Shown: one piece after another, positions 1 through 64,000 of the stretch
How positions within the stretch are numbered: the first letter of the stretch is position 1
Layout: each line of letters begins with the position of its first letter
DNA from: a virus
Taxonomy: Duplodnaviria > Heunggongvirae > Uroviricota > Caudoviricetes
Virus record (IMG/VR): IMGVR_UViG_2595698618_000001
Span: 79,136 to 143,135 of that record
Length of the DNA stretch: 64,000 bases
Reading direction: 5' to 3' (one strand)
The notes under the pieces: generated by a model
Seen by the model: the letters and a program-made list of their open reading frames with translations, nothing else
Database searches by the model: none
What the model was told of the DNA's origin: nothing
Program-made: the position numbers and the translations under genes

Positions 1-94
1 GTCAAGCAGTACCTTCTCTCCAAAGTCCGTCTCCACAATCTCCGTTGCTGTGATTGTCTCAGTCATTACAACCTATACTTGGACTCCCGACTAT

Positions 95-418
95 TTAACT
101 CTTTCGAATTTCTTCGATTACACGCATCGCCAGTTCGTAGCCTTCTCGAAGTTCATCACTCCAATTATCATTATACTCCTGATATGTTCCAATCAATTGC
201 GCCTGACCAGCCTCGTGATTCAACTCCTCGAACACACGATACCCTTTATGACCATCACGCTCGGAAAACTGCTCCTGCCACTCGTCAGTATTCGTATATG
301 CGGAGAGGTAGTATTCGGAACAGGCGAACGTGAATCCACAAAGGCGTGGCGAAATATCAGAGTTAGGCAACTCCCAGTAAGCCATCTCCATCAGCGCGAG
401 AAAGTGTTCTGGCTTCAT
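95..418 (-). CDS. hypothetical protein (107 aa)
   Basis: ORF-track ORF, ATG start. Confidence 0.45.
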   Translation of the reverse strand: MKPEHFLALMEMAYWELPNSDISPRLCGFTFACSEYYLSAYTNTDEWQEQFSERDGHKGYRVFEELNHEAGQAQLIGTYQEYNDNWSDELREGYELAMRVIEEIRKS

Positions 419-771
419 CCTGTAAACGTAAAGTTATCCGTGTTCACGACACGCTGTTCATCCTTCTTGCGGAACTCGAAGTCTGTCTCCTTCGGGTCAT
501 ACTCGCATATGAGAATACCGAAACGCACGCCTTCCTCGAAGTAGCCGCCGTAGTCTTTCACGAGGTCTTGTGCTTCTTTGCGAGCGGCGCTGGTATTACC
601 GTAAGGCCCATCAGCGAATATCGAGTATTTCTCGACAGCCGCGCCTACTCCTGCGAAGAACTGTTCGCGCTTGTTTTTATTGTCGTAGTTATTACGTTGG
701 CGCTTCAACTCGTTTAATCCTCGATTGATTGACGAGAAGAAGGCTTTGGAGTCCTGAATCTTCATACTCAT
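415..771 (-). CDS. hypothetical protein (118 aa)
   Basis: ORF-track ORF; tandem ATGs; 4-nt overlap with neighbour. Confidence 0.5.
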   Translation of the reverse strand: MSMKIQDSKAFFSSINRGLNELKRQRNNYDNKNKREQFFAGVGAAVEKYSIFADGPYGNTSAARKEAQDLVKDYGGYFEEGVRFGILICEYDPKETDFEFRKKDEQRVVNTDNFTFTG

Positions 772-772
772 A

Positions 773-1102
773 CTACGCCTCGGGGCAACTTAACTTTATC
801 GACTGAGCGAGAAACTGCTTCGCATCGTAGAATCCACGACGCGCCTCATCCTCATACTCGTATTGGATGTTGCTCTCCATCTTCTTTTCGTAGTTGGCGA
901 CTGCGTTCAAGCCAGCGCGATAGTCTCCCTCTCCTTTCATATGGCCTTCTATCCCGTTTTGGTAGAATAAACTGCACGGGAATGTGAAGCCTTCGACGTA
1001 TGCTTGTGCCTCTCGGTTGAGGTAGTTGCCTTGTCGTCTAAGGAGATTCCAGATTGCGGTAAATTCGCGTACTCGAATCTCGAATAGTTCTTTTCTCTCC
1101 AT
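773..1102 (-). CDS. hypothetical protein (109 aa)
   Basis: ORF-track ORF, ATG start. Confidence 0.5.
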   Translation of the reverse strand: MERKELFEIRVREFTAIWNLLRRQGNYLNREAQAYVEGFTFPCSLFYQNGIEGHMKGEGDYRAGLNAVANYEKKMESNIQYEYEDEARRGFYDAKQFLAQSIKLSCPEA

Positions 1103-1224
1103 AGTAGACTATTGGCACTACGGGGACTTAAGTGTTGTCAAAAGAATAGTCGCGGTCTGCGCCTTGGCCCACCTGCGTTTTTGCAGGGTTTGTTGATTGT
1201 TAGTCTGTGCGTGTAGGGGAGATG

Positions 1225-1755
1225 TTACATCCCGCCGAAGCGGGCGTTCATCTCCTGAGTCGTGGCGTCGGGGATGGGGGCGTGGCTCGCGGTAGACGCG
1301 GCACTTCCCTCATCAACTCCGAAGTCGCTACCACGTCGTGCGAGTTCGTTCACACCACAATGGCAGTTCGGGTTGTAGTCCATCGACGCGGCCTCGTCGT
1401 CCGACATATCGAACGAGTCAGAGGCACGGTGCTTGTTGGTGTCGTGCATATGGGCAAGCCCACACGTCGGACACTTGAAGCCAGTCACGTCAAAGCCCTC
1501 AGCCATCGAATCGAGAGCGGAGTGAAGGCCCGATGCCTCAACCTCCGTACTACCCTCGACCTGAATGGAGGACTGCATTTCCTCCTGCATCTGCTCAACT
1601 TCAGTCTGCTCAACTTCCTGAATGGTCTTCTGCATTACTTTGTCACCTCTATCTATTTCTTGTAGCCGTAGGTACTTAAGTGTTTCGTTTTGGCACTCTT
1701 TCTCACGGCTTGTCGAGTCCACTCGATTGTCGTCATCGTGGTCATACTCATACAT
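1225..1755 (-). CDS. acidic protein with Cys/His zinc-binding motifs (CPTCG...HCG)
   Basis: ORF-track ORF, ATG; CxxC + HxH motifs in translation. Confidence 0.5.
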   Translation of the reverse strand: MYEYDHDDDNRVDSTSREKECQNETLKYLRLQEIDRGDKVMQKTIQEVEQTEVEQMQEEMQSSIQVEGSTEVEASGLHSALDSMAEGFDVTGFKCPTCGLAHMHDTNKHRASDSFDMSDDEAASMDYNPNCHCGVNELARRGSDFGVDEGSAASTASHAPIPDATTQEMNARFGGM

Positions 1756-1958
1756 TAGTCCTCTCTACCCTTAAGTCTATCGAACACATTCCCGTGAATC
1801 GCCTCATACATCAGCATATTCCCAAGAATGTAGTAATCAATCGAACCATCCTCCATATCCTCAAACCAATCCACAAACGCATCCTCCTTCGACCTACGAG
1901 CCACACGATTCGCCCCATCAAACGCACCCTTCACGAAGTCTTCTTTCTCAACTCTCAT
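1755..1958 (-). CDS. hypothetical small protein
   Basis: ORF-track ORF 1755..1967 begins at GTG; in-frame ATG at 1958 forms ATGA overlap with stop of upstream gene. Confidence 0.4.
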   Translation of the reverse strand: MRVEKEDFVKGAFDGANRVARRSKEDAFVDWFEDMEDGSIDYYILGNMLMYEAIHGNVFDRLKGRED

Positions 1959-2188
1959 TCCATCCACCGTCTAATGGCTTCGTTCTGCTCACTATCTGAC
2001 ATTTCTTGGAAGATTGGATGCCCCTGTGCTATCAGGAGTTGGTCTGCCATCATCCAACCAGCGATATATGCCTCCTCGTAGTCACTTATCAGAGCGTCTT
2101 TAGGGTCCGAGCAGTATCCCTTTGCTGACGCCATCTTCATACCCCACGCAAAGCCTTCAACGAATTGCTCGAACTCAAGAGCCGTCAT
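1955..2188 (-). CDS. hypothetical protein (77 aa)
   Basis: ORF-track ORF, ATG. Confidence 0.45.
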   Translation of the reverse strand: MTALEFEQFVEGFAWGMKMASAKGYCSDPKDALISDYEEAYIAGWMMADQLLIAQGHPIFQEMSDSEQNEAIRRWME

Positions 2189-2804
2189 AGTCTCCCCACT
2201 TGTATTCGTATCCCGGTACAGGCGAGTCTACTGAATCGTAGAAGTCGCTCTGTGAGCGTTTGTTGAAACAAACTCCTCGATAATCTTGGCAGGTGTCAAA
2301 GCCATATGAATTTAACCAGTCACGCAATTCCTCAGAGTTTTCATTGTAACTTGCTATTTGTGGGCGATTGCTTGGTTTTTCCAAATGACCATCGGTGGCA
2401 TACCAATGTTTTAATATTGTTCCTGTTGGTTCTATCTCATTCAACGGGAATTTCTTTTTACCTTTGGGATACCACAAATCACGCATCTCCTTAAATGACG
2501 GATGTGCTACTGTTCTAAGTCTATATTGCAATCCACCAACAGATGTTTCACTTGATACAGGGTGGACCCCGCTCTTAGTAACCAGCCAATCAGGAAATTG
2601 TTCTTCCACATACTGTAGATACTTCTTCTCATTTACTGCAACACCAAACAGCCCACTCTTTTCAATATGTCCATCTCCCATAAGTATACCAGTAACTATT
2701 TCAATTACTTCATCTGATAACTCTGGATATTCACATTCTGTTTGAGCAATATGCATCCCAAGATTCCGCAATCCATCTTTTCCACAATCAGGGCAAGTTT
2801 TCAT
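2175..2804 (-). CDS. LAGLIDADG-type homing endonuclease-like protein with N-terminal zinc finger (MKTCPDCGK...ILMGDGHI...HWYATDGHL)
   Basis: Two LAGLIDADG-like motifs; paralog of 20411..21037; locally AT-rich; start trimmed from ORF-track 2987 to ATG at 2804, which has cgaaagg-TTTATATAG promoter 23 nt upstream. Confidence 0.6.
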   Translation of the reverse strand: MKTCPDCGKDGLRNLGMHIAQTECEYPELSDEVIEIVTGILMGDGHIEKSGLFGVAVNEKKYLQYVEEQFPDWLVTKSGVHPVSSETSVGGLQYRLRTVAHPSFKEMRDLWYPKGKKKFPLNEIEPTGTILKHWYATDGHLEKPSNRPQIASYNENSEELRDWLNSYGFDTCQDYRGVCFNKRSQSDFYDSVDSPVPGYEYKWGDYDGS

Positions 2805-2859
2805 ATGTATTACCATTATGGCTACAACTATATAAACCTTTCGGTATAGCCAGAACGGT

Positions 2860-3642
2860 TTAGTTACCCTGATAATCTCCGGGTTTTGCGTTATTCTTGG
2901 TATCCAAATACAACCAGAATGGCATATCTGGATGGTACTTCGTTCGACCGAGAATCCACTTGACTTTTGCGAGGAACAGCATCTCACGCTCGGTCAACTC
3001 GTGCTTGCTTCCGTTGATGGTCACAGTCACAGGGTCAGGAACGTCACCCGGTCGAAGCATCACCAACTCATACGACTTGTCAGTTTGGACAGCCTGACTA
3101 CCCTGACGCTCGTAGTCTCCCTCGTCGGGGTCGTCGTCTTTCGTGTAGAGATTGCCCTTCCAGTCCACGAGATAGAATCCATCGACCAGCCAGCCGTTCG
3201 CGGCTTTGGTGATGCGCTTCTTATCCGAGGCGCTGAACGTTTCGTAGAGCGCATTGATTAGCGTCTGACGAGCCTGTGTGCTGACAATCTCTCTATGGAC
3301 GCTCAGGATGGTACTCAGGTCGTTGTGTTCAACAACGTCCATCACTCCCTGTAGTACGCTCTCTGCCTGATTCGGCGTAGTCTCGACCGTGTGGCCGCGA
3401 ACTCGAAGCATATACGCATACTCCATTCCCGTAGGTGCGACGATAACTTCAGGGTCGTCGTCATTAAGGATAACAGCGTTATTGCCATTAAGGAACTCGT
3501 ACAGGCCGTGCTTGAATAGTAGGGTGTTCTCGGGAGTTGCGTTCTTCATTTCAGGCTCTCCGTTGTCCCAAATCAGAAGGAACGATTGCAACTCACCCGT
3601 GTTGCGGTCCCTGTTCTCGTCAACGATTTCGTAGTCTCTCAT
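2860..3642 (-). CDS. hypothetical protein (260 aa)
   Basis: ORF-track ORF, ATG. Confidence 0.55.
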   Translation of the reverse strand: MRDYEIVDENRDRNTGELQSFLLIWDNGEPEMKNATPENTLLFKHGLYEFLNGNNAVILNDDDPEVIVAPTGMEYAYMLRVRGHTVETTPNQAESVLQGVMDVVEHNDLSTILSVHREIVSTQARQTLINALYETFSASDKKRITKAANGWLVDGFYLVDWKGNLYTKDDDPDEGDYERQGSQAVQTDKSYELVMLRPGDVPDPVTVTINGSKHELTEREMLFLAKVKWILGRTKYHPDMPFWLYLDTKNNAKPGDYQGN

Positions 3643-3673
3643 AGTAATGTATTGGTCGGCTATCTACTTAAGT

Positions 3674-4018
3674 CTACCTAATCACCGTATCGTCAGGAAA
3701 GTCCGAAAGAGGCTTATACTCCGAGCCTGCAACGCCCATAATGAATAACTCGATGGTTCCATCAAGTTTTCCAGAAGCCGCCTCACTCTCATCGTATTTC
3801 ATCTCTCCCGTCTTAAACCCGGAGAATTGCGTCTCATCAGTTGATGAATTGTAATACTCGTGAATCTGATATTTAGCAATAACGGGATTTCCATCATCAG
3901 CAGTCCCGACTTTCTTGTAACCGTGATGTGTCTCAAGTCGCTCCCACTTGCGAGAGCCATCAAGACGCATCCATCCACGAGTCCACTTCTTCCCAAGTAA
4001 CTTCGTTAACAGTCCCAT
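3674..4018 (-). CDS. hypothetical protein (114 aa)
   Basis: ORF-track ORF, ATG. Confidence 0.5.
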   Translation of the reverse strand: MGLLTKLLGKKWTRGWMRLDGSRKWERLETHHGYKKVGTADDGNPVIAKYQIHEYYNSSTDETQFSGFKTGEMKYDESEAASGKLDGTIELFIMGVAGSEYKPLSDFPDDTVIR

Positions 4019-4057
4019 ATAGAGACTTACGTTACCGTGCTTAAAAAGAGTTTCGGT

Positions 4058-4429
4058 TTAGTAGCCGTCAGCCCGCTCGACTCGGACAAAGCCTTCCATC
4101 GCCATATCTGAAGTCGTCTCCAACCGCACTTCCAAATCGTAACGCCCCGACCTGAACACACGGTGAATCCTACTCGGAGAATCCTCGACAGGACTCTCCT
4201 TACGCTCGAACCCTGCCTTCACAGGCTCGCCGTCTACGACTGCCACGACAGTCTCCTCGTCGTCTAAGCGGGGAGGCTCTGCTCTAACCCAACCCTGTCC
4301 GTCTAAGTCGCTTAGAGCCACGACACACCCCACAATGCGATTCCGAGGAACCACACGGCTACACCAAGCCACCAGAGACTCGACACAGCAACGCCGAAAC
4401 TCACGAATTGGATGAAGATTCCAATCCAT
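4058..4429 (-). CDS. hypothetical protein (true start probably internal)
   Basis: ORF-track ORF; 5' third overlaps a better-supported TM ORF (4312..4470), so the start is uncertain. Confidence 0.3.
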   Translation of the reverse strand: MDWNLHPIREFRRCCVESLVAWCSRVVPRNRIVGCVVALSDLDGQGWVRAEPPRLDDEETVVAVVDGEPVKAGFERKESPVEDSPSRIHRVFRSGRYDLEVRLETTSDMAMEGFVRVERADGY

Positions 4430-4470
4430 TGAATGACGATGCTAATTCCTGCAAGGTCTTCCAGCATCAT
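4312..4470 (-). CDS. small transmembrane protein (~52 aa)
   Basis: Hand-found ORF MMLEDLAGISIVIQWIGIF...; ATGA overlap with stop of 4467..5141; strongly hydrophobic. Confidence 0.45.
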   Translation of the reverse strand: MMLEDLAGISIVIQWIGIFIQFVSFGVAVSSLWWLGVAVWFLGIALWGVSWL

Positions 4471-5141
4471 ACGAGCCTCCCAAGGTGGAATTTAATGGAG
4501 CGAATCCAGTCGGTGAGTGTGCCGGAGCGTCCGAGAATGTCTTGCCGCGTGTTCTCGGAGACGCCCATCCCCTTCATTGCACCGGGTGCAAGGCTCACGT
4601 CACGGAGTTTCTCCCATCCGAACAGTTCGCCAATCTCGTCGTATTCCTCGGTACGCTCGACGCCGATAACGGCATTCTCGTCGTGAATGTCGTGAACGAC
4701 AGCGACCTTATCAGGATGGAACGAACTGTATCCCATATAGACTTGCCCATTTGGATTAGCCGCGACGACGCTTGCAAGATACATCATATCGAATGCATCG
4801 TCGGCTTCGTTTTCGAGTGCAGTCTTGGGTGCGTCTCGTTTGACGACTGGGACGAAGCGGTTCAGCGCCTCGACGTATTCGGTTGCATCCTCGACGGATT
4901 CAGGCTCGACTATCGACAGAGCGCGAACCATTTTGATTCCGAGGTGAACGTTTGCGTCTACGTCCATCTCGTAATTGTCTGCGCTGTCTGGCAGGTTGTA
5001 GAGCATATCCACGAGGCGTGCCATATCGTCCGAAAGTTCGACGCCGTACAGTTCCTCCAAGCCGTGTGAGGCGTCGGTCCCGTAAGACTGGCCGCCAAAC
5101 TTCACGGCATACATCAACACTTGAAGGTCCTGCCGATTCAT
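4467..5141 (-). CDS. hypothetical protein (224 aa)
   Basis: ORF-track ORF, ATG. Confidence 0.55.
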   Translation of the reverse strand: MNRQDLQVLMYAVKFGGQSYGTDASHGLEELYGVELSDDMARLVDMLYNLPDSADNYEMDVDANVHLGIKMVRALSIVEPESVEDATEYVEALNRFVPVVKRDAPKTALENEADDAFDMMYLASVVAANPNGQVYMGYSSFHPDKVAVVHDIHDENAVIGVERTEEYDEIGELFGWEKLRDVSLAPGAMKGMGVSENTRQDILGRSGTLTDWIRSIKFHLGRLV

Positions 5142-6730
5142 TACTGAACCCGTGCCGTGCTTTCCACAAGGTTCTCAGGCTCCAGTTCGAGGATGGTTTG
5201 AAGCGGGTCGTTCGTGCCGTCAATCATATCGAACACGTCAACCACTCGACCTTCGAACTGGTCCTTGAACTGTGCGCCAACCCACTTCCAGAACACGTCG
5301 TGGCTCTGGAGACGGTCACGGTCGCTGGTCGGCTCAGGGAGAGTCAGGTCGCCCGACTCGCTGTGAATGTCGAAAGGCTCCAACTCGTCTTCGGGAACGT
5401 AGAGTTCCGCCCGACCAGCATCCATCGAATCCCACTCATCCTCGTCCACGATGGTCTTACCCTTGTGCGGGCCGAAGATAACACGAGCCTGACCCGGTTC
5501 GTCGTCTTCCGACAGGTCGGAGCGCGTGATGTAATCGTGAGGCGGGAGCGGGCGGTCAGCCGAAAGCGTGTCTTCCGTAACCACCATACTACCCTCATTC
5601 GGACCTTCCGCAACCTCCTGCCCAACAATGTCACCAGCATTGAGCAATTCTCGCGTGATGTACGGGTCCCGTGCTTCCTTCAGCATCTCACGGTAATCCG
5701 AACGCGGGCACGGCATCAGACCCTCGTACCCTTGGTCCGACTTAATAACCTTGCCGGATTCATCCAGCAGGCGAACGTCGAACGGGAAGGGAGCGCCGTG
5801 CTTCCCACCAGAGTCGTTCCGGTCGATGGGCATAGACAGCAGAAGCGTCTTCGTAGAGGCTTCCGCCGAACACGTTGCAACGAAGTCACCCTCCGACTTG
5901 AGTTCGAGGGTAATCATATTGGGGTCGTATTCATCCGTGAACTGCTTGTCACCCCAATCCTCGTTGAAGACCTCCTGACCCGTCTCGTCGTACTCTCGGT
6001 AGATTACGGGGACACGCATCCACTCTGCGAACCGCTCGACAGCGGAGCGAATGTCGAAATTGCCGTCCGGCGTCATCTGGAACTTCGTCCCGTACTGGTC
6101 TTCGGGGAGTTTCCCCATAATCGGCTCAGGACCAGCGAGGCTGACGTAAGTGCTGAAGTTCTCGTCAGTCTGGCGCGAGTGAGTCGTCATAACCATCGAG
6201 TTGTCCAACCCGATAAGTTTGACGAATGACAGCGCACCCATACCGAACTGACCGCTGTAACTACCCGTGTCACGAGCGGCGGAGTTGCCAATCTGACGGA
6301 ACACCTCGTCAACCTCCTTCGACGCCATACCGATACCATTGTCACGAATCTCGACCTTGTTCTCCGAACGGTCCCACGTAACCTCAATACGAGGCTCGTA
6401 GCCATCCTCCGTTCCATAGAGACTGTCCACGTTCAGCGTAGTCTCAGTCCCGTGGTCGAGGAAGTTCTGGACTCGGAGGCAGGCGGTTTCCGCATTCGCC
6501 AGATACTCACGAATCGTAGCCTCCCACGACTCATACAGGTCGTCAGCCACCTTTCGAATCAGGTGTCGCAAGTCAGCCTCAAACGAGAGCGGGTCTGCAC
6601 CGAGCGGGTGGTCGGACCCTGCCGCGTTGAGGTTCTTGTGCTGAACCGAAGTCTTGCCTTCTTGATAGACGGGGTTGAAGCCGTCGTCTGCCGTTTCCGC
6701 ATCTTCCGTGCTGTTATCTCGCTCACTCAT
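5141..6730 (-). CDS. GHKL-superfamily ATPase (Hsp90/MutL/TopoVI-B/MORC-like Bergerat fold)
   Basis: Motifs E-x-x-x-N-A-E-T-A, DNGIGM, GQFGMGALSF in N-terminal half; paralog of 17631..20243. Confidence 0.7.
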   Translation of the reverse strand: MSERDNSTEDAETADDGFNPVYQEGKTSVQHKNLNAAGSDHPLGADPLSFEADLRHLIRKVADDLYESWEATIREYLANAETACLRVQNFLDHGTETTLNVDSLYGTEDGYEPRIEVTWDRSENKVEIRDNGIGMASKEVDEVFRQIGNSAARDTGSYSGQFGMGALSFVKLIGLDNSMVMTTHSRQTDENFSTYVSLAGPEPIMGKLPEDQYGTKFQMTPDGNFDIRSAVERFAEWMRVPVIYREYDETGQEVFNEDWGDKQFTDEYDPNMITLELKSEGDFVATCSAEASTKTLLLSMPIDRNDSGGKHGAPFPFDVRLLDESGKVIKSDQGYEGLMPCPRSDYREMLKEARDPYITRELLNAGDIVGQEVAEGPNEGSMVVTEDTLSADRPLPPHDYITRSDLSEDDEPGQARVIFGPHKGKTIVDEDEWDSMDAGRAELYVPEDELEPFDIHSESGDLTLPEPTSDRDRLQSHDVFWKWVGAQFKDQFEGRVVDVFDMIDGTNDPLQTILELEPENLVESTARVQ

Positions 6731-6758
6731 TGTATTAGTTACTTTGTTGGATTACTAC

Positions 6759-7052
6759 TTAAACCTTTCGCCGCGTCATTTCATTCGCCTCAGAGACAGC
6801 ATCTCGAACGAGGCGTCGAATGTCCTCCTCCGAACGCATACTCTTGATAGCGTCGAACACTTCCGTCAGGGTGACAACATCATCCGTAGAGACAAGAGCC
6901 ACCTCTGCCTCGAAGTTATCACCAAGTTCGACATACATCGTGCTATCGCTGAACGAAGTCTCCTCCGAAACTGTTGCAAGGAAAGCCTCTCCCTCAAGGA
7001 TTTCCTCGGACTCTACCACTACATCTTGACCGTCAGTATACGTGCTTGCCAT
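6759..7052 (-). CDS. acidic hypothetical protein
   Basis: ORF-track ORF, ATG. Confidence 0.5.
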   Translation of the reverse strand: MASTYTDGQDVVVESEEILEGEAFLATVSEETSFSDSTMYVELGDNFEAEVALVSTDDVVTLTEVFDAIKSMRSEEDIRRLVRDAVSEANEMTRRKV

Positions 7053-7076
7053 ATCTTATAATACTCCGGTATCTAC

Positions 7077-7343
7077 TTAACTGTTTCGAATCGACTCAAC
7101 ACTCGCCTCAATAGACTCAAACTGCGTGAGTCCCTGAAACGAATCTCGCACAGTCCCGTCTTCCTCAACGACAATAAACGGGATTCCACGAACGTTGTAA
7201 TTATTAGCAACGCCCTGATGCTCATCCACATCAACACGCTCAACCTCAACGTCAAGTTCGTCTTCGACTCTATCAATAATCGGGTGCTGTGACTCGCAAG
7301 GACCACACCACTCTGCTGTAAACTGTAGAACTTTGATTGTCAT
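7077..7343 (-). CDS. trx: thioredoxin
   Basis: WCGPC active-site motif; size and topology typical of thioredoxin. Confidence 0.8.
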   Translation of the reverse strand: MTIKVLQFTAEWCGPCESQHPIIDRVEDELDVEVERVDVDEHQGVANNYNVRGIPFIVVEEDGTVRDSFQGLTQFESIEASVESIRNS

Positions 7344-7369
7344 ACAATTGTATTTCGCTCGCTATCCAC

Positions 7370-7675
7370 TTAAGGGTTTCGGTCCCAAGGCAATTCATCA
7401 ATCTCCCAATAAATCACATTATCGCCAGAGATAACCGCGCTCGGCTCGAATCCCACAAGATACATCACGCCCATCAGAGCGAGATTATTCCGCATAAATT
7501 CTATGTGGTCAAGAGCGTCGTCACTATCCGAAATGTTCAAATCTTGCTGAACGGCAAACTTCGTGCCATCAGTTTCGGGGAAGTCACACTCTCTCCATTC
7601 GAGTACGACAGGGTTTCCCCACAACTCAAAAACTTTCCGTCCTTTGTCAACTGTAAAGCCTAATGCGAATCCCAT
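7370..7675 (-). CDS. hypothetical protein
   Basis: ORF-track ORF, ATG. Confidence 0.5.
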   Translation of the reverse strand: MGFALGFTVDKGRKVFELWGNPVVLEWRECDFPETDGTKFAVQQDLNISDSDDALDHIEFMRNNLALMGVMYLVGFEPSAVISGDNVIYWEIDELPWDRNP

Positions 7676-7700
7676 ATTGGGATTTACGTGGCCCGTCTAC

Positions 7701-7931
7701 TTAAGGGTATCGACGTTGCACGTATTCGGTGAGTTCGCAATCGGAATCCGAATCGAAGAATAGTAGTTTGTGTACGCGCATATAACCCGAGACTGGGCCA
7801 GACACTTTGATGATTACTTCATCTGTCTCCTTGTCGTACCCCACTACGTCGAATGATGCTTCGCCACTAATATCCATAGTGACCGCACCATTCTCCTTTT
7901 GGAAGTTTACCTTACCAGAATGTTGTCCCAT
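7701..7931 (-). CDS. hypothetical protein
   Basis: ORF-track ORF, ATG. Confidence 0.5.
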   Translation of the reverse strand: MGQHSGKVNFQKENGAVTMDISGEASFDVVGYDKETDEVIIKVSGPVSGYMRVHKLLFFDSDSDCELTEYVQRRYP

Positions 7932-8016
7932 ATATAATAATCCTCCCGAGAGAAACCGCCTACTCTCCTTCCACTCCTTATTCTATATACGATACCCTAC
8001 TACTTAAACCTTTCGA

Positions 8017-8232
8017 TTACTCATTTGTATAATCCTCGGGGTCTATATCTTCGTAGTCTCGTTCCTCCATCTGTTCCTCGATTGACTCGATTGCCTGCTC
8101 CTCTTTGTGAGAAGTAGTATCGTCGTCCACGTCGCAAGAACAGCGAGGATAATCGCAACCAGTCAACGGCCTCGGGCAATCGTGCTTATAATCGTACTGT
8201 CCATAATCGCCTTGATTTGATGGGTTTGCCAT
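8017..8232 (-). CDS. Cys-rich acidic small protein
   Basis: ORF-track ORF starts at GTG inside promoter; ATG (MANPSNQ) has ggcgaaagaCTTAAGTG 22 nt upstream. Confidence 0.5.
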   Translation of the reverse strand: MANPSNQGDYGQYDYKHDCPRPLTGCDYPRCSCDVDDDTTSHKEEQAIESIEEQMEERDYEDIDPEDYTNE

Positions 8233-8248
8233 ACTGTTACTACTCTTG

Positions 8249-8566
8249 CTATTCACTTAAGTCTTTCGCCATACTCAACTCTCCAATTGGCTTCGTCCAA
8301 GCGACACACCGAGAACTGACCGTATACCGAATCGACCAGCCCATTCTGTCAAGAACCATCGTTTTCAGCATACGCTCGTGCGTCCATTGCATAAGTTCTT
8401 CCGTGGTACAGTTATTCGGAACTTTGACACTATCTTTGTGAATTGCTGTGCCCTCGACGTTTCGCATCTTTTTCCAATCCACTTCGAATAGGCGGTCGCC
8501 TAATTGGTATTTTTCGGTTCCCTTCAGAACCATTCTATCATCCTCGTCTCGTCCCCAATTAGCCAT
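8249..8566 (-). CDS. hypothetical protein
   Basis: ORF-track ORF, ATG. Confidence 0.5.
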   Translation of the reverse strand: MANWGRDEDDRMVLKGTEKYQLGDRLFEVDWKKMRNVEGTAIHKDSVKVPNNCTTEELMQWTHERMLKTMVLDRMGWSIRYTVSSRCVAWTKPIGELSMAKDLSE

Positions 8567-8963
8567 CGTGACGCTTGCACGTTTCGATGTAACGCTTACC
8601 CGAGGCGACGAGTTCTGGACTCACAGGAGCGTGACCGGCTCGCGTGTCGTACAGAACCTCCTCCCAGTTCTTGCCTTCCTTTACAGCGAGCATTGCCGTG
8701 ACGACAGCCGTGCTTCGACTGACGCCAGCCTGACAATGGACTAAGAGTTTGTCGCCCGCGTCGTAAGCCTGCCGCGCTTGGCGCACCGCTTGACCGAACG
8801 TGTAGTGGTCGTGTGAGCCATCGGCTATCGGGAATCTATAATCAGCGTTACCCGAATCGTAATCGTCAATTCGGACCATCGAAATGATGGTGTCAAACTG
8901 CTCGTGATGGTTCTTCGCATCAAGGCAGTCACCAATCCACAAGTTGTCTCGTACTTTTCTCAT
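8559..8963 (-). CDS. dual-specificity / tyrosine protein phosphatase
   Basis: CX5R P-loop HCQAGVSRS; upstream WIGD motif. Confidence 0.75.
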   Translation of the reverse strand: MRKVRDNLWIGDCLDAKNHHEQFDTIISMVRIDDYDSGNADYRFPIADGSHDHYTFGQAVRQARQAYDAGDKLLVHCQAGVSRSTAVVTAMLAVKEGKNWEEVLYDTRAGHAPVSPELVASGKRYIETCKRHDG

Positions 8964-9002
8964 ACGAGAGTATACGACGGATAGGGTAAAAAGAGTTTCG
9001 GT

Positions 9003-9866
9003 TTAAACTTGCCAATTATTTCCGCCATATTTCGGACCCACATCTTCCTGCGAGTCGTACATATCTTGGGCGGAGTCGTCCTGTTCTTCAGGCGGGTTCT
9101 TCGGCTGAAGCGTGCCCGTGACCTCACAATCCTGCCGCTCAAGCCAGTCCTGCCACTTATCGTGGGAGTCGCCGCGCTTCTTCTGACCGAACGACGGGAC
9201 ACTATCCGCACGCTTCTGCATATTCCACTCGATGAAGTTGTAGACCGGAACCATCGACCGACCAGCGGCCCACCGCTCCTCACGCTGATTCTGCGGAATC
9301 GGAATCACCAGAATCGGGCCAGCCTCCTCGTCATACTCCTGCGGTTCAGGAGGCAGAGTGCTGAACTTACCGTCGTCAGGGTCGGGAATCGGACGAAAGT
9401 TTTGCGGCATCATCGTCATCTTGAAATCCTGCATATCATCAGGCGTGTCATCATCCATCCCAACCTCGTCCTTCTTGACAGTCTTGACACCATTACCATT
9501 ATCACGCTCGGTCGGCTGTTGGTCATCGTCAGAGGACGGGTCCACGACTTGAGGACCACGTTCCTGCATCTCTAACTCAAATTCCGATAGAGCATCCCAC
9601 GGAACCATATGCCCCTCCGTCTCGATACAGAGGATAGCATCTCCTGCCTCGTGGTCTTCATCATCGCTGTCGGCAACACGCCAATGGTACGAGAAGAACT
9701 CGTTGTCACCGTACTCGTTCTCTGCGATACGCTCAATATCCGACTTGAACTCGTCGGAGAGACGGTAGACCTTGCCGTTAACGCAGACGCTCAAGGCCAT
9801 ATCCTCGTAGGCTTCCGGCTCCTTCTCGGGTTCGTACTCGGACTCTGAATCTTGATTCTCACTCAT
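9003..9866 (-). CDS. very acidic hypothetical protein
   Basis: ORF-track ORF; ATG at 9866 with TTTAAGTA promoter upstream (track start 9872 is GTG). Confidence 0.55.
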   Translation of the reverse strand: MSENQDSESEYEPEKEPEAYEDMALSVCVNGKVYRLSDEFKSDIERIAENEYGDNEFFSYHWRVADSDDEDHEAGDAILCIETEGHMVPWDALSEFELEMQERGPQVVDPSSDDDQQPTERDNGNGVKTVKKDEVGMDDDTPDDMQDFKMTMMPQNFRPIPDPDDGKFSTLPPEPQEYDEEAGPILVIPIPQNQREERWAAGRSMVPVYNFIEWNMQKRADSVPSFGQKKRGDSHDKWQDWLERQDCEVTGTLQPKNPPEEQDDSAQDMYDSQEDVGPKYGGNNWQV

Positions 9867-9904
9867 ACTCACTAATAGGGTAGGGTATTACTTAAACCCT
9901 TCGG

Positions 9905-10498
9905 TTACTGTCTCCAGAAATTCTCAAACTCTGCCTCGGAGGAGAATACGCTGTTGTCTCCTCGAATCAGGTCGAGTTTCTGAGACGAGCCGATGTTGTT
10001 CGTCGTCCCGCTACCATTCGACCGAGACGCCATCTTCCACTTTTCGTTGATGATAATATCCTCGATGGAAACCATATCAATCGTCTTCGCTTCAGGCTCC
10101 CATTGATACGCGAATAGTAGGACCCAATGCTCGTCGTAGGAATTATACGGATACTTAATCCACGGGCTGTCGTCGTCGGGACTACTAAAGTAACTCTTAC
10201 AGGTCCCGAGAGTCACACCGCCTTCGAGCGAGTCGGCATTCTTCATCTGAGCAGTCTTAATATCTAATGCTACTCGCTCGTTCGAATTGAAGGTTATGTC
10301 AGGATATTGGCGTGAGTGGTCTGGTCGTTCTATGTCGTGGACTAATTCAATCTTCTGAATTGCCAATTCCTCGACAATAGCCGTTACTGGATTTGACGTG
10401 CGTGGCACGTCTGAGACGAGGCCGTTTGTATGTAGGATTCCTTCAATGTCCCATTCGAACTCGTCAAATAGCGGCTCGATTTCTCGTTTAACGTTCAT
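9905..10498 (-). CDS. hypothetical protein (197 aa)
   Basis: ORF-track ORF, ATG. Confidence 0.55.
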   Translation of the reverse strand: MNVKREIEPLFDEFEWDIEGILHTNGLVSDVPRTSNPVTAIVEELAIQKIELVHDIERPDHSRQYPDITFNSNERVALDIKTAQMKNADSLEGGVTLGTCKSYFSSPDDDSPWIKYPYNSYDEHWVLLFAYQWEPEAKTIDMVSIEDIIINEKWKMASRSNGSGTTNNIGSSQKLDLIRGDNSVFSSEAEFENFWRQ

Positions 10499-10793
10499 AC
10501 GTTCTTACTTCGATTTTGTGCGGGATAAGTCTTTCGATGTATTCTGTATTGAGATATTCCTTCACTTCAAACTGCGGGCGTGGCTTAAGTGCAGACTGCC
10601 CATAAGTGAAGACAACCATCCATTTCGTCAAGCGGCTGGCATCTTCGAATGGGTAGGTCACGTCAACCAGTTCTTCGACTACAATCTGGTCGCCGTTTAG
10701 TGTTGGCGTAACGCCGACAGTATCGTGATGCAGGAATCTCTCGGTATTTCCGTCCTTCCATTTCACGTCGAATAAAATTCTATAATACTTCAC
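10488..10793 (-). CDS. hypothetical protein (GTG start, coupled)
   Basis: ORF-track ORF; GTGA overlap with upstream stop. Confidence 0.4.
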   Translation of the reverse strand: MKYYRILFDVKWKDGNTERFLHHDTVGVTPTLNGDQIVVEELVDVTYPFEDASRLTKWMVVFTYGQSALKPRPQFEVKEYLNTEYIERLIPHKIEVRTYER

Positions 10794-11077
10794 GTTAGTT
10801 CCTCGATGCGTTCGACTGTTAGTTCTTGCAGTTCGTCCTTAGAATCTGCAATGATTTTAATTTCCCGAGTGTGACCATCGGGGAGTGCCTGAAAGTATGC
10901 GTAGACTCGCTCGTTTTCGTCACGCAGTTCGGCAACCCATTGCTCTACCTCTCCGTAATCTCCATTTAATGCTTTCTTGTGGCGTAGCCTGCGGCCAAAT
11001 TGGACGAGCATCGACGCTCCTCCGACAAAAAGTGTGGCCGCCGCGCCACCAATAATTACAGTAGTTGCTCCTACCAT
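10790..11077 (-). CDS. hypothetical protein with N-terminal TM segment
   Basis: ORF-track ORF, ATG. Confidence 0.5.
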   Translation of the reverse strand: MVGATTVIIGGAAATLFVGGASMLVQFGRRLRHKKALNGDYGEVEQWVAELRDENERVYAYFQALPDGHTREIKIIADSKDELQELTVERIEELT

Positions 11078-11108
11078 AAATCGTAGTACGGCTTACGACT
11101 ACTTAAAT

Positions 11109-11399
11109 CTACTGGTAGTCGAATAAGTCGCCTTGCTTGTCGTCTATATTCGCACGCCTATCGACTTCTCGAATGACGACAACAAAGCCATCGTCTAAGA
11201 GTGGCTCAATCTTCCACGTTTCCAAATCAACGTCAAGTTTACTGGAAACTTTCCTGACTTGTGTGTAAAGCCAATCCCATCCAATGTCCTCGTAGAAGAA
11301 CATATGGTATAAATACCGAGAATCCTCTACTGACTTTTTAGAGTAACCCGCTTGAACTTGATTGTGCAGTTTAGTCTGCACTAAATTTGCGTCTGTCAT
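11109..11399 (-). CDS. hypothetical protein
   Basis: ORF-track ORF, ATG. Confidence 0.5.
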   Translation of the reverse strand: MTDANLVQTKLHNQVQAGYSKKSVEDSRYLYHMFFYEDIGWDWLYTQVRKVSSKLDVDLETWKIEPLLDDGFVVVIREVDRRANIDDKQGDLFDYQ

Positions 11400-11429
11400 T
11401 CATCTCACTATACTATATTTATCGCGCTA

Positions 11430-11660
11430 CTACTTAACGTTTTCGGCTACTACGGGTGGGGTGCGTTGTTCCATAATCCACCAGAAGACCATCCCGATAG
11501 TGGCGGTTACTGCTACAATCACCGCGCACATATGGATTGCCGCAATTATTGGAAGTGTTGCAAACTGAAAAATAACGAATGTTGCAAAAACAATAACTGC
11601 GCTTAACAGATACGCGACCGCACTCACCAACCCCACCGTCTTATGTAATGGTTCAGCCAT
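11430..11660 (-). CDS. small membrane protein (2 TM)
   Basis: ORF-track ORF; hydrophobic. Confidence 0.5.
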   Translation of the reverse strand: MAEPLHKTVGLVSAVAYLLSAVIVFATFVIFQFATLPIIAAIHMCAVIVAVTATIGMVFWWIMEQRTPPVVAENVK

Positions 11661-11663
11661 AAT

Positions 11664-11771
11664 TCATATTTTCGCTCCTACCGCCTTAAGTTTACCAACG
11701 AATAGTTGAACTCCAATCAACGTCCCGACTACAGGAAGTCCTATCAAGACTTTTAGAAGGTTTCGAAGCAT
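11664..11771 (-). CDS. micro membrane protein (35 aa)
   Basis: Hand-found ORF MLRNLLKVLIGLPVVGTLIG...; cgaaaggTTTATATAC promoter ~26 nt upstream. Confidence 0.35.
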   Translation of the reverse strand: MLRNLLKVLIGLPVVGTLIGVQLFVGKLKAVGAKI

Positions 11772-11835
11772 CCTTCCTATTGTGCTATACGTAATCAAGG
11801 TATATAAACCTTTCGATTTAGGCGGCCTCTAACTC

Positions 11836-12180
11836 TCACAACTGGATTCGCATCATATCCATTTCGAGCATTTCATCCAACTTGTCGATTACGTATTGTG
11901 GAATGTCAATATCTGCCTCCGATAAGTGTGCTTTATCCCAATGCACATCCTCGACAGTACGCCAATTCCGACGAGAAATCATCGAATCAGCCGAGCAACG
12001 CTTCTCAACGTAATGCATCAGCGTCCACTTATCCCACTCCTTAGCGTGACTAAACGTAAAGTCCTTCTCAACTAACTCGCCTTCTTCCTCATCACGAACG
12101 GTGAATGTGAAGGAGACAGTAGGCTCTCCGTACAAATGTCCATCATCATCCTGAAACTCAGTCGTATCCGTCAGTTTCAT
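11836..12180 (-). CDS. hypothetical protein
   Basis: ORF-track ORF 11836..12360 begins at TTG; internal ATG (MKLTDTTEF) overlaps ATGA with stop of TM ORF 12177..12353. Confidence 0.45.
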   Translation of the reverse strand: MKLTDTTEFQDDDGHLYGEPTVSFTFTVRDEEEGELVEKDFTFSHAKEWDKWTLMHYVEKRCSADSMISRRNWRTVEDVHWDKAHLSEADIDIPQYVIDKLDEMLEMDMMRIQL

Positions 12181-12353
12181 CGGAGTGCCAGTACCATCCC
12201 TGCGAGCAGACTTAGCACTAAGGCGATTCCACCAAGGACGAATAGCGTTCCTGACCCGAGTAGCACACCCAAGCCGATGAAAATCCACCCACCGACAAAG
12301 CCTCCGGCTAACGGGTCTGTGAATATCTCGGCCATTGCGGTAATCATATTCAT
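12177..12353 (-). CDS. small transmembrane protein (58 aa)
   Basis: Hand-found ORF MNMITAMAEIFTDPLAGGFVGGWIFIGLGV...; textbook promoter ccgaaaagTTTTAATA 22 nt upstream. Confidence 0.5.
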   Translation of the reverse strand: MNMITAMAEIFTDPLAGGFVGGWIFIGLGVLLGSGTLFVLGGIALVLSLLAGMVLALR

Positions 12354-12377
12354 ACCGCAATGTACGCCGTATACGTA

Positions 12378-12752
12378 TTAAAACTTTTCGGTTCGCGTTT
12401 CGATACCCTCACCGTTGAAGCAGATAAGCATTCCACCATCAACGTCGAGATTCGCATCTTCAGCGCCTAAGTTCAAGTAAGAACGCAACTGCTCCATACC
12501 TGCCTTAGAACCAGCCTTAAGTTCGACAATAATGAGAACATCGTCATTGTGACCTACCACAAGGTCAGGGCGGCGGTAGGCGATAGGCTTCCCTCGGTAC
12601 ATAATGGAGAAATTAGACTCAGAGGAAAACTCTACTCCTCTGTGCGAAAGTTCAGTCTCCATTGCATTATGATATGCTCGTTCTGAAAGTCCAGAACCAA
12701 GTTCCTCAAAGACCCGTTCTGCACTCTCCTCAATCTCCTCGTACAAAGACAT
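12378..12752 (-). CDS. PD-(D/E)xK nuclease, Holliday-junction-resolvase (Hjc)-like
   Basis: RRPDLVV...IIVELKAGS (D...E-x-K) pattern; ATG at 12752 has cgaaagATTTATAAG promoter 22 nt upstream (track start 12773 is GTG). Confidence 0.5.
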   Translation of the reverse strand: MSLYEEIEESAERVFEELGSGLSERAYHNAMETELSHRGVEFSSESNFSIMYRGKPIAYRRPDLVVGHNDDVLIIVELKAGSKAGMEQLRSYLNLGAEDANLDVDGGMLICFNGEGIETRTEKF

Positions 12753-12790
12753 ACGTGTGTTTACGTCTTCCACACTTATAAATCTTTCGA

Positions 12791-13015
12791 TTATCTCAAG
12801 TCTTCTCTATCGTACAACATAGCATACGCGACTCGAACCATCCCGCGCATTTCCTCCTGCTCACGCTTGGGAAAGTAGTGTAACGGTTGCTCCTCACGCA
12901 TTTCACGAACTTTACCCCTCGTACAAGAGAGGTAATGATAGCCGCGTGAAGTATCGAATATTAACGTGACCTTCTTTTGAGCCAAGTTATAGCGGAAGCC
13001 ATCTATTTGAACCAT
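12791..13015 (-). CDS. hypothetical protein
   Basis: ORF-track ORF 12791..13105 overlaps plus-strand gene; internal ATG 13015 has ccgaaaTGGTTATATAG promoter 20 nt upstream. Confidence 0.4.
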   Translation of the reverse strand: MVQIDGFRYNLAQKKVTLIFDTSRGYHYLSCTRGKVREMREEQPLHYFPKREQEEMRGMVRVAYAMLYDREDLR

Positions 13016-13039
13016 ACGAATAATTCGACGGCAGACTAT

Positions 13040-13089
13040 ATAACCATTTCGGCCAAAGATATAAGTACCCGTAGCGCGAATAGATTCAT
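13040..13089. promoter_or_regulatory. back-to-back divergent BRE/TATA promoter pair at strand-switch
   Basis: ccgaaatggTTATATAg (minus, drives 13015) and ccaaagaTATAAGTA (plus, drives 13090) share the same ~40 bp. Confidence 0.55.
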
Positions 13090-13200
13090 ATGAATCCAGT
13101 AACATTCATCAAAGAATTAGCACTCGGTATCGCAGTAGCCATCGGACTACTCGCAATCGCATTGTTCTTTATAATCGTACTATTAATCCTCGTACTATGA
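13090..13200 (+). CDS. micro membrane protein (36 aa)
   Basis: Hand-found ORF MNPVTFIKELALGIAVAIGLLAIALFFIIVLLILVL; promoter 22 nt upstream; ATGA junction with next gene. Confidence 0.45.
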   Translation: MNPVTFIKELALGIAVAIGLLAIALFFIIVLLILVL

Positions 13201-13433
13201 GAGTCCGAAAAGAACGTGAAGCGTGGCGCACCTACGATTTCGGAGTATACGGTGGCAAGCCAGTTGCACTTCAACAAAAGTGGGCGCTCTATTCAGTCAA
13301 AGAGCAAGAAACAAAACCCGCGCATCGTGGAAGAAACATCGCCATCTCTACCGATTTAGAAGCGTTCCCGACTGACGAATGGCGTGTCGTAGATATGCGC
13401 GAACTCGTAGACTACGATTTCCTCGATTCGTAA
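13197..13433 (+). CDS. hypothetical protein
   Basis: ORF-track ORF, ATG. Confidence 0.5.
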   Translation: MRVRKEREAWRTYDFGVYGGKPVALQQKWALYSVKEQETKPAHRGRNIAISTDLEAFPTDEWRVVDMRELVDYDFLDS

Positions 13434-13465
13434 CCTTTAAGGTAGTTGGGTCCTAATCTTTGAGT

Positions 13466-13798
13466 ATGGTTAGAAAGATTGCAACGTGTGAACACGAGCG
13501 GCAGTTTGTAAAGCAGGCGATTAAGAGCCTTCGAAATGACTTAGAGGAGAACGTCTCTGGAGTGCAGAAGGTACGTTCTGTCATCGGAGATGAATTTGGC
13601 GACGTGGAAGTTCGCCTCTCTGGAAAGGAGGCCGCACACGACGGAGACTGGATTAATATCTACGAGGTCGAGGAATATGCACAGAAGCATAACTTCAAGA
13701 AGGGGTCGGCTCACGCTTACAACGAGCCGATTCGTGGGCAGATTGATGCTCACGTCAGTATGACCTTCTTCTACACATTTCCCGAGGTGGCAGAATGA
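13466..13798 (+). CDS. hypothetical protein
   Basis: ORF-track ORF (track start 13460 is TTG; ATG at 13466 fits agtATG pattern). Confidence 0.5.
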   Translation: MVRKIATCEHERQFVKQAIKSLRNDLEENVSGVQKVRSVIGDEFGDVEVRLSGKEAAHDGDWINIYEVEEYAQKHNFKKGSAHAYNEPIRGQIDAHVSMTFFYTFPEVAE

Positions 13799-14070
13799 GC
13801 GACGATGGCACGAACGTAAACTTCGACTTCAGCCCGACTGACTTCATCGTGGGTCTGGCGAGTATTTACGTTCTGTTCAATTATGGTGCGTTCCTCGCGT
13901 GGGCGGCAGGACTCGGCGCACCCTTCGCTGGACTTGCGACCATCATCGTGTATCTGCTCATCATTGTCGACGTCATTGAGACAATCGCGCTGGCTATCAT
14001 TGGAATCATCGCAGTCTTGTTCATCGTCGTTGCGCTGTTCAAGATATTACAATGGATTGTTAATCGGTAA
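13795..14070 (+). CDS. membrane protein (2-3 TM)
   Basis: ORF-track ORF; hydrophobic. Confidence 0.5.
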   Translation: MSDDGTNVNFDFSPTDFIVGLASIYVLFNYGAFLAWAAGLGAPFAGLATIIVYLLIIVDVIETIALAIIGIIAVLFIVVALFKILQWIVNR

Positions 14071-14101
14071 GGTTAAGTAACCTCGACTCCTTTTCCCCAA
14101 T

Positions 14102-14419
14102 ATGAGCAAGAAAGTTCCATATTGGGAAACCATCGAATACATTGGTGGCGGCTACGTCTTGCAAAAGAAGATGGCCGCCAAACTCAATTCTGACGGCAAT
14201 GCAGTTAAAGAGCGAGAGCCATACTTAAAGGTAATGGACTCGAATCAGGTGACGAAGACCTATCACTCTCGCAATGGTCCGACTGATTATAAAGTAAACC
14301 AGATTGAGGAATTATCCTCGGTACATAGAATCGTTCACGCTTCTGAATTAGAGGGAGTGGATACGGACGAACTTGCGGCAGATGCCGTGAAACGCTTCGG
14401 TTCAGAAATGGAACTATGA
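14102..14419 (+). CDS. hypothetical protein
   Basis: ORF-track ORF, ATG. Confidence 0.5.
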   Translation: MSKKVPYWETIEYIGGGYVLQKKMAAKLNSDGNAVKEREPYLKVMDSNQVTKTYHSRNGPTDYKVNQIEELSSVHRIVHASELEGVDTDELAADAVKRFGSEMEL

Positions 14420-14793
14420 AGCGAACAAAGACAGAGTTCCGCGTAGAGTCGGAGGAGATTGAAGTAATGGATTGTGAGTTCTGTGGGCAGGAGGAGCCTG
14501 TTGACGAATTAAAAGAAGTGAAGATTAACCCTCGCGCTCACCTCGCAGTAGATTATAGCGACACGATGCAGAAAGTAATTGAAAAGAAGGAGAACGAAGG
14601 GTGGGTCTTTGAAGAACGAGCGCCAACGTGGGACAGAGACGAATATCCAACTCCGAAGATGCATTCGTACAATCCGGGGATGGTCAAACTCTCTGTGAAA
14701 GAGATGATGGAAATCTTCGACGAGGCGTTGCAGATGCACGACGATGGCTCTATGAAAGTCTGCGCCTTCTGTGCGAAAAACTTAAGTAGATAG
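14416..14793 (+). CDS. zinc-ribbon protein (CEFCG...CAFC)
   Basis: ORF-track ORF; two CxxC pairs. Confidence 0.5.
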   Translation: MKRTKTEFRVESEEIEVMDCEFCGQEEPVDELKEVKINPRAHLAVDYSDTMQKVIEKKENEGWVFEERAPTWDRDEYPTPKMHSYNPGMVKLSVKEMMEIFDEALQMHDDGSMKVCAFCAKNLSR

Positions 14794-14810
14794 CCCGCGT
14801 TTGACTGAGT
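14781..14810 (+). promoter_or_regulatory. BRE/TATA core promoter (aaaaaCTTAAGTAgatagc...gagtATG)
   Basis: Consensus element 22 nt upstream of ATG 14811. Confidence 0.5.
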
Positions 14811-15938
14811 ATGACTTGGATTACAGAGACGGCTGACCGAATCGAGGCAGAACGTGATGCGCCTTATGTCGTAAAGGGAGGCGTCTCTCCCTCGGGGACT
14901 ATTCACGTCGGGCACTTAAACGAACTTCTCTTGCCGTACTTCGTGGCAGAGGAACTACGCTCGCGTGATTATCGTGTCACACAGTATATGACTGTAGACG
15001 ACCTCGACCCAAATGTGGATAACGCAGACGCACACGTTGACGAGTTAGAACGAGTAATCAATGCACTCGGCATCGACGTTCACATCTGGCGAGCAAGCGA
15101 TGCTTACGGGGGCGGCGCACACTTAATTAACCTCTCCCACGCTCGAAAGAGTCGAAGCCGGATTGAAAGCATCGTCTCTGACTATCAGGATACTGAAGAC
15201 TTCCAAATCTTTGATGGCGAGAAGATGCCGTGGCGTCTCGAATGGGCGGCACAATGGGCTACCCTCGAAGTAGACTTTGAGCCTTACGGAAAGGACCACG
15301 CTGAAGGCTCCTTTGAAAGTGCGGCACGAATCGCAGAAGCCGCGTTTGGAATCGAGCCTCCTGTAGACTTCGTGTACGAATGGTTCACTCTCGACGGAGC
15401 CGCAATGTCTTCTTCGAGCGGCGTGAACGTCTCGGCAGAAGACGTGCTACGCTGGATTTGCCCACAAGACTTGATGGCACTCTTTCGACGGAATCCGCAA
15501 AAGCAACGCGACTTCTCCGTTGAAGACATTCCATCAATGGTGGGAAGTGTAATCGAGGATGGACCAACCTACAAGGAGGCGAGTCGCTACTGGCTTGGAT
15601 ATACGTCCCCGTCTCGAAACCTATTCCGCGAGCAATCGTGGAGTATGGATTACTTCCCGCGAGTCGAAGCCGCCGGTCAATGGGCAGAAGACTTCGGAGA
15701 AGACTACACGCTTGAATCAACCGAAGCGGATTCGGATGTGGACGAGGTAAACGCCCTGCTCGAATACGCAATGGACGGCTATTCGCCAGAAGACGTGCAA
15801 TCCTACGCATACGAGCAGGCGAAGGAGTACGGTGACGTGGGCGACTTCTTCACTCAACTGTATCGACACGTTGTTGGGCAAGATGACGGCCCGCAGGCAG
15901 GAGAACTACTCTCGGCAATCTATGGGAGTAACACTTAA
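14811..15938 (+). CDS. class-I lysyl-tRNA synthetase-like protein, truncated (catalytic Rossmann core only)
   Basis: VSPSGTIHVGHLNE resembles archaeal class-I LysRS HIGH region (ITPSGxxHxGNxRE); AAMSSSSG resembles its KMSSS(KG) motif; ~375 aa versus ~520 aa for full LysRS. Confidence 0.5.
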   Translation: MTWITETADRIEAERDAPYVVKGGVSPSGTIHVGHLNELLLPYFVAEELRSRDYRVTQYMTVDDLDPNVDNADAHVDELERVINALGIDVHIWRASDAYGGGAHLINLSHARKSRSRIESIVSDYQDTEDFQIFDGEKMPWRLEWAAQWATLEVDFEPYGKDHAEGSFESAARIAEAAFGIEPPVDFVYEWFTLDGAAMSSSSGVNVSAEDVLRWICPQDLMALFRRNPQKQRDFSVEDIPSMVGSVIEDGPTYKEASRYWLGYTSPSRNLFREQSWSMDYFPRVEAAGQWAEDFGEDYTLESTEADSDVDEVNALLEYAMDGYSPEDVQSYAYEQAKEYGDVGDFFTQLYRHVVGQDDGPQAGELLSAIYGSNT

Positions 15939-15962
15939 GTAGATAGCCACCAATGTTCTAAT

Positions 15963-16271
15963 ATGGTCAAAATCAATCTGGACGACTACGACAAAGCGGC
16001 AGAGTTCGGTCCTGTGACGAAGTTCGAGCAGACTGTTCGGACTCCCGGCTGGCCTGACGATGAGGCTGAGTGCCGTAAGGTGATGTACGAAGCCGGGCAC
16101 TACTTCAAGGTCGCACGAATCAGCACCCTCGGTTGGGGCGTCACGGAATACAACGAGAACGGGCGTCCAATTCGACGCAGTTCCAGCGAGAACCTCGGTT
16201 ACTTCGATAACGAGGAAGATGCTCACGCTCAGGCCCGAGAGTGGGTGGAGGAATATGTATCGGAGCAGTAA
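15963..16271 (+). CDS. hypothetical protein
   Basis: ORF-track ORF, ATG. Confidence 0.5.
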   Translation: MVKINLDDYDKAAEFGPVTKFEQTVRTPGWPDDEAECRKVMYEAGHYFKVARISTLGWGVTEYNENGRPIRRSSSENLGYFDNEEDAHAQAREWVEEYVSEQ

Positions 16272-16530
16272 GCCAAGCAAGGAATACGCTTGGGAGACTG
16301 TTGACGTGATGACGATTGGACAAACTGCTTACGCCTATCAGCAGAAGTATGAAGTTCGGCAAGAGATGGAGAAGAAAAGTGATAGGCCCTCGTACAGCGA
16401 TGGCCTTGGACTCGGTGTAGGTGTTGGCCTTACGATGGTCCCGACTGACGAGCATCGGTTGAAGAAGATGAAGGATACGCTCAACGAAGAAAGCATCAAG
16501 GAAGCAACGCAGGCGTGGGAAAATGAGTAA
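16255..16530 (+). CDS. hypothetical protein
   Basis: ORF-track ORF trimmed to ATG 16255 to reduce overlap. Confidence 0.4.
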   Translation: MYRSSKPSKEYAWETVDVMTIGQTAYAYQQKYEVRQEMEKKSDRPSYSDGLGLGVGVGLTMVPTDEHRLKKMKDTLNEESIKEATQAWENE

Positions 16531-16753
16531 GTATATCTGTAGCCAATGTACCGGGCGCTCTGGTGAGGAACACACGTTTCACCTGAGTCAGACGCCTAAA
16601 GCGTGCCCGTATAATGGTTGTCCCGAGCGATACATCAAGTCTATCGAAACGTATTTACGGGAGCAACTCGAAGATGCAGAGTGGGAAGCAGAGCGATGGG
16701 AAGACAAATACTACGAGTTAAAGGAGAAACAAGATGGAGATACCGATAACTAA
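16523..16753 (+). CDS. zinc-ribbon small protein
   Basis: CSQC...CPYNGC. Confidence 0.5.
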   Translation: MSKYICSQCTGRSGEEHTFHLSQTPKACPYNGCPERYIKSIETYLREQLEDAEWEAERWEDKYYELKEKQDGDTDN

Positions 16754-17441
16754 TCACCCGAACCTGCCCGAAGGCGTGCCGCTTGTTGCGGATTTCCACG
16801 ATATGCGGAATCGGTTGAGTTACTACTATCCAATCCTTCGAGATACGGATGGGGTTCGTACACCGATTACCCAATTTTACCGAATCGAGGGAGACTTCGG
16901 CTCATATCCCGAACTCGAATACCGCGAGATTACACGCTTTATGCAGGAACAGCAGATGCGCGAAGCGTTCGTGCGCGGAGATTATTCGAGTGCGAAATAC
17001 GACGAGTCAGGGAGACATATCGAGAGTCAGGACCCTTACGATATTGAGGGAACTGTCATTGAAATGATGCGACAACTCGCCCGAGGGAAACGGTATCTCG
17101 GTTCCCGAATTGCAGTACGGGAATGGGTTCCACCAGAGAAGGAGGTTCGCTACTTCTTCAAGAATGGACATATCTCGTATAAGGCAAGCCTTGACGACCC
17201 GATGGAGTTCCCCGATGAACAGGCCGAACGTGCGGCAAAGGCATTTGACAAGTATGCGTGGTCCTGCGATTTCATCAAGCACGAGGATACCGGAAAGTGG
17301 TATTGTATAGATATGGGACTCGACGGACTCTACCATAGCAAGAAGTACGGCTGGACTCCGCATAGTGAGCATCACGACGAGAAGTATTCCCCGAAGCAGT
17401 ACGTCGATGAGATGCCGAATCCGAAGGCTTTAAGGTACTAA
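16734..17441 (+). CDS. hypothetical protein (235 aa)
   Basis: ORF-track ORF, ATG. Confidence 0.55.
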   Translation: MEIPITNHPNLPEGVPLVADFHDMRNRLSYYYPILRDTDGVRTPITQFYRIEGDFGSYPELEYREITRFMQEQQMREAFVRGDYSSAKYDESGRHIESQDPYDIEGTVIEMMRQLARGKRYLGSRIAVREWVPPEKEVRYFFKNGHISYKASLDDPMEFPDEQAERAAKAFDKYAWSCDFIKHEDTGKWYCIDMGLDGLYHSKKYGWTPHSEHHDEKYSPKQYVDEMPNPKALRY

Positions 17442-17457
17442 GCGAGAATTGTAGAGT

Positions 17458-17595
17458 ATGCCAGCAAAATGCAAATACTGCGGTTACGAGATGAGCATCT
17501 GGACACTCATATGGGAGCGCATCAAGAGTGGTGCTATCCCTGTGTGTCCCGGTTGTGAAGCGAACGATGAAACTGTCGAAGTACGAATCGAGTAG
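17458..17595 (+). CDS. zinc-ribbon mini-protein (45 aa)
   Basis: Hand-found ORF MPAKCKYCGYEM...CPGCEAN; agtATG context. Confidence 0.4.
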   Translation: MPAKCKYCGYEMSIWTLIWERIKSGAIPVCPGCEANDETVEVRIE

Positions 17596-17630
17596 AAAGA
17601 GTTAAGTAGATACCCACCCAATCAACTAAT

Positions 17631-20243
17631 ATGAGTTCAGAACAAGACGCGGCCAAGACCGACGACGAGTTTGCACAGTACCGCTCCACCGCTGGAGCCG
17701 AGGTTAAGACGGCAGATGTTGCGAGTGATACGCACCCCCTCAAGGCAGAAATCGGGGACCAGAAGGAGCGCATCTATGACGCAAAAATCGCCGGAGAACG
17801 GTTCGTTCAGTTCTACGACGATAGTGCGGCGGCTATCCGCGAGTATCTTTCCAACGCGGAGACTGCCTGCATCCGTCGAGCGCGGCACGAGTTGCTGGAT
17901 GCTGGTGTCTCGGAGCAGGACATTCCGAGTAACGTGGCAGACCTCATCGAGATGGCGCAGGAGGTTGCTGGATACGAACCTCTTATTGAAGTGACGTACA
18001 ATCGCAAGAGCGACGAGACTCGCCTCGTTATCGAGGATAACGGTATCGGCATCTCTGTCGAGGAATATCAGGTGCTTCAGCGCATCGGCTACTCCACGTC
18101 TCACGGAAACGGTGAGCGTCTTGGGCAGTTCGGGATGGGCTTTATGTCAGGGTTCCAACTGACGAGTATTCACGGTGCGTTCCGTATGTTCACCCGGTCG
18201 TACCTCACGGAAGAAGCGTACAGCACGGTGGAGTACGTGGCAAACTGTGAATATCTGGATGGCGCACCCGAGACTTACGGGACCCGTTTCGAGTTCCCCG
18301 AGTTCGGTGAGGCGGCGAAGGAGATTCACATCCCCGCAAAAGTGGCAGAATATGCGGAGGGGATGCGCGTCCCCGTCCTGTACCGGGATTTCAACTCCTC
18401 GGGTCAGGAGACTGCGGAGAGTGACGACTTCCTTCCCCGCAATATCGAGGATGATTACAGCGATGATAGTCTCGTCGTTACGTTCGAGAACGACTACTTC
18501 AAGGCTGTTATGAGTCCTGATAAGCCGACGAACCGCCCCAACTCTCACGAACTTGTCACGTACAACGTGACGATGCCTATTCGACGCAACCTCGATTCGT
18601 GGAGTACGAACGACAAGTTCGAGGCTCCGTGGAAGTGGGACTTCCGTGGCAAGAAGGAAGACGGCCCCATCGTGAAGTGCGAGTCCGATGCCTCCGTCGA
18701 GGGTCTGGTTCCTGTCGAGAACAGCAAGTACGACAATATGATTCAGGAACAGCAGGCCAAGCATCTCCCGATGAGCGACGTTCCCGACGACGCAATCGTG
18801 ATGCCCGGTCCTGCGTCCAGCCGAGACTCCTATATGGGAGGCCACGACGACTTCTGGAAGTACGTGTCGGAGTGCCTGAACGAAGCGTGGGCTGAGATTG
18901 CCAAGGAGCGTTTCGAGAACCTCTCGTCGTGGGATGACTTCAAGGCTCTTGAGCGTGACGAGAAGAACGCGCTCTACCGCGCCTACAGCCAGTTCGGTCC
19001 TTCTTACGGGACGAACGACCCTGATAACATTCAGGAGACGCTCGAAGATGCATTCGGCGTCACGGTCCCGAAGGACGTGTGTGAGAAGATTGACAAGTCT
19101 CGCAAGAGTCTGATGGTGGTTCCACGAGGTCACAATCAGGCTCACCACAAGAAGCCTGCCAAGCGCAACAAGAAGAAGATTTGGCAGATTATTGACGAAG
19201 CGCCCGATGGCGTCTATATGGGCAAGTCCGTCAGTCAGAAGAAGGCGGAGATTGCGTGGGGTCTTGGCGATACTCACGTCATTCGGATTCAGCCTGACGA
19301 TGGGCAGACCTCTAAAGAGCGATACGCGGAATTGGAGGAACTGTGGGGCTTCAAGAAGTTGAAGGACCTTCCCAACTCGAAACTCAAGGAGCGTCTTCCG
19401 AATCTGGACGACGACGTTGCTGAGGAGTGGGAGAACGCGGATTACGTCAACAACACGTCCTCGTCTGGCGGTCGTCGGACGAGCCGTGACCCTACCACGA
19501 AGCGTATCAAGGTTCGTGTCGGGAAGCGTAGCCACCGCTACTTCAGCCGCTCGAAAGTGTCGTACATCGTGGACCAGTTGGAGAACGACGATGGGATTCG
19601 TGCAGGCAACTACACGGTGAAGAAACTCATCATCTACGACCAGACGAAGGTGGGTTCTACCCCAAGCACTCGGCACGCTGACAAGTACGGCGAGCCGGGA
19701 ATCGCTGTCGCCGCTGTCCCGAAGTACGTCTACAACTACCTCAAGGACAAGAAGAACGTCTACACGGACTACGACTCCCTCAAGGATGAACTGGTGCAGG
19801 ACGAGTTGGACGAGTATGACAATTCGGAGACGCTTATCTTCGCATCGAGCGAAGTGTTCAACGAGTACGAATCGAACGAGCAGGAACTTGTCAGCCTCCT
19901 GAACGAACACTCCGACGCTGGCCTCAACGAAGACGCAGACATTGAGGTTTACAGCACGAGTGACGCGAAGAACATCAGCCACGCACAGGGCACGGACTTC
20001 AATGCGAAGGTCGTCTCTGTTAACGGGAACCGTGCGGCTCGCGGCCTGAGCGAAGCCGACTACAAACTCAATCTGGTGGACCTGAAGTTCGCCCGAGAGG
20101 TTCCTGAGATGGACTTCGACGCGCCTGAGTTCAAGCAGGTCTTCGGTCGCAAGAAGTACCTCGACGCGGATTCCGCGAAGATGAACCGTGGCATCGAGAT
20201 TGTTAAAGCCTGCGGAGGTAAGTGGCCGAGTCAGCAGGACTGA
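17631..20243 (+). CDS. large GHKL-superfamily ATPase-domain protein (870 aa)
   Basis: N-terminal region paralogous to 5141..6730 (REYLSNAETACIRRA; IEDNGIGIS; GQFGMGFMSGF); long basic/acidic C-terminal extension. Confidence 0.7.
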   Translation: MSSEQDAAKTDDEFAQYRSTAGAEVKTADVASDTHPLKAEIGDQKERIYDAKIAGERFVQFYDDSAAAIREYLSNAETACIRRARHELLDAGVSEQDIPSNVADLIEMAQEVAGYEPLIEVTYNRKSDETRLVIEDNGIGISVEEYQVLQRIGYSTSHGNGERLGQFGMGFMSGFQLTSIHGAFRMFTRSYLTEEAYSTVEYVANCEYLDGAPETYGTRFEFPEFGEAAKEIHIPAKVAEYAEGMRVPVLYRDFNSSGQETAESDDFLPRNIEDDYSDDSLVVTFENDYFKAVMSPDKPTNRPNSHELVTYNVTMPIRRNLDSWSTNDKFEAPWKWDFRGKKEDGPIVKCESDASVEGLVPVENSKYDNMIQEQQAKHLPMSDVPDDAIVMPGPASSRDSYMGGHDDFWKYVSECLNEAWAEIAKERFENLSSWDDFKALERDEKNALYRAYSQFGPSYGTNDPDNIQETLEDAFGVTVPKDVCEKIDKSRKSLMVVPRGHNQAHHKKPAKRNKKKIWQIIDEAPDGVYMGKSVSQKKAEIAWGLGDTHVIRIQPDDGQTSKERYAELEELWGFKKLKDLPNSKLKERLPNLDDDVAEEWENADYVNNTSSSGGRRTSRDPTTKRIKVRVGKRSHRYFSRSKVSYIVDQLENDDGIRAGNYTVKKLIIYDQTKVGSTPSTRHADKYGEPGIAVAAVPKYVYNYLKDKKNVYTDYDSLKDELVQDELDEYDNSETLIFASSEVFNEYESNEQELVSLLNEHSDAGLNEDADIEVYSTSDAKNISHAQGTDFNAKVVSVNGNRAARGLSEADYKLNLVDLKFAREVPEMDFDAPEFKQVFGRKKYLDADSAKMNRGIEIVKACGGKWPSQQD

Positions 20244-20286
20244 GAAAATCGAAAGATTTAAGTAGTAGTGCTACGTAGTGCTATGT

Positions 20287-20418
20287 ATGGCACGAGATAA
20301 GAGTGTTGCAGTTTCAGAGTATGAATTAAATCTGCTTCGAGAGAAGCGGATGGAGTTATTCGGTACAGACGAAGTACCATATGGTGTAGTTATTTCTACA
20401 CTTTGTGAAGATGACTGA
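20287..20418 (+). CDS. small 'MARD' protein (43 aa), paralog of 40010..40156
   Basis: Hand-found ORF MARDKSVAVSEYELNLLREKRMELFGTDEVPYG; overlaps start of downstream endonuclease gene. Confidence 0.4.
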   Translation: MARDKSVAVSEYELNLLREKRMELFGTDEVPYGVVISTLCEDD

Positions 20419-21037
20419 ATGCCCTGCGTGCGGCAAGTCGTTTGAATCTATTGGTACACATTGGAGATACAATAACCATAGACCAGACTTTACTCCATAT
20501 CAACACGATGTTATTATAGGTTTACTTATGGGAGATGGTTCCATAAATAGAGGCGATAAGAATCCATATCTACAAGTAGAGATGATTACAGAGCCATATA
20601 TGAAATATTTGTGTGAGATATTTGATAAACTCGGCAGAGGGTACAGCATTTCCAAAGAATCAAACGGTAATCATAAAAAGAAGTTTCAGTTTACAACCAG
20701 AAATAATCCAAATTTAAAAGAGTATTCAGACTGGTATTCAACTGGCAAGAAGGTTTGGCCGAGTGATATTCATCTCACACCAACGGTGTTGACGCATTGG
20801 TATGTTGGGGATGGTCATTTTAATGAGAGTAATGCTACTCCATTTATTGAAATATCAATGGCTAATGAGATTGATAACAGAGATAAAGTGTGCGATATGT
20901 TCCGACGTGTAGATTTACCGGAGCCTACATTCAACTACTCATCAGCAAGGTGGTCTGTCAATGAATCTAAAGAACTATTTGAATATATGAACGACCCATT
21001 ACCCGGATTCGAGTATAAGTTCCCCTCGCAGAAGTAA
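20411..21037 (+). CDS. LAGLIDADG-type homing endonuclease-like protein with N-terminal zinc finger
   Basis: ECPACGK...GLLMGDGSI...HWYVGDGHF; strongly AT-rich relative to surroundings; paralog of 2175..2804; ATG 20411 (track start 20405 is GTG). Confidence 0.65.
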   Translation: MTECPACGKSFESIGTHWRYNNHRPDFTPYQHDVIIGLLMGDGSINRGDKNPYLQVEMITEPYMKYLCEIFDKLGRGYSISKESNGNHKKKFQFTTRNNPNLKEYSDWYSTGKKVWPSDIHLTPTVLTHWYVGDGHFNESNATPFIEISMANEIDNRDKVCDMFRRVDLPEPTFNYSSARWSVNESKELFEYMNDPLPGFEYKFPSQK

Positions 21038-21084
21038 CGCGAATCGAAACTCTTTTTAGGTAGTGGTGCGTCTGTAGAGACGTA

Positions 21085-21336
21085 ATGATACTCGAATTGA
21101 TTATCCTGATTTTCGTCGCTGGTGTCTCCGTATTCAACGTGAGTCACATCCGACGACAGTATAGACAGAATCGTGTGACCGCAGGCTGGACCTTCTGGTT
21201 GCTCTACGCCGTAGCCTTTGTGATGGTATTCTGGACGGCAATCACCGGAGCCTACATCCTGCTTCTTGCGTGGCTTATTATGCTCGGAGTGGACTCGCTT
21301 CAGGCGTACTACTACTTCGAGCAGGACGACGAGTAG
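21085..21336 (+). CDS. membrane protein (3 TM)
   Basis: ORF-track ORF; hydrophobic. Confidence 0.5.
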   Translation: MILELIILIFVAGVSVFNVSHIRRQYRQNRVTAGWTFWLLYAVAFVMVFWTAITGAYILLLAWLIMLGVDSLQAYYYFEQDDE

Positions 21337-21377
21337 AAAGAGTTAAGTACCCATAGCAACAATAATAGAGTGTAACA

Positions 21378-22394
21378 ATGAGTCGAGATTACAACCTAAG
21401 CGAACTGGCAGAAGCGGAGATTGTTCCCAATCAGGGCGGCCCGAATGCGTGGCTCGTCCGGTTTGGCGAAGGAGACTACGACCTCGTGAGCAAGACGGCG
21501 AAGCACCGCCTCATTCTTGAGGATGGCGTGCTGGACCGAGACTCGTTCGAGTACGGTGGTGTCACGGTCGGCGTGAACTTCCAGAACGACGAGTATACGC
21601 TGGAGCGAGGCGGCGATGAGGTGCGTGTTCCTACGGAGAAGCACGAACACGTTCTGTGGAGCCTCCACGACGAGGATGGCCCACGCCTCAACAAACTGTT
21701 CGATGAACTGCACGTCCCCACCGTCCGACAGGGTGTGATGGATATGCTGATGCCCCGCTTCCGTGAGGCGAAGACTGACATTCGCAAGACGGAAGACGGC
21801 TGGCTCGTCTCGGGAGATATTCTCGTCTCGTGGGACGGCTCGAACCACCCCGTTGACGTGGGACAGACTCACGTTGTTCGAGGCGGCGATGCAGTCGTCG
21901 CAGACGAGGATAAGCAGGCTCGTGAGATTAACTTCTCCCTTCCGTCTGATACGAGCGTGACGCTTCCGAATGGAACGAGTACGGACCTCGATGAAGTCGA
22001 GGTTAAGTTCCTCACCACGGTCGGCCTGATTCTCGGTCGAGGCACGCCCGGTCTGTACGACGATGGGCTGTCTCAGGCGATTCAGGATTCGCGCATCGTC
22101 GGCTTCACCGATACGAAGTCCGGCCTGCACCACGGTCACGGGATGAGCAAGCACACTCTCGATATGCTTGGCGTCACGGATGAGGCGACGGAACGCCTCT
22201 GGTACAACGAGTACGACCACGCTGGCGTCCACGAACTCTACGTTCGCCGCAACGAGTTCGAGACTGCCCCCATCGACGTGTTCGAGGATGCGGCCAACGA
22301 CGACCCCTCCAAATGGAGCAAGATTCAGAACACCTCTCGCAAGGCCCCCATCCCGAAGTCCGTTCGACAGGACCTCGAATCCCGCTACGAGTGA
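21378..22394 (+). CDS. hypothetical protein (338 aa)
   Basis: ORF-track ORF; consensus promoter gaaagagTTAAGTA upstream. The equally long antisense ORF has none. Confidence 0.55.
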   Translation: MSRDYNLSELAEAEIVPNQGGPNAWLVRFGEGDYDLVSKTAKHRLILEDGVLDRDSFEYGGVTVGVNFQNDEYTLERGGDEVRVPTEKHEHVLWSLHDEDGPRLNKLFDELHVPTVRQGVMDMLMPRFREAKTDIRKTEDGWLVSGDILVSWDGSNHPVDVGQTHVVRGGDAVVADEDKQAREINFSLPSDTSVTLPNGTSTDLDEVEVKFLTTVGLILGRGTPGLYDDGLSQAIQDSRIVGFTDTKSGLHHGHGMSKHTLDMLGVTDEATERLWYNEYDHAGVHELYVRRNEFETAPIDVFEDAANDDPSKWSKIQNTSRKAPIPKSVRQDLESRYE

Positions 22395-22432
22395 GGGAAA
22401 CACTTAAGTAAGTAGCGGCCCTCTCTTTCTGT

Positions 22433-23152
22433 ATGAGCAAAGTCTTAGTATTCAGCGACGTTCACGGCAACCTTCCAGCAATGGAGGCTGTTCTCACGGA
22501 AGGCTTAAACCGTAACGTCGATTCATTCGTTTCAGTCGGTGACACAATGGGCGTCCTCGGCTGGCCGCAAGACACGGCGAAACTCGTCCGTGACGTGACA
22601 GAACACGCCGTCTACGGCAACCACGACGCCTACTTCCGTAGTGACTTCAATTGGGTCCCACACCACCCAAGCCAAAAACAAGAGCATCGTGTCGTTACTG
22701 AAAATATGTACGGATGCGTCCAAAAATGGCTGGACGACCTACCCGAAGAAGTCTACGCCGAGTACGGCGATAAGACTCTCTACATCGTCCACGCTAATCC
22801 GTTCACACCTCGCCTACTTGACAAACGTTGGGGCGAGTATAAGTGCGGCTACCCCGCTGACGGCTACTGCGGCAAAGGAAAATATACCAAAGTCGCATCT
22901 TTCGTGGATGCAGATTACGTTGCCTTGGGACACACGCACCAGCAAGCCAAACTCGACTGCTCGAAATTTGGTCACGATACCATCGTGTTCAATCCCGGTA
23001 GTGTCGGCGCACCTTACGACGAACCTGCCCGCTTCGCAATCCTTAATACTACGGAGAACGAAGTAGAACTATGCTCAACGGAATACGACGTGGAGAAAGT
23101 CAAAACACGCTTCGAGGAATTGAACATCACGGAGGACGGTGATTACCCGTGA
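22433..23152 (+). CDS. calcineurin-like metallophosphoesterase
   Basis: VFSDVHGN...GDTMG...GNHD...GHTH motifs. Confidence 0.7.
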   Translation: MSKVLVFSDVHGNLPAMEAVLTEGLNRNVDSFVSVGDTMGVLGWPQDTAKLVRDVTEHAVYGNHDAYFRSDFNWVPHHPSQKQEHRVVTENMYGCVQKWLDDLPEEVYAEYGDKTLYIVHANPFTPRLLDKRWGEYKCGYPADGYCGKGKYTKVASFVDADYVALGHTHQQAKLDCSKFGHDTIVFNPGSVGAPYDEPARFAILNTTENEVELCSTEYDVEKVKTRFEELNITEDGDYP

Positions 23153-23406
23153 CTGTAGAGTTAGTCTGGAAGAACAAGGAATACCTCGGCAAAGGTCTTG
23201 TTCTCCAACGAGCAAACGTGTCAAATGTAAAGAGTTGCAGTTCCGGCAGTTACGAGAAGAACCCTGACCCTGCACTCAAGAGCGAGAATGGCGAGTACGT
23301 TGAGCGATGGCGCATCGTACACTTGTCAGAGTTCGTGGAGAACTATGACGAGATTGAAATGAACATCGAGAACCGAATCGGAGAATTGGTCACAGATGGG
23401 GAGTAG
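23149..23406 (+). CDS. hypothetical protein, tandem paralog A
   Basis: VWKNKEYLGKGLVLQ...RIVHLSEF resembles next gene. Confidence 0.5.
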   Translation: MTVELVWKNKEYLGKGLVLQRANVSNVKSCSSGSYEKNPDPALKSENGEYVERWRIVHLSEFVENYDEIEMNIENRIGELVTDGE

Positions 23407-23668
23407 TTACGTCTGGAAGGTCGAGAGATGGCTGGACAAGGGATTCGTCTTGCAACAGAAGTACGAGGCTAACACGAGCCGCAGAAGCGGCGTGAAAGAA
23501 GTCAAAGGACCAGCCTACCAAGAGACGGACGACAGTTCTCGATACAACCAAGAGTACGAGGAAGTATTCAGAATCGTACACATTTCGGAGATTGGTTCTA
23601 TCGACCGAGAAGAAGTCGAGGCAAAAGCCGTGGAGCATATCGGAAATGAAGTCCTCAAAGACGATTAG
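23396..23668 (+). CDS. hypothetical protein, tandem paralog B
   Basis: VWKVERWLDKGFVLQ...RIVHISEI. Confidence 0.5.
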   Translation: MGSSYVWKVERWLDKGFVLQQKYEANTSRRSGVKEVKGPAYQETDDSSRYNQEYEEVFRIVHISEIGSIDREEVEAKAVEHIGNEVLKDD

Positions 23669-23729
23669 CAAGACTCGAACTTGCGAGTGGTGCAAAAGAC
23701 TTAAGTAACAACTCCACGTATTACAAAGT

Positions 23730-23948
23730 ATGACAGACCTTACCGATGATTACAACCGAATCGTGGCAAGCCTCGAAGGGCGCACCTTAGAGGACGAATG
23801 GGAAGACAACCCCGAGCCTGAGAAGACAGAACTCGACGGTCGCGTTATCCTTGACACCAACATCGAAGGACAGGCGTGGCTTTGGCACTCGGAGAATCCT
23901 GACGCCAACCTCACCTACGTCGGAGAAACGATGGAGTTAAGTAGATAG
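23730..23948 (+). CDS. hypothetical protein
   Basis: ORF-track ORF. Confidence 0.5.
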   Translation: MTDLTDDYNRIVASLEGRTLEDEWEDNPEPEKTELDGRVILDTNIEGQAWLWHSENPDANLTYVGETMELSR

Positions 23949-23958
23949 CCCCACAACT

Positions 23959-24681
23959 ATGAGTATGCACAAAGCAGAACGCATCTACCGAGATTTCAGC
24001 AAGGAGCGTGGCCCCTTCGAGCAGATGGACTTCCCCGAGAAGCGCCTCCTCGATGCAGTCGGTGGCAACAACGAGTACGAAGACGCAATGCTCCTGACGG
24101 CATTCTCAACGTGCGATTACAACCGAGACGCAATGCAACTCACGGATAACCTCATCGAGTTGTACGAGGAGAGCGGCGTCTACTTCGCTCCCAAGACCTA
24201 CAGCAAGGACGGCTCCGAAGATGAACTTGCAGAAGTCCTCGAAGGCATCGGCTTCCGGTATCCAAACCGAGACGCCCACGCGCTGTTCGTCAATTACGAG
24301 ATTATCGCAGATAAGTACGGAACAATCCAGAATCTCCTCAAGGGAGTCAACTACGACGCACCCAAACTCGTCTACCGCCTCCGAGAAGACGACTTCCTCT
24401 GCGTCAAGGGAAAGAAGATTGCCCCTATGTACGCACGCTTCCTATCAGATTACATTCACTCCCTCGACCGCCTGTGGGAGTTGGACATTCCCGTGGATAC
24501 TCACATCCGACGCCTATCCCACGATATGTTCCACTCGGACCTCTCAGACGACGAGATTCGTCAGCGATGGCGGAACATCGGCCACAACACAGGAGTCTCG
24601 CCACACGTCGTAGACGGCGCTCTGTGGCTAATCGGAAACAACTGGGACGACTGGGGAGAAAACTACTGGAACGAGGTGTAA
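23959..24681 (+). CDS. HhH-GPD-type DNA glycosylase-like protein (EndoIII/AGOG-like)
   Basis: IPVDTHIRRL resembles the VDTHVxR motif of endonuclease-III family. Confidence 0.4.
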   Translation: MSMHKAERIYRDFSKERGPFEQMDFPEKRLLDAVGGNNEYEDAMLLTAFSTCDYNRDAMQLTDNLIELYEESGVYFAPKTYSKDGSEDELAEVLEGIGFRYPNRDAHALFVNYEIIADKYGTIQNLLKGVNYDAPKLVYRLREDDFLCVKGKKIAPMYARFLSDYIHSLDRLWELDIPVDTHIRRLSHDMFHSDLSDDEIRQRWRNIGHNTGVSPHVVDGALWLIGNNWDDWGENYWNEV

Positions 24682-24682
24682 A

Positions 24683-24913
24683 ATGGGAGTCTCAATGGAG
24701 ACGCGGGAATTGGAAACTGGTTGGATTACCATCAACTCCGCAGTAGAACACGGCGTCCTCTACGCAATCCAAGCGGAAGTAACCCTTTACGGAGTCGCGT
24801 GGTTCTCGATGAATATCAACGGCGCTGACGAGTTAAAACTACAACTCGTTCCAACTGGCAACGTTCGGACGAAAGAAGTCGCATCGAAAGACTTAAGTAG
24901 TGGGAGTGCGTAA
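24683..24913 (+). CDS. hypothetical protein
   Basis: ORF-track ORF. Confidence 0.45.
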   Translation: MGVSMETRELETGWITINSAVEHGVLYAIQAEVTLYGVAWFSMNINGADELKLQLVPTGNVRTKEVASKDLSSGSA

Positions 24914-24914
24914 T

Positions 24915-24950
24915 TCAAATAAGGCTTGAAAGGGGTGACGAGTCCCTTTC
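24915..24950 (+). terminator. hairpin (gaAAGGGgtgacgagtCCCTTtcggg) after gene. An inverted copy of this element is at 47103..47145
   Basis: 6-bp stem directly after stop codon. Confidence 0.3.
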
Positions 24951-24966
24951 GGGAGGATTATAATAT

Positions 24967-25149
24967 ATGATAGGCGCTTATATCGCAATCACAGCATTGG
25001 TAGTAGTATGGGGATACATCCTCTACAAAATTAACAAGAACACCTCGTGGCGTAAATTATACAAGTCACTACGACTATCCAAGAAAGACGTAGAACGTCA
25101 GGAGAAAGTCCACTACCGCAAGAAAGGATGGACGGATAGACTTGAGTAA
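24967..25149 (+). CDS. small TM protein
   Basis: ORF-track ORF; N-terminal hydrophobic helix. Confidence 0.45.
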   Translation: MIGAYIAITALVVVWGYILYKINKNTSWRKLYKSLRLSKKDVERQEKVHYRKKGWTDRLE

Positions 25150-25180
25150 GGTTTAAGTACGTACAACACGAAGGGATAGT

Positions 25181-25855
25181 ATGGAACTGAAAGACCTTGA
25201 AGTACGCAAGATGAACTCGTCTAAGGGGCGAGACTTCATCTTAGAGCATCACTACAGCGGCTCCTGTCACGGAGGCCCTATGTGTTGGGGTTTGTACGAG
25301 CAGGTAGACGAGGAAGACGCTCGCGGTAAGGAGTATAGCGAACGCCTCGTCGGAGTCTGCGCCTTCGCTACCCCAATCAGCGAGAACGTCCGACGCTCTA
25401 TCTGGCGAGACGACGTAGCAGAAGAAATGAAGAATCACGTCACGGAGTTGCATCGACTCGTCACCTTAGACGAGTGCCCAAAGAATACGGAGACGTGGTT
25501 CATCAGCCGCGCCCTCAAGGGATTGAAGGATTACAAAGAGAAGTATAAGGCTGTCATCAGTTTCGCAGATTCCACCGAGGGACACGCTGGCACTATTTAT
25601 CAAGCCAGTAACGCCATTTATTACGGCAGAACCGGAGAGAATACATTCTATCGAGACGGTGATGGCAACCTCCGAGCGCCTCGGCAGAACGGAGTCAACA
25701 TCTCTAAGAAGGAAGCACGAGAGCGAGGCTGGACTCCTGAGAAGCGTAAGGCGAAGCATCGGTATCTATTCCTGCTCCCTGACGCTTACGAAAGCAAGGA
25801 CGACGTTCGAGAGTTACTCGACGTTCCTGAACAAGACTACCCCGAGGGATTATAA
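25181..25855 (+). CDS. hypothetical protein (224 aa)
   Basis: ORF-track ORF. Confidence 0.55.
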   Translation: MELKDLEVRKMNSSKGRDFILEHHYSGSCHGGPMCWGLYEQVDEEDARGKEYSERLVGVCAFATPISENVRRSIWRDDVAEEMKNHVTELHRLVTLDECPKNTETWFISRALKGLKDYKEKYKAVISFADSTEGHAGTIYQASNAIYYGRTGENTFYRDGDGNLRAPRQNGVNISKKEARERGWTPEKRKAKHRYLFLLPDAYESKDDVRELLDVPEQDYPEGL

Positions 25856-26001
25856 TGGCTCCTGACATTTTCATCGCATTCTTAATCATTGGAATGTTCT
25901 TCCCTATCGTGTCGCTTATTGGAGCAATCCTGCTATTCCTCGATGGATTCGGCGGGGCGGCTCTCATACTGTTCGTTTGGTGGCTCTTGTGGGAAGAATG
26001 A
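25855..26001 (+). CDS. micro membrane protein (48 aa)
   Basis: Hand-found; TAATG junction; hydrophobic. Confidence 0.4.
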   Translation: MAPDIFIAFLIIGMFFPIVSLIGAILLFLDGFGGAALILFVWWLLWEE

Positions 26002-26036
26002 AAAGGTTTAAGTGGATAGCAACCTTCTAAAGAAGT

Positions 26037-26999
26037 ATGAGAAAGTATCCGAAGATTAAATATCCTAACGACGAGGAGGCTCGCGGCGTTTTCGCCAAGG
26101 GCGATATTGTCATTCAGGAGAAACTTGACGGTGGTAACTTTCGCTTCACACACGAGCGGAATTTGGACGAGGAATATCACACAGACTCCCGTGATATAGT
26201 GTTCGGTAGTCGCAACGTTCAGTTCAAGAATGTGCGCGATGAAAACAAGCAGTTCGAGCGACCGATGAACTACATTCGAGAGAACGTCAACCCTCAGCAC
26301 ATCCTCGACGTTGAGGATTGGTATGATGGGCGGCTGACGTTCTTCGGAGAGGCAATGACTCCCCACACGCTTGAGTACGATTGGGAGGAAACACCCGGCT
26401 TCGTCGGATTCGACGTGTACGACGAGGCTTCTGGTCGCTGGCTCAACCACACGGAACTCGAACGTGCCTTCGAGCATCTCGGCCTCCCGACTGCGGAGAT
26501 TGTAGATATTGTCTCCGCTGAAGCGTGGGACGATTACGAGGTCGAAGTTCCGCAGAGCGAGTACGGAGAAGTCGAGGCAGAGGGCCTGACCTTCAAGAAC
26601 TACGAGACACAGACCTTCTCCAAGTTCGTGCGAGACGACTTCAAGGAGAAGAACAAGAAGACGTTCGGCGGAGGCGGCGGCAATCCCAACAAAGAGCCGT
26701 CCGGTGCTGAGAAACTCTCGTACCAGTACGTGACGAACGCTCGTATCGAGAAGAACGCTCACAAGATGGTAGACGAAGGGCCGTTTGAGAGTCTCAAGAT
26801 GGAGATGATGCAACCCACGGATGGGCACGACGGCCTCCCGCAAGCGGTCATTCGTGATATGGCCGAGGAGGAAGGCGTGAACATCTTCCTCAACGAGCGA
26901 TGGGAAGTTGACATTGGCGAGTTCCGCTCCATCACGGCAAGCCGCTGTGCCGCTGTCTTGAAGCAGATGATTCAAAAGCGGGCGGTCGAGGAACTATGA
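26037..26999 (+). CDS. RNA-ligase-like covalent nucleotidyltransferase
   Basis: Motif I EKLDGGN; motif IV EGLTFK; ~320 aa, no OB/DNA-ligase C-terminal motif VI. Confidence 0.55.
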   Translation: MRKYPKIKYPNDEEARGVFAKGDIVIQEKLDGGNFRFTHERNLDEEYHTDSRDIVFGSRNVQFKNVRDENKQFERPMNYIRENVNPQHILDVEDWYDGRLTFFGEAMTPHTLEYDWEETPGFVGFDVYDEASGRWLNHTELERAFEHLGLPTAEIVDIVSAEAWDDYEVEVPQSEYGEVEAEGLTFKNYETQTFSKFVRDDFKEKNKKTFGGGGGNPNKEPSGAEKLSYQYVTNARIEKNAHKMVDEGPFESLKMEMMQPTDGHDGLPQAVIRDMAEEEGVNIFLNERWEVDIGEFRSITASRCAAVLKQMIQKRAVEEL

Positions 27000-27256
27000 A
27001 CAGCCTTAAGTGGACGGGCGACGAATCCATTGAAGACGTGCAAGAACCGATGCGAACGCTGGCACAAGAAGGTGAGGAACACGCTCTCACCAAAGAGATT
27101 TACCTCGCAATCAACGGACACGGCTCCGGCCACGAGTTGACGGACGATGGCTACGAATACGTGGGACCGACCTTTGATAGCGAGGAATTGCTAATCATTG
27201 CACTCGCGTATCGCAACGATGCAAAGAAAATGATTGAACTTGCCCAAAAGACTTAA
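26996..27256 (+). CDS. hypothetical protein
   Basis: ORF-track ORF. Confidence 0.5.
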   Translation: MNSLKWTGDESIEDVQEPMRTLAQEGEEHALTKEIYLAINGHGSGHELTDDGYEYVGPTFDSEELLIIALAYRNDAKKMIELAQKT

Positions 27257-27281
27257 GTAGATGACGCACGAAACTCGTAGT

Positions 27282-27680
27282 ATGGAGACAGATGCACACA
27301 AGCGGGGTCTTCCTATCCCGCTCAAACCCGGTGACAGAATCTATATGAGCAAAGATGGCGTGAGCGCACCCATCGAGTTCCGCTCCTACGTCAAAAAGAC
27401 CGGACTCGTCAGATACGTGATGCTACCAACTGACGAAGAAGTGGAGTCCGGCGTAGCGGCATTCTCAAAAATGCTGGAAGACGTAGACTTCAAGGTAGAG
27501 CGTAAGAGCAATCGCTTAGACGAGCGTTACAATCGCCTCATTCGTAACCTGTCAATCTCAGGAGAAATCCACGAGGAAACTGTCAGAGACGAATGCCCTG
27601 ACGGATTCATCGAGCGCCTACACGAAGACGAGCGCATCGAGTATTCCGAAGGCTATAAGTCGTTCGCCTACGTAGGCTAA
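27282..27680 (+). CDS. hypothetical protein
   Basis: ORF-track 27261 start abuts the TATA box; ATG 27282 is 21 nt after TTAAGTAG. Confidence 0.45.
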   Translation: METDAHKRGLPIPLKPGDRIYMSKDGVSAPIEFRSYVKKTGLVRYVMLPTDEEVESGVAAFSKMLEDVDFKVERKSNRLDERYNRLIRNLSISGEIHEETVRDECPDGFIERLHEDERIEYSEGYKSFAYVG

Positions 27681-27683
27681 GGT

Positions 27684-28130
27684 ATGCAACTACCCCTCGA
27701 CTTAGACGAGTACGGCTTCGCTTGGCAGGAGTCGGATAACGTTCAATTCGACCTACAAAAGTTGGACCACATCTGGAGAGTCCTCAAGTACGGTGAGCGT
27801 AACCGAAAATTCGAGGATTACTACCACGTTCAATACGGTGACTCGCACCTAATTATTTCAATGCGAGTAAACCCGTACATTGTGGGAGCATTCACAGCCG
27901 AAGAACTACCGGCAGTCCACGAAGGTTATGAGAACAGCAAGCACGCTTTAAGCAAGATGATGGAGCGACGAATCCACTCGAAAGACAGAACTATCGCTCT
28001 ACGCAATCACCTCGTGTACGACAGACTCGGCCACTACAAGTGGAAGTTGCTGTCAGTTATATCAGGAGAGCGTGTCTTCCTCGTTGTCGATTCGAGGAAC
28101 GAAAGAGTTATAACAATGTGGCGTGATTAA
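27684..28130 (+). CDS. hypothetical protein
   Basis: ORF-track ORF. Confidence 0.5.
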   Translation: MQLPLDLDEYGFAWQESDNVQFDLQKLDHIWRVLKYGERNRKFEDYYHVQYGDSHLIISMRVNPYIVGAFTAEELPAVHEGYENSKHALSKMMERRIHSKDRTIALRNHLVYDRLGHYKWKLLSVISGERVFLVVDSRNERVITMWRD

Positions 28131-28136
28131 CTAAGT

Positions 28137-28442
28137 ATGAGTGACCGACGATTTACCGAGGTTGTGCAGAATGGTGGCGCAACAGGGCACGGCGAGAAGG
28201 AGCGCGGCTATCGTGCAATCTGTACCGATTGCGGGAGCAACCACGTTTGCCGACGCAAAGAGTTCGGAGAGGAACGAGAGGCTTTCCGAAGCGAGTTCTT
28301 CTACGTACCACACGACATAGATATGGATGCCTTCAAGTACGTAGCACGAATGCGAGCGTGGAATTGTTGCAACGAAGGAGACACACCACTCGACGGATTC
28401 CCCGAGTGCCCCGAACCAGTAAAGACCTTCATCAAACGATGA
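28137..28442 (+). CDS. Cys-rich small protein
   Basis: CTDCGSNHVC...CC...C. Confidence 0.5.
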   Translation: MSDRRFTEVVQNGGATGHGEKERGYRAICTDCGSNHVCRRKEFGEEREAFRSEFFYVPHDIDMDAFKYVARMRAWNCCNEGDTPLDGFPECPEPVKTFIKR

Positions 28443-28687
28443 CGCTGGAATCCAAAGATGACGTGGAGAAATTCTTATGGAGTATTTGTCAGGGAGGATA
28501 CGATAATTACCGCTCGTCAAGTGACCATCACCGGAGGATTTTTGCTATTCGGATGATGCTCAAACGGCACGTCGATAGAGATACATATGATACGAAGTGT
28601 CGTGCCGAGTGTCGTGACGGGTCGCCTTGTCACCAGATGGTGAAGGTGTATCGGAAACGATGCAATCATCACGTAAGACTTAAGTAG
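28439..28687 (+). CDS. Cys/His-rich small protein
   Basis: ATGA-coupled internal start of ORF-track 28229..28687. Confidence 0.4.
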   Translation: MTLESKDDVEKFLWSICQGGYDNYRSSSDHHRRIFAIRMMLKRHVDRDTYDTKCRAECRDGSPCHQMVKVYRKRCNHHVRLK

Positions 28688-28708
28688 GTAGCCAACTAAG
28701 TAGATAGT

Positions 28709-30136
28709 ATGACGACGCAATCAGAATTACGAGACGCGCTGGACTACATTAAGAACGAGTCCGGCTCTGGCTCCAAGGCTCGCAAGCAGGAACGATTCGT
28801 AGACGTTTACACGGAGAACGTCGGCCACATCGTCACGGGAGAACGATACGACGATGCGGGAATTGGCAAGAAGACTGCGGAGAGCGCCGTAGAAGAACTC
28901 TACGGAGAACTCGACGGCCCTACTGTTAGCGAGTCTTTGCTCGATGCGTGGGGTGGCGATATTCAGTCGCTCGAAATCCTCGTGTCAGATTTGGACGAAC
29001 TTGCAAAACTGTCAGGCAACGAGCAGAAGGAGATGCTCGTCAATATGCTTGATGCACACGCAGAGCCAAGCCTCGTAACGCTGGCTCTCTTGGACGATGA
29101 AAGCATCGGCCTCGGGACAAGTCAGATGCGTGAGGCATTCTTCGACGGTACTCGTGATGAGCGGAAGCACGCTGAAGCCTTCGTAGAAACCACTACGGAG
29201 TTTATTTCACTCGCTCGTGACGAGGCACTTCCCACTCGGCCAATCGTCGGTCGTCCATTCGACCCGATGCTCGCGGTTCCTGAGAGTCGCGGCGAACCGG
29301 ATAATCCGATTGCACAGCGGAAGGTGGACGGATACCGTGTCCTGATTCACGTCAAGCAGGAGGAACTTGGCCCGAGAGCCTATGCCTTCTCCCGAGCGCG
29401 TAACGACGTTACAGCATCTCTCCCCGAGTTGAACGAAATCGACTGGCCGGAGCGTGGCGAATACATCCTCGACGGAGAGGTGATTGCGGAGAACGGTTCG
29501 TACAGCGACACGTCCTCGCGGGTTGGACGGAAGGCGGAGAACGTAGACCGCTCCACAGAGATGCACTTCTCTCTGTTCGACGTAGTGGTTCTAAACTCCG
29601 AGTACGTTGCCGAGCGTCCGTACAGCGATAGGTACGGTGGCCTCAAGGTCTTTATTCAAGAAGTCGATTCAGAGTATGTCAACCTTCTGGACATTTCAGA
29701 AGATGTTGAGGAAGCAAAGGACGAGGCTGTTGCGGCAGGCGAGGAAGGAATCATCGTGAAGGACTGGCACGCTCCTTACGAATTTGGCAAGCGGTCTACA
29801 TATTGGCAGAAGCGCAAGTTCGACGCAGAAACCGTGGACGTAAAGATTGTTGGATTCGATGAAGCCACGGGTGAAAAGAGTGGCACGCTCGGTGCTGTTC
29901 ACATTGAGAGTGCGGATGGCGTTCACGTCGGGAACAGCGGAAGTGGTTTCTCGGACGAACAGCGGCGTAAGATTTGGGAGAATCAGGACGACTGGATGAA
30001 CCGTTGTATTGAAGTCGAGGCTCGCGGTATCGGTACGCAGGGGAAACTGCGTATGCCCATCTTCAAGCGGGACCGTTCAGAGGATGGTGAGCCTGACTCC
30101 TACGACCGTATCTGCGAGATTATGAAGGAGATTTAG
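28709..30136 (+). CDS. lig: ATP-dependent DNA ligase
   Basis: Motif I KVDGYR, motif III FDVV, motif IV EGIIVKD, C-terminal motif VI LRMPIFKRDRSED. Confidence 0.85.
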   Translation: MTTQSELRDALDYIKNESGSGSKARKQERFVDVYTENVGHIVTGERYDDAGIGKKTAESAVEELYGELDGPTVSESLLDAWGGDIQSLEILVSDLDELAKLSGNEQKEMLVNMLDAHAEPSLVTLALLDDESIGLGTSQMREAFFDGTRDERKHAEAFVETTTEFISLARDEALPTRPIVGRPFDPMLAVPESRGEPDNPIAQRKVDGYRVLIHVKQEELGPRAYAFSRARNDVTASLPELNEIDWPERGEYILDGEVIAENGSYSDTSSRVGRKAENVDRSTEMHFSLFDVVVLNSEYVAERPYSDRYGGLKVFIQEVDSEYVNLLDISEDVEEAKDEAVAAGEEGIIVKDWHAPYEFGKRSTYWQKRKFDAETVDVKIVGFDEATGEKSGTLGAVHIESADGVHVGNSGSGFSDEQRRKIWENQDDWMNRCIEVEARGIGTQGKLRMPIFKRDRSEDGEPDSYDRICEIMKEI

Positions 30137-30171
30137 AAAGATTTAAGTAGATAGCGGCCCTCTTTTCGAGT
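30136..30171 (+). promoter_or_regulatory. BRE/TATA core promoter (gaaagaTTTAAGTAgatagcggccctcttttcgagtATG)
   Basis: Consensus. Confidence 0.5.
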
Positions 30172-30351
30172 ATGACGAAGATAGAAATCGAAGTCTCTGA
30201 CGACGACGTGGCGCTCGAAGTAGCGTATGGCATCCTCGGACGAGCGCAGGATATTCACGACAACCCTGACGACGAGTTCGAGGAAGTCGCGCTGGAACTC
30301 CGAGACGTGGGGCAGAACCTCGCGGCAGAGTACGGAGACAGTTTCAAATGA
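30172..30351 (+). CDS. acidic mini-protein (59 aa)
   Basis: Hand-found; promoter upstream. Confidence 0.45.
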   Translation: MTKIEIEVSDDDVALEVAYGILGRAQDIHDNPDDEFEEVALELRDVGQNLAAEYGDSFK

Positions 30352-30482
30352 GTCGTGGTATAGCGGTAGGACACCTCACCGGAGGGTTAATTATCCTCTG
30401 TGGAATCTTGCTTGGCGGCTCACCCCTCGCTCTTGCGGTGGGCGTCGTAACTGGTGGTATAATTGGGCTGATACTTGGATAA
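30348..30482 (+). CDS. Gly-rich TM mini-protein (44 aa)
   Basis: Hand-found; ATGA junction. Confidence 0.4.
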   Translation: MSRGIAVGHLTGGLIILCGILLGGSPLALAVGVVTGGIIGLILG

Positions 30483-30619
30483 TGCCATTCAACTTCAAAG
30501 ACGCTGATGGAAAGCAGGTCGTTTACTCGTGTCAAGAGTGTATCTACTGCTCGACGCGCAAGCACTTCCGAGAGGATGGAACGTGCGTCCTGTGTGGAGG
30601 TGAATCGAAGAAGATATGA
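30482..30619 (+). CDS. zinc-ribbon mini-protein (45 aa)
   Basis: CQEC...CVLCGG; in-frame inner start of track ORF 30227..30619. Confidence 0.4.
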   Translation: MPFNFKDADGKQVVYSCQECIYCSTRKHFREDGTCVLCGGESKKI

Positions 30620-30882
30620 ATCGGGAGAAAGCAGAACAAATAGCCGAAGAATATTTCGATGAGTATACTATCGACCATCGAATGTTCCAAGATGGCGACG
30701 AACGTTGGCTAATCGTTCACAATGTCGGCTGGTCGAGTAGTGATTACGTGACGATTACCATCTGGCTTACACGAGAGCGCGTTCAGGTCGAGTGGTTCGA
30801 GGATGATAGGCGCGTCTCGACGGAGTGGCACGACTTCTGGCATTGGGAGCGTGGCGACGTGTTCGGTAAGTACCGTGCTTAA
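30616..30882 (+). CDS. hypothetical protein
   Basis: ORF-track ORF. Confidence 0.5.
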   Translation: MNREKAEQIAEEYFDEYTIDHRMFQDGDERWLIVHNVGWSSSDYVTITIWLTRERVQVEWFEDDRRVSTEWHDFWHWERGDVFGKYRA

Positions 30883-30920
30883 TCGAAAGACTTAAATACC
30901 TTACCTACGTATATCGTGGT

Positions 30921-31121
30921 ATGGTAAACCACGCTACCCGATTTTGGTCGGAAAACGAGAAGTACCACGACCTCGTGGAAGAATACGAGAAGAACATCGA
31001 GGAATACCACCCCGGTAGCGTAACCTCGAAGCGAATGTGCGTCTGCCTCGATTACTGCTCCTATTGCGGATGGGCGGCAAGCAAAGTCACGTACTACCGC
31101 CACAACGGACCCAACTTTTAA
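30921..31121 (+). CDS. Cys-rich small protein
   Basis: ORF-track ORF. Confidence 0.45.
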   Translation: MVNHATRFWSENEKYHDLVEEYEKNIEEYHPGSVTSKRMCVCLDYCSYCGWAASKVTYYRHNGPNF

Positions 31122-31146
31122 ATAGGTGTAGTACGTATCTCCTACT

Positions 31147-31548
31147 ATGGGAGAAACGTATCAAGAGAAGGTCGATGAAGCCCTGTCACCCGAGCGGCTG
31201 GCAGACTTAAAGCCTTCGACTGAGGAACTTTTCGAGAACACGTATAGAGCAACGGTCTGGTATAATGAGTGTGTCTGGACAGCGGCGGCGCTGTTCGTCC
31301 AATCGGCGGATGATAGCGATATGTTCCGCCGAGCATTCCTCACCGAAGCACAAGTTTCCAAGCAGGTTGGAGATATGCAAGTCGAGGTAGATGCGTGGCG
31401 TGACACAATGGCAAAGGAATGTCCTGAGTTATACGAAGACCTGAATGCAATCGGCCTGTCTGCCTTTCAGGGTGGTTCGGCGGAACAGGTTGCGCGAAAA
31501 GTCATCCGAGGTTCGGAAGACTTAAGTAGTAATCACCCGAATAACTGA
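31147..31548 (+). CDS. hypothetical protein
   Basis: ORF-track ORF. Confidence 0.5.
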   Translation: MGETYQEKVDEALSPERLADLKPSTEELFENTYRATVWYNECVWTAAALFVQSADDSDMFRRAFLTEAQVSKQVGDMQVEVDAWRDTMAKECPELYEDLNAIGLSAFQGGSAEQVARKVIRGSEDLSSNHPNN

Positions 31549-31556
31549 GTGTAACA

Positions 31557-32459
31557 ATGAGTGCAAAACTGAAAGCGATTGGCGTTGGTATGGCCCTGCT
31601 GGTATTCTTCTCGATGATTGGAGGAGTGCTGGCGTATGAACAAATTCCCGAAGGTCACGTCGGGGTAGAGAAGGATTGGGGTGCTGTCAATGGAGACACA
31701 CTTCAGTCTGGTGCTAACTGGATTGTCCCTGTGATGCAGTCTTCGCAAAGCGTGGAGACTCGTGCCCGCACCTATACGATGAGTGCTACGCAGGGTGAAG
31801 GGGAGAAAGCCCGTGGTGATGCAATCGACGTGAAGACCGCTGACGGTAACTCTGTCAAGGTTGACATTACGGTGCGCTACCGCATCGAGGGAGACAAGGC
31901 AGACCAGTTCGTTTCGGACTGGAACAACGAGGAGCAGATGGAACGCCGCCTGATTCGACCGACGATTCGGACGGTCCTTCGGGACGAGGCATCTGGTCTT
32001 TCCACGACTGGTGACGGCGCAATCTACACGCAGGATGGCCGTGCGGCTCTCGAAGACACGGCTCGTGCCGCTCTGGAGAAGGACTTCGAGGGTGAGCCGA
32101 TTGTCCTCGAAGCAGTCCAGATTCGCAACATCGAACTCCCCTCGTCCATCGACCAGACGCTAAACGAGAAGGAGCAGGCCAAACAGCAGGTCGAAGTTGA
32201 GAAGCAGAAGGTCCAGCAGGCCGAGCAGGAGAAGCAACGTCGTATCGTTGAGGCAGAGGCCGAGGCAGAGGAAGTTCGGATTGCCGCAGAAGCCGACGCC
32301 GACGCTACTCGCATCCGTGGTGAGGCTCTGGCCGAGTACCCGATTGTGCTTGACCAGCAATACATCGACGCTCTCAAGGAGGGCAACACCATCTACGTCG
32401 GACAGGATGGCGTGACTCTCACGAAGGAGACGGACGACGAAGACGATAAGGACAACTAA
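31557..32459 (+). CDS. SPFH/band-7 (stomatin/prohibitin-like) membrane protein with Glu/Ala-rich coiled-coil tail
   Basis: N-terminal TM + SPFH-like core + EAEAEAE coiled coil. Confidence 0.6.
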   Translation: MSAKLKAIGVGMALLVFFSMIGGVLAYEQIPEGHVGVEKDWGAVNGDTLQSGANWIVPVMQSSQSVETRARTYTMSATQGEGEKARGDAIDVKTADGNSVKVDITVRYRIEGDKADQFVSDWNNEEQMERRLIRPTIRTVLRDEASGLSTTGDGAIYTQDGRAALEDTARAALEKDFEGEPIVLEAVQIRNIELPSSIDQTLNEKEQAKQQVEVEKQKVQQAEQEKQRRIVEAEAEAEEVRIAAEADADATRIRGEALAEYPIVLDQQYIDALKEGNTIYVGQDGVTLTKETDDEDDKDN

Positions 32460-32545
32460 GGGTTAACTCCCCTCTAACGAGTTACGGCGGGGCAGGTGCT
32501 AACTGAAGGCTCGATTCCTTCACCCGCCATTTGAGGTGAACAAAT

Positions 32546-32710
32546 ATGGTAGTCAAACTGGTGTTCGTACTGCTACTTCTCGTAGTGGTGCTGGCGCTTG
32601 CAATTGCGGCGGCGTATAGATACTTCGATAATCAGGCAGAACGGAAACACGAGAAGGAGATGCAGGAGTTGGAGAACACCGAGAAACTGTTCGAGCGAGA
32701 CGACCTATAG
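32546..32710 (+). CDS. small TM protein (54 aa)
   Basis: Hand-found downstream of SPFH gene. Confidence 0.4.
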   Translation: MVVKLVFVLLLLVVVLALAIAAAYRYFDNQAERKHEKEMQELENTEKLFERDDL

Positions 32711-32745
32711 AAAGAGTTAAGTAGATAGCCACCCTCTCTTTGAGT
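32711..32745 (+). promoter_or_regulatory. BRE/TATA core promoter (gaaagagTTAAGTAgatagccaccctctctttgagtATG)
   Basis: Consensus. Confidence 0.5.
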
Positions 32746-33198
32746 ATGAGCCGCAGACCCTACATCGAGAACCTCAAGATTGCCGACGAGTACCGTACCG
32801 GAGCAAGCAGTTCCTCTCGCCCGAGGGGATACATCTCCGGCTCTCTCAATAAAGAAGTTGTCGGAATGGATGGCCGCGTCGATTACTTCCGTGGAGACTG
32901 CCGCGAGTGTGGCCGGACGCACATCACACGACGTGGTGAGAAGTCCTCTCGATACTACGCCTGTCAGGAGTGCGGGACGTGGCATCACATTAACCGTGGC
33001 TTCTTCAATCACGATAGATTCGAGACGGTTCCGCTCAAAAACGACGAGTTCAGCGAGCAACTGTATCGCATCAAGATGGCGTACAGCAAGTCCTCCTTTG
33101 ACGACCCCGCGTGGTTCTACGGAAGCAAGGACTACCTTCGGGAGAAAGCACAGGGAGACTTTTGGGAGACGGTCGAGCCTATCGAGGAAGTCCAATGA
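32746..33198 (+). CDS. zinc-ribbon protein
   Basis: CRECGRTH...CQECGTWH; ATG 32746 (track start 32740 is TTG). Confidence 0.5.
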   Translation: MSRRPYIENLKIADEYRTGASSSSRPRGYISGSLNKEVVGMDGRVDYFRGDCRECGRTHITRRGEKSSRYYACQECGTWHHINRGFFNHDRFETVPLKNDEFSEQLYRIKMAYSKSSFDDPAWFYGSKDYLREKAQGDFWETVEPIEEVQ

Positions 33199-33356
33199 AT
33201 GAGCCAACCGGCGTGCTATACCTTATAGCAATCGTCCTGATGCTCGCCTCGTGGCTCCCCTTTGTACCAATGCTCGCCTTATGGATAGGATGGCTGTTCT
33301 TCGTGGTCGGATTCGCCTCAGACCTATACCACAACTATTATAAGGATGGGCGTTGA
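33195..33356 (+). CDS. TM mini-protein (53 aa)
   Basis: ATGA junction; hydrophobic. Confidence 0.4.
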   Translation: MNEPTGVLYLIAIVLMLASWLPFVPMLALWIGWLFFVVGFASDLYHNYYKDGR

Positions 33357-33365
33357 AGTAGGAGT

Positions 33366-34430
33366 ATGACGCGACAAAGTTTCAGGCAGGTTTGTGTAGA
33401 GCGAGACGGCGGTGAGTGCGTCTCCCCACATTGTAACAACCCTGTCACGAGCGACCCCGATGGACCGGGTGAGGTTCATCACATCATCGAGCGCAAACTA
33501 TGGGACGACGGTGGCTATATCCCCAACAATGGTGCATCCGTATGCAACGATTGTCACCGGATGGCAGAGGATAACATCATCCCACCACAAGCCTTCTGGC
33601 GATGGATTGGCATTGAGAATCCACCGCTCCCTGAAGGCATCGAGTCGATGCACATTGATAAATGGGGAGAACCGCTGGAAGAACCACCGTGGAAAGAGTA
33701 CCGTGAGAACATCAAGTATCCGAGTACCCGCCACCTCCCATTCAGCCACGAGCGAGACGCTGACGATACCGCACATCAAAGTGTTGACGTATTCCTCAAC
33801 ATTCCACTCGTCGCAACGTACAAGATGGACGGAGGAAACGCAATGCTCGTGAAAGATACCGAGAACCCCGTTCGAGCAAGGAACGGTCGCCAAGCCAACA
33901 AGGAACACTTCGATATGGCAAAGCAATGGTACTGGAGCGAAGGACTCTACGAGAAAATCCCCGAGCATCTACAAATCTTCGGAGAATGGCTCTACGCCAA
34001 GCACAGCATTCATTACGGCTGTGACTGCGAGGAAGAATGCGAAGACGTTGGACCAGCACTCCGAGATTATTTCCAAGTCTTCGGCGTGTACGATACTCGC
34101 TACGACTTATGGCTCGGCTGGATTGAGACGAAACGAGTCGCCGCAGAGTTGGGCCTGACGATGGCACAAGGCGTTGACGACCGAGAACACGAAGACAACT
34201 TCGCACCAATAGGAGAATTTGACAATCGCCAAAAGTTTTGGGATTATGCTTGGAGTTTGTCACAAAAGGCCGTAAACGAAGGACACGAGGGCATAGTCGT
34301 CCGTTCAGCCCTGCCTTTCCACTATGGACAAATCGGAGAGCGTCTTGGCAAATACGTTCGTCCCGGTCACGTCAAGGAGGGTGAAGAACATTGGTCGAAG
34401 CGACCCCTCGTTCAAAATCGACGGAGTTAA
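33366..34430 (+). CDS. HNH endonuclease domain fused to ligase-type nucleotidyltransferase (RNA/DNA-ligase-like)
   Basis: N-terminal HNH (C..C..HHIIE...NG..VCNDCH); then motif I YKMDGGN and motif IV EGIVVRS. Confidence 0.55.
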   Translation: MTRQSFRQVCVERDGGECVSPHCNNPVTSDPDGPGEVHHIIERKLWDDGGYIPNNGASVCNDCHRMAEDNIIPPQAFWRWIGIENPPLPEGIESMHIDKWGEPLEEPPWKEYRENIKYPSTRHLPFSHERDADDTAHQSVDVFLNIPLVATYKMDGGNAMLVKDTENPVRARNGRQANKEHFDMAKQWYWSEGLYEKIPEHLQIFGEWLYAKHSIHYGCDCEEECEDVGPALRDYFQVFGVYDTRYDLWLGWIETKRVAAELGLTMAQGVDDREHEDNFAPIGEFDNRQKFWDYAWSLSQKAVNEGHEGIVVRSALPFHYGQIGERLGKYVRPGHVKEGEEHWSKRPLVQNRRS

Positions 34431-34449
34431 GTAGGTAGACGAGAAAGAT

Positions 34450-34581
34450 ATGAGTATGAACATCAGAAACGTAGTCCGGCAAGAACTTGCACGCATCGAG
34501 GAAGAACACAACTTCTTCTTCGCAACACTCTACCTCCTGCTCCTTCTTCTTGGAGCGTTCGCGCTGGTGATGCTCCTATGA
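34450..34581 (+). CDS. TM mini-protein (43 aa)
   Basis: Hand-found. Confidence 0.35.
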   Translation: MSMNIRNVVRQELARIEEEHNFFFATLYLLLLLLGAFALVMLL

Positions 34582-34850
34582 CGGACGTGGAGCAAATCGC
34601 AATCGACATTCTCAACGAGATGTACGAACAGGCAGAACCCGGCCTCGACTTTGACGACCTTCGGGAAAACCCTGACGAGTATCCCGACGACTGGTATAGT
34701 CGGCACTACCTCTCCGACGAGGAATCGGAGCGGATTCTGGAGAAGCATATGGAGCAGTACGACCTGACCGAAAGCGAGCGCAGTTCATTGCGATGGGAGT
34801 GCATCCTCAACAAAGGCCCGAGCAACGTTCCGCCGGAGGAAAAGCCTTAA
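34578..34850 (+). CDS. acidic hypothetical protein
   Basis: ORF-track ORF. Confidence 0.5.
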   Translation: MTDVEQIAIDILNEMYEQAEPGLDFDDLRENPDEYPDDWYSRHYLSDEESERILEKHMEQYDLTESERSSLRWECILNKGPSNVPPEEKP

Positions 34851-34874
34851 GTAATGTCCTCACGTATTACGAGT

Positions 34875-35798
34875 ATGGAGAACGTACTTGATTTGTTCTG
34901 TGGCGCAGGCGGTCTGTCCCACGGATTCGAGCAGGCAGGCTATCGAGTCCTCGCAGGAGTAGACGTATGGGACGATGCACTCGAAACGTATCGCCTCAAT
35001 CACCCAAGCGTCGGCCTCGAAGTAGATATGCACACCGTCGAGCCATCGGAACTCCCGCTCTCCAAAGAGCAGGTAGACGTTGTTATTGGAGGCCCACCCT
35101 GCAAGGGCTTCAGTCTTGCAGGAGAACGAGACTCTGACGACGAGCGGAATCAACTCGTCGCACGGTTCCTCGATTACGTGGAGTATTTCGAGCCAGCAAC
35201 GGTTGTAATGGAGAATGTCGTCGGCATCCTCTCGATGGACCTACCCGGCTACGACGGGAGCGTTCCTGATTATATCCACGATAGGCTTCGCTCGATGGGT
35301 TTCGAGACGGACCATCAAACGCTGGACGCAACTAATTATGGTATCGCTCAGACGAGGCGACGTGTGTTCTTCGTTGGAACTCGCGGGCGGTTCCCGTCCT
35401 ATCCGAAGCCCACGACGGCTGATGTTACGATGCCAGTTGCAGGGGTCTTGGAGTATGACTTCACGGGTTTCCCGAATCACACGTACACGAACCATCAGCA
35501 GTCCACGATTGATAAGATGGCCGCCCTCGATTACGAGGAATCCGTGTACGATACATATCAGGAGGCGTGGAAGCGTCTGCATCCGTTGAAGCCTGCACCG
35601 ACGATTAAGGAGAATCATAACGCTCCATTCGTCCACTACTCGGAAGACCGTGTAGGTACTCCCCGAGAGTGTACGGCGATTCAGACCTTCCCAAATAATT
35701 ACGAGTTCCGTGGAACGAAGTCGAGCGTTCTTAAGCAGATTGGCAACGCCGTGCCACCAGAACTCGCACGACACGTTGCGAAAGCCTTAAGTGAATAG
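34875..35798 (+). CDS. dcm: C5-cytosine DNA methyltransferase
   Basis: FCGAGG (motif I), GGPPCKGFS (motif IV PC), ENV (VI), QIGNAVPP (X); start set at agtATG 34875. Confidence 0.85.
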   Translation: MENVLDLFCGAGGLSHGFEQAGYRVLAGVDVWDDALETYRLNHPSVGLEVDMHTVEPSELPLSKEQVDVVIGGPPCKGFSLAGERDSDDERNQLVARFLDYVEYFEPATVVMENVVGILSMDLPGYDGSVPDYIHDRLRSMGFETDHQTLDATNYGIAQTRRRVFFVGTRGRFPSYPKPTTADVTMPVAGVLEYDFTGFPNHTYTNHQQSTIDKMAALDYEESVYDTYQEAWKRLHPLKPAPTIKENHNAPFVHYSEDRVGTPRECTAIQTFPNNYEFRGTKSSVLKQIGNAVPPELARHVAKALSE

Positions 35799-35814
35799 CA
35801 ATCCAAGTAAGAGT

Positions 35815-36009
35815 ATGAGCCGAACTTACCAATACTACGCGAATCAGGTCTTCGAGCAGGCTATGCACGACCCTGACGTGAATGGACTCGATATGAATGA
35901 GGTGGTCGAGTATTCAGACGAGATTGCAGAGATGCTCGTCTTGGATAAAGACCGCCTTCGCACCGAGGTCGAGCGAATGGCAGAAATTCAGATAATGTCA
36001 CACTTCTAA
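35815..36009 (+). CDS. hypothetical protein
   Basis: Trimmed to agtATG. Confidence 0.45.
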   Translation: MSRTYQYYANQVFEQAMHDPDVNGLDMNEVVEYSDEIAEMLVLDKDRLRTEVERMAEIQIMSHF

Positions 36010-36011
36010 CA

Positions 36012-36263
36012 ATGGACGAAAGAATCGAAGTGGAGCAAAGCATCGGAACGTATAAATTCGTTGACGTAGGCCACGAGATAATCTTCCTCGGAGTCGAACA
36101 CGTCTTCGACGGATGGCAAAACGGCGAGGAATACGGAAGTGTCAGCACACCAGTCTACAACGAACTTCGCAAGAAGGTAGACCGTGAAATTAAGGCAGAC
36201 TTAATCCGCCACGGCGTCAACGGAAAAACCGGCGCGGAAAAACTACAAGAACAATTCAAATGA
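36012..36263 (+). CDS. hypothetical protein
   Basis: ORF-track ORF. Confidence 0.5.
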   Translation: MDERIEVEQSIGTYKFVDVGHEIIFLGVEHVFDGWQNGEEYGSVSTPVYNELRKKVDREIKADLIRHGVNGKTGAEKLQEQFK

Positions 36264-36454
36264 ACGAGCAAGAACGACTGTACGCAATCGGCGTACTTGA
36301 GCAGAGTCCACACGAGATTGACCACATTAGAGCGACGATACTCAAGCGACGGTCGAGCATTACGTTCAGCGATGAAGACCAACCCATCGGGGAGAAGGGG
36401 AAATGGATGGCGTTTGACACGACGCTCAAAGACTCACTCGAAACGCTTAAGTAG
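36260..36454 (+). CDS. hypothetical protein
   Basis: ATGA-coupled. Confidence 0.45.
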   Translation: MNEQERLYAIGVLEQSPHEIDHIRATILKRRSSITFSDEDQPIGEKGKWMAFDTTLKDSLETLK

Positions 36455-36474
36455 TTACCCGAGTAAGTAGAAGT

Positions 36475-36957
36475 ATGAAAATTTGGGAGAATATCAAACT
36501 GTTGCTCGTCGTACTGTTCCTGATTAGCATACCAATGACGCTGTTCGGTGCAGGTGCGGTGCTGGTCGGCGGGTTCTTCCCGCAGGAAACATCCTATCAG
36601 TACGAGGTGAAGGCACAACAGGTATTCGACGGCGATAGGGTCGAGGATAGCGACGTGACTGAGTTCGAGGAATTGTCAGCGGATGAACAGGATGTGCTGT
36701 TTCGAGCATTCAAGAAGTCTGACCACTTTATGGGAACCAGTCAGGTAACTGTCTATAATGGGAACGAGCGCCTCGATACGTTTACAAATTGGCGCACGGT
36801 TGAGAGCAACGGAGTCCTGCTACTGGTTGCAATCAACGAGCATCAGGAGACACAGCCCGATACCTCAGAGCATAAGTGGTATCATTGGATGGTCCTATAC
36901 TCGATGATATATTGTATGGTCGGGTTCTTCGTGATACTGTTCCTGCCGCCGATGTAG
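36475..36957 (+). CDS. membrane protein
   Basis: N- and C-terminal TM helices. Confidence 0.5.
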   Translation: MKIWENIKLLLVVLFLISIPMTLFGAGAVLVGGFFPQETSYQYEVKAQQVFDGDRVEDSDVTEFEELSADEQDVLFRAFKKSDHFMGTSQVTVYNGNERLDTFTNWRTVESNGVLLLVAINEHQETQPDTSEHKWYHWMVLYSMIYCMVGFFVILFLPPM

Positions 36958-36991
36958 AAAGAGTTAAGTACCTATCCCACGAAGTAGAAGT

Positions 36992-37762
36992 ATGAGCAAG
37001 GAAGTAGACCAAATGCTGTCGAACCTCAAGGCAATCAAGAACGGGGACGACCCCCGAGAATCGAAGGAGGAAGAAGCGGCAGTCCAGCAAGCAACGAGCG
37101 AGCCTGTCCCCGCATCGTCACAGCAAGATGATGCACTCGCTGTTGCGGAGAAGGAAGTGGACCGACTCTACGACGAGTACCCCGAGTTGGCAGACCACCT
37201 CCCCCGCTCGAATCTTCATATGGGCGTGGCTCGATGGGATGGACGCAATGGCTACTGCAAGTATAACACTCGCTTCGGTGGCAAGCGCCGGTTCAACAAG
37301 CGGGTGACGCAGACGAAGCATCGGAGCGGGCATCACATCAATGTCATCAACGAGAAGATTTTCGAGCAGGGCAACGTCGAAGACTTCCTCGATACGGTGC
37401 GCCACGAGGTAGCCCACGCCGTCGTTTACGAGATGCACGGCTCCTCGCAGAAGCACAACCACAACTGGAAGGCACTCGCCGCAAAGTTGGGTGCAGACCC
37501 GTCCTCGTGTCACTCCAAGCGGGACCGAAGCGACGAGTATAACTACTATATCGGATGCCCCAACTGTGGCTACAAGGGTGGCAAGACGAAGCGCAGTAAG
37601 GTCATCAAGCAACCGTTCAATCGGATGTGTGGCCGCTGTGGTGAGACGGGAATGGTGTCGTTTGATGCAGGCGATGAAATGCCTGACGAGAACGGTGTCG
37701 TCGCAGTCGAGTCAATCCCGTGGGATAACAAGGACGAGTGGTACGACGCAGGAATGCCGTAA
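36992..37762 (+). CDS. SprT-like zinc metalloprotease with C-terminal zinc ribbon
   Basis: HEVAHAVVYEMH (HExxH) + CPNCGY...CGRCG. Confidence 0.55.
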   Translation: MSKEVDQMLSNLKAIKNGDDPRESKEEEAAVQQATSEPVPASSQQDDALAVAEKEVDRLYDEYPELADHLPRSNLHMGVARWDGRNGYCKYNTRFGGKRRFNKRVTQTKHRSGHHINVINEKIFEQGNVEDFLDTVRHEVAHAVVYEMHGSSQKHNHNWKALAAKLGADPSSCHSKRDRSDEYNYYIGCPNCGYKGGKTKRSKVIKQPFNRMCGRCGETGMVSFDAGDEMPDENGVVAVESIPWDNKDEWYDAGMP

Positions 37763-37794
37763 CACTTAAGGTAGTGGCTCCCCTCTCTTTGGGT

Positions 37795-39075
37795 ATGGAA
37801 CATACGCTACCAGAACTACCATCCGAGTTTGACGGACTCCCAACGTTTGTCGTTGGTGGATGGGTTCGTGACGCCTTCCGAGAGGGAGTCGAGCCTTCGG
37901 ACGTTGACTTGATGGTTACGGAAGTTACGCCAGAAGAAATGCGTGAGCGTGGCTTCACGGAGATTGATAACTCCGGCAACGACACATTCGCCGTCTTCCT
38001 CGATAGCCTCGGCAGAGAGGTTGCGATAGCAAGAGAGGAAGTCTCCACGGGAGAAGGGCACACGGATTTCACGGTCGAGCCAGTCCCGGCAAACGTTCGC
38101 GCTCTTGAAGCAGTCGAGCGTGACCTTTTGCGTAGGGATTTCACGGTTAACAGTATGGCGGTTGACGCTCGCAGAGGAATCCTCCACGACCCTCACGGTG
38201 GACGCCAAGCCTTAGAAGACGGCACGCTCCGTCACGTCAACGAGTCCGGCTTCATCGAAGACCCGCTACGCATCCTTCGAGGGGCACGGTTCGCCGCACG
38301 ACTCGGCGCAGAAGTCGCAGACGAGACGAAGATACTAATGGCAGAAATGTCACCACGCCTCCAAGACCTGCCCGGTGAGCGAATCCGTATGGAATTGGAG
38401 AAGAACTTCAAGCAAGCGAAGAATCCACGCATATTCTTCGACGTTCTTGAAGAAGTCTTCGCACTCGAATGGGCATTCCCCGAGTTGATGGCACTCAAGC
38501 ACGTTCCGGCAGGACCACCCGAGTTCCACAATGAAGGCTCCGCCTTTGAACACACGATGCTCGTCCTCGAAGAAATGTTCGAGTTACGCGGAAACGACGA
38601 GTTGGGTCTGCTGATGGCCTTAGCCCACGACTTAGGCAAGGTCGAGACGCCCGAAGACGAGTTACCAAGCCACCGTGGTCACGGTAACAGAGACGCTCCC
38701 CTATGGAGAATGAGCGATAGGCTTAAGTTCAGCAACCGCCAAGAGCGTGCAATGAGTGAAGCAATGCACCACCATATGCGCCTCAAGCACATCGAGGATA
38801 TGAACGAGAAGACGCTATTCGACACGTTCACGCACGTTCACAATCCAGATAGGCTGGTTGACTTGATGATAGCCGACGCTCGTGGGAGGGACCCGCAAGG
38901 AGACTTCCCTGCCGAGACGCTCAGGGACGCATTCGAGCGAGCCGAGCAAGCCTGCGAGAACGTCACGGGCCAAACGCTAATCAACGCCGGAAAACAGCCC
39001 GACGAGATAGGCGGCGAGAAGTTCGGCAAGTTGCTCAGAGACGCACGCATCAGCGAGATGAAAAGGCTTAAGTAA
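37795..39075 (+). CDS. class-II nucleotidyltransferase (CCA-adding / poly(A)-polymerase head) fused to HD phosphohydrolase domain
   Basis: GGWVRD...DVDLMV polβ head; HD...LAHDLGK; domain order as in bacterial CCA enzymes. Confidence 0.7.
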   Translation: MEHTLPELPSEFDGLPTFVVGGWVRDAFREGVEPSDVDLMVTEVTPEEMRERGFTEIDNSGNDTFAVFLDSLGREVAIAREEVSTGEGHTDFTVEPVPANVRALEAVERDLLRRDFTVNSMAVDARRGILHDPHGGRQALEDGTLRHVNESGFIEDPLRILRGARFAARLGAEVADETKILMAEMSPRLQDLPGERIRMELEKNFKQAKNPRIFFDVLEEVFALEWAFPELMALKHVPAGPPEFHNEGSAFEHTMLVLEEMFELRGNDELGLLMALAHDLGKVETPEDELPSHRGHGNRDAPLWRMSDRLKFSNRQERAMSEAMHHHMRLKHIEDMNEKTLFDTFTHVHNPDRLVDLMIADARGRDPQGDFPAETLRDAFERAEQACENVTGQTLINAGKQPDEIGGEKFGKLLRDARISEMKRLK

Positions 39076-39096
39076 TCTCCTCCCCTCTGTTCAAGT

Positions 39097-39330
39097 ATGA
39101 ATCCAGCAAAGTTCCTCAAAGACTTCGAGGCAGACACGGATAGAGATAGACTCGTCAACCTCGTGTACGACGAGATGGTAGCCTACTGCCGCAAGGCAAA
39201 TATCTCGATAGATGATATATCCAACGACGAATTGGAACAACTCGCAGAAGCCTTTGTAGACAGAGGCTTCAGTCGCACGAGTGAGGAAGCACGGAAAGCA
39301 GACGAAAGGTTTAAGGTAGATAGCAACTAA
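39097..39330 (+). CDS. hypothetical protein
   Basis: ORF-track ORF. Confidence 0.5.
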   Translation: MNPAKFLKDFEADTDRDRLVNLVYDEMVAYCRKANISIDDISNDELEQLAEAFVDRGFSRTSEEARKADERFKVDSN

Positions 39331-39339
39331 TACGTAAGT

Positions 39340-39966
39340 ATGAGTCAAGAAGAATACCCCAGTTGGCGGAAGGCATTGTTCGGTCAGGACACCGTAGCAA
39401 ACATTCGATGTGCTGTCAAGTACGCGGTTTGGCACACCGGATACCTGCTACTCACCCTCGTCGGCCTACTCCTACTCGGAGTGGCTTACGTGGTCAAGGG
39501 CATCGGTCGCCTCATTCCCGGTGACGCAATCGGACGAGGCGCAGGGCGGCTCGCTGACGCAATCTTTCGCCCCATCGAGATTGCCGTGGATAAGTATCAG
39601 AACAGTAGCACGGCAAAGCGACTCGCAGAATACGGGGCGATGCTGGTCCTCGGACTCGCATTCCTCGCCGCAGTTGGCCTAATCGTGTGGCACATCTGGA
39701 TGTACCCGATGGTCGCACTCCAAGTCGCAGGCTTCATCGTCGGCCTCGCAGTAGTCGCCTTCGTCACCCTGTACGTCATCGGCTACATTCGAGAGGAAAC
39801 CAACGCTGGCGAGAACGTCAGTCGCGGCATTCAGGGAGCCAAGGAACGAGCCGTCGATACTCCCGGTGTGCGACGAATTTACGGGGAATGTCCTGTAGCG
39901 TTTGAAATCGAGCCTCGGTGGTTCGAGGCGATTGACGAGCGAATGGAGAAACTGATGAACGAGTAA
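39340..39966 (+). CDS. membrane protein (4 TM)
   Basis: Hydrophobic segments. Confidence 0.5.
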   Translation: MSQEEYPSWRKALFGQDTVANIRCAVKYAVWHTGYLLLTLVGLLLLGVAYVVKGIGRLIPGDAIGRGAGRLADAIFRPIEIAVDKYQNSSTAKRLAEYGAMLVLGLAFLAAVGLIVWHIWMYPMVALQVAGFIVGLAVVAFVTLYVIGYIREETNAGENVSRGIQGAKERAVDTPGVRRIYGECPVAFEIEPRWFEAIDERMEKLMNE

Positions 39967-40009
39967 GCAAACCGAAAGACTTAAGTAGTAGTAAACCGTT
40001 GTATACAGT

Positions 40010-40156
40010 ATGGCAAGAGACAATCTTGTGAGACTGTCAGATAGAGAGAAGAAATTACTCGAAGAAGTGAGGGATACGGAGTATGGAAGCGATAGCGTGC
40101 CTCTCGGTGAAGCCCTCGAAGTTGCGTGCGAGCAGTACCTCGAAAATGTCGAGTGA
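40010..40156 (+). CDS. small 'MARD' protein (48 aa), paralog of 20287..20418
   Basis: MARDNLVRLSDREKKLLEEVRDTEYGSDSVPLG; overlaps start of HNH gene. Confidence 0.45.
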   Translation: MARDNLVRLSDREKKLLEEVRDTEYGSDSVPLGEALEVACEQYLENVE

Positions 40157-40727
40157 TTGTCCATCGTGTGACAGGTCATTCGGTTCACAGAAAGGTATGA
40201 AGATTCACCACGCAAAAGCGCACGGTGAAAAGATTACCGAGAGCCACATCTGTCAAGAATGTGACGAACCATTCGAGCAAGAGTCATATATTCAATCTGA
40301 TAAGAAGTATTGCTCTCCCGAATGCGTCTACGAGGCTCGAAAAGATAGACTCACCACCGAGTGCGCTAACTGTGGGGAACCTGTCACGAAGAAACGCCAA
40401 CGCATCGAGCGAGTCGATACCGTCTACTGCGACGAGGATTGCTGGCGTGAGGCATTGCCAGACCCTTCATTCAGAGACAGCCAAGCCGCAAAGAACTTTC
40501 GAGAATCAGTTTTCGAGCGAGATGATTACATCTGTCAGGATTGTGACGAGCAAGGCGTAACGCTTAATGCACATCACATCGAACGAGTATCCGAGAATGA
40601 ACAACGAGCCTACGATACGGATAATGGTGTCACGCTGTGTGTGTCCTGTCACATCGAGCGGCACGAGTCTGCTGGTGAGAATAACGCGGCACGACTACTG
40701 CGGAGCAAGTACGAAACGCTTAAGTAG
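40146..40727 (+). CDS. HNH endonuclease with N-terminal C2H2-like and zinc-ribbon modules
   Basis: CPSCDRSF...HHAKAH; CQDCDEQG...NAHHIE...CVSCHIERH. Confidence 0.65.
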   Translation: MSSDCPSCDRSFGSQKGMKIHHAKAHGEKITESHICQECDEPFEQESYIQSDKKYCSPECVYEARKDRLTTECANCGEPVTKKRQRIERVDTVYCDEDCWREALPDPSFRDSQAAKNFRESVFERDDYICQDCDEQGVTLNAHHIERVSENEQRAYDTDNGVTLCVSCHIERHESAGENNAARLLRSKYETLK

Positions 40728-40748
40728 ATAGACCCCCTCTTTTCGAGT

Positions 40749-41321
40749 ATGATTACACACGCTTACAACATCCTACGCTCGTGGGTTACAACGAGCCGAA
40801 GAACGGAAATTCACGGAGTCACCGTCACCTACTCCGGTACACGAGAAACGTACTGGAACGAGTGGCAAGACGTACTCAACGAATGGCTCCCACGCTTCGA
40901 GGAAGCAGGATGGCTTCGCAAACTCAACGCTATCCACATCGACCGTGCCCGATTTATGGGAGACGGGACGGGTGAGTACCAATGGTTATTTAAAACCATC
41001 TGCCTCGACCCCAACCCACGAATGAGTCGAGGATACAATATGTCAACGAAGCGAGAACACATCCTCATTCACGAGATGGCACACCACGCACACAACCTCG
41101 AAGTAGGAGCATTCCCAAGCCACAAGAGCGAAGTAGTCTTCAACCGACACAAACGAATGTTCGAGCAACACGTCTCGGAATACGCAGGCACGGACTTCTA
41201 CGAGGCTGTTGCAGAAACGGCTACCGGAAGTGTCATCGGCCACGAATATCCAGACGAGTTGATGAACGCATACTGGAAGTTGGGCGGGCCAAAAGAGTTA
41301 AGTGCCTTGCGAGAGAAGTAG
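40749..41321 (+). CDS. putative zinc metallopeptidase-like protein (HExxH)
   Basis: ILIHEMAHHAH. Confidence 0.4.
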   Translation: MITHAYNILRSWVTTSRRTEIHGVTVTYSGTRETYWNEWQDVLNEWLPRFEEAGWLRKLNAIHIDRARFMGDGTGEYQWLFKTICLDPNPRMSRGYNMSTKREHILIHEMAHHAHNLEVGAFPSHKSEVVFNRHKRMFEQHVSEYAGTDFYEAVAETATGSVIGHEYPDELMNAYWKLGGPKELSALREK

Positions 41322-41325
41322 AAGT

Positions 41326-41478
41326 ATGCCCTGCCGAGAATGCGGCGAATCCGCAAAGAAGAAGCACGGTGGCATCTGCGTAGGATTATCCTACGACGAC
41401 GATGGCACAGCACGATACTGGTGTCTCGATTGCACCATTGAAGAATTAGAAGAATCCATAGAGGAAGACAATGCATAG
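41326..41478 (+). CDS. zinc-ribbon mini-protein (50 aa)
   Basis: CRECG...CLDC. Confidence 0.4.
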   Translation: MPCRECGESAKKKHGGICVGLSYDDDGTARYWCLDCTIEELEESIEEDNA

Positions 41479-41887
41479 AATGGAAGTCGTCCGAATGCTC
41501 GAACGCTATCAGAAATACCTCAAAGCAGACGGACGCTCAGGCAAAGCACAAGCAGTAGGACGAGCGGCACAATCAATCCGAGAAGCAGACTCAATCCCAC
41601 CCAATCCCGCAGAACTCGACGGAGTGGGACCAGCACTACGCGACGTAATTTCGGATTATCAAATCCGTGGAAGAAACGACGAACTCGAACGACTCAAACG
41701 AGAATACCCATATCTGGAAAACCTCACTCGCGTAAACGGCATCGGACCAGAAATGGCAAAACGAATCCACGAAGAATGCAACGTTTCAAAAGTTTCAGAA
41801 CTAATTGACGCCGATTTGGAAAGCGTCTACGGCATCGGAGATAAAACCGCAAACAAGATTCGAGGAAGCGCAAGACGACAGACTTAA
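41471..41887 (+). CDS. tandem helix-hairpin-helix DNA-binding protein
   Basis: LDGVGPALRD, VNGIGPEMAKRI, VYGIGDKTANKI HhH repeats. Confidence 0.55.
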   Translation: MHRMEVVRMLERYQKYLKADGRSGKAQAVGRAAQSIREADSIPPNPAELDGVGPALRDVISDYQIRGRNDELERLKREYPYLENLTRVNGIGPEMAKRIHEECNVSKVSELIDADLESVYGIGDKTANKIRGSARRQT

Positions 41888-41911
41888 GTAGATACCCGAG
41901 AAAGTAGAAGT

Positions 41912-42130
41912 ATGCCACGACAGACTGAACTTCACCACGACGTTGAGGGCAACGGAGTCCTCGGAGTCCACGTCAAACTCGACCGAACGAGTATGCCCTA
42001 CACAGTAGCCACGTTCGACGGAAACGAACGGCTATCCTCGTGGAAGGCGGCGTTGCAGAAGGACGACGAGATACTATTCGCCCAAGGCGTCCTCGCTGGC
42101 AAAACCGGAGAACAGGAGAGCAATTGGTAA
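41912..42130 (+). CDS. hypothetical protein
   Basis: ORF-track ORF. Confidence 0.5.
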   Translation: MPRQTELHHDVEGNGVLGVHVKLDRTSMPYTVATFDGNERLSSWKAALQKDDEILFAQGVLAGKTGEQESNW

Positions 42131-42364
42131 ATGAGCCACAACGTACCAGAAGACAAAATCATCGCACGCAAAGAAGGCCACATTAACGGACGAAAGGTAG
42201 AACACCTAATCGTAGACGTTCCCGGCCTTTCATTCAAAAGCCTCGTCTGCATCGAACAAGACGACGGGACAATGGGCGCACCAGTCTCCGCAGACAACGG
42301 AGCAATCGCCCTACTCAAACCCTCGATGCTAATGGGAGAGTACCGCCTCGGTCGAAACCTATAA
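42131..42364 (+). CDS. hypothetical protein
   Basis: ORF-track ORF. Confidence 0.5.
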   Translation: MSHNVPEDKIIARKEGHINGRKVEHLIVDVPGLSFKSLVCIEQDDGTMGAPVSADNGAIALLKPSMLMGEYRLGRNL

Positions 42365-42389
42365 ATACATACACCCCCTACTAAGAGAT

Positions 42390-42653
42390 ATGACGCAAGT
42401 TACAATCGCAGTCCCCACGTTCACCGGAGTCCACGAACAGTTCACCGTCGAGGTTGACACCACATACCCTGACGGGACAGACCTCCCCGACGAAGTGACC
42501 GCACTCGTTGGAGGCCGACCCGACAACTGGAACGACGAGATTCTCGGATTCATCGTCGGAGGCGGCGGCTCGTCAGCCCGAAGCGCAGACGAAATGCCCT
42601 ACCTCGCAGACGACATTCGAGCAAAACTCGCAATCCGAAGTATCACGGGATAA
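42390..42653 (+). CDS. hypothetical protein
   Basis: ORF-track ORF. Confidence 0.5.
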   Translation: MTQVTIAVPTFTGVHEQFTVEVDTTYPDGTDLPDEVTALVGGRPDNWNDEILGFIVGGGGSSARSADEMPYLADDIRAKLAIRSITG

Positions 42654-42720
42654 TGCTTTGGATACTCGGAGGCTTCATCGCATACGCCATCGTAACACTT
42701 ATACTACTACGACTGGAAGT

Positions 42721-42918
42721 ATGAGTATGAACTTCGAGATATTCCAAAGCACCACCGAACGCGAACCACGAGCAGGCAACCCACGAGTCCCTGCCTACGT
42801 GACCTACGTAGAGATTACAGCAAGCGGTCGGCATCTCGGCGTAGACAGCGTGATAGACTCGGACGAGGTGTGGAGTCGCGTGACAAACGAATACGGAGAA
42901 ACGGTGTTAATCGAATGA
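42721..42918 (+). CDS. hypothetical protein
   Basis: agtATG inner start of track ORF. Confidence 0.4.
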   Translation: MSMNFEIFQSTTEREPRAGNPRVPAYVTYVEITASGRHLGVDSVIDSDEVWSRVTNEYGETVLIE

Positions 42919-43139
42919 GTGAAACAATCGAAATTAAAGAACATCATATGGAAGGCAAAGTCGTGTACGAAGCGGCCATCCCCGGCTACGGAGACGTGAC
43001 AAGCCCGTGTATCGACCTACCAACCAGCCATATGACAGGAGTATGGATGGAGGCGGGACTCACACGAATGGAGTTTCCATCGAATGCCGAGTTTCACGTC
43101 GAAGAATCTGAGAACATAGTTCGGGTGTCCACCAAATGA
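42915..43139 (+). CDS. hypothetical protein
   Basis: ATGA-coupled inner start. Confidence 0.4.
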   Translation: MSETIEIKEHHMEGKVVYEAAIPGYGDVTSPCIDLPTSHMTGVWMEAGLTRMEFPSNAEFHVEESENIVRVSTK

Positions 43140-43173
43140 AAAGGTTTATACCCCATCCCCTCCAAATAGAAGT

Positions 43174-43416
43174 ATGGAACGAAAGACAATCACAGTAATC
43201 GCGCTCGTCCTCCTCGCAGGACTGGCTGGCTGTGTCGGTGGAGCAGAACAGGCTGACGCAAATAACGGAGACACGGAACTCACCTCGGGCGAAGAATACG
43301 ATACCCACACGTATCAGGCCGCAGGCACGGATAAGGTCTGGACCTGCATCGAGTGGGAAGACTACAACGGTCACAAGATGGAATGCGAACTTGTCAACTC
43401 GACGGAGGAATACTAA
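43174..43416 (+). CDS. lipoprotein (lipobox LAGC)
   Basis: Signal peptide + LAGCVGG. Confidence 0.55.
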   Translation: MERKTITVIALVLLAGLAGCVGGAEQADANNGDTELTSGEEYDTHTYQAAGTDKVWTCIEWEDYNGHKMECELVNSTEEY

Positions 43417-43685
43417 TGCGGAAAGTGTTCGCAATCTGTCTCGTCGCAGGGATGCTCCTGCTCGCAGGCTGTACGGGAGGCGGAAGCACACCTGAACCAA
43501 GCGACAGTTCGGACGTTACGGATAGCGGGTCAATCGTCTACGACGGCGTTCAAACGAGCAACGACGTTGTACGATTCGTGGACCACGAGGCAGGAGTCGT
43601 CTGCTACTACTTCGCGCACCCTGACGGGTATGCCGGACAGGGTGGCATCTCCTGCGTTCCCCTAAACCAGACCAACCTCGAATAA
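43416..43685 (+). CDS. lipoprotein (lipobox LAGC)
   Basis: MRKVFAICLVAGMLLLAGCTGG; TAATG junction. Confidence 0.55.
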   Translation: MRKVFAICLVAGMLLLAGCTGGGSTPEPSDSSDVTDSGSIVYDGVQTSNDVVRFVDHEAGVVCYYFAHPDGYAGQGGISCVPLNQTNLE

Positions 43686-43719
43686 ACAGACTTAAGTAGA
43701 TACACGAGAATACATAGAT

Positions 43720-43956
43720 ATGGAACTTGCAAAGACAATCGTTGGACTCGCGGTGCTGGTAGTAGCACTCGCCCTGTACGCAATCAGCGGGGCTGTATCA
43801 TTCGGAGTAGGAGCGGCTGTCATCGCGGCGGCCATCTACTTCCTCGGAATCGTAGGAATCGGCACAGCCAAGGCCGTCTTCCTCGCAATCCTCGCAGTCG
43901 GCGCAGTCCTCGGCGTAATCATCGGCATCCTACAAGCCGTCATCCTCACCAACTAA
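43720..43956 (+). CDS. membrane protein (Ala/Gly-rich TM)
   Basis: Hydrophobic. Confidence 0.5.
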   Translation: MELAKTIVGLAVLVVALALYAISGAVSFGVGAAVIAAAIYFLGIVGIGTAKAVFLAILAVGAVLGVIIGILQAVILTN

Positions 43957-44195
43957 TGCCAGAAATAACCTTCGGGCCAAGCGCAACCGAAACAATACTC
44001 GAAGTCTTCAACTGGCACGTCGATTCAGACGGATACGTGCGTGACGAAAACGGCGAGTACGCACCCGTCAAGGGAGACTCAAAGCGCGTCACCAAAGAAC
44101 ACGTCGGCGGCATCGTAAAAGGCGACGACGGAGAACCCGTAATACTCCGCGACAACTTTTGCGATATAGTCGATTACGTCGAAGACGAACGATAG
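43956..44195 (+). CDS. hypothetical protein
   Basis: ORF-track ORF. Confidence 0.5.
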   Translation: MPEITFGPSATETILEVFNWHVDSDGYVRDENGEYAPVKGDSKRVTKEHVGGIVKGDDGEPVILRDNFCDIVDYVEDER

Positions 44196-44225
44196 ACTTA
44201 AGTAGATACCCAAGTAAGTAAGAGT

Positions 44226-44690
44226 ATGGACGTAAACACTCGAACGCAGAACGAAGCCCGCCGCATCATCGAGGTAAACGACGTAGAGTTCTACGTTGAA
44301 AACCTCGTTCAACCCCTCGGCTGGCTACGCCACGGCTCAATCAAGGACGACCTCGTTGACACGAGCGTACTCCGTCGAATGAAAGAAGCCGGACTCGTCA
44401 GATACGACGACGGCACTCGAATGATGAGCCAAGACACCGGCCCGGCAAAATGGCACGACGTAGACGGCCAATGCCGAGAACTGTTCGATGAATTAAACGA
44501 ACCATACTGCCGCCTTCGACCAAAGGTAGAAACAGTCGGCCAAAACAAGTTCGGAATGTTTGACGAGAACGAAGACCCACAAGCACGACGAAAAGCAGAA
44601 CAAGTCCTCGCCAAACTCGAAGAACGCAACCCCGACGTAAAATTCAAATTAGACGAAGAAGAACTAAACGCAATCCCCATCCGAGAATAA
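44226..44690 (+). CDS. hypothetical protein
   Basis: ORF-track ORF. Confidence 0.5.
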   Translation: MDVNTRTQNEARRIIEVNDVEFYVENLVQPLGWLRHGSIKDDLVDTSVLRRMKEAGLVRYDDGTRMMSQDTGPAKWHDVDGQCRELFDELNEPYCRLRPKVETVGQNKFGMFDENEDPQARRKAEQVLAKLEERNPDVKFKLDEEELNAIPIRE

Positions 44691-44728
44691 ATCGACAGAC
44701 TTAAGTAGATACCCGAGAAAGTAAGAGT

Positions 44729-45127
44729 ATGGCACGAATCGAAGAAGACACGACCCACGAAGTGTATCTAACCGACGAGGAAATGCACCGAATCAACGAA
44801 GGCGGCGTAGCCGTCTTCGAGATTAACGGAGACGAAGTTAGAGTCGGCGCAGAACCGGAATACTTTGAAGAACCAGACTACCCCGTACCCAACGATGGAA
44901 TGCACGTCTTCGACCCCGAAGCCCCACGTTGGTCAAGCGGCGAGATGGAGGTTATCGAAGTGACCGACGTTCCAGCAGACGAATACGAAATTACGGTTAA
45001 GGGACGTGACACGACAGTATTCCGAGAGAATCCATCCTGCGACCCCGATGCTCCGGTCGTGCGAGCGCGGTACGTCGCTGGTTCCGACCGCATATACGCA
45101 TTCCCGTGCGACAGGCTCGATTATTAA
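44729..45127 (+). CDS. hypothetical protein
   Basis: ORF-track ORF. Confidence 0.5.
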   Translation: MARIEEDTTHEVYLTDEEMHRINEGGVAVFEINGDEVRVGAEPEYFEEPDYPVPNDGMHVFDPEAPRWSSGEMEVIEVTDVPADEYEITVKGRDTTVFRENPSCDPDAPVVRARYVAGSDRIYAFPCDRLDY

Positions 45128-45206
45128 CCAAAGTCTGTCAATTATTAAGACCTTCGCACAACACTCGAATAGACAGACTTAAGTGATAGTGCGATAAAGA
45201 CTAAGT

Positions 45207-45368
45207 ATGCACAAATGCGAAGAATGCGGGCGTCGAATTAGCCCGATGCAAGCCAACGACTCGTACAACGCGACGTACACAATTGGCGACGAGGGACGCT
45301 ACCTCTGCCGAAAGCATTTAGACCAGCACCGCCGGAACGAGTGGAACGAGGAAAGCCGATGGGTTTAA
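45207..45368 (+). CDS. zinc-ribbon mini-protein (53 aa)
   Basis: CEECGRR...CRKH. Confidence 0.4.
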   Translation: MHKCEECGRRISPMQANDSYNATYTIGDEGRYLCRKHLDQHRRNEWNEESRWV

Positions 45369-45392
45369 GTAGATACGGAGACAAGTAGAAGT

Positions 45393-45569
45393 ATGTACGT
45401 TACAGTCAAGATGCCGGACGGAGAAGCGCAGAACTTCAACCACGTCTCGTCCTTCTTCGATAGGGGCGACGTGCTTGAGTTGAACTTCCACGGACCTGAC
45501 GGCGAGGAATACGGCGAGCAGGACATTCCCGGTGGCGTGGTCTACTACGCCGAGGCGGAGGACCGCTAA
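45393..45569 (+). CDS. hypothetical mini-protein (58 aa)
   Basis: Hand-found; promoter upstream. Confidence 0.4.
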   Translation: MYVTVKMPDGEAQNFNHVSSFFDRGDVLELNFHGPDGEEYGEQDIPGGVVYYAEAEDR

Positions 45570-45850
45570 TGCGAGAACGCCTGACGGCAGACGAGGTTCG
45601 CAACGTCGAGGAAGGTGAGCATTTGGTCGTCCACCTCCACGAAGACGAATACTGGATGATGGGCGAAGGGAAAGTGCAGTACGTCTCGAAAGAGCAGAAC
45701 GGCGATACACGAATTAGCCTGCGTAGCCTGACTGGACACTCGTGTACGCTCAAAGTCCCAAGTGACGCCCGCGCTGGATTGAGGTTCGACGGTGCGGCTC
45801 GCGGTAGTCGAAACCTCCGAGTCAAGAGAGTCGAGTCGAAAGGGTTATAA
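45569..45850 (+). CDS. hypothetical protein
   Basis: TAATG-coupled. Confidence 0.5.
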   Translation: MRERLTADEVRNVEEGEHLVVHLHEDEYWMMGEGKVQYVSKEQNGDTRISLRSLTGHSCTLKVPSDARAGLRFDGAARGSRNLRVKRVESKGL

Positions 45851-45872
45851 GGATAGCCGCCCTACTAAGAGT

Positions 45873-46070
45873 ATGAAGGGAGAAGACTTCGACGCGATAA
45901 TCGCACGGCTCAACGAACTACAGGAGGAAGCGATTGAAGAACGCGAAGAACACGAGGGACCGAACGGCGAACCCACGTCCAAAGGAATGTATTTCCTCGG
46001 CAAAGACGTGGGCATCGCTCGGGCGAAAGCAGTCCTGCGAGAACGCATCGACGTAGAACGACAGCCTTAA
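45873..46070 (+). CDS. hypothetical protein
   Basis: agtATG. Confidence 0.45.
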   Translation: MKGEDFDAIIARLNELQEEAIEEREEHEGPNGEPTSKGMYFLGKDVGIARAKAVLRERIDVERQP

Positions 46071-46094
46071 GTAACCATAACACCTACTAAGAGT

Positions 46095-46247
46095 ATGAAG
46101 GACGCAACCCTCGAACTACACGGCGGCTTCGCTGGCGCAAAACTCGTGCTGACTAATCCCGAGACGGGCGAGGGAACGGTAGTCAACGTAAGCCCGAGCG
46201 TCACGCGAGAAATTGAGAGCATCTTTGAATTTGATGCACCCGAGTAA
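46095..46247 (+). CDS. hypothetical mini-protein (50 aa)
   Basis: Hand-found; promoter. Confidence 0.4.
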   Translation: MKDATLELHGGFAGAKLVLTNPETGEGTVVNVSPSVTREIESIFEFDAPE

Positions 46248-46309
46248 TACTCGCTCGTGGGAGGCCACGGGATGAACAGACTTAAGTAATACCACGATAA
46301 AGACTAAGT

Positions 46310-46519
46310 ATGAACGTAGACGCAATAGAACACCACCTCAACGAGAACGACTACACATACAACCTAAGCGAAGACGGCTTCGACATACTCGACCCTCACC
46401 TGACAAGCGATACCCTACTCGAAGTCGGGGCCTGCGACGGCACGGTACTCCACCGAGCAATCGGCTTCCGAATCGTGGATAAGGAGTATGCCGAGACTCT
46501 GACAAGTGGTGAAACCTAA
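46310..46519 (+). CDS. hypothetical protein
   Basis: ORF-track ORF. Confidence 0.5.
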   Translation: MNVDAIEHHLNENDYTYNLSEDGFDILDPHLTSDTLLEVGACDGTVLHRAIGFRIVDKEYAETLTSGET

Positions 46520-46671
46520 TCCGACAATAGGAGGTTTGAGGCTTACGAAATGGTTAAAACATCGAGTTTTCACCCATTATATAAGTCTTACGGTAAATAT
46601 AGAATTAGGCCCTTGCACCTCTCAGGACCCTGACAAACGAAAGGCTTAAGCCTGAATGAAGGTGTTTAGAA

Positions 46672-46775
46672 TCCGACAATTGACGAACTCGACTTCGACT
46701 AAACGGCGACTGTCGAAAAGGCGACACGTTGATTGACGAAATAGCGACAGGTCAAGTCTTCGACAAGAAGGAAAT
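46672..46775. promoter_or_regulatory. cluster of ≥8 TCGACA / TGTCGA hexamers in a ~400-bp noncoding island (candidate origin / regulator-binding region)
   Basis: Direct reading: ccgacaat, ctcgac, ttcgact, ctgtcgaaa, gcgacac, gcgacagg, ttcgacaag. Confidence 0.35.
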
Positions 46776-47308
46776 TGTCAAAGGCTTGGCCTATTTTTCG
46801 ACCACGTTTATTTCATGATGAAAGTGTCAGAAATCATGGAAGCGGCATGAGGAGTCTTATGGTATATAAAGATTGCGCCGAGCGCCGACCTCGCAAGAGT
46901 TAAGTAGTCACCCCTCCTACTAAGAGTATGAACACCTTAGACAAGATGGAGGCCGCGTTGAATCGCCAATTGGAAAAAGTGGGCGAGCATTCGGCAAGTC
47001 TTGAGCCACGGGTTAGGGGATGACAGCACCACACTACCTATCATATGATGCACCCCTATGGAGAGTATCCACTATCATATGACTACCACATATACAAAAC
47101 TCTCCCAAGGGAACCCTTTCGGGATACCCGTCACCCCTTCCAAGCCTTGTATAATATATGGGGCTACAGGTACTTAAGTCTTTCGGTCCCACGATTGACG
47201 AAGGGTATTTCGATAATTGTCTAATCGGTGGCTTTATATACCAAAAGGCTCGCCTTGCCCCGAAGGGCGAATCGACAGGTTTATAAGGATGTACCCCCTA
47301 CTATGGGT

Positions 47309-47521
47309 ATGGAAGGAAATTCCAACTCCGACGAGGAACAGGTTACGATGAAGCCCGTCTACGAGTTTACGTGGAGCGACGGTTCCACTCGGCGTACCGA
47401 CGAACTCGAAAACGACGGCCCTCACTTCCGCGAGGAGGGTGTCGAGTGTCTCGCGGCGATGGGTCGAGAAGACCCTGATTGCGAGGTGAAGATGGTTGGG
47501 CTTCAGCAGATTGGAGCCTAA
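47309..47521 (+). CDS. hypothetical protein
   Basis: agtATG inner start; degenerate copy of array repeat upstream (47225..47290). Confidence 0.45.
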   Translation: MEGNSNSDEEQVTMKPVYEFTWSDGSTRRTDELENDGPHFREEGVECLAAMGREDPDCEVKMVGLQQIGA

Positions 47522-47559
47522 CCGGAACCTTTAAGTAGTGGGAAGCCGTATCATAGTGT

Positions 47560-47841
47560 ATGGCGACTACTGCCAACAACAATTCGAGTGACGAGGTACA
47601 GTACGAACCTCTCGTGATGCTCACGGTCGAGCCTGACGGGACTGGTCGGTTCACGGTTAGCGTGGACGAGGAGGACCACAGGTTTGAAGTAGTTGCGGAA
47701 GCGGGGAGTGTCGAGATTGAGTATATCGAGACTCTGAGTTGGCGTGGACAGATTCGGACGAGCGACCCTGACGACGAGGTATACGACGTTCTGACCTCAA
47801 GTGAGGAGTTTCAGGACTTCGTGCAGGGCGTCCTCAACTAA
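47560..47841 (+). CDS. hypothetical protein
   Basis: ORF-track ORF. Confidence 0.5.
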   Translation: MATTANNNSSDEVQYEPLVMLTVEPDGTGRFTVSVDEEDHRFEVVAEAGSVEIEYIETLSWRGQIRTSDPDDEVYDVLTSSEEFQDFVQGVLN

Positions 47842-47886
47842 GGGCATACCGGAACCCTTAAGTCAATCCGGTGCGTATACAATAAT

Positions 47887-48261
47887 ATGAGTCAAGCACT
47901 ACAGTCGAGGCAGGAGCGAGCAGAGGAGATTACGTTTGAAGACATTCGCGTTATTGATAACGGCGATGGCGCGACTGTGTTCGAGGTGGATGCTGTCAAC
48001 GAGGAGGGGTATCTTCGAGAGAACCTGACCCTCATTCCGGGCATCCGTTACGAAGCGACTAAGGACGTTCGGTATCGTCACGACGAGGGTGTTATCGGGA
48101 AGTATACCCGTGCCCTCATTCGAGAGAACAGCACCGCAAGAGAGGAACTGCTGGCCTTCATCGAGGAGGAGCGCGACGAACTTCAGGAGAAGATTACGGA
48201 ACTGTCGGAGAAGGACACGCGCCTGATGGTCGCGGCAGTCGAAGCACGCGACTCGCAGTAG
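47887..48261 (+). CDS. hypothetical protein
   Basis: ORF-track ORF. Confidence 0.5.
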   Translation: MSQALQSRQERAEEITFEDIRVIDNGDGATVFEVDAVNEEGYLRENLTLIPGIRYEATKDVRYRHDEGVIGKYTRALIRENSTAREELLAFIEEERDELQEKITELSEKDTRLMVAAVEARDSQ

Positions 48262-48397
48262 GATAGGTCGAGAAACAAACACTTTTTCTGCAAGGGGAGT
48301 TACCCCTACTTAAATCTTTTCGCCACGGGGAGTCTGCCATTACTTAACTCTTACCGAAAGGTTTAAGTAGTAGCAAGCCCTCTGTAAGTACGTAATT

Positions 48398-48619
48398 ATG
48401 ACTGAAGAAAATGACCCTGCTCCGGCGATGGAACTTGATTTTGGAATTGGACGTATTTACGTAAAGGGAGACGAGGACACGTCTTTTGAAGAAGTAGTTG
48501 ATGAATTTAACCGTCAGAAGGATGATATGACTGAGACGATTCAGGAGTTGAAGGAGTTTGACTACGAGTTGCGGGAGGAGTACGATACAGAGACTCCGAG
48601 CGGTCCTTCGTTCTCGTAA
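48398..48619 (+). CDS. acidic hypothetical protein
   Basis: Promoter tTTAAGTAg 27 nt upstream. Confidence 0.5.
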   Translation: MTEENDPAPAMELDFGIGRIYVKGDEDTSFEEVVDEFNRQKDDMTETIQELKEFDYELREEYDTETPSGPSFS

Positions 48620-48788
48620 GCGACTCTCCTTTTTCGATTGGTGGAACTACGAATAACCCAATAGCGATTGCTGGAATGCCGACTACAGCGACTACGGCAA
48701 TTCCCGTCGCGCCAATTAGCGAAATGGCGACTGCGGTTCCAATTAGCGACAAGCCGACTATACCCAAGATTGCATCATAAACCTGCAT
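48507..48788 (-). CDS. membrane protein (convergently overlapping previous gene)
   Basis: Start MQVYDAIL has gcgaaaccTTTTTATAG promoter 24 nt upstream; 3' end overlaps plus-strand gene by ~110 nt. Confidence 0.35.
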   Translation of the reverse strand: MQVYDAILGIVGLSLIGTAVAISLIGATGIAVVAVVGIPAIAIGLFVVPPIEKGESLTRTKDRSESLYRTPPATRSQTPSTPESSQSYHPSDG

Positions 48789-49236
48789 ACAGTATACTAC
48801 GCGGGCCAACTATAAAAAGGTTTCGCTTTACGTACCCATAACTTATGAGTGACAGAAGCCCGTAGCGGGTTCTGCCAGAACTATGTTAGTTCTGGTCGCT
48901 CGTCAGAGCCAGCCAAATTGCGAACAGGATGACGAACAGGACTATCACCTCTACCACGGCATCACCTTCTGGTAGAGCATTCGGAGAGCGAAACGAATTT
49001 GGGGAAGGCTATGCGGCGTTAATAGGACGAGTAGTTCACCTGTTGCTTGGAGTTCGTTCATACTCATACTACGGGAGTGCCAACCTTAAACCTTTCGCAT
49101 CTACTGCCTCGACCCATACCTTTAAGTAGTAGGTGGCTCCTCATGCGAAAATTGTAAAAAGAGTTACTCTTTTGGGAAATGCCGAATATCGACAGTCGGC
49201 GGATTGGCCTTCCACGCTCGTCGGAAACGTGCGACC

Positions 49237-49485
49237 TTAATTCGACAATACGCTACGAGCCTTTTCGACAGACGGGGCTTGCTTTCCTGCACGAATGAGA
49301 ACACCTCCGTTTAACTCCTGACTGATTTCCGACAGGGGCTTGACGTATTCGTGATAGCCGTCTTTGGTCTTTTCAGCGACACGAACCTCGCCGTTAGCCG
49401 AATCGCTGATTATAGCCATAGCGACGACACCTTCGCCGTTGCCTTTGACTCCCTTGAACACGTCGAGTTTCTGGAATCCTTCCAT
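49237..49485 (-). CDS. array gene: hypothetical protein
   Basis: ATG + promoter gaaacCCTTAAGTC 22 nt upstream. Confidence 0.5.
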   Translation of the reverse strand: MEGFQKLDVFKGVKGNGEGVVAMAIISDSANGEVRVAEKTKDGYHEYVKPLSEISQELNGGVLIRAGKQAPSVEKARSVLSN

Positions 49486-49542
49486 ACTCGTAGTAGGGTA
49501 GCGACTGACTTAAGGGTTTCGATGCATTGGCTAATCGGTACA

Positions 49543-49596
49543 CTTATATACTTAAGCACTCCCCGTGCCACGAGGAGTATACCACTATAAAAAGGA
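49543..49596. repeat. array repeat copy 1 (TATA-like + palindrome CTCCCCGTGcCACGAGGAG + TATACCACTATAAAAAGG)
   Basis: Direct reading. Confidence 0.8.
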
Positions 49597-49619
49597 TTCG
49601 GTCTTACTCCGAGGTGGCC

Positions 49620-50048
49620 TTACTGGAGGAGGCCAGCCGCTTCGTCCTGCATCTCGGTATCTTCGCTCTCCTCCTCGAAGTCTTCCTCGGTGGCTCCGGC
49701 GAGGGAGAAGGGAATCTCCTGCGGGAAGTCGTCGGGGTCGGCGTCACCGTCAACGCCGAGGGTGTCTCGACTGATGTAGAGTCCCGTGACTGCGCCGGAC
49801 TCGGTTTCGTAGACGCCGTAGTTGCCAGTACCCGAACCGCTGACTGACGCGAGGTGGAGGGTCCCGGTGGCGTTCTCGGAGTTGAGAACGATGTTGAGGA
49901 ACTCGGGGGCCTCCTCTCCGAATGCCTCTCCCACGATGTAGGAGGTGCAGATGGCCTGACCCGAGGCGAGGCTCGGACTGGCGAACTCGTGCTTACCGGC
50001 GCTGGTCGTCTTCTGGTGCTGAGTCGTGATGGTGGTGTTGTCTTCCAT
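49620..50048 (-). CDS. array gene: hypothetical protein (142 aa)
   Basis: ATG + promoter. Confidence 0.5.
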   Translation of the reverse strand: MEDNTTITTQHQKTTSAGKHEFASPSLASGQAICTSYIVGEAFGEEAPEFLNIVLNSENATGTLHLASVSGSGTGNYGVYETESGAVTGLYISRDTLGVDGDADPDDFPQEIPFSLAGATEEDFEEESEDTEMQDEAAGLLQ

Positions 50049-50090
50049 TGTATTTGTATTGAGGGTCGCTATGGTTATAAGGCTTTCGAC

Positions 50091-50333
50091 TTACCGCTTG
50101 AACAGGCTGGCGAGACTCGTGGAACGCTCTGCCGGAATGTGCGCGACGAGAGTATCACCGAGGCGACGAGTCGTGGCCGTCTCCTGATACCCGTTCACGC
50201 GCATCGTCCGAAAGAAGGAACCCGCGTCCTCCTCCGAAACGGTGACACGAATCCCGTTAGCGAGGTCCGAGTCCTGAAACTCTGCCGAGTCGATACCGCT
50301 GAACGCCTTGTGAACTTCGTCTGTAGTCACCAT
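50091..50333 (-). CDS. array gene: hypothetical protein
   Basis: ATG + promoter. Confidence 0.5.
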   Translation of the reverse strand: MVTTDEVHKAFSGIDSAEFQDSDLANGIRVTVSEEDAGSFFRTMRVNGYQETATTRRLGDTLVAHIPAERSTSLASLFKR

Positions 50334-50394
50334 TGCAATCTATAGTAGGGGAGTATCTGTATTAAGTCTTTCGTCTCATCGCTTGAGCAGTAGG

Positions 50395-50445
50395 TTTATA
50401 TACTAAAACACTACTCGTGCAAGACGAGTATACACCTATAAAAGA
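50395..50445. repeat. array repeat copy 2 (variant palindrome TACTCGTgcaagACGAGTA)
   Basis: Direct reading. Confidence 0.75.
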
Positions 50446-50468
50446 GTTGTGGCCTATTCCCGAACGGC

Positions 50469-51206
50469 TTAGTGGATATGGATAGCCACGTCGGGGCCTT
50501 CGGGGTTAATACAAAGGCGACACTCGCCGCATTGAATACGCTCGTCGGCGGGGACACCTTCGCTTTGCTGGATACTGTTAGGACACCATACGGCGGAGTC
50601 CGGCTTTTCGGCGGCTTCGGGAATAGCCATAAACCGGCGGTTCCCGTAGTCAGCGAGTCCGTTACTCGCGTTAACGGTGAAGTTTTCCGCTAAGTCCCAA
50701 TTGAGTTTATGACTCGCGGAGTACGTGTAAACGTCCACGTCAACTAATTCCGCGATTCTATTCACCTTAATTATGTCGGCGTTACTCCGAAAGTCACCCG
50801 CTTCGGAAAAGCGAATACTGTCGAACGGCTTACGCTTTCGGGAATTGAGACTGTTGAAAGCCTCGGCCCACATTTCAGCCGTCATACAATCCCAAAGGTA
50901 TTCCTGACGACGACGGTACGGGAGCGTTTGGGGATAGATGTTTTCGGCTTTAGCCGCGTAACACGACTCTTTGGGAACCTGACATAAGCCAGTCTCCGAC
51001 TCGCCCGACTCGGCGGTTCCGAAATTCGGACAGTCGTGTGCGCTATTCATATTGAAGATAGCGGTCGTGTTAGTTATCTTAGTGTTCCCCGACGTAATGT
51101 AGTCGCTAAGGATAAACGACCAGTCGCGGTTTGTTTCAGCGTCGGCCATCCGCGAACGAAGGTCGTCAATTCCCGATACGTCGTCTATGTCGTAGTCGTA
51201 GGCCAT
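50469..51206 (-). CDS. array gene: hypothetical protein with C-terminal CxxC
   Basis: Track start 51293 is GTG inside repeat; ATG 51206 has cgaaacACTTATA promoter 23 nt upstream. Confidence 0.5.
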   Translation of the reverse strand: MAYDYDIDDVSGIDDLRSRMADAETNRDWSFILSDYITSGNTKITNTTAIFNMNSAHDCPNFGTAESGESETGLCQVPKESCYAAKAENIYPQTLPYRRRQEYLWDCMTAEMWAEAFNSLNSRKRKPFDSIRFSEAGDFRSNADIIKVNRIAELVDVDVYTYSASHKLNWDLAENFTVNASNGLADYGNRRFMAIPEAAEKPDSAVWCPNSIQQSEGVPADERIQCGECRLCINPEGPDVAIHIH

Positions 51207-51264
51207 ACCCTTATTTGGAGAGGTAGGCATATAAGTGTTTCGTCTCGTCAGTCGAGGGGATAGG

Positions 51265-51318
51265 CTTAAGTACCAAAAGACTCCTCGTGCCACGAGGAGT
51301 ATACCACTATAAAAAGGT
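51265..51318. repeat. array repeat copy 3 (perfect palindrome)
   Basis: Direct reading. Confidence 0.8.
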
Positions 51319-51326
51319 TCCGGCGT

Positions 51327-51578
51327 TTAGACTTCTGCGCGTCGTGCGCCTTCGGCCTTGTGGAAGTAGTCGCTTGCCAGCACATCCTCGTCCCACACGA
51401 CGACGCGGAATTGTACCGAGCCGAGTTCGGCGTCCCACGCTTCGATAGTGTAATCTGCGCCGTGCTTCATATCCTTCCAGAGTAGGCCCTGTGCGACCAT
51501 ACGCGCCTCCCACACGTTTGAGACGGGCAGTTCTACTTCGTACATCACGTCGAACACAGTATGTGCGTCCATATTCAT
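51327..51578 (-). CDS. array gene: hypothetical protein
   Basis: ATG. Confidence 0.5.
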   Translation of the reverse strand: MNMDAHTVFDVMYEVELPVSNVWEARMVAQGLLWKDMKHGADYTIEAWDAELGSVQFRVVVWDEDVLASDYFHKAEGARRAEV

Positions 51579-51603
51579 TGATAGGGTCGGGGGTACTTAT
51601 ATG

Positions 51604-51939
51604 TTACGCTTCTGCCTGAACGTCGGGTCCGTGAATCTGGACAGTAGCGGCGTAGCCGAGATTGTTCTCAAGGCCGCAATGCCAGATAGTCTTGTCAACC
51701 GGGAACTCCGGGTCACTCGGACTCGAACGCAGACCTTCGACTCGGGACAGGACTACCTCCTCTCCGTTGAGGTCGAAGTGCCAGATAGTCGTCTCACGAA
51801 CTTCACCCGTTCGGGGGTCGGCGTTGTGTTTCTCAATATCCGAACACGTCATATTGAGCGTGTCACCTTCCGTCGTCTCGATAGTCACGTCGTCGCCTTC
51901 TGCGATATTCCGAACGTCGTCTGTATGGGATTCGTCCAT
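51604..51939 (-). CDS. array gene: acidic hypothetical protein
   Basis: ATG + promoter. Confidence 0.5.
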   Translation of the reverse strand: MDESHTDDVRNIAEGDDVTIETTEGDTLNMTCSDIEKHNADPRTGEVRETTIWHFDLNGEEVVLSRVEGLRSSPSDPEFPVDKTIWHCGLENNLGYAATVQIHGPDVQAEA

Positions 51940-51996
51940 ATCTTATCATAGTTGGATACACGTATAAGTCTTTCGGCTTTCGCACGAGTCCAAGGG

Positions 51997-52047
51997 TTTA
52001 TATACAATAACGCTCCTCGTGCATGACGAGTATACGGGTATAAAAGG
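51997..52047. repeat. array repeat copy 4 (variant palindrome CTCGTgcatgACGAG)
   Basis: Direct reading. Confidence 0.75.
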
Positions 52048-52285
52048 TTGGGGTCAGTAGTCGCTCAACTCGCTCTGCTCGCTTGGCGCAGGCGGGTCGA
52101 GGTAGTAGCGCGGATTATGCTCAGTCGGTTCGTTCTCCCCGAAGTCGTGTAGTATCATTCTCCTGAATTTCCTCCATCCCGAAGCCGTATTCTTCTACAT
52201 CACGAGCGCCAATCGCGGTCTTACGGTAGCGGTTGAGTTCCATTGCAATCTATTGTATGCTGGCTATTACCTTAAAGGTGTCGAT

Positions 52286-52651
52286 TCACCACGGGGGACT
52301 CGGCGCACCTCTCGGGGCAGGAGCCGTGTATCGCTCGATGAAACGGTCGCCGTCTTCCATTTCGAGCGAGGACGGGTCTATCTCGATAGTGTTCCCGTTC
52401 ATCCCCGAATATCGCTCGTAAGCGAATACGAGTTTCTTCGGGCAGTCTTCGGCGTCTCGCGTATCGCACCACGAGGACTTCGACACGACTTCGACTAACT
52501 CGCATACGTCGCCAATCTCGGTATCGAGATAGTCGTGGCCGACCTTCCAGTAGGTTCCGAATAGCCGAATACCGTTCGGGCGAGAGTCGTCACTCGGGGG
52601 AGTTGCGTGGCTGGCGTACTGGGTTCCGGTTCCGGGTTCTGCTCCGTGCAT
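52286..52651 (-). CDS. array gene: hypothetical protein
   Basis: ATG + promoter. Confidence 0.5.
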   Translation of the reverse strand: MHGAEPGTGTQYASHATPPSDDSRPNGIRLFGTYWKVGHDYLDTEIGDVCELVEVVSKSSWCDTRDAEDCPKKLVFAYERYSGMNGNTIEIDPSSLEMEDGDRFIERYTAPAPRGAPSPPW

Positions 52652-52698
52652 ACTCTCAGTAGGGGACCTGTTGACTTAAGGCTTTCGCTATCGGTGGG

Positions 52699-52750
52699 TT
52701 TATATACCTAAACGATACTCATGCCACGAGGAGTATACCACTATAAAAGG
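52699..52750. repeat. array repeat copy 5
   Basis: Direct reading. Confidence 0.75.
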
Positions 52751-52909
52751 TTCCGCCTGAAGGCTACCGGGAGTAGGGTCCGTCGTAGTCGTCGAAGGCG
52801 GCGGCCTTCACGAACTCGGGCGCACACTCGGGACAGACGTGGCTCATCTTAGTCGTGTCGAGGTCTGTCTCTCGAAGCGGTGTGTCACACTTCGGACAGG
52901 TTCGGTCGC

Positions 52910-53176
52910 TCACTTCGTCCACCCCTTTTCGCCGTGAACGTCGTCCATCGTCTCGATGACGCTACCGGGAAGGCGTGCGCGAGATTGGGTCCAGTTGTGA
53001 GTCGGTTCGGAAACGTCGCCACGAGTCTTTAGCGACCACTTGCCCGAATCCTCGAAACGCTGAAACTCGTAGATAGAGCCAGCGTCAGTCACGACTACGA
53101 ACAGTAGCCGGTCGGGGCCGAACGACTGTTGAATCGGGTCACGGAACTCGACGGCGTGAGTCACTTCTTGTGCCAT
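52910..53176 (-). CDS. array gene: hypothetical protein
   Basis: ATG + promoter. Confidence 0.5.
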   Translation of the reverse strand: MAQEVTHAVEFRDPIQQSFGPDRLLFVVVTDAGSIYEFQRFEDSGKWSLKTRGDVSEPTHNWTQSRARLPGSVIETMDDVHGEKGWTK

Positions 53177-53224
53177 ACCCTTACTACGGGTCCCCCTATA
53201 TTAAGTCTTGCGGAATCGGTGGCT

Positions 53225-53276
53225 TTATATACCATAAGTCTCCCCTTGCCACGAGGAGTATACGGGTATAAAAAGG
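53225..53276. repeat. array repeat copy 6
   Basis: Direct reading. Confidence 0.75.
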
Positions 53277-53313
53277 TTGCGGTTACTATGAGGCTCCCCG
53301 CCGCTTAAGGGCC

Positions 53314-53619
53314 TTAGCCCTCGTACTCGAAGGTCACGACGTTTGGCGAGTTGTAGTTGTCGGTTCGCACCATCCCGAAGCGTTCTGCCAACAGGTCGAG
53401 GGCTTCGGGGAGGTTCTGGTCGATACGCACTCTGTCACACGACACCATCACGTCTCCTTCGAGACTGTAGAACTGTGCCCGGAATCCGGGGAGCGAACCC
53501 ACCGCCTCGATGAAGCGGTTATCTGCCGCGTTCGGGAGAGCGTAGGGTCCGGTGTTCTCCGAGTTGAAGGAGTCCTTGTCGTACATCGCGTGCGTCAGTC
53601 GGGCATTGTCTCGTGCCAT
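53314..53619 (-). CDS. array gene: hypothetical protein
   Basis: ATG + promoter. Confidence 0.5.
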   Translation of the reverse strand: MARDNARLTHAMYDKDSFNSENTGPYALPNAADNRFIEAVGSLPGFRAQFYSLEGDVMVSCDRVRIDQNLPEALDLLAERFGMVRTDNYNSPNVVTFEYEG

Positions 53620-53678
53620 ACTACACAGTAGGGGAGGTTCACGTATAAGTCTTTCGTGTCATTGCCTACACCCCAAGC

Positions 53679-53731
53679 CTTAAGTACCAAAAGACTCCCC
53701 TTGCCACGAGGAGTAAATCACTATAAAAAGG
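53679..53731. repeat. array repeat copy 7
   Basis: Direct reading. Confidence 0.75.
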
Positions 53732-53753
53732 TTCCCATCCGCCTCGGCTTCCG

Positions 53754-54167
53754 CTACTCCGTGCGTCCCTTTGAGGTACGGTTGGGAATCATATTCTTGT
53801 GACCCAGTTCACGGAGACTCTCGGGAGGCGTACCCACAGTCGGGCGAGTGGACTTCATCTCGAAGTCGCGCCCGGATTCGAGGAGGTACTGGATGAGTTC
53901 TCGCGTGTGCCGACGAGTGGTTGCCTCACCGCCGCCGTGGTACTCCTCCTCGAAGCGGCGTTGCGCCCAGTCAGCCCATCCGCCGAAGACGCGAATCTCG
54001 CCCTCGGGAGACACGTCAGCGATTTTGCCCCAGTTGTACGCGAGGAGCGCGAACGTCCCGTCAGGCAGTTCCGTCAGGTTCAGACTGTTCCGGTGGTTGG
54101 AACCGGGGAACGTCCGGTTCTTGAAGGCGCGTCGAATCTCGTCGTTGGTGTACGTAATTTCACTCAT
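53754..54167 (-). CDS. array gene: hypothetical protein, paralog of 56853..57266
   Basis: Shared NRT.P.S..N...L.NG..ALL.Y.W..IA.V.P.G.I pattern. Confidence 0.55.
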   Translation of the reverse strand: MSEITYTNDEIRRAFKNRTFPGSNHRNSLNLTELPDGTFALLAYNWGKIADVSPEGEIRVFGGWADWAQRRFEEEYHGGGEATTRRHTRELIQYLLESGRDFEMKSTRPTVGTPPESLRELGHKNMIPNRTSKGRTE

Positions 54168-54392
54168 TGTCTGCGTTTGTGTTATGGTTAGGGTTTGTAT
54201 TAAGTCTTTCTACTCGCCGCGAATCTCTCGCTCCATCTCGACGTAATCCCGAAACTCCTCGGGAGCCTGCTGTTCGTCTTGAGCGATACGCTGGTACTGC
54301 TCCTCATCCTCAGTCTCTTGGGTTCTTCGTCCCATACACTACAGTAGGGGACACCCTATATTAAGCCTTTCGCCTCTCGTGCAATCGGTGGC

Positions 54393-54444
54393 TTTAAGTA
54401 CCATAACACTCCCCATGCACGAGGAGTATACCACTATAAAAAGA
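54393..54444. repeat. array repeat copy 8
   Basis: Direct reading. Confidence 0.75.
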
Positions 54445-54461
54445 TTCCGCCTGCCCCTTCC

Positions 54462-54785
54462 CTACTCCCAACGCTCAACCACAGGTCCGTCAGTAGGTCC
54501 GTGGTAGAAAGCGTAGGAGAACTCATCCTTGTGGTAGTGTCGGCATTGCGGATTGTTGCAGTAATACCCAACGTCGTCTCTTTCGACAGGGCTGACGTGC
54601 CAATGTCGGAGCATCGTCGGGTGTCCACACTTCGGACAGTCGTGTTCGACTATCTGAATACGCTGGCCGCTGTCTCCGAGTCCTCGAACGAACGACACGC
54701 TATCCTTCGCTGTGCTGATAACTTCTACCGAGCGGTCTTCCTCACCGTAGTACCCTTCAATCGCGGGAGTGGCGCTTCGTGCCAT
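54462..54785 (-). CDS. array gene: zinc-finger protein (CPKCGH...CNNPQC)
   Basis: ATG + promoter. Confidence 0.5.
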   Translation of the reverse strand: MARSATPAIEGYYGEEDRSVEVISTAKDSVSFVRGLGDSGQRIQIVEHDCPKCGHPTMLRHWHVSPVERDDVGYYCNNPQCRHYHKDEFSYAFYHGPTDGPVVERWE

Positions 54786-54834
54786 ACACCTACTTGGAGA
54801 CGTACTGTATTAAGTCTTCCGGTTAACCGAAGGC

Positions 54835-54887
54835 TTTATATACCTAAACGATACTCATGCCACGAGGAGCGTAAGGGTATAAAAAGG
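54835..54887. repeat. array repeat copy 9
   Basis: Direct reading. Confidence 0.75.
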
Positions 54888-55039
54888 TTGCGTCGTTCAG
54901 ATGACGCTTTCGCCTTGCTTCTCGAAGTAGCAGACGATGGTTAATTCTTCTCGATGCTCGAAGGAAATATCCCGAGCGTTGTCGGGAATCTCTATCTTGT
55001 CACCGGAGACGACGGCCTTCCGTCGAAAGATGTATTCGG

Positions 55040-55360
55040 TCATCGTAGGTTGTGTTCGTCCACGAAGTCTTTCACGGCGACTAACTCTTGACCGAGGAAG
55101 TAGCCGTCAGCGAAGTCGTAGGCGACGGGATACTTCAAGTCCGTACCCTCGCGGTAGTCGCTCATCGAGTGATTCGACAGCGCACCGTAGAAATGCGTCT
55201 GGAAAGCCGACCACGCATCTCCCGAAAACTCGACTGCCGTATCGTCGATTACGAGAATCACGCCTCGACCGACACCGGGACGCTTTGCTACGAGAAACTC
55301 GCGGGACGAGTCTACTTCAATGGACGGGACGTGCGGGTTGATGGCTTCGTGTTCTGCCAT
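55040..55360 (-). CDS. array gene: hypothetical protein
   Basis: Start trimmed to ATG (MAEHEA) 21 nt after gcgaaaggCTTAAGTG. Confidence 0.5.
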   Translation of the reverse strand: MAEHEAINPHVPSIEVDSSREFLVAKRPGVGRGVILVIDDTAVEFSGDAWSAFQTHFYGALSNHSMSDYREGTDLKYPVAYDFADGYFLGQELVAVKDFVDEHNLR

Positions 55361-55407
55361 ACCTTTGCTACGCACCATACTCACTTAAGCCTTTCGCAAT
55401 ACGAGGG

Positions 55408-55459
55408 TTTAAGTACCAAAGACTCCCCGTGCCACGAGGAGTATACGGGTATAAAAGGT
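55408..55459. repeat. array repeat copy 10
   Basis: Direct reading. Confidence 0.75.
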
Positions 55460-55519
55460 TGCGGTCCTACTCCTTCTCGTCAGAAGGGTAGGCTATCTGA
55501 CTTAACCAGAGCCAGAATT

Positions 55520-55735
55520 TCATCGGAACAGGTACTCGTACTCTCCGAAGGGGTTTTGGCCTTCGACCTTCATTACAGCGTCCGTCTCCTCGCATATTTC
55601 ATCGAGGGTATCGAGCGGCACTTCCGAGTCTGCCGAGATTTGGACGTGAGGGCCGTAAGCGTCGTCGTACTCGATAGACGCACGCACTCCGGCAATCTGT
55701 TCCGCCTTCCGCTTGAGGTTGGTAAGAGAGGTCAT
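55520..55735 (-). CDS. array gene: hypothetical protein
   Basis: ATG. Confidence 0.45.
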   Translation of the reverse strand: MTSLTNLKRKAEQIAGVRASIEYDDAYGPHVQISADSEVPLDTLDEICEETDAVMKVEGQNPFGEYEYLFR

Positions 55736-55745
55736 CTCCGTTTAG

Positions 55746-55856
55746 TTAGAGGGACCACGACCCCTTAAGGGTTTCGATACGCCGCGCCCTTTCTTGCAGT
55801 CGCTTACACTTCTCACAATTCACGTCTCCACTCGGATGGCGTTTACAACTTGCCAT
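55746..55856 (-). CDS. array gene: zinc-binding mini-protein (36 aa)
   Basis: Track start lies in repeat (GTG); ATG 55856 has promoter ggaagACTTATTA 22 nt upstream. Confidence 0.4.
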   Translation of the reverse strand: MASCKRHPSGDVNCEKCKRLQERARRIETLKGSWSL

Positions 55857-55914
55857 ACACTCTACTACTCGCAACAGGGTAATAAGTCTTCCTACTTCGA
55901 GGCACACCAAAGGC

Positions 55915-55967
55915 TTTATATAGGTAAAGCCTCCCCGTGCCACGAGGAGTAAACCCCTATAAAAAGG
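55915..55967. repeat. array repeat copy 11
   Basis: Direct reading. Confidence 0.75.
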
Positions 55968-56032
55968 TGTCGGTTATCCTCCTGTGAGGGCGAGCCAAAT
56001 CGCAAAAAGTATCAGGAGGAATACAATTACCT

Positions 56033-56716
56033 CTACCACGCAACCTCCTTGAAGAATACCTTGTGGTCTGACGTGTCACCACGCTGATAGTCGAACAGCG
56101 CCCATTGGAACAGGAAGGAACTGCCGGTTTCTTCTACGAGGGTCGGGAAGTGCGACTTGATTTCATCGACAGCGGCCTCGTACTTTTCCACGACCACAGT
56201 AGTCGGGCGTTCCGTACCTGTAGCCTGCATTACATTAGTGTCGATACACATCTTTTCCGTAAACCCGAGCATCGCTAAGACGAACGGGGCTTTTGCAGGA
56301 CCAACACCCTTGAAATTATCAAGGACGAACTTGTGTGCCTTGTCTAATTCGTCCGACATTAGGAGATTAGCGACCTTCTCCCACTCGCGGCCAGACTGAA
56401 GCGAATCCATAATGTAATCCGCCTTATTCTTGTAGTAGTTGCACGACTTGATTGAATCCCGAATTTCCGAAACGGAAAGGGGAAGCCCATTAGCGAACAG
56501 GTTCCGAAACGCCTTTTCGTGAACGTTGACAGGTGTTTGAACTGACAGGACCGCCCAAGCGTGACTCTTTTGAAGCATTTCCACTTTGACCGACATATCA
56601 CTATTCTCGAATTTCTTGCGAGTGAATAGTAATTCGTTCCGAACCTTACGGTAGTGGGTACGGTTGCGGCGGAAGTGGTTCGTTGCGTGCAGGGCCGTTA
56701 TCGGGTCCATACCCAT
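56033..56716 (-). CDS. array gene: hypothetical protein (227 aa)
   Basis: ATG + promoter. Confidence 0.5.
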   Translation of the reverse strand: MGMDPITALHATNHFRRNRTHYRKVRNELLFTRKKFENSDMSVKVEMLQKSHAWAVLSVQTPVNVHEKAFRNLFANGLPLSVSEIRDSIKSCNYYKNKADYIMDSLQSGREWEKVANLLMSDELDKAHKFVLDNFKGVGPAKAPFVLAMLGFTEKMCIDTNVMQATGTERPTTVVVEKYEAAVDEIKSHFPTLVEETGSSFLFQWALFDYQRGDTSDHKVFFKEVAW

Positions 56717-56767
56717 AGTAGGGGAGTGACTGTATTAAGGCTTTCGGTTGGCTCCTCCGAGCGGTAG

Positions 56768-56820
56768 TTTTATATACCATAATCCTCCTCGTGCCACGAG
56801 GAGTATACCCCTATAAAAAG
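56768..56820. repeat. array repeat copy 12 (perfect palindrome)
   Basis: Direct reading. Confidence 0.8.
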
Positions 56821-56852
56821 ATGCCGGTGCGCCTTCGCGTTATTACCGGCTT

Positions 56853-57266
56853 CTACTTGCGGTGCTTGAGGCGGCGGTTCATCGTGGTTCGCACACTCTC
56901 CTGAGCGTTCTGCTCCACGGGGGAGAGGCTCTCGAAGTCGCCCACGTAGTTGCCAGAGTATTCGATAGTCTCCGGCACAGTACCGTCCACGGGGTTACTC
57001 TTGAGGGAAGTCAGGCGAGCGTCATCGAAGTGACCCTTCACTCTGTCGATGTGGTTGTCCGTAGTCTTCGACGTACCGTAGTGGCCCTCGTACACGAGAA
57101 TGTCGCCAGTAGGCGTCACTTCCGCGATACGCGCCCAATCGTAGGACAGAAGCGCGACGTTCCCATTACCGAGACGCACGGTGTTGATGGAGCAGGACGG
57201 GATGGTACGGTTCGGCGTGTGGTTGTCGAACGCTTCGAGCAGGTCGGCGGTGGTGTTGACGTACAT
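56853..57266 (-). CDS. array gene: hypothetical protein, paralog of 53754..54167
   Basis: Shared motif pattern. Confidence 0.55.
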   Translation of the reverse strand: MYVNTTADLLEAFDNHTPNRTIPSCSINTVRLGNGNVALLSYDWARIAEVTPTGDILVYEGHYGTSKTTDNHIDRVKGHFDDARLTSLKSNPVDGTVPETIEYSGNYVGDFESLSPVEQNAQESVRTTMNRRLKHRK

Positions 57267-57360
57267 AGTCGGATTTGTCGGAGGGCTTCTTTGTCCCTCC
57301 TTACTCTATCCAAAGAGAGGCATACGTATAAACCTGTCGCTTCTCTCGCCAGTCGGTAGT

Positions 57361-57413
57361 TTTATATACCATAATCCTCGCCATGTCACGAGGAGTAAAC
57401 CCCTATATAAAAG
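57361..57413. repeat. array repeat copy 13
   Basis: Direct reading. Confidence 0.75.
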
Positions 57414-57431
57414 TATCGCCCGCCGTCGCCT

Positions 57432-57899
57432 TCAGCCAGTCGGCGTCGTGCTTTTCGTAGCCGGGCACTTCTGGCACGAGTATTTCGTCGCTACCCGAGC
57501 GTTGTGCTTTTGGTGAGGATTCGTACACTTCCAGTCGTGCGAGTCACCGTCCGTACACGTCGCGTCACGGTTGGCACACTTGCCACACTTCACGCCAGCG
57601 AAGCCCGTGCTTACGTTGTTCTCGAACGGGAAGGTATCGCTACACTTCTTGCACACGAGTCGGTCTTCTGACACGAGCCACGACACGACTTTCTCAACTT
57701 CCGACACGTCCATCAGGTCAGACGGTCGAAACGCTTCGGGGACTATCTTCGGGTTCTCCTCGATTACGCTGAGATAAACCGCCTTACCGTCAATCCACGC
57801 ACCGGGTTCGGACGCACCCATACGTGAGTCGGGGCCACGGACTTGCTGGATAGTCACGTCTCGCCCGTTCGCTTCGTATTCTGCCTTGTAGTGAGGCAT
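57432..57899 (-). CDS. array gene: Cys-rich protein (multiple CxxC)
   Basis: ATG + promoter. Confidence 0.5.
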   Translation of the reverse strand: MPHYKAEYEANGRDVTIQQVRGPDSRMGASEPGAWIDGKAVYLSVIEENPKIVPEAFRPSDLMDVSEVEKVVSWLVSEDRLVCKKCSDTFPFENNVSTGFAGVKCGKCANRDATCTDGDSHDWKCTNPHQKHNARVATKYSCQKCPATKSTTPTG

Positions 57900-57957
57900 A
57901 CCCTACCTTGGGGCTATGGGTACTTAATCCTGTCGGTACGCTCGTGCGAGGGTAAGG

Positions 57958-58010
57958 TTTATATACCATAACGCTCGTCTTGCACGAGGAGTATACCACT
58001 ATAAAAAGGT
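57958..58010. repeat. array repeat copy 14
   Basis: Direct reading. Confidence 0.75.
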
Positions 58011-58030
58011 TTCGCCGCACCGCCCGCCCC

Positions 58031-58423
58031 TTACTTCAGGGGTTCGTAGTCGTAACGAGCCGCCCTTTCGTTCACCATCGTAGTGCAGTATTCTATGTCG
58101 TACTTCTCGATGGCCGCGCCAGCGTTGCGGATTTTTGCAGGACCGAACACTTCGAGGAGAAGCGGCGTGTTACTCCCGTCAGCGTGCAGGAATGCGTCGA
58201 ACAGGTAGCCCTTCCAGAGTTTCGTGAAGAAGCCGCCAGCCACCTCACACGGGTTCCGGCCTTCTTCGAGGACCGTACCACCGTATCCCGAATCGAGTTC
58301 CTGCCGAACGCTGTGCCGACCCTCAGCCGCCGACAGGTACACCGAGATGAACGCCTCACTCGCGCCAGCGTCTTTCAGGTCAGCCGTGCCAAACTTCCGC
58401 TCGTTGTTGGAGTGTTGCTCCAT
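58031..58423 (-). CDS. array gene: hypothetical protein
   Basis: ATG + promoter. Confidence 0.5.
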   Translation of the reverse strand: MEQHSNNERKFGTADLKDAGASEAFISVYLSAAEGRHSVRQELDSGYGGTVLEEGRNPCEVAGGFFTKLWKGYLFDAFLHADGSNTPLLLEVFGPAKIRNAGAAIEKYDIEYCTTMVNERAARYDYEPLK

Positions 58424-58480
58424 ACCCTTTCTTGGAGAGGTACTGTATTAAGCGTTTCGGTATGAAGCCGCGTCGAAGCC

Positions 58481-58532
58481 TTTAAGTACCATAACGCTCC
58501 TCGTGCCACGGGAAGTATACCACTATAAAAAG
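58481..58532. repeat. array repeat copy 15
   Basis: Direct reading. Confidence 0.75.
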
Positions 58533-58544
58533 ATTCCGGCTACC

Positions 58545-58811
58545 CTACCAAGGCTCAACCGTAGGGTCGCGTGTCATTTCATGCATCATTTGAGCCTGCC
58601 GGTCGCGTTCCATCTCACAGTACGGGCACTCGCCAGACGGGTACGGGCTTTTTCGCAGTTCATGAATCGTGCAACAAACGTCGGGGTCGTCGCTCGTGAA
58701 ACGCCCGCAGTCGGTGCAACGGTTCACGCCCTCGCCCGCAGGGTGTCCCTTGACGAAGCCGCAGGACTGGCAAAACGTCGCTACTTTGAGTCGGCCAAGT
58801 TCTCGGGCCAT
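58545..58811 (-). CDS. array gene: zinc-ribbon protein
   Basis: CQSCG...CTDCG...CPYC. Confidence 0.5.
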   Translation of the reverse strand: MARELGRLKVATFCQSCGFVKGHPAGEGVNRCTDCGRFTSDDPDVCCTIHELRKSPYPSGECPYCEMERDRQAQMMHEMTRDPTVEPW

Positions 58812-58868
58812 ACTCTGTATAGGGGTTAGGGGTACTTAAACCTGTCGCCATGAATCATGGTCGAAGGG

Positions 58869-58920
58869 TTTATATACTATAATACTCGTCGTGCCACGAG
58901 GAGTATACCACTATAAAAAG
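58869..58920. repeat. array repeat copy 16
   Basis: Direct reading. Confidence 0.75.
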
Positions 58921-58944
58921 GTTCCGCCCAAGCCACCGCTTGCT

Positions 58945-59190
58945 TTATCGGTCGTGCTTTGCCGCTTCTTTCACCGCCGCCTTTCGCGCCTTCGAGTGAG
59001 GCACGCCCTTCTTTTCCACGAGGCGGTTCGTGAGGCGCACGGCAAGGTCTTCTTGCCCTTCGGTGAGGCCAGCGTCGAACGAGGCGATGCGCGTGTGTCC
59101 GTCCCAATGGTCGGGCATCACTCCGGCCATACCCTCGTCCTGCTCGTTCGTGTAGGCTCTCATATCGAATCCGCTTTGGCTTTCTGCCAT
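58945..59190 (-). CDS. array gene: hypothetical protein
   Basis: ATG + promoter. Confidence 0.5.
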   Translation of the reverse strand: MAESQSGFDMRAYTNEQDEGMAGVMPDHWDGHTRIASFDAGLTEGQEDLAVRLTNRLVEKKGVPHSKARKAAVKEAAKHDR

Positions 59191-59247
59191 ACTCTATACT
59201 TATCGCATACCCACTTAAGTCTGTCGCTTCGAGGCGGCGTCGATACC

Positions 59248-59300
59248 TTTATATATCATAATACTCCTCGTGCCACGAGGAGTAAACCCATATAAAAAGG
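59248..59300. repeat. array repeat copy 17 (perfect 11-bp arms)
   Basis: Direct reading. Confidence 0.8.
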
Positions 59301-59314
59301 TTTCGCCCGCTCGC

Positions 59315-59752
59315 TTACCGGAGGTAACTGTATTCCTGTTCGCCCACTTCCGCGAGGTCGGGGTACTCTTTGGCGAGGGTACTCGCGTTGACGCTCACGA
59401 AGTCGTGGAAGTTGATGCCCTTCGCCACCGCACGCATCACCACAGACGTTTCATCTTCCGCGAGGTACTTCCGGTGGCTCTCGATGTGGCTGATTCCGAG
59501 GAGGCTCTCGCCCGGAGCCACACGCTCCTTGAGTTCGGCGTCGGCCACGTCTTTCCGCACAGACTCGCTCACTTTCTCCACGGCCTTGATAGCCTCACGG
59601 AGTCGGACGAGTTCGGTGTTCGTCATTGCCGCAACGTCCATCGCATCGAGCGAATCGAGTTCACTCTCGATTGCCCACAGGTTCGCCGTGGTGTCGCTGT
59701 TGTTCGTCGGCGTGGTGCTGGTTGACGCGATTGCGGCTTCGTTGTCTTCCAT
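59315..59752 (-). CDS. array gene: hypothetical protein
   Basis: Start trimmed to ATG (MEDNEA). Confidence 0.45.
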   Translation of the reverse strand: MEDNEAAIASTSTTPTNNSDTTANLWAIESELDSLDAMDVAAMTNTELVRLREAIKAVEKVSESVRKDVADAELKERVAPGESLLGISHIESHRKYLAEDETSVVMRAVAKGINFHDFVSVNASTLAKEYPDLAEVGEQEYSYLR

Positions 59753-59814
59753 TGCGTATGAACACAAGGGAGGTAGTGGTATAAGTCTTGTGGTGTGTTG
59801 TTACTACCACAACC

Positions 59815-59866
59815 TTTAAGTACCATAATCCTCCTCGTGCCATGCGGAGCATAACACTATATAAAA
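59815..59866. repeat. array repeat copy 18
   Basis: Direct reading. Confidence 0.75.
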
Positions 59867-60001
59867 GTACCGCCCGCCTACCTCAAAAGCCGCACTTGTG
59901 GCAGACGAGGACGTTCCCAACGCCTTCTCCCGCGTACATCGGTACGAGTTCCATCCGCTCCTCGCACCGCTCGCACCAGTCGTATTGAGTGAGCGTCGGC
60001 A

Positions 60002-60208
60002 TTATTCGATGAACAGAACGCCGCGTGCGTGCATCAGTTTATCCACCTGAACTGTCGCCTCGGGGAAGTGAATCTCCGAACCGTCGCCTAACGCGAGACG
60101 CTCGCCGTGGAAGTTGAGTGCGCCCGCGTCACCGATTGGCTCGCCCTCGTCCGAGTGCGCGACGTACTTGCCCGCTCGCTTCACGACCGAAGTGGCTTTG
60201 CTTGCCAT
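60002..60208 (-). CDS. array gene: hypothetical protein (~68 aa)
   Basis: Track start in repeat (GTG); internal ATG (MASKATS). Coordinates ±2 nt. Confidence 0.4.
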   Translation of the reverse strand: MASKATSVVKRAGKYVAHSDEGEPIGDAGALNFHGERLALGDGSEIHFPEATVQVDKLMHARGVLFIE

Positions 60209-60265
60209 ACCTTTGCTACGAGGGATAGGGTAATAAGTGTTTCGCCGTGTTGTTACTACCCGAAG

Positions 60266-60319
60266 GCTTAAGTAGGGTAATCCTCCTCGTGCCACGAGGA
60301 GTAAACCCCTATAAAAAGG
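60266..60319. repeat. array repeat copy 19 (perfect)
   Basis: Direct reading. Confidence 0.8.
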
Positions 60320-60328
60320 TTTCGCCCC

Positions 60329-60538
60329 TTACGCTTCTTCGCAGGGCGTGTAGGTGTCGCAAGTCGGGCACAATTCAGCCACGCCGCCGTACTCGCGTAG
60401 GGCGATGGCCTTGCCCCCGTAGGCTACGGGGAAGACGGTGTTACACTCTTGGCACTCAAGGGCGTGGGTCGCCCACAGGTCGGTGTCAGCGTCGAATCCC
60501 ACACGAGTCCTCTCGTCAGCAGTCTGGCTCTCTGCCAT
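60329..60538 (-). CDS. array gene: zinc-ribbon protein
   Basis: CQECN...CPTCD. Confidence 0.5.
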   Translation of the reverse strand: MAESQTADERTRVGFDADTDLWATHALECQECNTVFPVAYGGKAIALREYGGVAELCPTCDTYTPCEEA

Positions 60539-60597
60539 GATTCTACCTACGAGGGATAGGGTAATAAGTGTTTCGATGTTGGCTCATGAACGTAAGC

Positions 60598-60650
60598 CTT
60601 ATATACCATAACGCTCGTCGTGCCACGAGGAGTAATCCCCTATATAAACC
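60598..60650. repeat. array repeat copy 20
   Basis: Direct reading. Confidence 0.75.
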
Positions 60651-60698
60651 TTCCGCCTGCTTCTACTTCCGCAAAAAAGTGTCGCTTCTCTGAGGCTT

Positions 60699-60986
60699 CT
60701 ACTTCTCGACGTAGGCCACCTTGCCAATGTCGCTGTATCGCCCGAGGCCGTCGTGGTGTCCGTGGATGTACCCAATGTCGCTGTACCACGTATGGGTGTC
60801 CATTTCTGCCTGAAGGTTGCTCGTCGGCTTGAAGCACACGTCTCCGAAACTCGTGGAATCGACCGTCGCCTCGAAAGAGCGAACGCCGAGGTGTCCCGCC
60901 GCTCGGGAATTGACGTGAACGATAACCGTGTCGCCTGCTTCGAGGTCTTCCGCGCTAACACGTTCGAGGGTGGAGTTTTGCTCCAT
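60699..60986 (-). CDS. array gene: hypothetical protein
   Basis: ATG + promoter. Confidence 0.5.
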   Translation of the reverse strand: MEQNSTLERVSAEDLEAGDTVIVHVNSRAAGHLGVRSFEATVDSTSFGDVCFKPTSNLQAEMDTHTWYSDIGYIHGHHDGLGRYSDIGKVAYVEK

Positions 60987-61068
60987 ACTCTATACAGGAG
61001 GGGAGGGTATATAAGGTTGTCGCATCACATCTAATCTCATGAAATAAACCCTGCAAGTAAGGGTAACG

Positions 61069-61121
61069 CTTATATACCAAAAGACTCCTCATGCCACGAG
61101 GAGTAAACCCCTATATAAAAG
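61069..61121. repeat. array repeat copy 21
   Basis: Direct reading. Confidence 0.75.
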
Positions 61122-61145
61122 TTCCGCCTGACGCTCCGCCTCGCG

Positions 61146-61328
61146 CTATCGCACCACGCCGAGCCTTCGGTTCAGAGCGGGGCTTTCCAGACGCCGCTTC
61201 GCCGCCTCCGCCTCACGCTTGCTCTCGTGTCGCTCTAACACACGCTCCTCGACGCCGAAGGGCGTACTGGTGTGCGCGATTACCTTCCACTTGCCTTGCT
61301 CCGAGTTGATGGCCTTCTGTCGTGCCAT
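61146..61328 (-). CDS. array gene: basic small protein
   Basis: ATG + promoter. Confidence 0.45.
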   Translation of the reverse strand: MARQKAINSEQGKWKVIAHTSTPFGVEERVLERHESKREAEAAKRRLESPALNRRLGVVR

Positions 61329-61386
61329 ACTACTACTCTATCGGGTAAGGTAATAAGTCTTCTGGTGTGTTGTCGCTACCAATACC

Positions 61387-61440
61387 TTTAAGTAGGGTAA
61401 TCCTCCTCGTGCCACGAGGAGTAAACCCCTATATAAAAGT
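61387..61440. repeat. array repeat copy 22 (perfect)
   Basis: Direct reading. Confidence 0.8.
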
Positions 61441-61456
61441 TCCGCCCGAGTTTCCT

Positions 61457-61717
61457 TCAGCGTTTCGCGGGCTTGAAGTAAGCCACCTCGTCGTCAATCC
61501 CGTCAGCCCACCACGCTGTACCCTCCTCGAAGTCGTCGCACTCCGCTTGTGCCGCTTCCTTCGAGTGGAAGGCTTCGGTTCGGTAGAGTTCGTTCCCGTC
61601 CTCGTCAAACGCCGCGAGTTCCCACGGGGGAGCGTCCTGTTGCTCTAACCGCCGCATCTCTCGCATATGCTTGCGTTCCGAGGCCATCGACGCCATTCCG
61701 TCAGGGGTTCGTCCCAT
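61457..61717 (-). CDS. array gene: hypothetical protein
   Basis: ATG + promoter. Confidence 0.5.
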   Translation of the reverse strand: MGRTPDGMASMASERKHMREMRRLEQQDAPPWELAAFDEDGNELYRTEAFHSKEAAQAECDDFEEGTAWWADGIDDEVAYFKPAKR

Positions 61718-61776
61718 ACCTCTACCAAGGGTAGCTATCGTATTAAGTGTTTCGGTTCGCTCGCACGAGGGGAAGG

Positions 61777-61826
61777 TTTATATACCATAACACTACTCGT
61801 GCAAGGCGAGTAAACCCCTATAAAAA
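61777..61826. repeat. array repeat copy 23 (variant palindrome TACTCGtgcaaggCGAGTA, same type as copy 2)
   Basis: Direct reading. Confidence 0.75.
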
Positions 61827-61852
61827 CATTGCGCCTTCCGCAAGTTTCGCTC

Positions 61853-62104
61853 CTACTGCGAGCCGCGCACCATCCTCCGGCCAGTCTCAACCTTGCCCTT
61901 ATCTTCCACGTCGAAGCCCGCATCATACAAGTCCGTCAGGAGGTTGACGTAATCCTTCGCGTCACGGGCCGCCTCGATGAACACCGTCACGTCAGTCGTC
62001 AGACCACTACTGCCAACGTTAACCTCCATTGACACTTGGCTGACGTTCTCGTAATCCATCTTGATTTGCTGGACGGCCTTGCGCGGGTTGGTTGCTTCAA
62101 CCAT
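61853..62104 (-). CDS. array gene: hypothetical protein
   Basis: ATG + promoter. Confidence 0.5.
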   Translation of the reverse strand: MVEATNPRKAVQQIKMDYENVSQVSMEVNVGSSGLTTDVTVFIEAARDAKDYVNLLTDLYDAGFDVEDKGKVETGRRMVRGSQ

Positions 62105-62160
62105 ACTCTTACTCTATTTGCCAAGGGTATAAGTCTTCCGGTATCAAACGCCGTCGAAGC

Positions 62161-62212
62161 CTTTATGTATCATAACACTCCTCGTGCCACGGGGAGCAAA
62201 CCCCTATATAAA
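62161..62212. repeat. array repeat copy 24
   Basis: Direct reading. Confidence 0.75.
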
Positions 62213-62226
62213 TCCTGCGGCCAGCC

Positions 62227-62289
62227 CTAACTCGTCAGAGCCAGCCAAGCCGCAAATATCAGCAGGATTACAAGTCCTTCAACTATCAT
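62227..62289 (-). CDS. hydrophobic micro-ORF (MIVEGLVILLIFAAWLALTS), one of three conserved copies
   Basis: TAAATG junction after 62290..62562; similar peptides at ~48896..48965 and ~55985..56045. Confidence 0.35.
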   Translation of the reverse strand: MIVEGLVILLIFAAWLALTS

Positions 62290-62562
62290 TTACTCCACGA
62301 TTTCGTAACCCATTTTCTCCATCCGGTACTTCGCGTGGTCGCGCTTCTCCTCCTCGAATTTTGAGGCGATTCCCGCGAGTTCGCCCGAGGTGAAGTGGTC
62401 CACCTCCTGCCAGTCACGCGCCGCGTCGTAGACGTTGAACGAGTAGCCGCCGTACCAGACACACGCGAGGCCGTCGTCGTTGAATCCGATGAGTTTCGCG
62501 CCGTCCGTCGCTCGGGTAACTTTCTGCGCCATACCGCTTCTGGTTGCGTTGACTCCAACCAT
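62290..62562 (-). CDS. array gene: hypothetical protein
   Basis: ATG + promoter ggaaggTTTATACC 23 nt upstream. Confidence 0.5.
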   Translation of the reverse strand: MVGVNATRSGMAQKVTRATDGAKLIGFNDDGLACVWYGGYSFNVYDAARDWQEVDHFTSGELAGIASKFEEEKRDHAKYRMEKMGYEIVE

Positions 62563-62619
62563 ACTATACCATTATCGCGTTAGGGTATAAACCTTCCGGT
62601 TCGTCGCCCCGCCGGTAAC

Positions 62620-62672
62620 TTTATATACCATAATACTCCTCGTGCCACGGGGAGCAAACACCTATATAAAAG
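62620..62672. repeat. array repeat copy 25
   Basis: Direct reading. Confidence 0.75.
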
Positions 62673-62979
62673 CACCGCAAAGCCGCCCGCCTTTCTTACA
62701 GGCAGGCCGCGATAAATCCAATCAGGCCGATTCCCCACAACACCGCACCAAACAGGGCAACTTTCACTTGAGGTGTCATTTAGATGATGTGTCGCAGGGG
62801 GTTCTTGTGTTCGCAGGGGAAACCGCCGTCCACCTCAGTCTTGTTACCGCACGGACAAATTGGGTGTCCAAATTGGTCTTGGGTGAAGCCTTCGGGTAGG
62901 AGTTCGCTTGGTATCTCCATACTCTGTATAGTATCGGGGGTATATTAAGCCTTTCGGTTCGCTCGTCCGAGGGAAACGC

Positions 62980-63031
62980 TTATATAGGTGTTTCCTCCTC
63001 GTGCCATGGGGAGTATTCGGGTATATAAACT
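62980..63031. repeat. array repeat copy 26 (most divergent, terminal)
   Basis: Direct reading. Confidence 0.7.
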
Positions 63032-63052
63032 TTCGGGTAGGGGCCAAAATTG

Positions 63053-63122
63053 CGAAATACTGAAATGCTGACAGGATTCCGAAATGTCGAAATACTGAAA
63101 TGTCGAAAAGCCGAAATGCTGA
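63053..63122. repeat. ~8 tandem copies of 8-bp unit (c/t)GAAAT(G/A)(C/T)T
   Basis: cgaaatac tgaaatgc tgac... cgaaatgt cgaaatac tgaaatgt cgaaaagc cgaaatgc tgac. Confidence 0.6.
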
Positions 63123-63126
63123 CTAC

Positions 63127-63250
63127 TTGACAGATTGCTGACTGTCAACCGAATTTCATGAATCAGCCGACATATCAGCGAATTGATATGTTAGCTATTT
63201 CATGATTTTGGGAAGTGTCAATTCCCAAAGGGGTTATCCACCCCCTTTAT
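63127..63250. promoter_or_regulatory. structured noncoding region: palindrome TTGACAGattgctgaCTGTCAA, direct repeats ATTTCATGA, hairpins GGGAAgtgtcaaTTCCC and AAAGGGGttatccaCCCCCTTT followed by TATTTC
   Basis: Direct reading; shares the 'tttcatgat...agtgtca' motif with 46806..46835. Confidence 0.4.
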
Positions 63251-63251
63251 T

Positions 63252-63956
63252 TCAGAGGGAGTGGAACCACTCGTAATCTCGAAGGTCGTCGAAGTTAACC
63301 ATGTAGGTTTCCTGAAGTTTCTTCGTTACGTCGGTGTAGTCGTCGGACACAACGATTTTGTCACCGACCCAACCGTAGAAACGAAGTTCGGCGTTTCCGT
63401 CGAATTTCAGGCCGTGAATCCCGTGAGTGAAACTTTTCAGTTGAATGAACGTTTCACCTTCCTGAAAGTCCTGACCGGCGAGGTCGTTCGACTCCCAAAG
63501 TTTCGAGATTCCTGACATGTCGGCCACTTGACTCTCAGCCAGCCAACCCTTAGCGACGATGTATAGGTTGTATGACATAACGGCCTCCGCGACTTCGCGC
63601 GAAAGGTCGTCGTCGTATTCCATCAGGTTGCTGACAGAATCCTCGAATTGACCGGATTCTATCAGGTGGCTGACAGCCTCGGGAATCGTGTAATCGAAAT
63701 TAACGAACCGCGCCGTGAAGACCGAACGGTTAGTCTGATTGACAGCACCTTTTTCCGCCGGGAGCGACCACGAACGAAACGCCGCGTTTCCTTCACGGAC
63801 CTGACGGGCGAAATTAGCGAATGCCGGTTTTCTGACACCAATCATGTCAGATTCCAGAGGTGCGAAGAAAATGTCATTTTCCTCACAGATTTCGCTGACG
63901 GTCGCCGCGACGTTTTCCGCGCTTTTCTCCGCGTCGGCTTGGGTTATCTGACCCAT
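63252..63956 (-). CDS. hypothetical protein (234 aa)
   Basis: ATG + promoter ccggaaCACTTATAC 22 nt upstream. Confidence 0.55.
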   Translation of the reverse strand: MGQITQADAEKSAENVAATVSEICEENDIFFAPLESDMIGVRKPAFANFARQVREGNAAFRSWSLPAEKGAVNQTNRSVFTARFVNFDYTIPEAVSHLIESGQFEDSVSNLMEYDDDLSREVAEAVMSYNLYIVAKGWLAESQVADMSGISKLWESNDLAGQDFQEGETFIQLKSFTHGIHGLKFDGNAELRFYGWVGDKIVVSDDYTDVTKKLQETYMVNFDDLRDYEWFHSL

Positions 63957-64000
63957 ACACTACCCTACGAGGGATTCACGTATAAGTGTTCCGGTTGACG

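What the first reader, a model, noticed from the sequence alone, without database searches (positions are those of the whole stretch)
20287..21037. AT-rich LAGLIDADG homing-endonuclease genes (two paralogs) and an HNH endonuclease, two of them preceded by paralogous 'MARD' mini-ORFs
- 20411..21037 and 2175..2804 encode paralogous proteins: a zinc finger (CP[AD]CGK) followed by two LAGLIDADG-like motifs (LLMGDGSI / HWYVGDGHF).
- Both loci are conspicuously AT-rich against a ~55-60% GC background, typical of recently acquired free-standing homing endonucleases.
- 40146..40727 is an HNH endonuclease with zinc-finger modules.
- The LAGLIDADG gene at 20411 and the HNH gene at 40146 are each overlapped at their 5' end by a small ORF with the same N-terminus and motif (MARD..L.REK.LLEE.R..E(F/Y)G(T/S)D.VP.G).

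This suggests a mobile two-gene module, or a conserved regulatory or antitoxin-like partner of the endonucleases.
Basis: partly seen in the sequence, partly recalled or inferred. Interest (0 to 1): 0.6.

Follow-up and report, generated by a model that had tools for sequence, protein, structure and literature searches.

The report
Mini regulator gene fronting homing endonucleases
In the archaeal virus HGTV-1, two selfish DNA-cutting-enzyme genes each travel as a cassette with their own promoter and a tiny upstream gene for a predicted ribbon-helix-helix DNA-binding protein, probably a built-in repressor; the enzymes were already annotated, but the small partner family and its link to them were not.

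Summary
The window is Halogranum tailed virus 1 (HGTV-1, NC_021328), bases 79136-143135. All the reported genes are real. gp205 and gp166 are LAGLIDADG_2 paralogs and gp246 is an HNH enzyme; all three are already annotated as such.

The new part is the pair of 'MARD' mini-ORFs, gp204 and gp245, annotated as hypothetical.
- They are paralogs (44% identity) and the only two copies in the genome.
- They belong to a family of 43-60 aa proteins (35 close homologs, 115 cluster representatives) under purifying selection.
- They are predicted to have a ribbon-helix-helix fold.

In 15 of 17 close-clade loci the mini-ORF is the first cistron of a self-promoted, probably leaderless, two-gene unit. Its stop overlaps by 8, 11 or 17 nt the start of a zinc-finger homing endonuclease: LAGLIDADG in 9 loci, HNH in 6.

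Related viral contigs show empty sites, an endonuclease-only allele and an endonuclease swap behind an identical mini-ORF. In cassette 1 the mini-ORF shares the AT-rich composition of its endonuclease.

Best reading: a CopG/Arc-like autorepressor that is part of a mobile endonuclease cassette. Repression is inferred, not shown. This is a new variant of a known kind, of moderate interest.

The parts
20246..20286 (+). Promoter of cassette 1. BRE/TATA-like consensus GAAAGATTTAAGTAGT at 20251-20266. Two tandem copies of GTAGTGCTA at 20265-20273 and 20275-20283 (period 10 bp) lie between the TATA box and the ATG: candidate operator.
   Evidence: Exact match to the genome-wide promoter motif. The TATA-to-ATG spacing of about 21 nt matches the other genes, which implies a leaderless mRNA. 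The repeat scores 9/9, the best of 70 promoter-like sites. GTAGTGCTA occurs nowhere else in the genome. The spacer is conserved in L031 and L015 well above synonymous sites.
20287..20418 (+). gp204, 43-aa 'MARD' mini-protein with a predicted ribbon-helix-helix fold; first cistron of cassette 1.
20411..21037 (+). gp205, zinc-finger + LAGLIDADG_2 homing endonuclease; second cistron. Its start codon lies 8 nt inside gp204.
   Evidence: Pfam LAGLIDADG_2 E 2.6e-18. AT-rich, GC 0.38. Absent from the same site in L023. A 36%-identical allele without a mini-ORF sits there in L024, and a close allele with the mini-ORF in L031.
39969..40009 (+). Promoter of cassette 2. GAAAGACTTAAGTAGT at 39974-39989. 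The spacer holds GTAGTAAAC/GTTGTATAC (7/9 repeat, period 10) and the palindrome TGTATACA at 40000-40007.
   Evidence: joint second-highest repeat score of 70 sites; palindrome unique in the genome. The CGTAGTATACAGT-ATG spacer is conserved in L005, L032 and L016.
40010..40156 (+). gp245, 48-aa MARD mini-protein of the second subfamily; first cistron of cassette 2.
   Evidence: Pairwise dN/dS 0.06 and 0.11 for the two gp245-like pairs with unsaturated dS. GC3 0.51, matching gp246 at 0.52.
40146..40727 (+). gp246, C2H2-type zinc fingers + HNH endonuclease; second cistron. Its start codon lies 11 nt inside gp245.
   Evidence: Pfam HNH 28.2 bits. Homologous to the partners of mini-ORFs in L015 (29% identity, E 4e-21), L012 and L013.
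2175..2804 (-). gp166, LAGLIDADG_2 paralog of gp205 with the same zinc finger, its own promoter (2827-2842) and no mini-ORF. It shows that the mini-ORF is an accessory, not a requirement.
   Evidence: GC 0.41.
28620..28728 (+). Empty-site allele in HGTV-1: the gp222 to DNA ligase gp223 intergenic region. In the related contigs L012 and L013 a promoter+MARD+HNH cassette of about 1 kb sits here, between the ligase TATA box and the ligase ATG.
   Evidence: blastn synteny breaks at L012 4888-5881 against window 28620-28728. Junction alignment.

Best explanation
gp204 and gp245 are small ribbon-helix-helix (CopG/Arc-like) DNA-binding proteins. Each is an integral part of a free-standing homing-endonuclease cassette.

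Each cassette has three parts:
- a copy of the virus's standard BRE/TATA promoter;
- the RHH mini-gene, starting at or very near the predicted transcript 5' end (leaderless);
- a zinc-finger homing endonuclease (LAGLIDADG or HNH) whose start codon lies 8-17 nt inside the end of the RHH gene. It therefore has no promoter of its own and is most likely translated by termination-reinitiation coupling.

The whole unit is gained and lost together, and the endonuclease part can be exchanged behind the RHH gene.

Proposed mechanism: RHH dimers bind the repeat or palindrome that lies between the TATA box and the start codon of their own cassette. This blocks RNA polymerase recruitment. The nuclease is then made only together with, and limited by, its repressor, which keeps a potentially genome-damaging enzyme at a low, self-limiting level.

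Shown here: the gene family, the fold prediction, the architecture, its recurrence with two nuclease classes, the presence/absence alleles and the composition.
Inferred: DNA binding, the operator, repression, translational coupling and leaderless transcription.
For: Family and selection
- The two ORFs are paralogs and the only copies in the genome.
- There are 35 homologs at E <= 4.5e-10 and 115 cluster representatives at E <= 1e-3.
- dN/dS is about 0.1-0.3 with saturated dS.

Fold
- The AF2 model has pLDDT 89 with an extended N-terminus and two helices.
- The recurrent sub-threshold Pfam hits are RHH-type families by my own knowledge of Pfam: RHH_1, VAPB_antitox, TacA1, NikA-like and probably DUF6290.
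- A natural tandem MARD-MARD protein exists, as do MARD + winged-helix fusions.

Architecture
- In 15 of 17 close-clade loci the next gene is a zinc-finger endonuclease overlapping by 8, 11 or 17 nt: 9 LAGLIDADG and 6 HNH.
- Both mini-ORF subfamilies pair with both nuclease classes.

One mobile unit
- L023 is empty at the gp203/gp207 site.
- HGTV-1 is empty where L012 and L013 carry promoter+MARD+HNH.
- The GC3 of each mini-ORF matches its endonuclease rather than the flanks.

Candidate operator
- The two cassettes rank first and joint second of 70 promoter-like sites for a 10-bp-period direct repeat in the spacer.
- These motifs are unique in the genome.
- The spacers are 0.82-0.91 identical between cassettes whose third codon positions are only 0.48-0.60 identical.
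- K-S type N-termini go with GTGCTA repeats and N-T type with GTAT(C/A)A repeats.

Regulator-like position of distant relatives: first gene of operons next to an integrase or a primase in haloarchaeal proviruses.

Functional precedent: an RHH protein (Arc) represses the promoters of IS605 nuclease and transposase genes, and Arc genes were noted next to homing endonucleases (bioRxiv 10.64898/2026.09.24.754181).
Against: - No experiment or direct computation shows DNA binding or repression.
- Part of the 10-bp 'GTA' periodicity belongs to the general promoter architecture of this virus (TTAAGTAG...CGTA...AGTATG). The operator is therefore not cleanly separable from basal promoter elements.
- The mini-ORF is dispensable. 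gp166, gp50 and the L024 allele at the very same site are endonucleases with their own promoters and no mini-ORF.
- Two close-clade loci lack an endonuclease partner: L022 and L028.
- No empty-site allele was found for cassette 2.
Confidence: 0.6

Rival explanations
1. General early or switch regulator with a hitch-hiking endonuclease. The mini-protein regulates other viral or host genes, and endonuclease genes simply insert behind it. Its 3' end would then be the homing target or landing pad.
For: - Distant family members head non-endonuclease operons next to integrase or primase genes.
- L012 and L013 carry a 100% identical mini-ORF followed by HNH genes only 27% identical, with the break about 9 codons into the endonuclease.
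- The junction GAAAATGTCGAGTGA is shared by different cassettes.
Against: - No mini-ORF-only allele was seen at the two sites with comparative data. The sites are either empty, endonuclease-only, or carry both genes.
- Mini-ORF composition follows the endonuclease, not the flanks.
- The repeat motifs occur nowhere else in the HGTV-1 genome, so no other obvious binding sites exist.
Confidence: 0.13
2. Antitoxin- or immunity-like protein. The mini-protein binds the nuclease (perhaps through the shared N-terminal zinc finger) or shields the genome's own target site, neutralising cleavage of the carrier genome.
For: - The gene order and overlap resemble type II toxin-antitoxin operons.
- All partner nucleases share an N-terminal CxxC...H..H finger.
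- The gp245-type proteins have a 10-15 aa acidic tail.
Against: - The 43-aa forms are nothing but the RHH core, with no room for a toxin-binding extension.
- The partners have two unrelated catalytic folds.
- The same zinc-finger endonucleases exist without the mini-ORF (gp166, the L024 allele).
- Distant relatives pair with non-nucleases.
Confidence: 0.12
3. DNA-targeting or recombination accessory. The RHH protein helps the endonuclease find or process its homing site, or promotes repair and recombination at the break, in the way modular DNA-binding domains do for other homing endonucleases.
For: - Homing endonucleases are modular and often use small DNA-binding modules (own knowledge).
- The mini-ORF travels with the nuclease.
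Against: - No fusion of the MARD domain to a nuclease domain was found in the seven longer cluster representatives whose sequences were read, out of 115.
- The same mini-ORF subfamily serves nucleases at different genomic sites, which presumably have different targets.
- The partner nucleases already carry their own zinc fingers.
Confidence: 0.1
4. Only an upstream ORF. The peptide is irrelevant, and the ORF exists just to load ribosomes on a leaderless mRNA and deliver a small fraction to the endonuclease start codon.
For: - The overlap is constant at 8, 11 or 17 nt and the junction DNA (TGTGAAGATG) is conserved.
- The spacing suggests leaderless transcripts.
Against: - There is strong purifying selection on the amino-acid sequence (dN/dS 0.1-0.3).
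- The fold is predicted with confidence.
- R3, E13 and G33 are nearly invariant across 115 representatives.
- Endonucleases without the ORF are expressed from their own leaderless promoters.
Confidence: 0.03

Closest known systems
CopG of plasmid pMV158 (copG-repB operon) and phage P22 Arc/Mnt: minimal RHH autorepressors
   Same: A protein of about 45-53 aa that is only an RHH core. It is the first cistron of the operon it controls. The operator consists of repeats overlapping the promoter. N-terminal strand pattern R-x-x-T-I-x-L-S (own knowledge of these proteins; fold similarity).
   Different: No Pfam RHH family is reached at threshold. The promoter here is an archaeal TATA/BRE type with a leaderless mRNA. 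The regulated gene is a homing endonuclease, not a replication or lysis-lysogeny gene. Binding is untested.
Arc RHH proteins of IS605-family transposons (Moon et al., bioRxiv 10.64898/2026.09.24.754181)
   Same: A tiny RHH encoded inside a selfish element that carries a homing-type nuclease (TnpB). It was shown to bind and repress the element's own promoter. The authors note in passing that arc genes also lie next to homing-endonuclease genes.
   Different: That work concerns bacterial IS elements with divergent gene pairs. Here the genes belong to archaeal virus cassettes and are co-directional and overlapping. The two endonuclease classes are protein-only. No sequence relationship was tested or found.
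Controller (C) proteins of restriction-modification systems
   Same: A small DNA-binding gene placed immediately upstream of, and often overlapping, a nuclease gene. It autoregulates so that the nuclease is delayed or limited (own knowledge; the regulation review PMC3874152 appeared).
   Different: C proteins are helix-turn-helix, not RHH. They act as activator-repressors that coordinate with a methyltransferase, and there is no methyltransferase partner here. This is a 'works like' comparison, not membership.
Self-limiting expression of phage T4 homing endonucleases (I-TevI autorepression; seg/mob free-standing genes, intronless homing)
   Same: Free-standing endonuclease genes inserted between conserved genes. 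They show presence/absence and replacement polymorphisms and flanking-marker exchange, and their expression needs to be kept low (own knowledge; reviews PMC2988022 and PMC10055350 were listed).
   Different: In T4 the nuclease itself or RNA structure does the regulating. Here a separate dedicated protein gene is part of the cassette.
RHH antitoxins of type II toxin-antitoxin systems (MazE9, TacA, ParD, RelB)
   Same: Upstream overlapping gene order, an RHH fold and a nuclease-type partner. These proteins are among the structural neighbours.
   Different: There is no C-terminal toxin-binding region in the 43-aa forms. The partners have two unrelated folds and the partner is dispensable. No addiction logic is evident in a lytic virus genome.

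Membership tests
Ribbon-helix-helix (MetJ/Arc/CopG) superfamily | N-terminal beta-strand followed by two helices joined by a short G-x-(S/T/N/D) turn, in about 40-45 residues | tested here: met
   In the AF2 model, residues 1-10 are extended and helices span 11-25 and 32-39, with pLDDT 89. A conserved F-G-(T/S)-D turn is visible.
Ribbon-helix-helix (MetJ/Arc/CopG) superfamily | Structural similarity to solved RHH proteins | tested here: met
Ribbon-helix-helix (MetJ/Arc/CopG) superfamily | Sequence-profile match to a curated RHH family | tested here: not met
   gp204 and gp245 have no Pfam hit. Among 115 family members there are only scattered sub-threshold hits: DUF6290 x5, RHH_1 x2, NikA-like x2, VAPB_antitox and TacA1. 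There is no PDB sequence match. This would be a new family within the fold.
Ribbon-helix-helix (MetJ/Arc/CopG) superfamily | Obligate dimer through an antiparallel two-stranded ribbon that reads the major groove of repeated operator sites | tested here: inconclusive
   A natural tandem MARD-MARD protein (P0076) exists. Its single-sequence model gives strands at residues 4-10 and 64-70, but pLDDT is only 42. Candidate repeats lie in the promoter spacers. No binding data exist.
LAGLIDADG homing endonucleases (Pfam LAGLIDADG_2) | Profile match above the curated cut-off and two LAGLIDADG-type motifs in one chain | tested here: met
   gp205 scores 67 bits and gp166 53.9 bits against a cut-off of 25. 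The motifs LLMGDGS and HWYVGDGH are visible in the translation.
LAGLIDADG homing endonucleases (Pfam LAGLIDADG_2) | Behaves as a mobile gene: presence/absence at a fixed site between conserved genes | tested here: met
   The gp203/gp207 site is empty in L023, carries an endonuclease only in L024, and carries mini-ORF + endonuclease in HGTV-1 and L031. The island is AT-rich. Actual cleavage and homing are not testable here.
HNH endonucleases (Pfam HNH) | HNH profile match above the cut-off | tested here: met
   gp246 scores 28.2 bits against a cut-off of 21.4. Among the partners, L013 and L014 are above the cut-off, while L012 and L016 have only sub-threshold HNH_2 hits.
Type II toxin-antitoxin module (RHH antitoxin + nuclease toxin) | Antitoxin carries a toxin-binding extension beyond the RHH core, and the pair is a fixed cognate couple | tested here: not met
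   The 43-44-aa forms end at helix 2. The same mini-ORF subfamily pairs with LAGLIDADG and HNH folds, and an identical mini-ORF pairs with HNH genes only 27% identical.
Restriction-modification controller (C) proteins | Helix-turn-helix (Xre-like) fold and linkage to a methyltransferase/endonuclease pair | tested here: not met
   The fold is RHH-like rather than HTH. No methyltransferase is adjacent. The resemblance is in gene layout and presumed logic only.

The most novel reading that the evidence does not exclude
The RHH mini-gene plus promoter is a portable 'expression-and-control adapter' that lets any zinc-finger homing endonuclease, whether LAGLIDADG or HNH, function as a self-contained cassette in leaderless archaeal virus genomes. 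Its conserved 3' junction (…TGTGAAGATG… / GAAAATGTCGAGTGA) doubles as the recombination or homing point at which rival endonucleases displace one another. That would make this a two-layer selfish element, with a stable regulator 'socket' and exchangeable nuclease 'plugs', which has not been described for homing endonucleases.
Probability: 0.2. Interest if true: 0.65.

Novelty: new variant of a known kind. Interest (0 to 1): 0.45.

Why it matters
Free-standing homing endonucleases are usually described as single selfish genes that rely on the nuclease itself, RNA structure or host promoters for restraint. Here a dedicated, conserved mini-regulator gene appears to be built into the mobile unit. 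It serves two unrelated nuclease classes and is exchangeable with them.

If repression is confirmed, three things follow:
- Homing-endonuclease cassettes, like restriction-modification systems (C proteins) and IS605 elements (Arc), would have converged on a tiny autorepressor placed in front of the nuclease.
- Two 'hypothetical' HGTV-1 proteins and more than 100 metagenomic protein clusters would gain a function.
- A compact archaeal promoter-operator-repressor unit of about 170 bp would become available for haloarchaeal genetics.

It is not a new principle, and the endonuclease genes themselves were already annotated.

Tried and rejected
- **Shared upstream DNA as a cassette signature: rejected.** GAAAGAnTTAAGTAGT is the general promoter motif of this virus, with 46 hits against 1.5 expected. 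It has already been published for HGTV-1. Only the spacer repeats are cassette-specific.
- **More MARD copies in HGTV-1:** none found by tblastn or HMM over six frames.
- **MARD in cultured phage or virus records:** only HGTV-1 itself among 50,697 records.
- **MARD pattern scan of 185,579 prokaryote genomes:** no confirmed hit with the strict pattern. The broad alignment A4 was too diverse to scan. Distant members do occur in Haloarcula and Halopiger genomes.
- **Empty-site allele for cassette 2:** relatives of gp244 and gp247 were not found in IMG/VR.
- **Sequence-level link to known RHH families:** none in PDB sequences or Pfam at threshold. PHROGs was uninformative.
- **Model of the natural tandem protein P0076**, intended to show the ribbon: too low in confidence (pLDDT 42).
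- **Second mini-ORF in L005:** a 39-aa ORF in front of an HNH gene has no detectable relation to MARD (hhalign probability 0.4) and no Pfam hit.
- **Fusion of MARD to a nuclease domain ('Rosetta stone'):** not found in the seven longer cluster representatives read. Longer members carry a winged helix, a second MARD domain or unknown tails.
- **Split-gene idea** (mini-ORF as an exon of a gene interrupted by the endonuclease): rejected, because the downstream genes differ at every site.
Full report
**Source.** The window is 100% identical to Halogranum tailed virus 1 (HGTV-1; NC_021328/KC292026; 143,855 bp; Halomagnusviridae), bases 79136-143135. The record annotates 2175-2816(-) and 20411-21037 as LAGLIDADG endonucleases (genes 166 and 205). 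It annotates 40146-40727 as an HNH endonuclease (gene 246). The two small ORFs, 20278-20418 and 40010-40156 (genes 204 and 245), are annotated as hypothetical proteins. The endonuclease part of the finding is therefore already known; the mini-ORFs are not explained anywhere I could find.

**Observation check.**
- gp205 and gp166 both exceed the Pfam LAGLIDADG_2 cut-off and are 29% identical, E 7e-22. gp246 exceeds the HNH cut-off.
- gp205 has GC 0.38 and gp166 0.41, against a window mean of 0.52 and GC3 of 0.64-0.73 in neighbouring genes. The HNH cassette is only mildly shifted.
- The two 'MARD' peptides are 44% identical over 41 residues, E 5e-10. A whole-genome tblastn and HMM search finds only these two copies.
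- Each mini-ORF overlaps the start of its endonuclease, by 8 nt and 11 nt respectively.
- Corrections: gp166 is on the minus strand, and the background GC is about 52%.

**The mini-ORFs are real protein genes of an unannotated family.**
- A profile of the two peptides retrieves 35 proteins at E <= 4.5e-10 from 5.8 billion sequences. It retrieves 115 representatives of 50%-identity clusters at E <= 1e-3 from 1.84 billion. Nearly all are 43-60 aa and come from hypersaline metagenomes.
- They fall into a gp204-like subfamily (43-45 aa...FGTDEVPYGVVIS.LCE..) and a gp245-like subfamily (48-56 aa...FGSDSVPLGEALEVACENYLGEMRLD..).
- Pairwise dN/dS is 0.04-0.39 in all but one comparison, with a median of 0.21 in the gp204-like group. 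The two gp245-like pairs that could be computed gave 0.06 and 0.11. Synonymous sites are saturated. The amino-acid sequence is therefore under selection.

**Fold.**
- AlphaFold2 on the 31-sequence alignment gives pLDDT 89.3. Residues 1-10 are extended, and helices span 11-25 and 32-39.
- Foldseek's best hits are the RHH-like TCP domain, Reg576 and ArtA, but with E > 1.
- No Pfam family is hit at threshold. The recurrent weak hits among 115 members are to RHH-type families: DUF6290, RHH_1, NikA-like, VAPB_antitox and TacA1.
- A natural tandem MARD-MARD protein (P0076) and two MARD + winged-helix fusions (P0053, P0147) exist. Both fit a dimeric DNA-binding module.
- I conclude that this is a new sequence family with an RHH fold, with good but not conclusive support.

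**Architecture.** I examined 17 distinct loci of the close clade: the two in HGTV-1 and 15 metagenomic or viral contigs.
- In 15 of them the gene immediately downstream is a zinc-finger homing endonuclease whose ATG lies 8, 11 or 17 nt upstream of the mini-ORF stop.
- Nine partners are LAGLIDADG_2: gp205, L005, L010, L018, L019, L020, L021, L031 and L032.
- Six are HNH-type: gp246, L012, L013, L014, L015 and L016.
- Both mini-ORF subfamilies occur with both nuclease classes.
- The exceptions are L022, where an IS-type transposase lies next door, and L028, where the partner is a 298-aa protein of unknown function.
- Every cassette is preceded by the virus group's standard promoter-like motif. 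In the window this motif, GAAAGAnTTAAGTAGT, has 46 matches against 1.5 expected, and it lies on the coding strand in front of annotated gene starts. It was already reported for HGTV-1.
- The TATA-like box sits about 21-23 nt before the ATG at MARD and non-MARD genes alike. From general knowledge of haloarchaeal promoters, this implies leaderless mRNAs.
- The endonuclease has no such motif of its own. It is thus the second cistron of a bicistronic unit.

**The cassette moves as a unit.**
- *Site 1, between gp203 and gp207.*
  - L023 has the two homologs 38 nt apart with a single promoter. This is the empty site.
  - L024 has a 242-aa LAGLIDADG gene, 36% identical to gp205, with its own promoter and no mini-ORF.
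  - HGTV-1 and L031 (mini-ORF 95% identical) have promoter + mini-ORF + endonuclease. HGTV-1 additionally has gp206.
- *Site 2, before the DNA ligase gene.*
  - L012 and L013 carry promoter + mini-ORF + HNH.
  - HGTV-1 has only about 108 nt there, window 28620-28728.
  - The junction alignment places the insert between the ligase TATA box and the ligase ATG.
- *Composition.* GC3 is 0.27 for gp204 and 0.36 for gp205, against 0.72, 0.69 and 0.73 for gp203, gp206 and gp207. It is 0.51 for gp245 and 0.52 for gp246, against 0.65 and 0.61 for their flanks.
- *Endonuclease swap.*
  - L012 and L013 are 99% identical for 3.6 kb, through the mini-ORF and the first nine or so codons of the endonuclease.
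  - Beyond that point they carry HNH genes only 27% identical and ligase genes only 68-70% identical in DNA.
  - The endonuclease and its right flank were therefore exchanged behind an unchanged mini-ORF.
- No mini-ORF-only allele was seen at either site.

**Candidate operator.**
- Among 70 promoter-like sites in the HGTV-1 genome, the two cassettes rank first (9/9: GTAGTGCTA twice, 10 bp apart) and joint second (7/9) for a direct repeat of period about 10 in the TATA-to-ATG spacer. The background mode is 4-5 of 9.
- GTAGTGCTA occurs nowhere else in the genome. The palindrome TGTATACA in the gp245 spacer is also unique.
- Seven of the ten metagenomic cassettes with a recognisable TATA box score 6-8.
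- In-register spacers are 0.82-0.91 identical between cassettes whose third codon positions are only 0.48-0.60 identical.
- Mini-proteins with K-S at residues 5-6 (HGTV-1, L031, L015) go with GTGCTA repeats. Those with N-T go with GTAT(C/A)A repeats.
- Caveat: a CGTA element about 10 nt after the TATA box and AGTATG at the start are general features of this virus's promoters. Part of the periodicity is therefore basal.

**Wider family.** More distant members (28-46% identity) are not linked to endonucleases.
- Some are the first gene of an operon divergent from an integrase (L030).
- Others lie upstream of primase or Prim-Pol genes in integrated elements (L025; L027 in the Haloarcula rubripromontorii chromosome).
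- Others head small-gene operons (L028, L029).

This is the typical position of a small transcriptional regulator of a mobile element. It suggests that the endonuclease-linked clade is a specialised offshoot.

**Mechanism.** I consider it most likely (about 0.6) that the mini-protein is a CopG/Arc-like autorepressor. Dimers would bind the spacer repeats and block polymerase recruitment at the cassette promoter. The overlapping start codon would tie endonuclease synthesis to prior translation of the repressor.

Rival explanations, with approximate probabilities:
- A general regulator behind which endonucleases insert, with its 3' end as a landing pad (about 0.13).
- An antitoxin- or immunity-type inhibitor (about 0.12). 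This is disfavoured by the bare RHH core, by partners with two unrelated folds and by the mini-ORF being dispensable.
- A DNA-targeting accessory (about 0.10).
- A mere coupling ORF (about 0.03). This is contradicted by dN/dS.

**Comparison with known systems.**
- The layout works like R-M controller proteins, but the fold is different.
- It works like copG-repB, which has the same fold class and the same first-cistron logic.
- It works like the Arc repressors of IS605 elements. For these a 2026 preprint shows promoter binding and repression, and mentions in passing that arc genes lie next to homing endonucleases.
- I found no description of a dedicated RHH gene as an integral, exchangeable part of homing-endonuclease cassettes, nor of this family.

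**Verdict.** This is a new variant of a known kind, interest 0.45.

Noticed in passing
window, 46 sites (e.g. 17595, 20251, 24886, 30136, 32710, 39974); whole genome: The promoter-like motif GAAAGAnTTAAGTAGT lies on the coding strand in front of most gene starts (46 hits against 1.5 expected). Its spacing to the ATG is nearly constant at 21-23 nt, which implies leaderless mRNAs. It often has a CGTA element about 10 nt after the TATA box and AGTATG at the start. The motif was already reported for HGTV-1 (Sencilo 2013, cited in PMC3950731).
   Followed up: partly
window 2804-2842 (-): By promoter spacing, gp166 (LAGLIDADG) probably starts at ATG 2804 (MKTCPDCGK). This matches the N-termini of its relatives. 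The annotated start at 2816 lies only 11 nt after the TATA-like box.
   Followed up: partly
L005 9954-10073 and 10057-10713: A second, sequence-unrelated 39-aa ORF (MKVQKTLSLPIDVAQELNGEDNQSALVTELLREHYGIEE) looks RHH-like by eye. It overlaps by 17 nt a zinc-finger HNH gene, and GTACGTAT/GTACGTAC repeats lie in its promoter spacer. This may be an independent case of the same design. It has no Pfam hit and no hhalign match to the MARD family.
   Followed up: partly
L012 1003-2009, 4888-5881, 7175-7977 against window 26013-26061, 28620-28728, 29986-30158: The 20.6-kb viral contig IMGVR_UViG_3300003629_000021 is syntenic with HGTV-1 genes 215-229. It carries three endonuclease insertions that HGTV-1 lacks: LAGLIDADG before the RNA ligase, MARD+HNH before the DNA ligase, and HNH after the DNA ligase. 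The region is a hot spot for homing endonucleases.
   Followed up: partly
L012 5152-5177 / L013 3592-3617: There is a sharp recombination breakpoint about 9 codons into the endonuclease. Identity is 99% to the left for 3.6 kb. To the right lie divergent HNH alleles and a ligase gene only 68-70% identical, which looks like a co-conversion tract or a modular exchange at the conserved junction GAAAATGTCGAGTGA.
   Followed up: partly
window 21085-21336 (gp206): This 83-aa hydrophobic ORF has native-like GC3 (0.69) and its own promoter. It sits between the cassette and gp207 only in HGTV-1 and is absent from L023 and L024. Its origin and function are unknown.
   Followed up: no
window 17631-20243 (gp203) and L031 1350-3956: The 870-aa protein flanking cassette 1 is conserved at 71-73% in related viral contigs. 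It has a weak HATPase_c_3 (GHKL ATPase) hit on record for the L031 homolog. L031 has a further LAGLIDADG gene upstream of it that HGTV-1 lacks.
   Followed up: no
P0076, P0053, P0147; L025, L027, L030: Family variants include a tandem MARD-MARD protein and fusions of MARD to a winged-helix (HTH_24/MarR-like) domain. Distant members are the first gene next to integrase or primase genes in haloarchaeal proviruses, including the Haloarcula rubripromontorii chromosome.
   Followed up: partly
window 20411-20480, 40146-40230, 2730-2804(-); partners: LAGLIDADG and HNH enzymes of these viruses share the same kind of N-terminal CxxC...H..H zinc finger, and sometimes the same first residues (MSS-C). This suggests domain shuffling between the two endonuclease classes.
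   Followed up: no

Follow-up and report, generated by a model that had tools for sequence, protein, structure and literature searches.

A conserved non-coding region of HGTV-1 as a candidate transcription-control hub beside its small-gene cassettes

Canonical haloarchaeal leaderless promoters, as studied in Haloferax and Halobacterium, consist of a BRE (CGAAA), a TATA box at about -27 and an A/T element at about -10. Promoters are also part of some phage replication origins: oriF and oriG of T4 combine a promoter with an unwinding element and use an R-loop primer, while the primary origin of T7 has tandem promoters and an AT-rich region. Packaging (pac) sites are usually located in or beside terS. 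Two described viral systems come closest to the locus analysed here. [quoted passage not shown] T4-type phages have PeSL (promoter-early stem-loop) elements, cassettes in which terminator and promoter are combined (Arbiol 2010, PMC2839356; Comeau 2014, PMC4122927), and a PeSL-like motif of HGTV-1, a "TATA box-like region + inverted repeat", was reported by Senčilo 2013 according to the account given in PMC3950731.

The window, i.e., the whole stretch of 64,000 nucleotides analysed, belongs to Halogranum tailed virus 1 (HGTV-1; KC292026.1), which positions 45500-48500 match at 100%; a window position is the record position minus 79,135. Among archaeal tailed viruses, HGTV-1 is the largest known; the description of a tractable host system is only recent (PMC13532342). 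According to the annotation tables, 46520-47302 (783 nt; the preliminary island at record 125,655-126,435) is the longest feature-free gap of the genome once the GenBank ORFs gp267 (29 aa), gp268 (31 aa), and gp269 (42 aa) are set aside, the next longest gaps being about 350 nt. Its neighbours are small hypothetical genes. To compare the locus, we used six syntenic metagenomic contigs (70% to 78% nucleotide identity), which were recovered only via a large protein database and exact-protein look-ups. A protein-seeded locus search of IMG/VR with gp272 and gp259 gave no relatives, and exact-pattern scans returned 0 matches in IMG/VR (palindrome core and Block A, see below), in a metagenome contig collection (Block A and Block C), and in a species-genome collection (Block A). 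Distant gp272 homologues (L011-L019) were set aside as uninformative because their gene order differs and Block A is absent. No ORF of the island is conserved as a protein in the six contigs, including gp267-269, so the claim that the interval is non-coding holds in substance. Some of its non-coding blocks, by contrast, match related viruses as well as the flanking genes do, or better.

We consider it probable that the island is a conserved hub of transcription control and punctuation at the edge of a hyperplastic small-gene cassette region. The preliminary description had proposed a master regulatory region; sequence and comparison speak for "regulatory" only. The main competing explanation, which we regard as unlikely, is that the island is evolutionary debris left by insertion, deletion, and decay of PeSL-type cassettes, with its promoters and hairpins being relics except for the gp270 promoter. 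Wherever a genome covers their place, Block A, the T5 run, and Block C are found. The leftward unit is kept as well; the CGAC cluster and the hairpin at 47257 are not.

Promoters were scored with a BRE/TATA PWM trained on 73 sites (range 6.4 to 29.4 bits, median 22), which above 12 bits gave 129 matches in the real genome versus 3 in a shuffled genome. The sequence CGAAAGnnTTAAGTA is found genome-wide, with an ATG at offset 36-37 in most matches. Island sites score 26.2(-), 19.8(+), 11.5(+), and 10.4(-) bits; those at 47185(-) and 46892(+) (26.2 and 19.8 bits) reach the strength of gene-proximal promoters. Block A (46568-46624, + strand) is a conserved double-TATA block, TTTCACCCATTATATAAG...TAAATATAGAA...CCCTTGCACCTCT, and a candidate rightward promoter. 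Its TATA (46594-46604) is followed 19 nt further on by an initiator-like TGCACCTC, and a start site is predicted from the -26 TATA spacing of HF2 (PMC8707807). The direction of Block A is uncertain because the + orientation lacks a CGAAAG-type BRE. The minus strand has a BRE/TATA-like CGTAAGACTTATATA at 46592->46578 (10.4 bits). Block A is found in L005, L006, L007, L008, and L022, with 83% to 85% identity in L005, L006, and L022. In L007 it is 85% identical over 54 nt by pairwise BLAST (73% over the 60-nt block of our table) compared to 68% to 74% for the flanking genes, which argues against decaying debris; across the relatives with Block A, the genes flanking the island are 68% to 83% identical. 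In L020, which lacks Block A, gp270 is up to 85% identical. A paralogue at record 895(-) has the same architecture and the same TATA-to-TGCACCTC spacing, and the two copies co-vary, both reading CCTTGCACCTCT in HGTV-1 and both CTATGCACCTCA in L007/L025, a concerted change that involves two positions in two virus lineages only. As bare k-mer repeats, the 12-mer TGTCAGAAATCA and the 13-mer CCCTTGCACCTCT, with 2 occurrences each, are not significant; by our own estimate, chance alone would give hundreds of such pairs, for a 13-mer at two sites roughly 300 genome-wide. The weak + strand BRE/TATA-like site CGAAAGGCTTAAGCC at 46638-46652 (11.5 bits) scores near the 5th to 10th percentile of the training promoters and is not conserved in L005, L006, or L007, a point for the debris explanation. 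The site is probably non-functional, and we dropped it as the start of a small RNA because of its lack of conservation.

Downstream of Block A, the preliminary description had reported at least 8 TCGACA/TGTCGA hexamers within 100 bp. We find only one TCGACA (46760) and one TGTCGA (46711). The looser tetramer CGAC/GTCG occurs 8 times in 46674-46765, at irregular spacings of 16, 6, 11, 5, 10, 23, and 16 nt, and its maximum of 9 per 130 nt compares with a window mean of 1.8, although a coding region at 51089 ties; CGAC is not over-represented in the HGTV-1 genome relative to Markov expectation. The cluster supplies the arms of two hairpins, after which comes a T5 run. Hairpin 1 (46674-46738, + strand), with arms CAATTGACG / CGTTGATTG and inner TTCGAC / GTCGAA, takes up the first half of the cluster. 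Hairpin 2 (46749-46792) is followed by TTTTT at 46794-46798, and together they are a candidate terminator for rightward transcription: by its sequence, 46749-46798 has the hairpin plus oligo-T that define a factor-independent terminator, even though a simple terminator consensus scan did not flag it. Folded as RNA, 46674-46800 reaches a predicted -41.7 kcal/mol (z = -3.95), a value that none of 200 shuffles equalled. Among relatives, the hairpin region is rich in indels, as expected for debris. Deletions remove part of the cluster in L005 and L006, and CTGACA-type hairpins take its place in L007; hairpin 2 is missing from both L005 and L006, hairpin 1 is largely deleted in L005 and stands directly before the T5 run in L006 (z -2.36), and in L007 a different 17-bp hairpin abuts the T5 run (z -3.58). 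L005 keeps the T5 run only, with a fold no better than shuffles (z +0.8). The body of the RNA that Block A would drive is thus poorly conserved. Against relics, the T5 run is kept at the terminator place in all five genomes that cover it. The 35.5-kb + block contains five sense-strand runs of T>=5, four of them intergenic. Such runs are depleted (5 versus 11.2±3.5 expected), but their rarity is weak evidence for termination because A runs are depleted as well (11 versus 35).

Block C (46806-46834, + strand), GTTTATTTCAT-N8-TGTCAGAAAT, is a candidate operator, i.e., a protein-binding site. Its cores, GTTTATTTCAT and TGTCAGAA, are invariant in five genomes (HGTV-1, L005, L006, L007, and L022), which speaks against debris. 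It is the linear motif that is conserved; a local hairpin noted in the preliminary description is not. The recurrence of TTTCATGAT...AGTGTCA was confirmed at 46811/46823 and 63198/63214, and these are the only two TTTCATGAT in the window. The longer GTTTATTTCATGA has 3 occurrences in the genome, all non-coding (window coordinates 46806(+), 61049(-), and 64165(-)). Block C is related to repeats in the terminal control region: L025 has five copies of GTTAATT(T/C)CATG, spaced by approximately 38 nt, upstream of its gp313 homologue, and 3 of the 5 read ...CATGACA. We do not use the rarity of TCATGA as evidence (Markov expectation 8.2, observed 10), since it is a by-product of genome-wide CATG avoidance; what is informative is solely where these sites are placed.

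The PeSL-like element of HGTV-1 (TATA - CTCCTCGTGCCACGAGGAG - TATA) has about 21 copies, confined to window 49.5-63.0 kb, and the island holds two degenerate copies in inverted orientation. Judged by its sequence, the island is built from repeated regulatory cassettes already published for this virus, with archaeal BRE/TATA promoter modules; most genes of the neighbouring cassette region are preceded by promoter/terminator modules of the same kind. Copies of the element fall in repeat families D2 and D7, and the gp270 promoter in D14. The first degenerate copy opens the cassette head M2 (46844-46930, + strand), which consists of a half palindrome plus TATA (46844-46871), a BRE/TATA CGCAAGAGTTAAGTA (46892-46906), and an initiator plus ATG (46916-46930). 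It comes after the T5 run at 46794 and before gp268, and its first 26 nt (46844-46869) are an inverted copy, 96% identical to array copy 61095-61070 (E 6e-6). The M2 promoter (19.8 bits) has its ATG at the canonical offset of 36. In L005, L006, and L022, the part comprising BRE/TATA and initiator is 71% to 82% identical, compared to only 48% to 52% for the half palindrome and TATA.

The gene behind this promoter, gp268 (46928-47023, + strand; 31 codons), is what remains of a gp264-like cargo gene. At its place, L005, L006, and L022 have an intact 62-aa ORF that is 57% to 63% identical to gp264 (E 1e-19), and the N- and C-terminal parts of gp268 match this ORF in different reading frames. By this alignment, gp268 has demonstrably decayed from a gp264-like gene, in keeping with the debris explanation. 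The remnant lacks a start codon in L020, where an HNH_3 gene is inserted next to the PeSL-like element, and L007 has no ORF there. That cargo varies by genome and that HNH genes insert here also favours debris; the same variation and insertions fit cassette shuffling, with recombination at the PeSL-like modules being deduced from indel patterns.

The second degenerate element (47223-47290) comprises a TATA at 47230-47242, a weak hairpin at 47250-47270, and another TATA, which also serves as the predicted promoter of gp270. The array-repeat copy claimed here is real: over 37 nt, 47223-47259 and 53214-53250 agree at 92% (E 1e-7). The hairpin had been described as GNRA-type; GCCCcgaaGGGC is present at 47257-47268, but its loop, CGAA (UUCG on the minus strand), is not GNRA. 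Shuffled sequences fold as well as this hairpin (z -0.99 and -0.41), and relatives do not conserve it, another point for relics. An intact central inverted repeat is absent from both copies, the one at 46844 keeping the right arm only and the 47250-47270 hairpin being different. The second element stands before gp270, with CCTTATAAACC where a T5 run would be expected. The gp270 promoter, CGACAGGTTTATAAGG, lies at 47273-47311 (+ strand), with the true start codon at 47309: homologues in relatives begin MEGNS/MEQNS, i.e., at the second ATG of annotated gp270. The statement that the island brackets the array is true only loosely, as gp270-273 on the + strand separate it from the first array copy at 49537.

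A leftward promoter, CGAAAGACTTAAGTA (47171-47185, minus strand), is directed opposite to the genes of the + block; it has a consensus BRE/TATA and no ORF downstream. Its 26.2 bits are at about the 90th percentile of all matches. The sequence CGAAAGACTTAAGTA is identical in L005, L006, and L020, and L007, whose element is at 4698->4590, reads CGAAAGGTTTAAGTA; promoter and leader are kept in all five relatives that cover the place. Conservation at consensus strength without an ORF is a further argument against debris, as is the fact that L025/L026 retain the same orphan unit between their homologues of gp2 and TerS. The predicted ORF-less transcript (47015-47150, minus strand) would be approximately 135 nt, or approximately 175 nt if it reaches the minus-strand T5 run at 46974-46978 (AAAAA on the + strand), which is kept in L020 and absent from L005 and L006. 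Its 5' part (47150->47089) is a paralogue of the Shine-Dalgarno-rich 5' leaders of gp25, gp176, and gp214 (alignment A1). An inverted copy of the 24915 element had been noted here, and this is correct: 47129-47148 is 95% identical to 24940-24921, the 15-nt promoter is identical, and the family has 7 members. The direct repeats reported at 47035 and 47067 exist as a CTATCATATGA pair at 47038 and 47072 (47038-47082, 34 nt apart), inside the predicted transcript, and persist imperfectly in L020, L005, and L006.

Orthologues of the unit align with 73% mean column identity, 1-nt indels, and stops in all frames (alignment A4), and L020 is 83% identical both over the leader (47096-47150) and over 47004-47187 (pairwise), versus 70% to 85% for its genes. 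For five orthologues, RNAalifold predicts 22 pairs with an unfavourable covariation term (+1); the closing helix AGGGGTGAC / GTCATCCCCT is found in HGTV-1 and L020 only, and the leader paralogues of the gp25, gp176, and gp214 family have no shared structure by RNAalifold. Neither candidate RNA of the island has convincing covariation, which again suits debris. Rfam 15 covariance models matched nothing, either within 44000-50000 at E<=1 or across the window at gathering score. Three strong ORF-less promoters share the leader and are counter-oriented to their neighbours (island 47185->47015, record 864(-), and 68357(+)), and both units that were checked, the island one and 864(-), are kept in relatives. 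Such RNAs could mimic the Shine-Dalgarno-rich leaders of gp25, gp176, and gp214 and so titrate whatever binds them.

For the transcription-control reading that we prefer, we infer promoter activity, start sites, transcript ends including the terminator, regulator binding, and the RNAs and their roles from the DNA alone. The modules and their families, the degree to which they are conserved, the lack of a conserved ORF, and the cargo differences among genomes are observed. Rightward transcription of the long + strand enzyme block would end after gp266. Block A, with its TATA and TGCACCTC, would then start a short structured RNA that includes the CGAC hairpins and stops at the conserved T5 run. 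A regulator may bind Block C (GTTTATTTCAT-N8-TGTCAGAA), whose motif family is repeated in the control region that precedes the minus-strand block's first gene. The cassette promoter would drive a variable cargo gene, in HGTV-1 decayed to the 31-codon gp268, and the leftward promoter would make an ORF-less RNA of approximately 135 to 175 nt that converges on, and overlaps, the cargo 3' end, acting either as antisense RNA or through interference by convergent transcription. Finally, the degenerate PeSL-like element and the gp270 promoter would restart rightward transcription.

That the island is a replication origin, as suggested in the preliminary description, seems improbable to us, also in the form of a transcription-activated origin primed via R-loops by promoter-driven RNA. 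The idea draws on several observations: no other non-coding stretch of the genome is as large, and this one contains hairpins, repeats, and conserved blocks; strong ORF-less promoters would give G-rich transcripts; the Block C motif is common to iteron-like repeats of the terminal control region; and a global survey did not find a primase in HGTV-1 (PMC4889955), whose record does include genes for PolB, RNase HI, RadA, and resolvase. Nevertheless, the island has no AT-rich unwinding element. Its GC content is 0.44 to 0.46 versus 0.50 for the genome, and it is not among the 20 lowest-GC 100-nt windows, the lowest of which (0.24) is at record 143,269. Regular iterons are lacking too, with the CGAC tetramers spaced irregularly and their cluster deleted or replaced in relatives. 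The cumulative GC skew, which had been proposed as a check, turns only at 35,173 and 92,326, both gene-strand switches, and has no inflection in the island. Moreover, no replication gene is adjacent, and the leader also precedes ordinary genes (gp25, gp176, and gp214). The narrower idea that the three ORF-less, G-rich, leader-like transcripts are R-loop-primed replication starts is more doubtful still.

There is only a slight chance that the island encodes real micro-proteins, be it gp267, gp268, and gp269 as annotated or others. GenBank does annotate the three ORFs, and a canonical leaderless promoter stands at exactly the right offset before gp268. Protein-level conservation is, however, lacking for all of them. 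In L005 and L006 a deletion removes gp267, an ORF that extends across the candidate terminator hairpin; gp268 has no ATG in L020 and is absent from L007; and gp269, which a 42-nt insertion interrupts in L006, coincides in part with the minus-strand promoter and the PeSL element. When the island was compared with the remainder of the genome by six-frame tblastn, DNA-level repeats were the only matches, and no protein paralogue was found. In the case of gp269, the similarity stems from promoter DNA, LKSFG being the reverse complement of CTTAAGTCTTTCG. The packaging site also proposed earlier is very unlikely: the region is non-coding with repeats and hairpins, but the genome is circularly permuted (PMC3950731), and the terminase genes TerS (gp3) and TerL (gp5) are at record 961-3246, about 19 kb off across the record junction.

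Read as a transcription-control region, an unexplained gap in the map of HGTV-1 becomes a set of specific testable elements, including a hairpin plus T5 candidate terminator. Now open to testing are Block A as a putative promoter class with only two copies per genome, the operator-like Block C motif common to the terminal control region, and three counter-oriented ORF-less units. The annotation of gp267-270 is corrected by the present analysis, and decay or loss of the cargo gene, together with the nearby homing-endonuclease insertions, provides direct comparative support for the earlier proposal that PeSL-like cassettes mediate gene shuffling in this virus, as in T4-type phages. For the search for an origin, the analysis points away from the island; record 143.1-143.4 kb, an AT-rich region with repeats, is the better place to look.

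How does the island compare with the systems introduced above? Its modules at gp268 and gp270, and about 70 HGTV-1 genes, follow the canonical haloarchaeal promoter, with CGAAAG-nn-TTAAGTA 36 to 37 nt before the ATG. By contrast, 47185(-) and Block A have no ORF at leaderless distance, and the 47185(-) unit instead has a leader of roughly 60 nt with three Shine-Dalgarno-like runs. Resemblance to the promoter-dependent origins of T4 and T7 extends to strong ORF-less promoters, tandem arrangement, and G-rich transcripts, but a downstream AT-rich unwinding element is missing, so that this likeness is a lead only. The T4-type PeSL and the PeSL-like module of HGTV-1, of which the island holds the two degenerate copies, are both repeated intergenic units that join a T-run, a stem-loop, and promoter boxes before small ORFs of a variable region. 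Gene content between modules also differs among close relatives, as expected with module-mediated shuffling. T4-type PeSLs have, however, bacterial sigma-70 early promoters, whereas the island has archaeal BRE/TATA; its PeSL-like copies have no intact palindrome, one lacks the T5 run, and, unlike PeSLs, two of its modules have no ORF at all and are nonetheless conserved. HF2 and HGTV-1 belong to different virus families and have no sequence homology. Both nevertheless have a BRE, a CTTTAAGT-type TATA approximately 26 nt before the start site (predicted in HGTV-1), and a conserved initiator, as well as counter-transcripts and outward-facing promoter pairs, the latter two deduced for HGTV-1 from its sequence. 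Promoter activity and start sites are measured in HF2 and predicted in HGTV-1, and relative to HF2 the island adds a candidate hairpin plus T5 terminator and ORF-less units.

Judging by its sequence, the island at window 46520-47300 (record 125,655-126,435) is best explained as a conserved hub of transcription control on the margin of a hyperplastic cassette region. The window is 100% identical to Halogranum tailed virus 1 (HGTV-1; KC292026.1; 143,855 bp), the sole isolate of its family; record positions minus 79,135 give window positions. A plus-strand gene block (gp191-gp273) passes through the island, and small minus-strand genes (gp275-gp314) occupy the DNA from approximately 48.9 kb to the record end. 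Setting aside 3 GenBank ORFs inside the island, gp267 (29 aa), gp268 (31 aa), and gp269 (42 aa), leaves a gap of 783 nt (46520-47302); the gaps ranking next in the annotation tables measure approximately 350 nt.

No relatives came from direct scans for DNA patterns or from protein-seeded scans of IMG/VR; they were reached via gp272 and gp270 homologues in a large protein database. This yielded the syntenic metagenomic contigs L005, L006, L007 (the same as L008), L020, and L022, with gene nucleotide identities to HGTV-1 of 70-78% and a gene-poor island at the equivalent place in each. Alignments A3 and A4, together with a six-way MAFFT alignment, underlie the comparisons. At E<=1e-5, 190 homologues of the small terminase occur on contigs of up to 138 kb, indicating that this "singleton" family has many uncultured relatives; metagenomes also hold near-complete HGTV-1-like genomes, e.g., L023 (JGI 3300055293 Ga0535675_0000040; 133 kb).

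The island was originally described as non-coding, and indeed no annotated ORF is kept as a protein in relatives. The similarity of gp269 to relatives is a by-product of promoter DNA on the opposite strand, and its frame is broken by an insertion in L006; gp267 spans the hairpin of the terminator and has been lost by deletion from L005 and L006. At the place of gp268, L005, L006, and L022 carry an intact 62-aa gene, 57-63% identical to gp264, to which the 2 halves of gp268 align in different frames; from these alignments, gp268 is a remnant of that gene. The same remnant, lacking its start codon, is present in L020, and L007 is empty at this place. For gp270, the annotated ATG (47303) probably lies two codons upstream of the true start (47303-47311), since all relatives start at the equivalent of ATG 47309 (MEGNS/MEQNS), which also agrees with the gp270 promoter spacing.

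CGAAAG-nn-TTAAGTA is found throughout the genome, in most cases with an ATG at offset 36-37, and also upstream of tRNA genes. By its sequence, this is a haloarchaeal BRE/TATA promoter, predicted to give leaderless or near-leaderless mRNAs. A position weight matrix trained on 73 such sites has 129 matches above 12 bits in the genome versus 3 in a shuffled genome. Within the island, the site at 47185(-) has a perfect consensus (26.2 bits) and that at 46892(+) (19.8 bits) places the gp268 ATG at the canonical offset; lower scores are obtained at 46638(+) (11.5 bits) and 46592(-) (10.4 bits). The array element, consisting of a TATA box, the palindrome CTCCTCGTGCCACGAGGAG, and a TATA/T5 box (T5, TTTTT), has approximately 21 copies confined to window 49.5-63.0 kb. 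The array is not new: the HGTV-1 repeat motif has been likened to PeSL (promoter-early stem-loop) terminator/promoter cassettes (PMC3950731). The island holds 2 degenerate copies in opposite orientation, of which the preliminary description correctly listed one and missed the other, inverted at 46844-46869. The gene call of gp312 (-; 62945-63148) is doubtful, because it overlaps a complete PeSL element and the gp311 promoter.

Block A, a double-TATA block at 46568-46624, shares 83-85% identity with its counterparts in L005, L006, and L022; the value for L007 is 85% over 54 nt by pairwise BLAST and 73% over a 60-nt block in the six-way table. Genes in the relatives bearing Block A are 68-83% identical. 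The genome has two copies of CCCTTGCACCTCT, one in Block A and the other at record 895(-), which is 27 nt upstream of the 864(-) promoter. Each site has 2 TATA-like boxes, the second 19-20 nt from TGCACCTC, and a CGAAAG-type site approximately 18 nt beyond TGCACCTC. Both copies read CCTTGCACCTCT in HGTV-1 and CTATGCACCTCA in the L007/L025 virus. The position of TGCACCTC matches that of the conserved "gamma" initiator motif in class I repeats of halovirus HF2, a motif required there for promoter activity (PMC8707807), tentatively suggesting, from 2 positions in 2 lineages, that Block A may be a rightward promoter of a rare class.

A T5 run at 46794 is present in all 5 genomes covering that place. 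Directly 5' of it lies a strong hairpin in HGTV-1 (z -3.95), in L006 (z -2.36), and, with different sequence, in L007 (z -3.58); no strong hairpin before the run was found in L005. The arms of these hairpins account for the "CGAC cluster". The claim of at least 8 TCGACA/TGTCGA hexamers was overstated, as there is one of each; the tetramer CGAC/GTCG has 8 occurrences in 46674-46765, a coding region matches its 130-nt maximum of 9, and CGAC is frequent in this genome anyway.

Block C, a two-core motif at 46806-46834, has cores (GTTTATTTCAT and TGTCAGAA) that alignment shows to be invariant in 5 genomes; the local hairpin proposed there is not conserved in relatives. The motif TTTCATGAT...AGTGTCA is real, at 46811 and 63198. 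Its second site, with a spacer 4 nt longer, lies in window 63040-63250, upstream of the last array copy, together with repeats of (GA)CATTTC(A/G)G / ATTTCGACATTTC and 2 TTCATGA sites. All 3 genomic copies of GTTTATTTCATGA are in non-coding DNA: in Block C, at 61049(-) between the TATA box and promoter of gp305, and at 64165(-) in an AT-rich region upstream of gp313. The equivalent of the latter region in L025 has 5 GTTAATT(T/C)CATG copies at approximately 38-nt spacing, 3 of which continue ...GACA. The simplest reading is one common putative DNA-binding protein for such sites.

The 47185(-) promoter and approximately 135 nt downstream are conserved in L005, L006, L020, and L022, with a diverged form in L007; 1-nt indels and stop codons in all frames indicate that this leftward stretch is non-coding. 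It is, as proposed, a copy of the element at 24915. Seven genome sites share one layout: promoter, approximately 20 nt, AATAAGGAGTGAAAGGGGTGAC, a variable small hairpin, and CGGGAGGATTATTATAT(ATG), with a Shine-Dalgarno-rich leader (AATAAGGAGTGAAAGGGGTGAC ... GGGAGGATTATTATATATG). They lie at record 22567(+), 46905(-), 864(-), 68357(+), 87150(-) (window 8015), 104020(+) (window 24885), and 126320(-) (window 47185). The ATG opens a real gene in 3 (gp25, gp176, and a small membrane protein at window 24968), one copy is upstream of a tRNA, and 3 are ORF-less and oriented against their neighbours (island, 864(-), and 68357(+)). The L007-type virus (L025/L026) also keeps the 864(-) copy, which lies between gp2 and the small terminase gene. 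The family yielded no common secondary structure. The direct repeat CTATCATATGA is also real (47038 and 47072, slightly shifted from the original coordinates), and GCCCcgaaGGGC is present at 47257, with a CGAA rather than GNRA loop and a fold no better than shuffles. Two relatives carry HNH_3 homing-endonuclease genes at different insertion points: in L020 (427-963) the leftward promoter and the PeSL-like element flank the gene, and in L022 (1503-2045) the gp271 and gp272 homologues do. Elsewhere in the record, outside the window, a tRNA-like sequence bearing a T-arm (GAAGGTTCGAGTCCTTC) and not annotated as tRNA (L003 ~25,790-25,860; record ~75,790-75,860, minus strand) lies downstream of a strong promoter at 75889(-).

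Other functions proposed for the island fare less well. A transcription-primed origin stays conceivable, given that a global survey found no primase in HGTV-1 (PMC4889955); nothing here is specific to it. As for an origin in general, cumulative GC skew turns only at gene-orientation switches and not at the island, whose GC content is 0.46 versus 0.50 for the genome and which is not among the 20 lowest-GC windows; its CGAC motifs have uneven spacing and are evolutionarily labile. GC content is lowest (0.24 over 100 nt) at record 143,269, within the terminal region that bears repeats. Record 143,180-143,330 (L001 21180-21330; window 64045-64195), just past the window end, is a stronger candidate than the island for an origin or the main early control region. 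Situated upstream of the minus-strand block's first gene, it contains 2 direct repeats of approximately 33 nt rich in TTCATG half-sites, plus a T8 run; the L025 five-repeat array (3 reading ...CATGACA) is at the same place. A packaging site is disfavoured by terminase genes approximately 19 kb away and a genome reported as circularly permuted (PMC3950731).

HGTV-1 (143,855 bp) contains no GATC, no CTAG, 3 AGCT, and 43 CATG. CATG is absent from record 59,358 to 125,949 (66.6 kb), and 30 of the 43 are in the last 17.3 kb, the first 3 at window 46814, 46835, and 46846, in Block C and the M2 module (the cassette head, 46844-46930). GATC and CTAG are also missing from the close relatives L005, L007, and L025, and not from the distant L011 and L023. 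The pattern resembles avoidance of restriction sites, eased in the cassette region. Annotated on the plus strand, gp274 (48507-48841, 57 aa, very basic) has probably been assigned to the incorrect strand; from an ATG near 48788, a minus-strand ORF codes for a membrane-like protein, and a canonical CGAAAC-CTTTTTATAG promoter lies 30 nt upstream of this ORF. An 85-nt tRNA-Gly(tcc) called by ARAGORN at 41969-42053(-), antisense to gp250, is probably a false positive, since an Rfam gathering scan found no tRNA in the window.

Of the roles first suggested, sequence and comparative evidence favours a regulatory region over an origin or packaging site. The sequences and alignments directly establish which modules are present, how far they are conserved, that no ORF is kept as a protein, and that the cargo varies; promoter activity, transcript ends, and regulatory roles are predicted from them. 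Such a hub would combine a terminator for the upstream block, a rare-class promoter giving a short structured RNA, an operator-like site (Block C), a cassette with decayed cargo, a strong convergent ORF-less unit, and, at its end, a restart promoter for gp270, the transcript ends being those predicted from these modules. The closest experimentally studied parallel is the promoter-bearing intergenic repeats of HF2 (PMC8707807), the promoter activity in HGTV-1 being predicted. On the conceptual side, its nearest counterpart is the PeSL system of T4-type phages, whose cassettes are reported to mediate modular shuffling (PMC3950731; PMC4122927).
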